From Gemmatimonadota bacterium (GTDB lineage: Bacteria > 4572-55 > J002): a stretch of DNA of 20,000 nucleotides. The translations under genes and the position numbers were made by a program. The notes beneath the pieces are model-generated. The model was not told the DNA's origin, did not search any database, and saw nothing but the letters and a program-made list of their open reading frames with translations. Below are positions 1 to 20,000 of this stretch, piece after piece (positions within the stretch are counted from its first letter, which is position 1; each line of letters starts with the position of its first letter). The stretch spans positions 45,378 through 65,377 of the forward strand of contig RFFQ01000113.1 in the NCBI GenBank assembly GCA_003697105.1. Direction: 5' to 3'.

Positions 1-1
1 C

Positions 2-316
2 TTGACCCCCCAAGCAATTCAGCAGATCAAAAAAATCATTGCCGAAGAGAATGATCCCAATCAGGTCCTCCGCATGGGTGTTAAAGGGGGTGGCTGTTCG
101 GGATTGTCTTATGTCTTACAACTGGATGATTATCACCCGGAATACGATCAGCGGTTTGAGGTGGATGGTATCCCCATTGTGATCGATTCCAAGAGTATAT
201 TATACATCGCCGGAATGACGTTAGATTATAGTACGGAGATGCTGGGCGGTGGCTTCCGGTTTGATAATCCCAATGCGACCAAGAGTTGCGGTTGCGGGAC
301 CTCATTTGCGGTGTGA
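2..316 (+). CDS. iscA: A-type Fe-S cluster assembly/carrier protein (IscA/SufA/ErpA, HesB family); 5' end probably just outside the window
   Basis: GVKGGGCSGLSY and C-terminal F-x-NPNATKSCGCGTSF motifs with the three conserved Cys. Confidence 0.93.
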   Translation: MTPQAIQQIKKIIAEENDPNQVLRMGVKGGGCSGLSYVLQLDDYHPEYDQRFEVDGIPIVIDSKSILYIAGMTLDYSTEMLGGGFRFDNPNATKSCGCGTSFAV

Positions 317-347
317 TTTCATACAGAGTTTCAATAACATTTGGTGT

Positions 348-381
348 AAGCCCTTGGGGTTTTGGATGCCCCAAGGGTTTT
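348..381. terminator. Likely intrinsic terminator between convergent iscA and rlmN
   Basis: Perfect 9-bp stem CCCTTGGGG (351-359) / CCCCAAGGG (369-377), 9-nt loop, followed by TTTT on the + strand. Confidence 0.75.
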
Positions 382-386
382 GGTGT

Positions 387-1424
387 TTAAACCGCTTGTT
401 CCACCCGTAATTGCCCGCAGGCGGCGGCAATATCCCGTCCACGGTTTTCTCGCACGGTCACGGCATACGTTCGGGGGAGCAGGTACTCCCGAAAGCGGGT
501 GACCCCATCCTCTTGGGGACGTTCAAAGCCGCTGTTGCGGTGGGGGTTAAAGGGAATCAAATTGATTTTGCAGGGTACCCCGTGGACAATTTTAACCAGC
601 CGTTTGGCATCTTCTATCGTGTCGTTTTGCCCGGCAAGCAGGACGTATTCAAAAGTGACCCGTCGTCCGGTCTGTTGGGTGTAATATTTGGCGGCCGCGA
701 TGAGTTTCTCGATAGGGTATTTGCGGTTGACCGGTATCACGGCAGAGCGGGCTTCATTAGAAGAGCTATTCAACGAAATAGCTAAACCGACTTTCAAGCC
801 CTCATCTGCCAATTGGTAGATGCGCGGGACAAGCCCGACGGTGGAAACCGTAATCCGTTTTTGCCCGATTTGTAAGCCGTAATCATGGCTCATCAGCTTT
901 AACGTGGGGATCAGGTTATCATAATTTGCTAACGGTTCGCCCATGCCCATCATGACGACGTTGATCCGTTCCCGTTTGTCCAACATTGCCTGATCGCGCA
1001 GGATATAAAGTGCCTGATCGATGATTTCCCCGACGGAAAGATTCCGCTGGTAACCCATTTTTGCCGTGGCGCAAAAAGTACACCCCATACCACAACCCAC
1101 TTGGGATGAGATGCAAAGCGTCGTGCGCCGTTCCCCCGGCATAAACACCGCTTCAATTTGTTCACCATCAGCCAATTCAAACAGATATTTTCGAGTCCCA
1201 TCTTGGGAATCCTGCCGGAGAAGTTGTTTTAACTCGCTGACCGTCGCCACTTCCGCTAGTTTTTCCCGGAAGGAGTGGGAAATATCGGTCATTTCTTTGA
1301 AATCAGAGACACCTTTACCGTAAATCCACCTCATCAGTTGCTTGGCGCGGTACGGTTTTTCTCCCAGTTGGGTTACAAATTCGGTCATTTGATTCAAGGA
1401 GAGTCCTTTCAGATTTTTTTTCAT
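387..1424 (-). CDS. rlmN: Dual-specificity 23S rRNA m2A2503 / tRNA m2A37 radical SAM methyltransferase RlmN
   Basis: TLCISSQVGCGMGCTFCAT (CxxxCxxC), VVMMGMGEPLANY, KINLIPFN, RGRDIAAACGQL; AAGGA SD upstream. Confidence 0.96.
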   Translation of the reverse strand: MKKNLKGLSLNQMTEFVTQLGEKPYRAKQLMRWIYGKGVSDFKEMTDISHSFREKLAEVATVSELKQLLRQDSQDGTRKYLFELADGEQIEAVFMPGERRTTLCISSQVGCGMGCTFCATAKMGYQRNLSVGEIIDQALYILRDQAMLDKRERINVVMMGMGEPLANYDNLIPTLKLMSHDYGLQIGQKRITVSTVGLVPRIYQLADEGLKVGLAISLNSSSNEARSAVIPVNRKYPIEKLIAAAKYYTQQTGRRVTFEYVLLAGQNDTIEDAKRLVKIVHGVPCKINLIPFNPHRNSGFERPQEDGVTRFREYLLPRTYAVTVRENRGRDIAAACGQLRVEQAV

Positions 1425-1428
1425 GCTG

Positions 1429-3018
1429 TCATCCTTTTTGTGATGTCATGGTGGTAATGGTGGTAAATGTGCCGGTCAATATGGCTTGGGTACTTGGGGC
1501 AAATTGCAGACTGGGATGAACGGTACAGGGGATGGCGCGAAACCGTTCCTGCCACTGTGGATCCGGATGTTTGCGAATTTGGGCGCAAAATTGCTCGATT
1601 TCTGGATTATTCGCCCGGCGAATCTCCACGCCATCAAAATCGAATATCGTTTTAATCTTCAACCAGTTTACCTCTGCCCGGGTGCCGTTGATCACAAGGG
1701 TTTTTTCTTGTTGTTCATCCAACACGGCGATGATGGTGTGAATACCGTGTAGGAGCGGTTCGATCTGCTTGCACCGGTTGCAGTAATAAATGTCTCCCGT
1801 AAACCAGCGGTTCAGCGGGACCTTTTCGTGAGTGACCCGGGTGAAGCAATCGCGGCACATCAGTGTATTGGGGGTGCGGCAAAGGGGTTTGCACTGCCGG
1901 ACTAAGGCACAGGCGGCCGCAGATTTCACTTTAGGGTCGGAATCCCGCAAGCGCCGGTAAAGGCGTTCAAAGGCGTGCGGCACAGGTTGTTTTGCCAGTT
2001 GTTTGCAGGCACTTACCCGGTGGGAGGGTTCTTTACTGTTGAGCTGGCGGATCAGACGTTGCTGTTGGTGTTGCACCTCGCTTTTTACCGGTGAAATGGG
2101 GAACACCCGTTGTTGATTTTCCGCTTCCTGTTCGCGCCAGGCGTAATATTCCACGTGCCCAAATTTTTGTTGGAGTTGTTCCACTTGGGATGGTGCCAAC
2201 TTGCACTGATCATCTACAAAGCAGACCATTTGGGGATAACGCTGGGTGCGAATCCGGTCGGTATCGGATTGAAGCTGGTTGATGAAGGCGTCGATCTGAT
2301 TTCCGCGGGCACGCAGAATTTCAACCCGTTCGATCTCGCCTAGGCTTGATTGAAGTAATCCATTGATTCTAAACTGGTTGTCGGTTTGAGCGGTTCGTTT
2401 TTTCCAGCGTTGGTCTAGCACCCAGACGATCTCACCGGCGGCTTTGATCACCGTCCGGCTTTGCCGGCACGAGCGGCAGGCGATGAATTGAAAGGTGGTT
2501 TTGTGGCCGCTTAACGTCTGCTTGCTCAAGCGCGTTAGGCAGTTTTGGCAGAGGTACTGTTCTGTATTATCACCAAATTCCTGTAGGGTGTACTGGCAAA
2601 TGGATTGAACCAACCAGTTTGCTGTTGCCCAATGAGGATGATCCGGGTTTGTCACCAGTGGCGTTAAGGCGGTGAATGTTTCGCTACCTAGTTGGGTGAT
2701 GGCGTATGCCGCCACGAGCCGGGTGATCCAATCGGAGTCATCCAAATCCGTAAGGTACTTGGTCACCGGCGAAAGTTTATTTAGGCTGTTTATTCGATCT
2801 TTAAGGCGCTTTAACCATCTGATTTTAAAATGATTATCTTCACCGGCGTCGAAAAGTATGGGCAGTGTTTCAGAAAGCGGCGGGCGGTGATGCCAGCACT
2901 CTGGCTGGGGTCGTTTGCGTGTTCGTTTGGGGTCATTAATGATTTTGACCAGGTGGCTGGCATACTCTCGATCCGGAGTAAATTGCCATTCGCGAGCCAG
3001 AATATCGAGTTTATTCAT
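1429..3018 (-). CDS. Hypothetical protein with two tandem copies of [HEAT-like repeats + C4 zinc ribbon + alpha/beta domain]
   Basis: 529-aa ORF overlapping the rsmB-like stop by 8 nt; HEAT-like LDDSDWITRLVAAYAI, LNSKEPSHRVSACKQL and LRDSDPKVKSAAACAL; CxxC-x20/21-CxxC twice. Confidence 0.8.
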   Translation of the reverse strand: MNKLDILAREWQFTPDREYASHLVKIINDPKRTRKRPQPECWHHRPPLSETLPILFDAGEDNHFKIRWLKRLKDRINSLNKLSPVTKYLTDLDDSDWITRLVAAYAITQLGSETFTALTPLVTNPDHPHWATANWLVQSICQYTLQEFGDNTEQYLCQNCLTRLSKQTLSGHKTTFQFIACRSCRQSRTVIKAAGEIVWVLDQRWKKRTAQTDNQFRINGLLQSSLGEIERVEILRARGNQIDAFINQLQSDTDRIRTQRYPQMVCFVDDQCKLAPSQVEQLQQKFGHVEYYAWREQEAENQQRVFPISPVKSEVQHQQQRLIRQLNSKEPSHRVSACKQLAKQPVPHAFERLYRRLRDSDPKVKSAAACALVRQCKPLCRTPNTLMCRDCFTRVTHEKVPLNRWFTGDIYYCNRCKQIEPLLHGIHTIIAVLDEQQEKTLVINGTRAEVNWLKIKTIFDFDGVEIRRANNPEIEQFCAQIRKHPDPQWQERFRAIPCTVHPSLQFAPSTQAILTGTFTTITTMTSQKG

Positions 3019-4429
3019 GGGAGTGACGCCTCATCCGGGCAATAAAAAAGCCGTCGGTGTGGTGATCTGCCGGGTTCAAGGTCACCATTGTCGCCCGGGG
3101 TGCAAGCCCGGGGATGTAAATGTGATGGCTTTCCAAAACGGGTGGCACGGGGTCCAGGGTAAAGGTAGGATGTTCACTCAGAAATTGATGTACTACCTGC
3201 TCATTTTCCGCCGGAAGCAAAGAGCACGTGGAATAAACCAGTACGCCGCCCGGCTTGACCGCCTGTGCATAGCGGGATAAAATCGCAAACTGCTTTTTTT
3301 CCAGTCGCGGAACGGTTTTGGGCTTTAGTTTGTATTTAATAAGCGGATTGCGCCGGCTGGTGCCGAGGCTGGAGCAGGGCGCATCCACCACCACCAGATC
3401 ACACTTGTTCGCCAGATGTGCCAATCTGGCGGGCAACGAGTCGCCCCTTTCCGGGCGGGTAATGTGAACGGTTTCTATGGATTGAAAACCCTGCCGTTGT
3501 GCCCGAAAACGGATTTCTTTTAGGCGGTTATATTCCGTGTCGCTGGCGATGATGTGCCCTTGATCATGCTGTAATGTCGCTAAATGGAGCGTCTTACCGC
3601 CGGCGCCAGCACAGGCATCTAAAATGCGCCAGCGGGGTTGCGGGGAGGCGACGAAGCCGACCAACTGGCTGGCTTCATCTTGAATTTCGATTTCCCCGCG
3701 GGTAAGTACCGGCTTGCCCCCAAGTTGGACGCGCTCTTCACAAATGATCGCCGCTGGAGAGAGCTTCCCCGGATGTCCGGTGATTCCTGCCTCCCGGAGT
3801 TGCTCCAGTACCCGTTCTACAGATGTTTTATGCCGGTTGACCCGCATACTAAGCGGGGCGCTTTGCCACAGGGCTTCTCCCACACGGATTGCCCACTGCC
3901 AAGAGTATGTTTCTGCCCATATTTCCAATATCCATGCCGGAACAGAGGTGTACGCGGCTATCACCTGCGGGTCTATCGTGCCGGCATTCAATTGAGCCGC
4001 GCTCTCTTGTTTCAGACGATGCCAACCGTCTCGAATCTGATGTTGCCACTGCGCGGCGCCGCTTGAATCGATCTCAAAAAATTCGACCAGTGTCGCTGTT
4101 ATTTCGGCGGTGTAATCTTGGGCTAACAGATGTTCTTCAATTCCGATGCAGGTGGCGGCACACAGGACTAAAAGTTGATCCGGTAACACATTGTCTTTAT
4201 TTATCTTACCGGGTTTTATTTCCGGTGAGATATGCGATACGCCGTAGCGGGCGGGCTGGTACATTCGCAGGGCATGGTACACCAGTTCCGAGATGATCTG
4301 TTTTTCCTTCTGGTGGAGTTGCCGGCGCTGTTGCAGGTAACTGGAGGTGACTTTTTCCGGGGCTTGGTGCGATTTCCAGAGCTGGTGAAAAAGGCGGGCA
4401 CTATGTTTAAAAAGCGTTGGGAAGCGCAT
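3011..4429 (-). CDS. RsmB/NOP (Sun/Fmu) family SAM-dependent RNA m5C methyltransferase
   Basis: IQDEASQL, ILDACAGAGGKTLHLA, VVVDAPCS, LVYSTCS (both catalytic Cys), DGFFIARMRR. Confidence 0.92.
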   Translation of the reverse strand: MRFPTLFKHSARLFHQLWKSHQAPEKVTSSYLQQRRQLHQKEKQIISELVYHALRMYQPARYGVSHISPEIKPGKINKDNVLPDQLLVLCAATCIGIEEHLLAQDYTAEITATLVEFFEIDSSGAAQWQHQIRDGWHRLKQESAAQLNAGTIDPQVIAAYTSVPAWILEIWAETYSWQWAIRVGEALWQSAPLSMRVNRHKTSVERVLEQLREAGITGHPGKLSPAAIICEERVQLGGKPVLTRGEIEIQDEASQLVGFVASPQPRWRILDACAGAGGKTLHLATLQHDQGHIIASDTEYNRLKEIRFRAQRQGFQSIETVHITRPERGDSLPARLAHLANKCDLVVVDAPCSSLGTSRRNPLIKYKLKPKTVPRLEKKQFAILSRYAQAVKPGGVLVYSTCSLLPAENEQVVHQFLSEHPTFTLDPVPPVLESHHIYIPGLAPRATMVTLNPADHHTDGFFIARMRRHSHE

Positions 4430-4434
4430 GGAAA

Positions 4435-4881
4435 CTAACGGCGAAGCATCTGAATATGTAAAATTCCGTCTTCATCGTAAGGCGGACTGACGGTTTCAAA
4501 ACCAAAACCGGTATAAAAATTTTCCAAATAGGTTTGGGCTGAGATGCGCACGGGGGGTTGGTTGAATTTTTCATCAATTGTGTGCAAAACGTGTTGCATC
4601 ATTGCCCGCCCCAAACCCTTGCCGCGATACGCGGGGGCAACAACAATGCGCCCCAGACCGATTTCGGGAAAGTACGTACCGGCGGGGAGTATCCGCAAGT
4701 ATGCCGCCAGTTCCGTTCCGTCCCAGCCGGTAAAGTGCCATGCGGCTTGGTCCTGATTATCGGCATCCAAAAAAGGGCAATTTTGTTCCACCACAAATAC
4801 TTCCTGCCGCAACCGCAAGACCGTGTACAATTCTTCCAGGGTTAATTCAGAGAAGGCAGACCATTGCCAGCGGATTTTCAC
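4435..4881 (-). CDS. elaA: ElaA-like GNAT N-acetyltransferase
   Basis: ELY-x-x-LRLRQEVFVVEQNCP, GRIVVAPAYRGKGLG, ISAQTYLENFY-x-x-FGF, YDEDGILHI; GTG start overlaps the upstream TGA (GTGA). Confidence 0.9.
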   Translation of the reverse strand: MKIRWQWSAFSELTLEELYTVLRLRQEVFVVEQNCPFLDADNQDQAAWHFTGWDGTELAAYLRILPAGTYFPEIGLGRIVVAPAYRGKGLGRAMMQHVLHTIDEKFNQPPVRISAQTYLENFYTGFGFETVSPPYDEDGILHIQMLRR

Positions 4882-5594
4882 GCTTCTGACCTCGCGAATT
4901 GAACTAAGGCTTGGCGGGCTTCTTCGGCGGTATGAACCGGTGCAGGGAAGGTAAAGCGATAGCGTTTATGCTGATAATGGGTATCGATACCAAACGCATC
5001 AATACCCACCATTGTTACGGGTTCATTTTCCGGGATTTCCATGGATTTCATGGACTTAAAATAATGGCGCAAGGCGGCTTGATGATCGGTATTCATGTGG
5101 TCAATGATCGCTTTTTCTGTGGTTTCGTCAAAGGGGTTAGGCTGGAGAAAATCCGCCGGTTCAATCCAAAAAATTTTACCAAATCCACCAATATACCGGA
5201 TACGCGTGAGGTGGATCGTCCAAAAATCAAAATCATGGGCGGTATGGTAGCCGCGTGCTTGTGGGAAATAGCGGTAATATCGTTCGGCGATGGCGTCCAC
5301 ATCTTCTGTTCGGCGGGCTTGTCCCAAATAGGTGATACGTCCATGTGCTTGCACATCGGCATCCGGTGACGCTTCCACCAGCGTTAAGGAGACATGGGGA
5401 TCGTGCTGGATGTTTTTGGTGTGCTGGGCAATACGACTGATGAGAATCACCATTTGCCCGTGGCGATCCACACAGTAGGGGGCAACCGATCCGAAGGGGT
5501 AGCCGGGCATTTGCACGGAGTGGGTGGCCAGGATACCGTGCCCGACGGTACGGTACAACTCGGCTGCGGTCTGAATAGCAGTGGTGTGGGGCAT
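4878..5594 (-). CDS. HugZ/HutZ-like heme utilisation protein (pyridoxamine 5'-phosphate oxidase-like split barrel plus C-terminal DUF2470-type domain)
   Basis: GILATHS...GYPFGS, ISRIAQHTKNI, RYIGGFGKIFW, IIDHMNTDH; AGGAG SD. Confidence 0.85.
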   Translation of the reverse strand: MPHTTAIQTAAELYRTVGHGILATHSVQMPGYPFGSVAPYCVDRHGQMVILISRIAQHTKNIQHDPHVSLTLVEASPDADVQAHGRITYLGQARRTEDVDAIAERYYRYFPQARGYHTAHDFDFWTIHLTRIRYIGGFGKIFWIEPADFLQPNPFDETTEKAIIDHMNTDHQAALRHYFKSMKSMEIPENEPVTMVGIDAFGIDTHYQHKRYRFTFPAPVHTAEEARQALVQFARSEA

Positions 5595-5608
5595 AATCGC
5601 TCCTATAG

Positions 5609-5646
5609 CAAAGCGACGAAATGAAATCGATCACTTCGTCGCTTTG
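5609..5646 (-). other. Strong intergenic stem-loop between ferritin and the hugZ-like gene
   Basis: Minus strand CAAAGCGACGAAGTGA-TCGATT-TCATTTCGTCGCTTTG: 16-bp stem including one G-U, no U-tract after it. Confidence 0.7.
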
Positions 5647-5667
5647 AGGCTTAAAATGAGGGTTCTG

Positions 5668-6177
5668 TTATTCGTTGCTTTCAGCTTCCGGCGCACGTTC
5701 GCCTAATTCTCGATCCAGCAGAAACAATGCCTGCCCGGAGTCACCGATGAGTTTCAATTTTTCGATGATGTCGGTCGCATTTTCTTCTTCTTCAACTTGC
5801 TCATCGATAAACCAGTGGAGTAAGGTCTGGAAGGCGTAATCTTTTTCTTCCACTGCCAGCGCGTATAAGTCATTAATCCGCGAGGTGATATATTGTTCGT
5901 GCTGTAGTACGGCTTCAAAAATTTGCAACGGGTTTGTCAACTCAATTTCGGGTTTATCAATGGTTTTAAGTTCCACCGAGCCACCGCGGCGCAGGATAAA
6001 ATGGTAAAACTTCATCGCATGTTCGATCTCTTCCTGCCATTGCAATTGCAACCAGTGGGCAAAACCGTTCAGATTTCTTTCGGCAAAATGAGCGGACATC
6101 GCTAAATAGATATACGCTGACTGAAATTCAGCTTGAATTTGATCATTGATCGCGTCTTGAATCTTTTTATTCATCAT
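5668..6177 (-). CDS. ftnA: Non-heme bacterial ferritin
   Basis: AINDQIQAEFQSAYIYLAMS, EEIEHAMKF, HEQYIT-x-x-IN, L-x-WFIDEQVEEE ferroxidase motifs; AAAGGAG SD (second ATG at 6174 has better spacing). Confidence 0.94.
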   Translation of the reverse strand: MMNKKIQDAINDQIQAEFQSAYIYLAMSAHFAERNLNGFAHWLQLQWQEEIEHAMKFYHFILRRGGSVELKTIDKPEIELTNPLQIFEAVLQHEQYITSRINDLYALAVEEKDYAFQTLLHWFIDEQVEEEENATDIIEKLKLIGDSGQALFLLDRELGERAPEAESNE

Positions 6178-6230
6178 AGACTCCTTTCATCTGAGCTTAT
6201 TAATGTTATAAAAATGTTATAAGTATGACC

Positions 6231-6275
6231 AAAAAAAGGGTTTGCTAACCCCTTCGGGTTTTAAATCAGCAAACC
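6231..6275 (-). terminator. Intrinsic terminator-like hairpin between pgi and ferritin
   Basis: Minus strand GGTTTGCT...AGCAAACC stem enclosing AACCC-GAAG-GGGTT, followed by C and T7. Confidence 0.75.
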
Positions 6276-6299
6276 AATCTACAGATTATGAATGGCTAC

Positions 6300-6328
6300 A
6301 TCATATAAAAATTCGCGATGCGGGTCAA
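6300..6328 (-). promoter_or_regulatory. Candidate sigma70 promoter upstream of ferritin
   Basis: Minus strand TTGACC-N17-TATGAT immediately after the pgi stop. Confidence 0.6.
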
Positions 6329-6331
6329 TGC

Positions 6332-7780
6332 CTAATTTTCGGGTTTGAGTTTGGTTTTCATGATCGTTTTGTAGGCTTCCACTCCCGGTTGGTTAAAAGC
6401 ATCTACATTGGCTAGAGCACCTTCATACGCCACAGAAAGTGCCAAGATGTACATGATTTGCCCCACATAGTAGGCATTAAGTTGGGGTAAGGTAAAGGTT
6501 GCATTCAGCCGTCCGGCAGAGATTTGCGCTTCCGCATTGGCGGCAAGTGCCGCATCGAGTCCTTGGCTCATGGAGATGTTGGTAAAGGCATTAAATGCCG
6601 GAAATTCGGGATAGGGGTTCGGGATCACCGGATCGGGGTTCCACTGTTCAACCCGTACAAACTGTACCACTTTATCGAGGGTCCCTTCCTGATGTTGCTG
6701 AACTTGCGCGTGCATATCTGTTGTTCCGACGGCTACGATGGGTGTGCGCCCGTAATGAACCACATTACCCGCCCGGTCATATTTTTTGCCTAAACTTTCT
6801 GCCAGTAACTGGATGTACCATTCGGCGAGGGATTTAAGCGTGTTGCTATACGGCATAAACACTTCGATATTACGTCCGTACTTCACATACGCCAGATATT
6901 TGAGTACCGCATTTAGGAGTGCCATGTTCTCAAACGGGTCTGCCGCTTGGGTCTGCTGATCGGCGTCTCGGGCACCTTGTAAAAAGGCATGGATATCGAA
7001 GCCCAATGCCGCTCCGGTCACCAACCCGACGTCGGAAAATACACTGAATCGCCCGCCCACACCGTCCGGTACACGGAATATTTGCCAGCCATTTTTCACT
7101 GCCATTTTGTGGAGGATTGTCTCTTTTTCGTCGTCTCTGGGATCGGTGACGGCAACGACGGTGGTCTTAATGTTGGCTTCTTTCAATTTTTGCTGGAGGA
7201 CAAAAAAGCACGCCATCGTTTCCATCGTACTGCCGGATTTGGAGATGATTTGTAATAGCACGTGGTAATCCGGGGTTATGCGGGCATCCCGCTGGAGGTG
7301 CTCCGCCAGTTGTGAGGTATGCGCCGGGTCCACATTGTTGCCGGAAAAATAATATTTCGGGCGACCACCCCGTTCGGCGGGGGTCAGTTCGTTCCAAAAC
7401 TCCCCGCACTGCAGATCAAAAAGTACTTTGTTACCCAAAAACGATCCCCCGATGCCCAAAGAGACGACGGTATCAACCTGATTTTTAAGGGATTCTCCCC
7501 ACGTGATTAACTGTTGTACGGTTTCGGTGGTGTTTAAGTGATCATGACCGCGATCCAAATACGGCAGTTGGGTGAATAAAACATCTTCCGGGCTTCCGTC
7601 TTTACTGCAGTGATGGGGAATGAAGCCGGTCTCACGCAAGGTTTGGATTTCGCGATGGGCGGCATCGATTTTATCCTGAAGATGGTCAATGTCGCGCGGA
7701 GTTACGCCCTGCTCGTGGAGCAGATTTCTAAAATCGAATGTCAAACCTTGGGGGAGGGTTATCATTTTTGTTGACATCAT
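6332..7780 (-). CDS. pgi: Glucose-6-phosphate isomerase
   Basis: LGIGGSFLG, ISKSGSTMET, VGGRFSVFS, QLLAESLGK, GTTDMHAQ, FNQPGVEAYK; AGGAG SD (ATG at 7777 is an alternative start). Confidence 0.94.
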   Translation of the reverse strand: MMSTKMITLPQGLTFDFRNLLHEQGVTPRDIDHLQDKIDAAHREIQTLRETGFIPHHCSKDGSPEDVLFTQLPYLDRGHDHLNTTETVQQLITWGESLKNQVDTVVSLGIGGSFLGNKVLFDLQCGEFWNELTPAERGGRPKYYFSGNNVDPAHTSQLAEHLQRDARITPDYHVLLQIISKSGSTMETMACFFVLQQKLKEANIKTTVVAVTDPRDDEKETILHKMAVKNGWQIFRVPDGVGGRFSVFSDVGLVTGAALGFDIHAFLQGARDADQQTQAADPFENMALLNAVLKYLAYVKYGRNIEVFMPYSNTLKSLAEWYIQLLAESLGKKYDRAGNVVHYGRTPIVAVGTTDMHAQVQQHQEGTLDKVVQFVRVEQWNPDPVIPNPYPEFPAFNAFTNISMSQGLDAALAANAEAQISAGRLNATFTLPQLNAYYVGQIMYILALSVAYEGALANVDAFNQPGVEAYKTIMKTKLKPEN

Positions 7781-7879
7781 GCTCTCCTATATAACAATAC
7801 CTGCACCAAAATTTTTTGAAGACCTTAGTGGTTTTATTATCAATTCGCAAATTTGATAAACATCTCGGCATCACACAAC

Positions 7880-8383
7880 TCAAAATGACTGAAATTGATG
7901 CTGATAGCGGACACGGTTTTGCCGAAAGGCTTCCATGGTGATCATAGCGACCGAATTTGCCAAATTGTAAGCGCGAATGTTCCCCAAAATGGGAATTTTC
8001 AGACACCGCTCTGTGTACTGTTCCCGAAGCGCGGCGGGTAAGCCGTGCGTTTCATTACCAAACAGAAAGAGATCGCCCGGTTGAAATTCAACGTCGGTAT
8101 AGTAGCGGCTGCCAAATTTGGTAATCAGATAAAAATTAAAATCGGTTAGGGGAAAGTCCTTTAGGGACGCATATATCTGATAATCCAAGTGTTCCCAGTA
8201 GTCAAGTCCGGCACGTTTAACGGTACGGTCACTCAACACAAACCCAAAGGGGCGGATAAGATGCAAGCGTGCCCGAAGTCCGGCGCATAACCGCCCGATA
8301 TTTCCGGTATTTTCCGGAATTTGAGGTGAATATAAACCGACATGAAAGGTCGGGATTTCCCGTTGGTGGGGTGATCTTTCCAT
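7880..8383 (-). CDS. trmL: tRNA (cytidine/uridine-34 2'-O)-methyltransferase TrmL (SPOUT family)
   Basis: PQIPENTGNIGRLC, LHLIRPFGF, KRAGLDYW, FLFGNETHGLP, RAYNLANSV. Confidence 0.93.
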   Translation of the reverse strand: MERSPHQREIPTFHVGLYSPQIPENTGNIGRLCAGLRARLHLIRPFGFVLSDRTVKRAGLDYWEHLDYQIYASLKDFPLTDFNFYLITKFGSRYYTDVEFQPGDLFLFGNETHGLPAALREQYTERCLKIPILGNIRAYNLANSVAMITMEAFRQNRVRYQHQFQSF

Positions 8384-8384
8384 G

Positions 8385-8528
8385 CTAATCCACGTTGAAT
8401 TGTTCGCGCCACTTATCCAATACCATCGTGAGCAGTAATGCCGCCGAAATACCGGTAGAGGCGTAATAATATTCGCCTAGAAAAAAGAACATAGCATAAA
8501 GTACCAGCAGGTAAAACGGGATTTTCAT
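8385..8528 (-). CDS. Putative 47-aa small membrane protein (not in the ORF track)
   Basis: Manual translation MKIPFYLLVLYAMFFFLGEYYYASTGISAALLLTMVLDKWREQFNVD*; two hydrophobic segments; stop lies 1 nt before the trmL ATG; SD weak. Confidence 0.55.
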   Translation of the reverse strand: MKIPFYLLVLYAMFFFLGEYYYASTGISAALLLTMVLDKWREQFNVD

Positions 8529-8595
8529 TTGATTATCGTCCGTTTTCGATACACATCTTGTCCTTAATACAAAAAGAGTTGAATCCCAATCCGGG

Positions 8596-10101
8596 TTACA
8601 GTTCGTACAGCTCGCCGTATTTTGTTTTGAGATAGGTCATATACGGTTCGATGGTCATCGATTTACCGGTGACCCGTTCGATGAGTTCTGGAGCGGTGTA
8701 CTTGCTACCGTGTTGGTAGATATTTTCCTTTAACCAACCGTGGAGTATCTCAAACTGTCCCTTTTCGATCTCGGATGGAATCCCCGGATGGGCGTTGAGG
8801 GCGGCTTCAAAGAACTGTCCGCTAAGGATATTCCCCAGCGTATAGCCCGGAAATGAGCCACCGATCATCCCGTGGAACCAGTGTACATCTTGCATACAGC
8901 CATCTTTATCATGGGGTGGGGTGATGCCCAAATCGCTGGTGTAGCGGGCATTCCACGCTTCCGGTAAATCTTTTACAGCCAGTTTGTTTTCGAGCATTTC
9001 ATTGGCTAAGTCAAAGCGGATCATGACGTGTAAGTTATAGGTGACTTCGTCGGCATCAACCCGGATTAACGAGGGTTCAACTTTGTTGATTGCCCGATAA
9101 AATTGACCGGTGTCCACATCGTGGAGTTGCTCGGGGAAAACCGCCTTCAGTTTTGGGAAAAAGTGTGTCCAAAACTCCCGACTACGTCCAACCACATTTT
9201 CCCACAGGCGAGATTGGCTTTCGTGCACGCCTGCTGAGGTTCCGCGATCCAAAGGTGTACCCTCATAGGCGGGGTTAATGCCCTGCTCGTACATGCCGTG
9301 TCCGGCTTCATGCAGGGTGCTGAATAGGGCGTCGCTAACGTCATCTTCCCGAAAGCGGGTTGTTATGCGCACATCCCCGATGGAAAATTTGGTGCAAAAG
9401 GGGTGGTGGGTGCGATCCTGTCGCCCCCGGTTCAAATCGTAACCGTATTTTTCAATGACCATGAGTCCAAACCGTTCTTGATCCGCTTCGGGGTAGTGGC
9501 GGTGGAGGAAGTCCGTGCGGGGCGGGGGCTGTTGGCGGATGGCTTCCACCAGCGGCACCAGATGGCGACGCAATTCCGCGAACAGCGGTTGGATGGTGGC
9601 AACGGTCATGCCGTAATTCCACCGGCTAATACGGGCATCTGCCGGATGGTCCAGCTCTGGATAGAATGCGGAATGCTCGCGACTAAAATCCAATGTTTTT
9701 TCCAAATAGGGGCGGATTTTCTCAAAGTCATTTGCTGGGCGGGCTTGTGTCCATATTTGGTAGGATGTGCCGATGTGTTCGTAAAAGCGTCCCATGAAGT
9801 CCGCGGGAACTTTTGTTGCCCATTCAAAATTGCGCCGTCCTACGCGGATGACACTCGCCTCGTCGGAGTCATAGGGGAGACTTTCTTCATACGGTTTCAG
9901 GTCATCCAGCAGTTTGCCGAGTTCATCCGCCGTTGCTTTTTCGTGAAAAATGCGTCCCAACGTGGCCGTTTGGCGGCTACGGGCGGCGGTGCCACCGGGG
10001 GGCATGTAGGTGGATTGGTCCCAATGTAAAACGGACAGTACCCGGCTGATGTCTGTCATTTCCTGATAGTAGCGGAGCAACTGTTGATATAATTCGTGCA
10101 T
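8596..10101 (-). CDS. Peptidase family M32 metallocarboxypeptidase (carboxypeptidase Taq-like)
   Basis: LHWDQSTYMP, HPFC, RITTR, HEAGH (HEXXH), HESQSRLWEN, IRVDADE, GCMQDVHW; start reassigned to ATG 10101 behind AGGAG. Confidence 0.95.
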   Translation of the reverse strand: MHELYQQLLRYYQEMTDISRVLSVLHWDQSTYMPPGGTAARSRQTATLGRIFHEKATADELGKLLDDLKPYEESLPYDSDEASVIRVGRRNFEWATKVPADFMGRFYEHIGTSYQIWTQARPANDFEKIRPYLEKTLDFSREHSAFYPELDHPADARISRWNYGMTVATIQPLFAELRRHLVPLVEAIRQQPPPRTDFLHRHYPEADQERFGLMVIEKYGYDLNRGRQDRTHHPFCTKFSIGDVRITTRFREDDVSDALFSTLHEAGHGMYEQGINPAYEGTPLDRGTSAGVHESQSRLWENVVGRSREFWTHFFPKLKAVFPEQLHDVDTGQFYRAINKVEPSLIRVDADEVTYNLHVMIRFDLANEMLENKLAVKDLPEAWNARYTSDLGITPPHDKDGCMQDVHWFHGMIGGSFPGYTLGNILSGQFFEAALNAHPGIPSEIEKGQFEILHGWLKENIYQHGSKYTAPELIERVTGKSMTIEPYMTYLKTKYGELYEL

Positions 10102-10129
10102 ATGTTCTCCTAATGTTGAGGTTAGGTGT

Positions 10130-10960
10130 TTATAGCTGGTGATGTTTGCTTTGCCGGGGGATGGGCAAATATTCCACACCGCCACTCTGCCGTCGCATCG
10201 GTTGGGGATAGAGCGTCATCAGGTGGAGGATATCCGCGGGCATATCGGTATTGACCGGAAGCCCAAGCGAGCGGGCTTCTTCCGCCGAGATGGGGTAATC
10301 ATGTGTCCATGTACCACTGGCTAATCGGGTGGCGAGTTCTTTCGCGGTGGTTTCGTCCATTGTTCGTCGTAAGAGGTCGGTTGTTGCCGCTTCGAGTTGC
10401 TGGATTGCTTTGCGCCCGATGTCCGCCATCATGAGGGTTTCATCTTCGACCTCGGCAACCGGTTTCTGGTCAACTACTTTCAGGAAGGAGGCGGCGGGAT
10501 ATTGACCCAGTTGGGGATCAATGGGTCCCAAAACAGAATGTTTACACATGACGATTTCATCCGCGGCTAAGGCAATCAGCGTGCCCCCCGACATGGCATA
10601 ATGAGGGACAAAGACCGTCACTTTACCCTTGTGAGTTTGAATAGCACGGGCAATTTGCAATGAAGCCAATACCAATCCCCCCGGGGTATGCAGTACGATG
10701 TCTAGCGGAACGTCATCATCGGTCATGTGGATCGCACGCAAGACTTCCTCCGAGTCATTGATGTCGATGAAGCGCATCAACGGAAAGCCGAGTAAACTCA
10801 TGGTTTCCTGCCGGTGAACGAGGAGAATAACCCGCGAGCCGCGCATCTTTTCAATTTGGGCAATCTTTCGCGTTCGCATCGCATCCAGATATCGCCGTTG
10901 TAAGGTGGGTTGTAGCGCTGAAATGATAAAGAAAAGCCACAGAACATCTATCACACCCAT
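10130..10960 (-). CDS. Membrane-anchored SDH-family (ClpP/crotonase-class, DUF114-type) serine protease
   Basis: N-terminal hydrophobic helix; LHTPGG, YAMSGGTLIALAADEIVM, LGPIDPQ, WTHDYPI; GGAGG SD; overlaps the rhomboid stop by 10 nt. Confidence 0.88.
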   Translation of the reverse strand: MGVIDVLWLFFIISALQPTLQRRYLDAMRTRKIAQIEKMRGSRVILLVHRQETMSLLGFPLMRFIDINDSEEVLRAIHMTDDDVPLDIVLHTPGGLVLASLQIARAIQTHKGKVTVFVPHYAMSGGTLIALAADEIVMCKHSVLGPIDPQLGQYPAASFLKVVDQKPVAEVEDETLMMADIGRKAIQQLEAATTDLLRRTMDETTAKELATRLASGTWTHDYPISAEEARSLGLPVNTDMPADILHLMTLYPQPMRRQSGGVEYLPIPRQSKHHQL

Positions 10961-11715
10961 GGTGATCCTCCTGATGAGCGATAACCGTTTGGAAAAAAAC
11001 CATAACGCCCTTCGTCGGCATAAAACCGGCGGTAGGTGCGTTCGGATCGTTTAATTAGCGGGGTTAATATCCAGCCGGCGAGAAATCCGCCGATATGTGC
11101 CCACCACGCAATGCCACCGGTGGTTGGAGGCAATAGTAGCGAAAACACGCCGGGGATGATCTGGGTCATAAACCAGAAGAAGGCAAAAAAGATGGCGTAC
11201 ACTTCCACAAAAACCGGAAAAATAAATACCGGAATGACCATCACCAGCCGTGCCAGCGGGAACAGACGCACATAACAGCCGATGACTCCCGCAATTGCGC
11301 CGGAGGCACCTAACGCCGGAACAACCGAATGCGCATTTAACACGGCATGAGCCAGAGATGCCGCTATCCCACATAACAGATAAAAGCAGAGAAAACGCAT
11401 GGACCCAAGTCGATCTTCCACCGCGGGTGCAAAAATCCAAAGTGTCCACATGTTCAAAATCAGATGTATCCAGCTGCCATGCAAGAACATGTTGGAGAAA
11501 AACGGGAGATAGTCGAATAGGGTGTGGGGCGGTGCGACTCCCGCGAGATGCCCAAAGTAGCGCGCCGGAATCAGGGCAAATACGGCAAGAAACCGCTCCA
11601 GCACCGGTGGTGAAAGGGATGCCTGAAACATAAAAATCATCCCGTTTAGGAATATTAGCATCCACGTAATCAGGGGTGGGTAACGGGTGGCTACACCATC
11701 TTGAATCGGAAACAT
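10951..11715 (-). CDS. Rhomboid family intramembrane serine protease
   Basis: MFLHGSWIHLILNM, VEDRLG, GASGAIAG (catalytic Ser), WWAHIGGF (catalytic His); several TM segments. Confidence 0.94.
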   Translation of the reverse strand: MFPIQDGVATRYPPLITWMLIFLNGMIFMFQASLSPPVLERFLAVFALIPARYFGHLAGVAPPHTLFDYLPFFSNMFLHGSWIHLILNMWTLWIFAPAVEDRLGSMRFLCFYLLCGIAASLAHAVLNAHSVVPALGASGAIAGVIGCYVRLFPLARLVMVIPVFIFPVFVEVYAIFFAFFWFMTQIIPGVFSLLLPPTTGGIAWWAHIGGFLAGWILTPLIKRSERTYRRFYADEGRYGFFPNGYRSSGGSPWV

Positions 11716-11790
11716 GCGAGTCTGAATCCATCTTTAGTTATCGTTTTTTGTGAGAGTGTCCTCCGGTTGGGGCGCTTTTTCCCTGTGAAG

Positions 11791-11819
11791 GTTATACGAT
11801 CTCTGGATTCGATTGTCAA
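11791..11819 (-). promoter_or_regulatory. Near-consensus sigma70 promoter for the rhomboid / SDH protease / M32 run
   Basis: Minus strand TTGACA-N17-TATAAC about 75 nt upstream of the rhomboid ATG. Confidence 0.75.
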
Positions 11820-11950
11820 TGATAAAACCCCATCCATTTTCCATGATTGGGCTATTGTGGATGCCTTGAAAAGGTTGTATATTGGGCGTCCACTCTAGCG
11901 AATCCATTTTGCGATCTCTATCACAACATTTTTATGGCAAACTCGGGCTT

Positions 11951-13750
11951 ATGATTTCTCCCTATTTTCAATATAAAGATTTTATGCAACAGCATTATGG
12001 TACTCAACTTCACCGGATTCCACTGGATATGGGTGATAGTTGTCCCAATCGCCTGCCGGATGGCTCCGGGGGGTGTACGTTTTGTAATCTGCGGGGCAGT
12101 AGAGCGATTCAAACCCTCGGTTATGAAACGGTTTATGAGCAAGTTGATGCCGCTATCCGCTTTGCCCAGAGACGCTACCGGGCGACCCAATTTATCGCTT
12201 ATATTCAGGCGTTTTCGGCGACTTTTGGGGCGAAGCGGCAACAGCAATATCTGGATTTGCTTTCCCGCTTCCCTTTTAGAGCGGTAGTCTTTGGCACCCG
12301 GCCGGATTATTTAACCCGATCCGCTTATGCTTTTTTGCAACAGCTTAATGAGTCGCTTGAAGTGTGGGTGGAGCTTGGTGTGCAGACCGTCCATGATCGC
12401 ACTCTCCGGCGGATTAATCGGGGCCATGATTGGAGCGCCAGTGAACGGGCTATCCAGAAGCTACATGACACCGGTCTTCGGGTTGCCGTCCACGTGATTT
12501 TGGGGTTGCCCGGCGAAACTCCCGAAGACTTCCAATATACTGCCAATACCCTGGCGTCACTGCCGATTTCTGGGGTGAAAATCCACAATCTGCATATCGA
12601 AAAAGGTACGACTCTCGCTAAAGAACATGCGCTTACGCCGGTGCCTACCTTGATGGAATATGAATACGCCGAACATCTCATGGATTTTATCCGGCGGATG
12701 CCGCCAGACATCCCCATTATGCGTATCCATACGGACACGTTGCCGGAAGAACTCATTGCGCCCAAATGGCATATGGATACCCAACAGTTTAAGGCGTATG
12801 TAATTCGTCAAATGGTGTATCGTCAGTGGCGGCAAGGTGATTTATACCGCCATGGCTCGCCCTCTATGCCCATTGATCCTGAACCACCCGCGCCGGTCGC
12901 TACGGCGGATGGCTCCATTACCTTCTGGAGTGCCGATTATAAAGAACATTACCACGCAGCCGTCGGTGCGCGAACCGAAGCGTTGGAGAAGTTTATCCGG
13001 CCTTCTAACTTAATCGACCGATTAAAAAAAGGGGATGTCCGGTTGCTGGATGTTTGCTTCGGGTTAGGGTATAACAGTTTAATGGCGCTGGATGTGGCTC
13101 TTGCCACCAATGGTAAAGAACCGCTCCATGCGTTGGAGATTGTGGCGTTAGAAATGGATAAACGGGTGGTGCAAGCGGCGAGTCAGGCGCTTATCCCCTT
13201 AGAGACGGATTCATTTTGTTGGCAAACGGCTTTGCACGACCTTGTAACCCACGGTCACTGCACCGTAAGCCCGTCGGCTTCCATTGATATACGCTGGGGC
13301 GATGCACGTTTTACCGCTTCTCAACTTCAACCCCATAGCATTGATATTATCTATCTGGATGCGTTTTCGACACAGCGGAACAGTGAACTCTGGACGGTTG
13401 ATTTTTTCCGACAGTTACGAAATCTGATGAAAGCGGATGGCGTTCTGATTACGTATTGCGCGGCGATTCCGGTGCGAAGCGGTCTTCTTGCCGCGGGTTT
13501 TCAGGTGGGAGAAACACCGCCGGTGGGGCGAGACCGGGGCGGAACTATCGCCGCCATCCAAGCGAACCATATTCCGCGACCTCTTCCGGCGAATGATCGT
13601 CATCTCATCGAGCACACGACCCGCGGGATTCCCTACCGCGACCCGTATGGCGTCTGGACAAATACGGAAATCTTAAGGCACCGGGAAGCGGAGATTTTAA
13701 AGTATAAGCAGGCTCGTGCATCGAACAGAATCGGGGCGGAGGTTTCATGA
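11951..13750 (+). CDS. Fusion of a TIGR01212 (YhcC/YtqA-MnmL type) radical SAM domain and an MnmD/MnmC2-type tRNA mnm5(s2)U34 methyltransferase domain
   Basis: N-half CPNRLPDGSGGCTFC, GTRPD, VWVELGVQTVHDRTLRRINRGH, HVILGLPGE, GVKIHNLHI; Pro-rich linker; C-half TADGS-x-T...EHYH...GA, LDVCFGLGYN, LDAFS...ELWT, TYCAA. Start set at ATG 11951 from typical family length. Confidence 0.88.
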   Translation: MISPYFQYKDFMQQHYGTQLHRIPLDMGDSCPNRLPDGSGGCTFCNLRGSRAIQTLGYETVYEQVDAAIRFAQRRYRATQFIAYIQAFSATFGAKRQQQYLDLLSRFPFRAVVFGTRPDYLTRSAYAFLQQLNESLEVWVELGVQTVHDRTLRRINRGHDWSASERAIQKLHDTGLRVAVHVILGLPGETPEDFQYTANTLASLPISGVKIHNLHIEKGTTLAKEHALTPVPTLMEYEYAEHLMDFIRRMPPDIPIMRIHTDTLPEELIAPKWHMDTQQFKAYVIRQMVYRQWRQGDLYRHGSPSMPIDPEPPAPVATADGSITFWSADYKEHYHAAVGARTEALEKFIRPSNLIDRLKKGDVRLLDVCFGLGYNSLMALDVALATNGKEPLHALEIVALEMDKRVVQAASQALIPLETDSFCWQTALHDLVTHGHCTVSPSASIDIRWGDARFTASQLQPHSIDIIYLDAFSTQRNSELWTVDFFRQLRNLMKADGVLITYCAAIPVRSGLLAAGFQVGETPPVGRDRGGTIAAIQANHIPRPLPANDRHLIEHTTRGIPYRDPYGVWTNTEILRHREAEILKYKQARASNRIGAEVS

Positions 13751-14712
13751 CAACGGCGACCTCATTTTGGATTGTGGCCCCCCAAACCGGCCAATTTCGC
13801 TCAGAATCGTTGCCCCCTTTAGCCCCAAATGAGGTGGGTGTACGCACCCTATATAGCGGGATTAGTCGCGGTACCGAACGGTTGGTTTTTAAGGGCGATG
13901 TACCGGTTTCCCAATATCCGGTTATGCGGGCACCATTTATGGCAGGAGAATTTCCTTTTCCGGTTAAGTACGGCTATTGTAACGTGGGAGTGGTAGTGGA
14001 AGGTGTCCCAGCATGGCAGGGAGCACGGGTATTTAGCTTGTTTCCACATCAGGATTATTTTCATCTTCGCACAGATGATCTGCTGCGTATCCCGGAGACG
14101 GTACCCTCCGAGCGAGCCGTTTTGGCGGCAAATATGGAGACTGCACTAAACAGCATTTGGGATAGCGACCTGCGGATTGGCGACCGGGTTGCCGTCATCG
14201 GTGCCGGGGTGGTGGGGTGCTTAATTGCCTATCTTGCCGCCCAAATTCCAGCGGTCAATGTGACCCTGATCGATACATATCCGCCACGGCAGACCATTGC
14301 CGATCACTTGAACATCCCATTTCAAACACCGGATCAGGTGCAGAGCGAGTTTGACCGAATTTTTCACGCCAGCGGCCATCCGGCAGGGTTACAAACGGCG
14401 TTACAGTGGGCGGCACCAGAAGCGCAAATTATCGAAGCGAGTTGGTTTGGAGATACAGAAGTGTGTTTACCCCTTGGGGAGGCATTTCACTCCCGGCGGT
14501 TGCAGGTTATTGGTTCGCAAGTGGGATCGGTTGCCATCTCTCGCCGGACACGATATACTTCCCGGCAACGCTTGGCATTAGCACTCTCACTTCTCGCGGA
14601 TGACCGGCTGGACGCGTTGTTCACGGATCGTATTGCCTTTGCGGATTTACCGGAGCAGTATCCCCGCTTGTTGAATGCCGCGTCCGTACTGGGCATCATT
14701 GTGAAATATTAG
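13747..14712 (+). CDS. MDR-superfamily (alcohol dehydrogenase-like) oxidoreductase
   Basis: GroES-like N-domain YSGISRGTE...FPVKYGYCNVG; Rossmann VAVIGAGVVG; ATGA overlap with the upstream gene. Confidence 0.85.
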   Translation: MTTATSFWIVAPQTGQFRSESLPPLAPNEVGVRTLYSGISRGTERLVFKGDVPVSQYPVMRAPFMAGEFPFPVKYGYCNVGVVVEGVPAWQGARVFSLFPHQDYFHLRTDDLLRIPETVPSERAVLAANMETALNSIWDSDLRIGDRVAVIGAGVVGCLIAYLAAQIPAVNVTLIDTYPPRQTIADHLNIPFQTPDQVQSEFDRIFHASGHPAGLQTALQWAAPEAQIIEASWFGDTEVCLPLGEAFHSRRLQVIGSQVGSVAISRRTRYTSRQRLALALSLLADDRLDALFTDRIAFADLPEQYPRLLNAASVLGIIVKY

Positions 14713-14718
14713 GGATAT

Positions 14719-14766
14719 GAGTTGGGGAGTTTAGGAGTTTGGGAGTTTAGAAGTTAGGGAGTTAAA
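14719..14766 (+). repeat. Degenerate 8-bp tandem repeat, six units, consensus GAGTTTRG
   Basis: GAGTTGGG GAGTTTAG GAGTTTGG GAGTTTAG AAGTTAGG GAGTTAAA fills the intergenic gap up to the ATG. Confidence 0.85.
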
Positions 14767-17700
14767 TGGATATATCAAAGCAGATCGAACAGTGGCAACA
14801 CCAGCCGGGGATAGAAACGGCAGTTGGCTTATTGGAAGCAATGGAAACAACGCCGGTGCAAGTTGAACTTGCTCCCAGTTGCCTTCGGCTTACCGGTAAA
14901 AGTGATTTTTTACGAAACCTGCCGCAATATGAGTTACGGTTGCGTTGGGCACAAACGGCTTTACGCTGGATTCGAGAAACTCCGTTTAAATTGGTCGATT
15001 TATTCACAATGCGGGTAAAAGAATACCCAAACCGGGTATTGTTTCAGGAGATGCGCGGTACGATGCCGCACTACTGGACGTATCGCCAAGTTGATCGGAT
15101 GGTGAAGGAGATTGCCACAGCGTTCTATACGGTTGTACCGGCGTCTCCGCGGGTCGCGATTTTTGCGGAAAACTGTCTTGGTGGGGCATGTGCAGACCTC
15201 GCCTGCCTGTTTTATGATATTTTAGATACACCGCTCAATATTCATTTTGATGATGAGACCTTGCTCGATATTTTGGATCGGTTGCAGATTAACATTGTGG
15301 TGACCGATACAGAGAGCCGTTGCCGCCGCTTGGAGAATCTCCGGCGAAAGACTGCCCGTCCTTTTGTAGTATTCGTTGTTCAACGGCAGATCAAGCTTCA
15401 TGAAAATGATACCTATTTTTTGGACGAATATTGTAAGCATTTAAGCCAGGAGCAGATCGACACCCAGCTGGCAAACCGTCCCCGCCGGGATTTGCGCGAT
15501 GTTGCGACCGTGATGTTCACTTCGGGAAGTACCGGTAAACCCAAAGGGATTGCCTTTTCGGAGTACCACTTGGTCAGCAAACGTTTTTGTCGTGCCGCGG
15601 CTTTGCCCAAAGTGGGGGATAACGAGGTGTTACTCTGCTATTTACCGCTTTTCCATACGTTTGGGCGATATTTGGAAATGCTGGGCACGATCTATTGGGG
15701 GGGTACGTATGTTTTTACCACGAATACTTCTGCTGAGAATCTGCTCTCCTTGTTCCCGCAGGTCAACCCAACCGGGTTTATCAGTGTGCCGATCCGGTGG
15801 GTCCAGTTATACGAAAAATGTTTGAAAAAGATAAAACATGAAACCGATTTGCAGGCGGTACAACTAGCCGTTCGTTCCGTGATCGGACACCGGTTGCGGT
15901 GGGGGCTTTCCGCCGCGGGGTATCTTGACCCCAAAATCTTCCGTTTTTTCCAGCGGAATGGCGTGGATTTATGTAGCGGGTTTGGTATGACGGAAGCCAC
16001 CGGCGGCATTACCATGACACCGCCCGGTAATTATGTGGAAAATGCCGTGGGGATTGCCTTACCGGGTATCGATATCCGGTTAACGGATAACGGCGAAATG
16101 CAGATCAGTGGGCATTACATCGCCCGGTATTTAGATGATTTGCCGAGTGCCAGTGCCGCGATCCCCTATCCAGAGGAGGAGGTGTACTGGCTCTCGACCG
16201 GTGATCTGTTTCAAGTGACCCCCGAAGGTTTTTACCAGATTATTGACCGCACAAAAGATATTTACAAAAATAACAAAGGGCAAACGGTCGCTCCGGTCAA
16301 AATGGAGAAAAAATTTACCGGAGTCCCGGGAATTAAACGGACCTTTTTAGTCGGGGATGGCAAACCGTACAATGTCCTCTTCATTGTACCGGACGAAACA
16401 AGCGACTTCATGCAGAAATTTCGCACGGAAGAGAGCCGCCGAGAGTATTTTCAACAATTGATTACCACCGCGAATCAAAAATTGGCGCCGTATGAACGGG
16501 TAATCAATTTTGCCATTTTAGACCGGGATTTTGATCTCAAACGGGGGGAACTGACCCCCAAAGGTTCGTTCAATCGCAAAATCATCGTGGCGCATTTTAG
16601 CCACTTAATCGATGAACTTTATCAGCGTGAATATGTAGAATTGGCGTGCGATGAGGTCTGTGTGCGGATTCCACGCTGGTTTTTCCGGGATCAAGGTATG
16701 TTAGAAGGGAGTATCTCCATCTCTCGCATGGGGTTGCACAATTTGACGACCGGTAAAATGTTACCTTTAAAACGGGTGGCGGAGTCGGGTACAACTCTTA
16801 TTGGGGATTTAGAATATACGGTCACGAATGGCGTCATTGACTTAGGGCTATTTTCCCGCCAACCCCGCCTCTGGGTCGGAAATCCGGCACTGATCGCATT
16901 TTGCATCTGTAAAGAGGGCTGGGATGTACCGCTGGATGGGGTTTCGGCGCACCTTTTTCGTCCGTGGGAGATTGCCCGGCAATATGACCCAACGGAGTTA
17001 CCAGTACCGCAAAAAGTGCGGGATGCCGAGTTGCTTCGCATCAATCGGCTGGTCTGTACGGCAATTTTGGGTCCTACGGAACTGGCGTATTCAGCGTTGG
17101 AAGAACTTAGTACGGCGTTAACAGAGGTTGATAGCCGTTTAGGTGATGTCATCCGCCGCCGGTTGGAAACCTTAGCCCGCCACCCAGACGAAGATATCCG
17201 CTGTTTCGCGTATCAAATTTTGTTACTCGATGAGCCGGTCTCCAATTACAACCTAGCTTTTCCGGCATTTATGCAATCTGGCTTATCTTTTCTCAATAAA
17301 AAATCGATAGAAAATATTGCCTTTGGTAAGATGGAAAAAAAGCGGCTGGAAGCGCTTCGCCAGCGGCTGTTTAGTTACCGGATGCAACTAAATTGGCCCC
17401 TCAATGAGAGCATGCGCCAACAGTTTGAGCGCATCTTCCAACTGCTGGTCAGTTTTGTGGACCAACATCCGGAATTTTACCATCCCTTGCGGGCAGAACT
17501 GGCAAGTTGGGTTCTCCACCGCAACGACCGGGCTTTGGCTGAGATTGCAGAACGGTATTTTAATGAATTGTATCAGGTTTATCAGAGCAAGTTTGAGGGC
17601 GACCTCGATACTTACCAGCAGGCAGATTGGGACGAAAAAATTGTATTTGATGATGGTTTGGTGGCGGATGAAATTCAGCGCATAAAAGCCGTTTTCCGGG

Positions 17701-19400
17701 CGGCGCCGTTCCTCAAACATTCCGTGATGCTCGCATTTGATGAACGCCAATTTCATCTGGCAGATGTCCCGCCGGGTGGAATTTGGGTCTCGCGGGTAGA
17801 ATCGGGACATTATCGTGACCAATACCGGGTCTGTATTAATACCATCCATGACGCCCATTTTGATCTACAACTCGTACTCAGCGACGACCTCGATCAAGCG
17901 ATGACCAAAGAATCCGTTTACTGGCATGTGGCGATCAGCGGGTATCCTTACGGGCAATCGGTGTTACCGCGAATGGGGTGTTTTGATACCGGAAGTGGCG
18001 CTTTGGCAACACGTTATACCGGCGAACTGAGCGTGTGGGAGAAAATCCGCGAGTTTTCCAGTGCTCGTATCCCCGGCAAGACGTTTCCGGGACTCAATGC
18101 GTGGCGAAAGTTGTTTATTCAAGCCTTAGCCGGATTTTATCGCGGCTGGCACAATAGCGGCTTTCAGATTGTGCCGGGCGTCATCTCGCCCAATAACATT
18201 GCCGTACCGGAACTCGATTTTTTGGAAAGTTCCACGATCTTGTCCATGATCGGCTGGCAAGAGTACACCAACACGCTTTCCCTCATTAAACCGATGCTGC
18301 AAAACTTCTACTTCAAGACGGTCGCTCACTATCCCTGGTGCAAAGATGATTTGCATGTGGATTGGATATTTGATGCCTGCCAAGAAGCGTTAGGACGGGA
18401 GCCGGCGCAGGAATTTTTCGCCCAACTCCAGACGGAACTCAGCGGGGAACGGCTGGTATGGCTGGATGGTACGCCATTGGGACAATGCCTAGAGCGGTAT
18501 CTCAAGGATAACGAGGATTTCTATTACCTGCCCCTTGCCGTCCGCAAAGCCATTGAGTGGTACAAAACGTGGGAAAAAACGAATGAGGCAATTCACTCCA
18601 CTGCCCGGAAAGAAGTGGTGTTGGAAGTGTACCGACTTTACCGGATCCATCGCTTCCCTGAAATCAATCGCTACTACTTGTACCGGTACACCTATTTTTC
18701 ACCGATGAATGACAAAGTCCATCAGGCGTTTGACCAGCTTCTTCAAGCCATGCAACGAGAACCTCAAAAACCGGCGATTGAGTTCTTGGAACTCTCTGAC
18801 CTGCAAAGTACCTTAACCCGTAATGAAGACCGCGATGTGTTCAGCCAGATGGTCTTCCCCCATGAGACGCCCCATAAATTTGATGTTCTCAAAATTGGAG
18901 ATAGCGACCACAAACAAATTTTAGTGCATTCGTATATCACCGACCGGTATGGGGAAACGTATGTCTTCCGACGACCCACTGAACCGGCCGAAATTGGCCA
19001 ATTTTACCAGTTATATTTCCCCGAAGTTATCTCAGAGCAAGACCGGCATTACATTGTGATCGACTCGCAGGAACGCGTGGTCGGTGGGATTCGTTATAAA
19101 TTGATGGAAGACCATATTGCCCAAATTGACCGAACCATCGTTTCCGCCACTCTGCGCGGACGGGGTTTGGGTCAAGCGATGGTGGAAAGTTTCTGCCGGC
19201 GGATGGAAAGTCAAGGAGTTCAACTGATCAAAACGCACTTCTTTTTACACAACTTTTATGAAAACTGTGGGTTTGTGGTCGATCACCAATGGGGTGTTCT
19301 GGTGAAGATACTGGTGCCCCAACCGGACAAATTAACTACCGAAGATTATCTCGATACCACCATAGCTGAGGATGGTGAGACGAAACCTATACGGGTTTAA
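14766..19400 (+). CDS. 1544-aa multidomain protein: long-chain acyl-CoA synthetase-like AMP-binding domain, uncharacterised helical and kinase-like middle, C-terminal GNAT
   Basis: FTSGSTGKPKG, YLPLFHTFG, GFGMTE, TGD, IDRTKD...KGQTVAP, GELTP in aa about 70-620; V-x-x-x-LRGRGLG and FYENCGF near the C-terminus; one uninterrupted ORF. Confidence 0.88.
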   Translation: MDISKQIEQWQHQPGIETAVGLLEAMETTPVQVELAPSCLRLTGKSDFLRNLPQYELRLRWAQTALRWIRETPFKLVDLFTMRVKEYPNRVLFQEMRGTMPHYWTYRQVDRMVKEIATAFYTVVPASPRVAIFAENCLGGACADLACLFYDILDTPLNIHFDDETLLDILDRLQINIVVTDTESRCRRLENLRRKTARPFVVFVVQRQIKLHENDTYFLDEYCKHLSQEQIDTQLANRPRRDLRDVATVMFTSGSTGKPKGIAFSEYHLVSKRFCRAAALPKVGDNEVLLCYLPLFHTFGRYLEMLGTIYWGGTYVFTTNTSAENLLSLFPQVNPTGFISVPIRWVQLYEKCLKKIKHETDLQAVQLAVRSVIGHRLRWGLSAAGYLDPKIFRFFQRNGVDLCSGFGMTEATGGITMTPPGNYVENAVGIALPGIDIRLTDNGEMQISGHYIARYLDDLPSASAAIPYPEEEVYWLSTGDLFQVTPEGFYQIIDRTKDIYKNNKGQTVAPVKMEKKFTGVPGIKRTFLVGDGKPYNVLFIVPDETSDFMQKFRTEESRREYFQQLITTANQKLAPYERVINFAILDRDFDLKRGELTPKGSFNRKIIVAHFSHLIDELYQREYVELACDEVCVRIPRWFFRDQGMLEGSISISRMGLHNLTTGKMLPLKRVAESGTTLIGDLEYTVTNGVIDLGLFSRQPRLWVGNPALIAFCICKEGWDVPLDGVSAHLFRPWEIARQYDPTELPVPQKVRDAELLRINRLVCTAILGPTELAYSALEELSTALTEVDSRLGDVIRRRLETLARHPDEDIRCFAYQILLLDEPVSNYNLAFPAFMQSGLSFLNKKSIENIAFGKMEKKRLEALRQRLFSYRMQLNWPLNESMRQQFERIFQLLVSFVDQHPEFYHPLRAELASWVLHRNDRALAEIAERYFNELYQVYQSKFEGDLDTYQQADWDEKIVFDDGLVADEIQRIKAVFRAAPFLKHSVMLAFDERQFHLADVPPGGIWVSRVESGHYRDQYRVCINTIHDAHFDLQLVLSDDLDQAMTKESVYWHVAISGYPYGQSVLPRMGCFDTGSGALATRYTGELSVWEKIREFSSARIPGKTFPGLNAWRKLFIQALAGFYRGWHNSGFQIVPGVISPNNIAVPELDFLESSTILSMIGWQEYTNTLSLIKPMLQNFYFKTVAHYPWCKDDLHVDWIFDACQEALGREPAQEFFAQLQTELSGERLVWLDGTPLGQCLERYLKDNEDFYYLPLAVRKAIEWYKTWEKTNEAIHSTARKEVVLEVYRLYRIHRFPEINRYYLYRYTYFSPMNDKVHQAFDQLLQAMQREPQKPAIEFLELSDLQSTLTRNEDRDVFSQMVFPHETPHKFDVLKIGDSDHKQILVHSYITDRYGETYVFRRPTEPAEIGQFYQLYFPEVISEQDRHYIVIDSQERVVGGIRYKLMEDHIAQIDRTIVSATLRGRGLGQAMVESFCRRMESQGVQLIKTHFFLHNFYENCGFVVDHQWGVLVKILVPQPDKLTTEDYLDTTIAEDGETKPIRV

Positions 19401-19577
19401 CCGCTTTATTTGCCATAACTTGCCTGCTTTTCAGGCGTTGCGATGATTCTGATGGCTGGTGGACTTGTCCCGGGCTTGGTGATGAAATCATTCCGTCTAT
19501 TATATGGCGTATCCAACCGGATTCAAACTCGTGACTTATCTTATCTTATTTTTTTGAAACCCCGGTAAAAGTTGGTC

Positions 19578-19606
19578 TTGATTTTTTTTGATCTCTGTGT
19601 TATTAT
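19578..19606 (+). promoter_or_regulatory. Candidate sigma70 promoter (extended -10) for the Calx-beta gene
   Basis: TTGATT-N17-TATTAT with TG-n before the -10; AT-rich context. Confidence 0.55.
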
Positions 19607-19736
19607 GATTGCTATCAATCCGCGATTTTTGCATTCTGCACTGCTCACCCCCCCCTCGTATAAATCTAAAAATCCAATATGTTTTTTCAAATCGTTCCTC
19701 TTCTATTTATCTTTCTTCCAATATAAGGAGGCAGGT

Positions 19737-20000
19737 ATGTCAACTTCTAGGTTTTCATTTATATTCGTAGTCGCTCTGTTGCTGGGGCTATTTGGCTTTT
19801 CACAGGTTCAGGCAGTATCATCAGCGTCACTTTCCATTGCGGATAGTAGCGCCGTTGAGGATTCTGGTACGCTAAGTTTTCGGGTGACGCTTAGTGCGGC
19901 GGTTGCTGGTGGGGTAACTGTTAATTACAACACCACTTACGGGACGGCGACCTCCGGTGATTTTACGCCGGTTAGTAATGGTGTGCTGACGTTTAGTCCT
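19737..20000 (+). CDS. Secreted/surface protein with signal peptide and Calx-beta domain (3' truncated by the window edge)
   Basis: TAAGGAGG SD then ATG; MSTSRFSFIFVVALLLGLFGFSQVQA signal peptide; LSIADSSAVEDSGTLSFRVTLS...VTVNYNTTYGTATSGDF...GVLTFSP matches the Calx-beta pattern; open to the window end. Confidence 0.85.
   Translation, partial: MSTSRFSFIFVVALLLGLFGFSQVQAVSSASLSIADSSAVEDSGTLSFRVTLSAAVAGGVTVNYNTTYGTATSGDFTPVSNGVLTFSP

Follow-up and report, generated by a model that had tools for sequence, protein, structure and literature searches.

What might a bacterium do with a single protein that carries an acyl-CoA ligase at one end, a GNAT acyltransferase at the other and a long, unassigned core between them? 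The question is raised by the 20,000-nucleotide stretch of a Gemmatimonadota genome analysed here (the window), in which one gene encodes such a chain, hereafter called the giant. Acylation of proteins and metabolites by GNAT enzymes normally depends on the acyl-CoA pool of the cell. A ligase and a GNAT in one polypeptide would instead couple ATP and free acid directly to acylation, with CoA serving only as a catalytic shuttle.

A widely conserved single-chain family

The gene is one open reading frame of 1544 aa plus stop (14766..19400, + strand), as a sequence-only reading had proposed, and both its translation from an ATG start codon and full-length homologs bear this out. In the leader before the gene (14719..14765, +), an 8-nt unit resembling GAGTTTGG is repeated 5.6 times (14719-14763), and the last copy of the repeat contains an AGGGAG Shine-Dalgarno-like box 5 nt 5' of the ATG.

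The giant is a member of a real and widely conserved bacterial enzyme family. Its ORF is far beyond what chance would produce: of 8000 candidates scored in a word-index search, 1123 proteins matched at E <= 1e-3, and the 119 non-self relatives among the matches listed are 1380-1590 aa long, 46-55% identical to the giant and aligned over 87-100% of the query. With a profile built solely from the core, 423 cluster representatives were retrieved at E <= 1e-3, and the full-length members among them measure 1470-1710 aa. Across the 185,579 species genomes scanned, at least 479 relatives were confirmed, and an even sample of one phylum yielded 11 carriers in 201 genomes. Judging by record titles, the family ranges over Bacteroidota, Ignavibacteriota/Kapaibacteria, Zixibacteria, Gemmatimonadota, Fibrobacterota and Acidobacteriota, and its members bear only generic names in the databases. 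All three parts of the protein are kept in hundreds of full-length relatives, down to 25-29% identity, and AMP-binding, AMP-binding_C_3 and GNAT domains occur together in all six scanned relatives of at least 1196 aa, including those of the clade that is 25-29% identical. The sequence-only reading had allowed that the homologs might always be split into separate genes, leaving the fusion a product of chance or assembly. They are not, since the six long relatives carry ligase and GNAT together, and the fusion is genuine; the conserved full-length homologs likewise rule out an assembly chimera. Ten short database forms that we inspected all have their N-termini within the ligase C-terminal subdomain or right at its end and look like truncated gene calls, although a true split may occur in rare cases.

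The suspicion that this architecture is uncharacterised held up as well: a literature search found no characterised enzyme that combines a ligase, a kinase-like core and a GNAT, and a search on DUF6206 found nothing. The classes of bacterial multidomain GNATs set out in the available text of two sources (PMC11254643; PatZ preprint) include no such type. We are thus dealing with a large family, without a published description that we could find, in which an acyl-CoA-making ligase and a GNAT share one chain.

The ligase and GNAT ends

The conservation analysis below uses an alignment of 70 sequences, 47 from the core clade and 23 from a divergent clade. After an N-terminal helical extension in the AlphaFold model (aa 1-81; 14766..15008, +), for which pLDDT is 57-61 over aa 1-30 and higher beyond, comes the adenylate-forming domain, placed by the earlier reading at about aa 70-620. 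Pfam agrees, with AMP-binding at aa 82-446 (169.5 bits against a cut-off of 29.9) marking the large N-domain of an ANL enzyme (15009..16103, +), also visible in the alignment and by Foldseek, and AMP-binding_C_3 at aa 504-622 (46.4 bits against 20.8) marking the C-terminal subdomain (16275..16631, +), also recognised in the model. The core motifs of ANL enzymes are a P-loop, TSGSTGxPKG, followed by GxGxTE, TGD and the hinge DRxKD. All are present in the giant, including the P-loop TSGSTGKPKG with T252 and K260 and the motif GFGMTE with E410, and the invariant columns of the 70-sequence alignment cluster in them: T252, K260, E410, D480, R495, K497, K501 and E514. The fold matches ANL enzymes by Foldseek with an E-value of 3.6e-26, and target-normalised TM-scores are 0.78-0.81 for 4CL, MenE and benzoate-CoA ligase. 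The C-terminal subdomain is oriented in the model much as in 4g37, the luciferase 'second catalytic conformation' (rmsd 4.3), and unlike 4g36, the 'adenylate-forming conformation' (rmsd 11.1). From these motifs and this fold, the ligase domain looks catalytic.

The exception lies in the A10-like loop, TPKGSFNR (aa 597-604; 16554..16577, +), located by aligning the giant with five further ligases that its genome encodes and by column counts. In that alignment the column of the canonical A10 catalytic lysine is occupied by S601 in the giant and by Lys, in a loop of the form ...GK, in four of the other ligases. The column is Ser or Thr in 69/70 family members, and K599, two residues before it, is Lys in 69/70. 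Because the canonical lysine column holds Ser or Thr, adenylation may be impaired or may rely on K599.

As to the acid that is activated, the giant's ligase scores 21.8 bits on the acetyl-CoA synthetase model TIGR02188, whose cut-off is 724.95, whereas the canonical Acs of the genome, encoded on the same contig, scores 981.3. The presence of this canonical Acs rules out the giant as an Acs replacement and, together with the low score, sets its ligase apart from the acetate-activating enzyme for which regulation by GNATs is known. The best ligase match is NF004837 (5.5e-42), from the long-chain fatty-acyl-CoA ligases, and the adenylation domains of carboxylic acid reductases (6oz1, 5msp and 5mso) match at 4e-18 to 4e-16. 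Both groups share the AMP-binding_C_3 type of subdomain with the giant, but the giant reaches 143.7 bits against the 476 set for NF004837, the 25 NCBIfam models among the matches listed, FadD-type ones included, all fall far below their curated cut-offs, and the A10 lysine is displaced. Nor does the giant contain a carrier, condensation or reductase domain of the kind found in NRPS or carboxylic acid reductase assembly lines, an absence remarked on from the sequence at the outset that holds for Pfam families at E <= 0.1. A pairing of a malonate-type ligase with a GNAT-fold decarboxylase, as in MatB/MatA, was also considered and ruled out, there being no match to a malonyl-CoA-decarboxylase family in Pfam.

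At the other end of the chain, aa 1372-1519 (18879..19322, +) form a GNAT domain, whose place in the superfamily rests on the fold and on a Pfam gathering score: Acetyltransf_1 matches aa 1402-1503 with 43.1 bits against a cut-off of 20.7, and three more GNAT models score above theirs. The acyl-CoA-binding motif RGRGLG was correctly read from the sequence at 19155..19172 (+), which translates to aa 1464-1469. It fits the pyrophosphate-binding pattern Q/R-x-x-G-x-G/A as R1464-G-R-G1467-L-G1469, and column counts give a family form of R/K/Q1464-x-x-G1467-x-G/S/A1469, with G1467 in 69/70 sequences. When the domain is compared with GCN5/PCAF structures, to which it is 13-17% identical in sequence, Q1453 aligns with the catalytic Glu of GCN5, and two positions later residue 1455 is acidic (D or E) in 64/70 sequences. 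These motif columns predict a domain that looks catalytic. Protein acetyltransferases rank top among its structure matches by VIA-align, followed by small-molecule enzymes such as YhbS (15.3), IAA acetyltransferase (14.6) and aminoglycoside and spermidine acetyltransferases (about 13). The C-terminal tail (aa 1520-1544; 19323..19397, +) is predicted to be disordered, with pLDDT 26-29 in the AlphaFold model.

A predicted kinase-like core

The sequence-only reading had described about 780 aa between the two ends as unassigned. In terms of sequence families this stands: aa 623-1400 belong to no Pfam or NCBIfam family, the 33 homologous middle regions have no Pfam match with E below 3e-4 (the best, TetR_C_10, appears in 4/33), and no sequence match to the core was found in the PDB, where phmmer and profile searches gave best E-values of 0.59 and 0.035 to helical fragments. 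A language-model search with the whole core returned scores of 0.87 or less throughout. The region is nevertheless not featureless. We modelled aa 621-1544 and aa 1-1200 separately with AlphaFold, obtaining a confident model of the former (pLDDT 84.3, pTM 0.75) and a pTM of 0.74 for the latter, and in these models the core is confidently predicted to fold into three domains. A beta-rich domain (aa 623-731; 16632..16958, +) is followed by an all-helical, HEAT-like repeat domain (aa 754-991; 17025..17738, +), which contains RRRLETLARHPDEDIRCFAY and is backed by Foldseek and by a weak Pfam match to HEAT_2 in one relative, P0230. The third, at aa 1005-1363 (17778..18854, +), is a two-lobed kinase-like domain, with an N-lobe that is beta-rich and has one helix and a C-lobe that is helical in the model. 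Foldseek matches and language-model neighbours point the same way.

What kind of kinase this domain resembles is less clear-cut. In Foldseek the aa 621-1544 model matches 5t23 best, with 559 columns aligned at an E-value of 3.7e-6 and a probability of 1.00. All entries among the matches listed are PI3K-gamma or Vps34, at TM-scores of only 0.19-0.33 and rmsd of 14-17 A; such entries lie outside the VIA-align top 50, a list filled by GNAT matches. As modelled, the giant's core shares with PI3K p110-gamma and Vps34 the order of a helical repeat followed by a two-lobed kinase-like domain. It differs from them in having no match to the PI3K/PI4K family (PF00454) in Pfam at E <= 0.1; PF00454 was also absent among the 25 of 28 families listed at E <= 1 for the 33 core regions. 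Language-model comparison places the kinase-like part nearest to kinase-like families, with scores of 0.92-0.95, which we treat as a lead only. Comparison by hhalign of this region with 25 APH proteins (PF01636) gave a probability of 0.2% and E-values of 0.28-0.32, no better than control regions of the same protein.

The catalytic-loop-like stretch IVPGVISPNNIAVPELDF (aa 1135-1152; 18168..18221, +) was followed through the alignment by column counts, its Asn and metal-Asp columns being assigned by reading the model and the alignment together. Where the catalytic Asp would stand, five residues ahead of the conserved Asn, the window protein has V1139; Asp occupies this column in 1/47 core-clade sequences as against 12/23 of the divergent clade. 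The Asn is kept in the window protein as N1144 and is present in 47/47 core and 14/23 divergent sequences, and the metal-binding Asp, D1151, is also kept and found in 67/70. The complete Asp-Asn-Asp set is present in 10/23 divergent relatives. In PI3K and protein kinases the Asn and the metal-binding Asp are about 13 residues apart; in the giant the spacing is 7. The models and the alignment suggest that the core may act as a scaffold or sensor. The lineage-specific loss of the catalytic Asp makes this core a natural model in which to follow the conversion of a kinase fold into a scaffold.

Gene neighbourhood and possible function

Neighbouring genes hint at where in metabolism the giant may act. 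A citrate synthase, aconitase or Iso_dh-family gene flanks the giant gene at 23/80 core-clade loci, in at least four arrangements, and none of the three adjoins it at 57/80. In the divergent clade, citrate synthase lies directly upstream on the same strand at 6/8 loci. The citrate synthase gene beside the giant is the genome's only copy in all five genomes checked, so that its position provides a concrete, testable target. Single loci in other lineages have an adjoining fumarase, PEP carboxykinase or ATP-citrate-lyase-like gene, citrate or dicarboxylate transporters, or a PEP-synthase-regulator kinase. On the tree, the TCA-positive loci are confined to Bacteroidota and the window's own small clade, and the number of independent linkage events is therefore small. 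In the window itself no TCA gene lies near the giant, and the citrate synthase of the same genome is on another contig. The window's neighbours are not recurrent: 13 of 14 neighbouring proteins have no hits in the 80 loci, and the radical-SAM protein has two. An operon with the upstream MnmL/YtqA-MnmC2 fusion and MDR-type dehydrogenase was ruled out, as these recur at 2/80 and 0/80 related loci, respectively.

Taken with the domain predictions, this leads us to favour, tentatively and at slightly less than an even chance, the view that the giant is a self-supplying acyl-transfer enzyme or regulator acting at the entry of acetyl-CoA to the TCA cycle. It would be a cytoplasmic enzyme of four modules, producing acyl-CoA itself and consuming it in situ. 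As the intact motifs and fold suggest, the ANL domain would adenylate a carboxylic acid and thioesterify it to CoA, without being an acetate-specific, Acs-type enzyme. The GCN5-like GNAT would then pass the acyl group to an amine and regenerate CoA, for a net conversion of ATP and acid into N-acylation. Because the nearest GNAT structures are protein acetyltransferases, the acceptor is most likely a protein lysine or N-terminus. The 740-aa core, having lost its Asp in the core clade, may hold the two catalytic ends together as a scaffold that binds the acceptor or senses a nucleotide or metabolite, comparable to the regulatory domains of Pat-type acetyltransferases. Gene neighbourhood would place this activity at TCA entry, with citrate synthase and its partner enzymes as candidate targets or beneficiaries.

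Known systems that couple a ligase to a GNAT suggest other arrangements. The AcsA-AcuA pair of Bacillus subtilis and Acs-Pat pairs resemble the giant in that an AMP-forming ligase is physically coupled to a GNAT, and for AcsA-AcuA the available text of PMC11910552 describes acyl-CoA as made by one partner and consumed by the other. Their components are separate proteins, whereas in the giant ligase and GNAT are fused, 740 aa apart. By analogy, and as the sequence-only reading had allowed beside its activate-and-transfer proposal, the giant could be a self-regulating ligase. A build-up of acyl-CoA would then lead the fused GNAT to acylate a lysine in the C-terminal subdomain of the ligase and so shut the ligase down, with the core sensing energy state. 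GNAT regulators classically act on AMP-forming ligases, and K599 is a conserved lysine in the A10 loop. AcsA binds AcuA tightly, and within the complex its catalytic lysine is acetylated by AcuA (PMC11910552; PMC11255334, in their available text). The accessible part of the PatZ preprint credits the regulatory domains of multidomain GNATs with sensing energy and nutrient cues. However, AcsA-AcuA involves an acetate-specific Acs and targets the canonical catalytic lysine, K549, whereas the giant's ligase is not Acs-type, scoring 21.8 bits on the Acs model in a genome that has a canonical Acs, and has S601 in that column, which is Ser or Thr in 69/70 family members, and the loop TPKGSFNR in place of the ...GK form. 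The absence of a lysine at the canonical, Pat/AcuA-acetylated column weakens the textbook reading of a built-in regulator, and a conserved 740-aa scaffold is a large cost for a feedback switch; we consider this possible but unlikely. An improbable variant turns the arrangement around, making the ANL part a non-catalytic, allosteric sensor of ATP, AMP or acyl-CoA, like the dead NDP-forming domain of PatZ, with the GNAT drawing on cellular acyl-CoA. The missing canonical A10 lysine fits such a role. So do the inactive CoA-synthetase-like domain of 700-900 aa in type I/II lysine acetyltransferases (PMC11254643, available text) and the binding of acetyl-CoA and ATP by the PatZ regulatory domain (PatZ preprint, accessible part). 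On the other hand, the Pat partner domain is described in the former as an NDP-forming domain of succinyl-CoA-synthetase-like, ATP-grasp type that lacks activity; Pat/PatZ (class I, type I/II) thus differ from the giant. The ANL domain of the giant is AMP-forming, its motifs are intact, a kinase-like core is present in addition, and over the whole protein Pfam shows no CoA_binding, Succ_CoA_lig or ATP-grasp match at E <= 0.1. The ligase is, moreover, the most conserved part of the giant, its other adenylation and thioesterification residues being invariant in 70 sequences down to 25% identity, which would be unexpected for a mere binding module.

The acceptor might instead be small. The GNAT would then N-acylate an amino acid, polyamine or lipid head group with ligase-made acyl-CoA, and the kinase-like domain would bind the same molecule or, in the divergent clade, phosphorylate it. 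A fusion of GNAT and kinase that works on one small substrate is found in the aminoglycoside resistance enzyme AAC(6')-APH(2''). Small-molecule GNATs also score close to protein GNATs in the structure comparison, most language-model neighbours of the kinase-like part belong to small-molecule kinase families (APH, Kdo, WaaY and ABC1, at 0.92-0.93), and the full Asp-Asn-Asp set of the ten divergent relatives would suit phosphorylation. Yet the loci compared show no recurring biosynthetic or transport genes for an amide product beside the giant gene, the recurring neighbours being housekeeping TCA genes, and the top GNAT matches remain protein acetyltransferases, so that we regard a small-molecule amide synthase as distinctly unlikely.

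A bolder form of our preferred reading of a self-supplying acyltransferase, which we hold to be a long shot, is that the family represents an unrecognised type of bacterial protein acyltransferase. It would make its own acyl donor, and a prokaryotic helical-kinase scaffold related to PI3K/PIKK would recruit citrate synthase or neighbouring TCA-entry enzymes for GCN5-type acylation; members of the divergent clade with the Asp-Asn-Asp set would be dual kinase-acyltransferases. If this were true, how far the TCA entry point is modified would depend directly on the availability of ATP and free acid. Such a recruiting scaffold would echo the eukaryotic arrangement in which a pseudokinase scaffold, TRRAP/Tra1, is paired with GCN5.

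The giant gene and the spread of its fusion

The giant gene lies at 14766-19400 on the + strand and encodes a single chain of 1544 aa, exactly as the sequence-only reading had it, and is present as a single copy in its own genome. An AGGGAG box stands 5 nt 5' of the ATG; the leader (14719-14763) carries 5.6 copies of an 8-nt unit (GAGTTTGG-like), the last of which supplies this ribosome-binding-like box. The adenylate-forming domain claimed for the N-terminus was recovered by Pfam as AMP-binding (aa 82-446, E 1.3e-49) and AMP-binding_C_3 (aa 504-622), and the claimed GNAT domain by four models above their cut-offs at aa 1402-1506, with the RGRGLG motif (aa 1464-1469) precisely at nt 19155-19172. 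Carrier, condensation and reductase domains, none of which the same reading had seen, are likewise missing from the giant protein by Pfam at E <= 0.1. All NCBIfam matches of the ligase end are sub-threshold, the top one being a long-chain-fatty-acid--CoA ligase model (143.7 bits vs a cut-off of 476). The middle, said to hold about 780 unassigned residues, kept that status: this 780-residue core matched no family in Pfam or NCBIfam and no PDB sequence; phmmer reached at best E 0.59, and the top result of a 33-sequence profile (E 0.035) was a helical piece of 49 residues. No Pfam family recurs among 33 homologous cores.

A word-index search with the giant protein scored 8000 candidates, and 1123 of these proteins matched at E <= 1e-3. 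Among the matches listed, the 119 non-self rows are 1380-1590 aa long and 46-55% identical to the query at 87-100% query coverage, under the generic source names "GNAT family N-acetyltransferase", "AMP-binding protein" and "long-chain acyl-CoA synthetase". Searching 1.84 billion cluster representatives with a core-only profile gave 423 at E <= 1e-3, of which 206 reach E <= 1e-30; complete representatives measure 1470-1710 aa and always carry the core at about residues 620-1460. Twelve representatives were scanned, and AMP-binding, AMP-binding_C_3 and GNAT occur together in 6/6 of those with at least 1196 aa; the full three-part set extends to members whose identity to the window protein is no more than 25-29%. 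The ten shorter forms inspected look like truncated gene calls, their first residues falling within the ligase C-subdomain or at its end. The proposed survey of full-length conservation thus found single-chain relatives in both searches, and homologues are not always split into separate genes, the outcome named in advance as fatal to the idea. As judged from these comparisons of sequence, the predicted three-part fusion is genuine and conserved.

With each species represented by one genome, a scan gave 599 pattern matches and confirmed at least 479 of them as relatives, and the record titles of the best 80 of these name Bacteroidales, Prolixibacteraceae, Kapaibacteria, Ignavibacteriaceae, Zixibacteria, Gemmatimonadota, Fibrobacteraceae, Eisenbacteria and Acidobacteriota/Aminicenantes. 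Grouping is largely by phylum in a maximum-likelihood tree of 74 giant proteins, comprising that of the window and those of 73 loci (7/80 loci, with a longest ORF of < 1300 aa, were omitted). Occurrence is patchy, with the gene in 3/31 genomes around the window's sparsely sampled lineage, the window's own included, and in 11/201 genomes sampled evenly from the phylum of one related locus, L059.

The ligase, core and GNAT parts

In a 70-sequence alignment (47 from the window's clade, or core clade, and 23 from a divergent clade), invariant columns concentrate in ligase motifs, namely T252, K260, E410, D480, R495, K497, K501 and E514, and Foldseek matches the ligase fold to enzymes of the AMP-forming (ANL) superfamily at E 3.6e-26. 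The modelled C-subdomain resembles that of luciferase 4g37, in the "second catalytic conformation" (rmsd 4.3, TM 0.78), and is unlike that of 4g36, in the "adenylate-forming conformation" (rmsd 11.1, TM 0.64). The 4CL structure that contains AMP and CoA, 5bsr (rmsd 4.6), is consistent with the 4g37 pattern. By rmsd to these paired PDB entries, AlphaFold's predicted C-subdomain is in the thioester-forming rather than the adenylate-forming orientation. Where 4/5 other ligases of the same genome have their catalytic lysine (…GKI/KKI…), the aligned residue of the giant protein is S601; this column is Ser or Thr in 69/70 family members, which is unexpected for an ANL ligase, while K599, two residues before it, is kept in 69/70 and R604 in 70/70. 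Judged by a TIGR02188 score of 21.8 bits, vs 981 for the genome's true Acs, the putative ligase is not an Acs. That canonical acetyl-CoA synthetase gene shares the contig of the giant gene but not the window, lying about 47 kb further upstream (C185:11674-13542), and a second Acs-like gene is found on contig C71.

The structural check that had been proposed for the core gave an AlphaFold2 model of aa 621-1544 (47 sequences; mean pLDDT 84.3, pTM 0.75) and kinase-like Foldseek matches. A second model, md166ee845da2, covers aa 1-1200 (70 sequences; pLDDT 87.3, pTM 0.74) and has the identical order of parts. In the models, aa 623-731 are predicted to form a beta-rich domain and aa 754-991 a run of twelve helices; a two-lobed unit follows at aa 1005-1363, with strands and one helix in its first lobe and a helical second lobe, and then the GNAT domain (aa 1372-1519) with a disordered tail. 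Among the matches listed for the first model against PDB, only PI3K p110-gamma and Vps34 appear (top match 5t23, E 3.7e-6, probability 1.00), aligned through their helical and kinase domains over 556-607 columns. Also in favor of a kinase-like fold, aa 990-1370 searched on their own with a language model have kinase-like families as neighbours: DUF6206 in 16/30 matches at 0.94-0.95, and ABC1/RIO1, Kdo, APH, WaaY and Pkinase at 0.92-0.93. Against it stand the low TM-scores of the PI3K and Vps34 matches (0.19-0.33, rmsd 14-17 A) and their place outside the VIA-align top 50, where GNAT matches took all places. Profile-profile comparison of this region with 25 APH proteins showed no similarity either, at a probability of 0.2%, equal to that of control regions. 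We consider a kinase-like fold for the two-lobed unit likely, though not proven, and hold a specific kinship to PI3K less strongly.

Reading the model and alignment together, IVPGVISPNNIAVPELDF (aa 1135-1152) occupies the expected place of the kinase catalytic segment. Within it N1144 is kept in 47/47 core-clade sequences and D1151 in 67/70 of all those aligned. Kinases have their catalytic Asp five residues ahead of this Asn; the window protein has V there, and Asp occurs in 1/47 core-clade vs 12/23 divergent-clade sequences, 10/23 of the latter having the complete Asp-Asn-Asp set. We read this pattern as a putative kinase-type active site, ancestral or lineage-specific, that is degenerate in the window's clade. 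At the GNAT end, motif A is intact, position 1455 is acidic in 64/70 sequences, and among PDB sequences Tetrahymena GCN5 matches best (E 2.5e-4).

Gene neighbourhoods

The neighbourhood of the giant gene offers a concrete lead to its biology. Surveying it in the 80 best loci, as had been suggested, we found citrate synthase in 17, aconitase in 10 and an Iso_dh-family dehydrogenase in 14 (23/80 in all, leaving 57/80 with none of the three); flanks exceed 3 kb upstream in 58 loci and downstream in 55, and the labels were checked by Pfam on example loci. L001 and L004, the loci most closely related to the window, have a divergent citrate synthase gene 179-424 nt upstream; it is convergent and 105-268 nt downstream in L006, L017 and L029. 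In L008, L009 and L011 it is upstream on the same strand, separated from the giant gene by a UPF0047 gene, and in L036 it likewise lies upstream. A Bacteroidales block pairs citrate synthase with aconitase on the strand that faces the giant gene, and the dehydrogenase comes 25-204 nt after the giant gene. Of eight divergent-clade loci, drawn from a different search, 6/8 have citrate synthase as the immediate upstream gene, on the same strand (gaps of 140-2138 nt), and a seventh has pyruvate:ferredoxin oxidoreductase 1 kb from the giant gene. The adjacent citrate synthase is the genome's only one in 5/5 carriers checked. Because the TCA-linked loci are confined in the tree to Bacteroidota and the window's small clade, the independent linkage events are few.

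Scanning 107/129 nearest ORFs (the omitted 22 being aconitase/dehydrogenase-block rows, already known) placed fumarase, GTP-PEP carboxykinase, an ATP-citrate-lyase-like protein, citrate or dicarboxylate transporters and a PEP-synthase-regulator kinase beside the giant gene at single loci of other lineages. An amine-oxidase-type FAD protein precedes citrate synthase in five loci of the divergent Bacteroidota clade (L115, L116, L117, L120 and L121), itself preceded in L115, L117 and L121 by squalene/phytoene synthase, which points to carotenoid-type genes. A GntR-family regulator adjoins the giant gene in four Aminicenantes-type loci (L024, L045, L054, L079), and a 148-aa HTH_3 protein lies directly downstream on the opposite strand in four from Acidobacteriota (L014, L015, L021, L043).

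The window itself holds no citrate synthase, aconitase or Iso_dh neighbour, the citrate synthase of this genome being on contig C135. On the giant gene's strand, 5' of it, are a radical-SAM fusion and an MDR-type dehydrogenase; the opposite strand carries rRNA methyltransferases, ferritin, PGI, an M32 peptidase and others. These neighbours do not accompany the giant gene elsewhere: 13/14 proteins have 0 matches in the 80 related loci, and the radical-SAM protein has 2/80. The latter (11882-13750, +; 622 aa) joins a tRNA-modification MnmL/YtqA part (TIGR01212, 225.9 bits vs a cut-off of 180) to an MnmC2-type methyltransferase domain (NF033855, 109.5, under the cut-off of 136), and its gene overlaps by 4 nt that of the dehydrogenase (13747-14712), which has a weak BchC-like match. 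Genes for an SDH-type ClpP-like serine protease and a rhomboid protease (10130-10960 and 10951-11715, -) overlap by 10 nt and, with the adjoining M32 carboxypeptidase, form a small protease cluster. Downstream of the giant gene, an open-ended ORF (19572-20000, +; Calx-beta 23.8 bits, under the Pfam cut-off of 27) runs off the window, whose end is the contig end.

Possible functions and known systems

From the motifs, conservation and neighbourhood we tentatively favor an activate-and-transfer scheme, in which the ligase end would make an acyl-CoA and the GNAT would spend its acyl group on an amine, probably of a protein. The core may then serve as a positioning or sensing module, and the process may have to do with how acetyl-CoA enters the TCA cycle. 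That the protein is instead a ligase regulating itself seems to us rather unlikely, and synthesis of small-molecule amides by it somewhat more doubtful; a Pat-like enzyme whose ligase only senses is the least probable of these named readings, and what remains we leave to some other activity.

The sequence-only reading did not recognise this architecture as characterised, and full-text searches on it or on DUF6206 found no paper describing it; with subscription journals thinly covered, this negative falls short of proof. As far as the accessible parts of two sources go (PMC11254643; 10.1101/2024.11.12.623305), published schemes divide bacterial lysine acetyltransferases into five types, with an inactive NDP-forming synthetase domain in types I/II, small effector-binding domains in type III and GNAT alone in types IV/V; the AMP-forming ligase and kinase-like core of the giant protein appear in none of them. 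The family is real, conserved and uncharacterised, its parts being of known kinds and their combination new. Its closest functional analogue is the AcsA-AcuA complex, in which a ligase is bound to a GNAT (PMC11910552; PMC11255334); there, however, ligase and GNAT are separate proteins and the canonical lysine is the target, whereas the giant protein is a single chain.

Follow-up and report, generated by a model that had tools for sequence, protein, structure and literature searches.

The window analysed here, the whole stretch of 20,000 nucleotides, holds a long open reading frame whose 1544-aa product begins with an acyl-AMP/CoA ligase and ends with a GNAT acetyltransferase. About 780 of these 1544 residues are without annotation, in a large, widely distributed and unstudied bacterial enzyme family. 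The locus raises the question of what precedes the GNAT domain, and in particular whether it is a kinase-like domain that has lost its catalytic residues, as a preliminary description of the sequence had proposed.

The ligase-GNAT protein and its middle module

Pfam places the flanking domains as the preliminary description had them, with the ligase before the module and the GNAT after it. The first is an AMP-forming (ANL) ligase, identified by two Pfam domains, AMP-binding (aa 82-446) and AMP-binding_C_3 (aa 504-622), and by the motifs TSGSTGKPKG (252-261), GFGMTEATGG (405-414), STGD (477-480), DRTKDIYK (494-501), and TPKGSFNRK (597-605), whose core columns are nearly invariant in the homologue alignment. 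Its top NCBIfam model is long-chain-fatty-acid--CoA ligase, with a score under the model's cut-off. The GNAT domain is identified by Acetyltransf_1 (43.1 bits; cut-off 20.7), carries an acetyl-CoA loop, RGRGLGQ (aa 1464-1470), and has Tetrahymena GCN5 as its nearest solved sequence (E 2.4e-4). Between the two, no Pfam family scores above cut-off over aa 623-1400 and no NCBIfam family is found over aa 623-997; at the region equivalent to the latter, 3 of 26 divergent homologues have weak HEAT matches in Pfam.

Scoring 8000 candidates gave 371 homologues with E<=1e-3, almost all about 1500-1570 aa long. Pattern matches were checked by tblastn, which upheld 460 of 599 from one-genome-per-species contigs and 433 of 694 from metagenome contigs. 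Judged by record titles, the family is found in Bacteroidota, Acidobacteriota, KSB1, Fibrobacteres, Gemmatimonadota, Krumholzibacteriota, Latescibacterota, Myxococcota, and Gammaproteobacteria, and the cultured Draconibacterium orientale is one of the named hosts. No gene neighbourhood is shared across this range: the window's neighbour genes recur at only 0-1 of 80 homologue loci, every flanking family is present at 13 of the 80 at most, and orientation is variable. When the window's own genome was searched with an alignment of 70 sequences from the window's clade (hereafter the main clade), the gene itself was the sole match at E<=10. Seventeen proteins of 242-772 aa that were considered as stand-alone forms of the module all proved to be C-terminal fragments of the ligase-GNAT architecture. 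Among the papers listed in literature searches, none dealt with this architecture.

All the motifs on which the kinase-like reading had been built are present in the translation, in the order given (nt 17775-18420), and are conserved across more than 300 homologues. They are GGIWVSRV (aa 1004-1011), YRVCINT (1020-1026), HFDLQLV (1031-1037), VLPRMGCF (1066-1073), ALATRYTGELSVWEKI (1079-1094), WRKLFIQALAGFYRGWHNSG (1113-1132), IVPGVISPNNIAV (1135-1147, at the nucleotide positions given earlier, 18168-18206), and ILSMIGW (1158-1164). The region aa 960-1400 has an almost constant length, 432-447 aa in 69 loci; in the 70-sequence alignment of this region N1144 is the sole invariant column, and P1137, G1138, P1142, and D1151 are each conserved to 90% or more. 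N1144 does not vary in the homologue alignment either. In ILSMIGW, the main clade conserves S1160 (244/282), G1163 (252/282), and W1164 (220/282). By a crude periodicity estimate the module is strand-rich at its start and helix-rich at its end, and the helical stretch up to about aa 1365 probably belongs to the same domain. The main clade also has a conserved polar set of its own, composed of R1021, H1031, D1033, S1131, S1160, and E1207. Table 1 lists the features with their coordinates.

Table 1. Features of the ligase-GNAT open reading frame, with positions in the window
Feature	Position	Strand	Evidence or remark
1544-aa ORF (acyl-AMP/CoA ligase, ~780 unannotated residues, GNAT)	14766-19400	+	
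AMP-forming (ANL) ligase, aa 82-622	15009..16631	+	Pfam AMP-binding E 1.3e-49, AMP-binding_C_3 E 6.2e-12
Conserved unannotated region, aa 623-997; second half resembles helical repeats (HEAT-like)	16632..17756	+	
Putative kinase-like segment, aa 1004-1150 (N-lobe, hinge, long helix, equivalent of the catalytic loop)	17775..18215	+	hhalign against Pkinase, DCA
Putative catalytic-loop equivalent IVPGVISPNNIAV	18168..18206	+	P1137 = His, V1139 = catalytic Asp, N1144 = metal-binding Asn
Candidate DFG equivalent D1151-F1152	18216..18221	+	Conservation; extended hhalign alignment, low-confidence part
ILSMIGW (family consensus I-x-S-L-x-G-W)	18237..18257	+	DFG candidate of the preliminary description
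Mostly helical remainder of the module, aa ~1165-1365	18258..18860	+	Conservation, DCA helix pairs
GNAT acetyltransferase domain, aa 1402-1503	18969..19274	+	Pfam Acetyltransf_1 E 5.9e-11

Possible kinship with protein kinases

Curated profile libraries give no kinase-like match. Pfam reports no kinase family in the window's protein, in 70 main-clade members (E<=10), or in 26 divergent members (E<=5), NCBIfam and HMMER searches give no kinase match, and searches of PDB sequences find no kinase. An ABC1 profile run over the genome has no match on the window's contig, and when 1.84 billion representatives were searched with a profile, 319 proteins were reached, the best 150 of which all come from the ligase-GNAT family. 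Such uniformly negative searches are what would be seen if the region were an alpha+beta domain of other origin, with strings that look like a kinase hinge and catalytic loop through chance or convergence.

Profile-profile comparison, however, points to a kinase-like register. The hhalign query was an alignment of aa 998-1259 from 321 sequences, 282 of them from the main clade and 39 from a divergent sister clade, and the Pkinase profile was built from 17 Pkinase domains of the same genome. Locally, Pkinase columns 9-141 align with aa 1008-1150 over 129 columns at 64.6% (P 6.3e-5), and the comparison in the opposite direction gives 43.9% (P 2.4e-4), an apparent significance that is inflated because the region was picked for looking kinase-like. 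Lower scores were obtained against ABC1 (17.9%), APH (14.1%), and Kdo (3.9%), with one catalytic-loop register common to all. The 45 controls all scored below the Pkinase match: three reversed comparisons gave at most 0.7%, 24 block-shuffled ones (8 shuffles with 3 kinase profiles) at most 14.6%, and 18 with other regions of the same protein (6 regions with 3 profiles) at most 3.9%. That shuffles preserving the short motif still reach this level counts in favour of an unrelated domain, as do a best value of only 64.6%, far below the 95-99% of genuine kinase-like families compared with each other in the same set-up, and a value of 22% in the window's own clade. The signal appeared only once the divergent clade and further sequences were added: the main-clade alignment alone gave 22.3% against Pkinase and 0.5% against ABC1, and the 70-sequence main-clade alignment 0.26% against ABC1.

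The match comes from at least two separate blocks. In a jackknife, the N-lobe and hinge hold their register when the catalytic loop is removed (P 0.008), and the catalytic loop by itself gives P 6.5e-4. With a family HMM, 8 of 19 kinase-like segments of the window's own genome score higher than 95% of the 2960 background segments (MWU p 1e-9), versus 1-3 of 19 for control HMMs from four other regions of the protein (p 0.004-0.63), among which that of the unrelated GNAT domain still ranks kinase segments slightly high (p 0.004). For 13 of the 19 segments, the best local match lies in register at the hinge or the catalytic loop. Among the 30 matches to named clusters in a language-model feature search with aa 998-1260, 16 are DUF6206, 8 have no common family, and the remaining 6 are ABC1/RIO1, APH (2), Kdo, Pkinase/RIO1/ABC1, and YrbL, with scores of 0.92-0.95.

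A signal from at least two separate blocks in correct order and spacing, one register shared by four kinase-like families, kinase-like families among the language-model neighbours, and a rank test well beyond its controls all count against chance resemblance, and the unrelated-domain explanation is judged unlikely, although it is the strongest competitor. Somewhat better than an even case can be made, from sequence comparison, that aa ~1004-1260 belong to the protein-kinase-like superfamily as a very diverged domain of pseudokinase type, immediately preceding the GNAT. Of the original proposal, a kinase-like relationship in the register first described is supported by the hhalign alignments, the genome rank test, and the language-model neighbours, but not by any match in the curated profile libraries.

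Catalytic residues and coupled positions

The register aligns P1137 with the catalytic His, V1139 with the catalytic Asp, P1142 with the Pro, and N1144 with the Asn of the kinase loop, which bears out the replacement of His and Asp that had been read from the motifs. The glycine-rich loop contains no glycines in either clade (column 1014 is F/Y/S/R/L), and no Lys is found at the beta3 column 1035, where the main clade has Q/H/L/E/R and the divergent one A/V/S. At the alphaC-Glu column 1050, the main clade has T (198) or S (47 of 282) and the divergent clade E (31/39); in the adjoining column 1049, 146 of 282 main-clade sequences have E. The hinge column is E in 33 of 39 divergent sequences. 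As to whether homologues keep the catalytic residues, D occupies the HRD-Asp column 1139 in 18 of 39 divergent members, but in the main clade, where A71, L36, I34, S26, and V18 prevail and the window itself has V, it is outside the top five. As judged from these alignments, the window's clade is devoid of the residues for phosphate transfer, namely the glycine-rich loop, the beta3 Lys, and the catalytic Asp. That the sister clade carries the canonical Glu, Asp, Asn, and Asp at aligned columns is a further point against an unrelated domain.

Two of the claims made earlier fare less well. The preliminary description had found no DFG Asp and had placed the equivalent at ILSMIGW, where column 1162 is A/T/S. 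N1144 (277/282 main, 26/39 divergent) and D1151 (259/282 and 36/39) remain, the latter followed by F or Y (270/282 and 33/39), and the absence of a DFG Asp is therefore doubtful; D1151-F1152 aligns to DFG with a 6-residue deletion, in the low-confidence extension of the hhalign alignment only. Because Asn1144 and Asp1151 are kept, the module cannot be declared catalytically dead either.

Retention of these residues leads to another explanation, in which a kinase-like fold would be an active enzyme with non-canonical chemistry, either a nucleotidyl or acyl-adenylate transferase like SelO or SidJ or a small-molecule kinase. N1144 and D1151 would hold the metal, and R1021, H1031, and D1033 would replace the lost Lys and Asp. 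No polar residues are better conserved across the two clades than these presumed metal ligands, R1021 is conserved (276/282 main, 34/39 divergent), and the fusion partner performs adenylate chemistry. Precedents exist: SelO, which is without the HRD Asp but has the Lys, Asn, and DFG/DYG, is an AMPylase (PMC12599244), and SidJ is a kinase-fold glutamylase (PMC6858067). An active enzyme is nevertheless quite improbable, less likely even than an unrelated domain: both clades are without the loop glycines and the beta3 Lys, and the absence of the Asn in 13 of 39 divergent members, together with the variable Asp at the catalytic position, suggests relaxed catalytic constraint.

Coevolution was analysed by DCA, by mean-field and per-site pseudolikelihood, at an Neff of about 240. 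Hairpins at 1008-1020, 1019-1035, and 1025-1031 describe a three-stranded meander (beta1-beta2-beta3) followed by a helix, a pattern that is compatible with a kinase but not decisive at this depth. Residues 1163/1164 are coupled with 1050, 1063, 1068, and 1078, in the presumed alphaC, beta4, and beta5, the long helix and catalytic loop are coupled with helix 1170-1187, and helix-helix pairs occur at 1121-1177, 1170-1224, and 1203-1245. Conversely, pairs 1008-1127, 1033-1113, and 1024-1120, linking the N-terminal strands to helix 1113-1132, are at odds with what we take to be the canonical kinase fold, and count for an unrelated domain. Inter-domain pairs between module and GNAT are scattered, with no clear interface.

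Possible role and known systems

Since the residues needed for phosphate transfer are lost, the pseudokinase-type domain favoured here likely has a sensor or docking role, as its position before the GNAT and the classification of Pat acetyltransferases also suggest. As a ligand-binding or docking part, it would serve to control the neighbouring GNAT or to position it. The GNAT may then modify the catalytic Lys of the cis-fused ligase by acetylation or, alternatively, use acyl-CoA made by that ligase. A bolder proposal, which we regard as a long shot, is that the family is an unrecognised, phylum-spanning kinase-fold clade in which a pseudokinase has been repurposed to couple ligase, sensor, and acetyltransferase. 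N1144 and D1151 would then bind an adenine-nucleotide ligand (ATP/AMP, acyl-AMP, or the ADP moiety of acyl-CoA), and binding would control whether the ligase is acylated in cis on its own catalytic Lys, or else the module would pass the ligase's acyl-CoA to the GNAT. If the module derives from the kinase fold, the range of bacterial pseudokinases would extend to a clade invisible to HMM-based kinome surveys, with a testable one-polypeptide model for coupling or self-regulating acyl-CoA synthesis and N-acylation or acetylation.

Compared with known families, the module is collinear in profile-profile alignment with Pkinase (PF00069), ABC1/UbiB (PF03109), APH (PF01636), and Kdo (PF06293), and matches the kinase-like order of elements: strand meander, helix, two strands, hinge (x-Y-x-G-E-L-T/S), long helix, x-x-P-x-N-V-V-V loop, and D-F. 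It differs from the superfamily in having no HMMER-level matches and in sitting inside a ligase-GNAT polypeptide. The Asn and Asp (N1144, D1151) are spaced by 7 residues, compared with 13 in Ser/Thr kinases, and the short link from DF/GW to the next helix, without a long activation loop, presumably recalls APH-type enzymes. GNAT and an APH-type kinase-fold domain also share one polypeptide in the bifunctional resistance enzyme AAC(6')-Ie/APH(2'')-Ia, in which the two domains, both active, come in the opposite order and no ligase is present. DUF6206 (PF19709), the commonest language-model neighbour (12 of 30 in another search), contains kinase-like strings itself (15% against Pkinase in hhalign) and has no match in a PDB sequence search; as a relative of the module it was rejected at the profile level (0.14-2.2%), and, unlike the fused module, it exists on its own as a protein of about 270-330 aa.

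Among pseudokinases, the MviN domain ActPs3 has fully degraded catalytic motifs and a shortened activation loop, and the likeness lies in the loss of canonical motifs by a domain that is part of a larger multidomain protein and presumably scaffolds or regulates (PMC12599244). ActPs3 is recognisably Ser/Thr-kinase-related, actinobacterial, and membrane-linked, whereas the module is far more diverged, is spread over many phyla, and shares its polypeptide with a ligase and a GNAT. The review contains no occurrence of GNAT, acetyltransferase, AMP-binding, or acyl-CoA (PMC12599244). SelO has likewise lost the HRD Asp and kept the Asn and the DFG Asp (PMC12599244), for which last the module has a candidate, and both SelO and SidJ can be likened to the module through their link to adenylate chemistry; SelO retains the beta3 Lys that the module family is without, and the likeness drawn here is one of motifs. 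There is an architectural parallel with the type III Pat acetyltransferases, in which a sensor of 300-400 aa that binds cAMP, NADP, or an amino acid precedes the GNAT, and whose usual targets are AMP-forming acyl-CoA synthetases (PMC8556138). The ~370-aa module lies directly N-terminal to a C-terminal GNAT with an AMP-forming ligase in cis, which is a fit of architecture only; it differs in that the putative sensor would be kinase-like, a type absent from those listed, and in that the ligase is fused to the acetyltransferase.

The ligase–GNAT protein and its family

The features considered here are collected in the table below. Pfam detected no family above its cut-off between aa 623 and 1400 of the 1544-aa protein, and NCBIfam returned ligase families only, all below cut-off, the best being a long-chain-fatty-acid--CoA ligase. 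Core motifs are kept in both the ligase and the GNAT. Every string from which a preliminary description had read a pseudokinase domain occurs, in the order proposed, in the translation of 17775-18420 (aa 1004-1218), with IVPGVISPNNIAV exactly at 18168-18206. Ahead of this module lies a stretch with a helical-repeat look, which gave a sub-threshold Pfam match to TetR_C_10 in the window protein and weak HEAT/HEAT_2 matches at the equivalent site in 3 of 26 divergent homologues.

Positions of the ligase–GNAT protein, its domains and other features mentioned in the text
Feature	Position	Strand	Basis or context
Ligase–GNAT protein, 1544 aa	window 14766-19400	+	translation of the window
AMP-binding ligase domain	aa 82-446	+	Pfam
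C-terminal domain of AMP-binding ligase	aa 504-622	+	Pfam
Helical-repeat-like stretch	aa ~790-960 (window ~17130-17650)		ahead of the module
Kinase-like module	aa ~1004-1260, probably with a helical stretch to ~1365		between ligase and GNAT
GNAT	aa 1402-1503	+	Pfam
622-aa fusion, radical SAM domain (with Radical_SAM_C) and MnmC-type Methyltransf_30	window 11882-13750	+	directly upstream
321-aa protein, weak FAD/NAD(P)-binding matches	window 13747-14712	+	4-nt overlap with the radical SAM gene
529-aa HEAT-repeat protein	window 1429-3018	-	between rlmN-like and rsmB-like rRNA methyltransferase genes
Open-ended ORF, weak Calx-beta match	window 19572-20000	+	starts 172 nt downstream of the ligase–GNAT gene
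DUF6206 (PF19709) protein	L101:1435-2379	-
DUF6206 (PF19709) protein	L102:1276-2307	+
DUF6206 (PF19709) protein	L103:1495-2313	+
Two Pkinase-domain matches within one 2393-aa open frame	contig C88 of the source genome, 11338-15666	-

A search with aa 640-1400, in which 8000 candidates were scored, retrieved 371 proteins at E<=1e-3. The 120 matches listed share 41-54% identity, are mostly 1500-1570 aa long and carry ligase and GNAT Pfam domains as in the window protein. Of the stretches picked out by pattern scans, tblastn verified relatives in 460 of 599 from one-genome-per-species contigs and in 433 of 694 from metagenome contigs, the hosts belonging, by record titles, to many phyla. Across 69 loci the equivalent of aa 960-1400 spans 432-447 aa, a nearly constant length; in a 70-sequence alignment of this region N1144 is the sole invariant column, and conservation is 90% or more at P1137, G1138, P1142 and D1151. 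When 1.84 billion representatives were searched with a profile, 319 proteins reached E<=1e-3. Since the 150 matches listed are all family members or pieces of them, and the 17 shorter proteins that turned up all correspond to the C-terminal part of this architecture, the module is essentially confined to ligase–GNAT proteins. No conserved neighbours accompany the gene across the loci compared; a functional link to the radical SAM fusion gene is unlikely, because a homologue of the latter lies nearby in only 1 of 80 loci.

Probable relationship to kinases

An alignment of 321 sequences (282 from the main clade, which includes the window protein, and 39 from a divergent sister clade) was compared over aa 998-1259, by local hhalign, with purpose-built alignments of Pkinase (17 domains from the same genome), ABC1 (12 proteins), APH (26) and Kdo (6). 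The Pkinase profile scored 64.6% over 129 columns (P 6.3e-5; 43.9% in the reverse direction), followed by ABC1 (17.9%, P 1.3e-3), APH (14.1%, P 2e-3) and Kdo (3.9%, P 0.011); compared with each other in the same way, the kinase families reach 95-99%. Controls all fell below the Pkinase score: at most 0.7% for reversed sequences, 14.6% for 24 block-shuffle comparisons and 3.9% when other regions of the 1544-aa protein were used (18 comparisons). The Pkinase, ABC1 and Kdo alignments share an end register at the catalytic loop. By default, APH aligns over N-lobe and hinge, in the register of the other profiles, and it extends to the catalytic loop if the C-lobe is compared alone. With the loop removed, N-lobe and hinge retain their register (P 0.008); for the loop alone, P is 6.5e-4.

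Other searches and comparisons were negative. Kinase-like families were missing from Pfam results for the window protein and for 70 main-clade (E<=10) and 26 divergent (E<=5) members, and PDB sequence searches with protein or profile queries returned noise only. An ABC1 model run against the source genome had no match on the window's contig, and the main-clade alignment scored 0.26% against the ABC1 alignment. Profile searches, by which the preliminary description had proposed to judge its reading, are divided: Pfam and PDB offer no kinase match, but the hhalign comparison with Pkinase exceeds its controls.

In a rank test within the source genome, with 2960 background segments as reference, the family HMM placed 8 of 19 kinase-like segments above the background's 95th percentile (MWU p 1e-9), compared with 1-3 of 19 for control HMMs built on other parts of the protein; for 13 of the 19 the best local match was in register, at the hinge or catalytic loop. 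In this genome (GC content 48.5%) the Pkinase domain is matched 17 times at E<=1e-30, twice within a single open frame. Its lineage is thinly sampled, because just 2 of 30 genomes offered as relatives share its class, the other 28 sharing the taxonomic domain only.

A language-model feature search of the Atlas with aa 998-1260, which by the tool's own caution provides leads only, returned 30 matches among named clusters: 16 to DUF6206, 8 without a common family, and 6 that are all kinase-like (ABC1/RIO1, APH twice, Kdo, Pkinase/RIO1/ABC1 and YrbL; scores 0.92-0.95). The DUF6206 proteins themselves contain kinase-like strings (G-Y-G-E-I-S-T, A-F-K-R, I-D-G-Q-I-S-N-W, Y-I-D-V-S-T-P), and an 11-sequence alignment scored 15% against the Pkinase profile (P 0.0017, 135 columns); DUF6206 may be an unrecognised kinase-like family.

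DCA of the module (Neff ~240) gave hairpins 1008-1020, 1019-1035 and 1025-1031, a helix-strand pair 1055-1070, pairs of 1163/1164 with 1050, 1063, 1068 and 1078, and pairs 1121-1177/1182 and 1140-1177, all of which we take to be compatible with a kinase fold; pairs 1008-1127, 1033-1113 and 1024-1120 are presumably at odds with it. Strong covariation also joins module and GNAT at aa 1306/1439 (z 9.5) and 1070/1511 (z 8.5); the remaining inter-domain pairs are scattered and define no module-GNAT interface.

Catalytic residues

The Pkinase alignment reproduces the mapping of the catalytic loop in the preliminary description, with P1137 at the His, G1138 at the Arg, V1139 at the Asp, P1142 at the Pro and N1144 at the Asn.

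Residues at kinase catalytic positions in the two clades
Column	Kinase position	Main clade (282)	Divergent clade (39)
1035	beta3 Lys	Q/H/L/E/R, K not among commonest	A/V/S, K not among commonest
1050	alphaC Glu	T or S	E in 31
1083	hinge Glu	variable	E in 33
1139	catalytic Asp	A/L/I/S/V	D in 18
1144	catalytic-loop Asn	N in 277	N in 26
1151	DFG Asp by hhalign	D in 259	D in 36
1152	DFG Phe by hhalign	F/Y in 270	F/Y in 33

The family alignment has no conserved Gly at the Gly-rich loop position. The divergent proteins (~1600 aa, from the representative profile search) read ...ADPSPENIIVPxHDYxxGxRIVSIS..., with hinge EEFIPGETV. The DFG Asp had been described as absent: in ILSMIGW, the alternative then considered, column 1162 is indeed not acidic, but the absence is doubtful because both extended hhalign alignments, in their low-confidence part and with a six-residue deletion, place D1151-F1152 on DFG. 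Canonical residues thin out from the divergent to the main clade, as would be expected after descent from a functional kinase-like ancestor, with the caveat that the divergent sequences themselves helped to drive the alignment.

Overall, the earlier interpretation is supported in part: the register found by hhalign agrees with it, but the curated libraries and the doubtful loss of the DFG Asp weaken it. A kinase-like origin of the module is probable, and the family would be new in that a known fold, here predicted and strongly diverged, occurs in a new architecture.

Proposed role and known systems

The module lies directly N-terminal of the GNAT, and ligase and GNAT both look intact. That a diverged kinase-like module regulates or serves the adjacent GNAT is, as a full explanation, slightly favoured. 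A review of bacterial pseudokinase families (PMC12599244) covers ActPs1-3, GLW, CP1, DYD and DLHK together with SidJ, EssB and SelO, and makes no mention of GNAT, acetyltransferase, AMP-binding or acyl-CoA. It does provide a precedent, because of which an active module with non-canonical chemistry stays a rival: SelO has lost the HRD Asp, retains the Asn and the DFG Asp, and performs a different chemistry (Table 1, PMC12599244). For a regulatory module, the most likely role, suggested by analogy with Pat-type acetyltransferases, would be to bind a ligand or partner domain and so control the GNAT, which might then act on the cis ligase or with its acyl-CoA product. According to passages of PMC8556138, bacterial Pat-type enzymes, which classically target AMP-forming acyl-CoA synthetases, carry a 300-400-aa ligand-binding domain ahead of the GNAT that it controls; in the ligase–GNAT protein the module likewise precedes the GNAT, and an AMP-forming ligase is present in cis.
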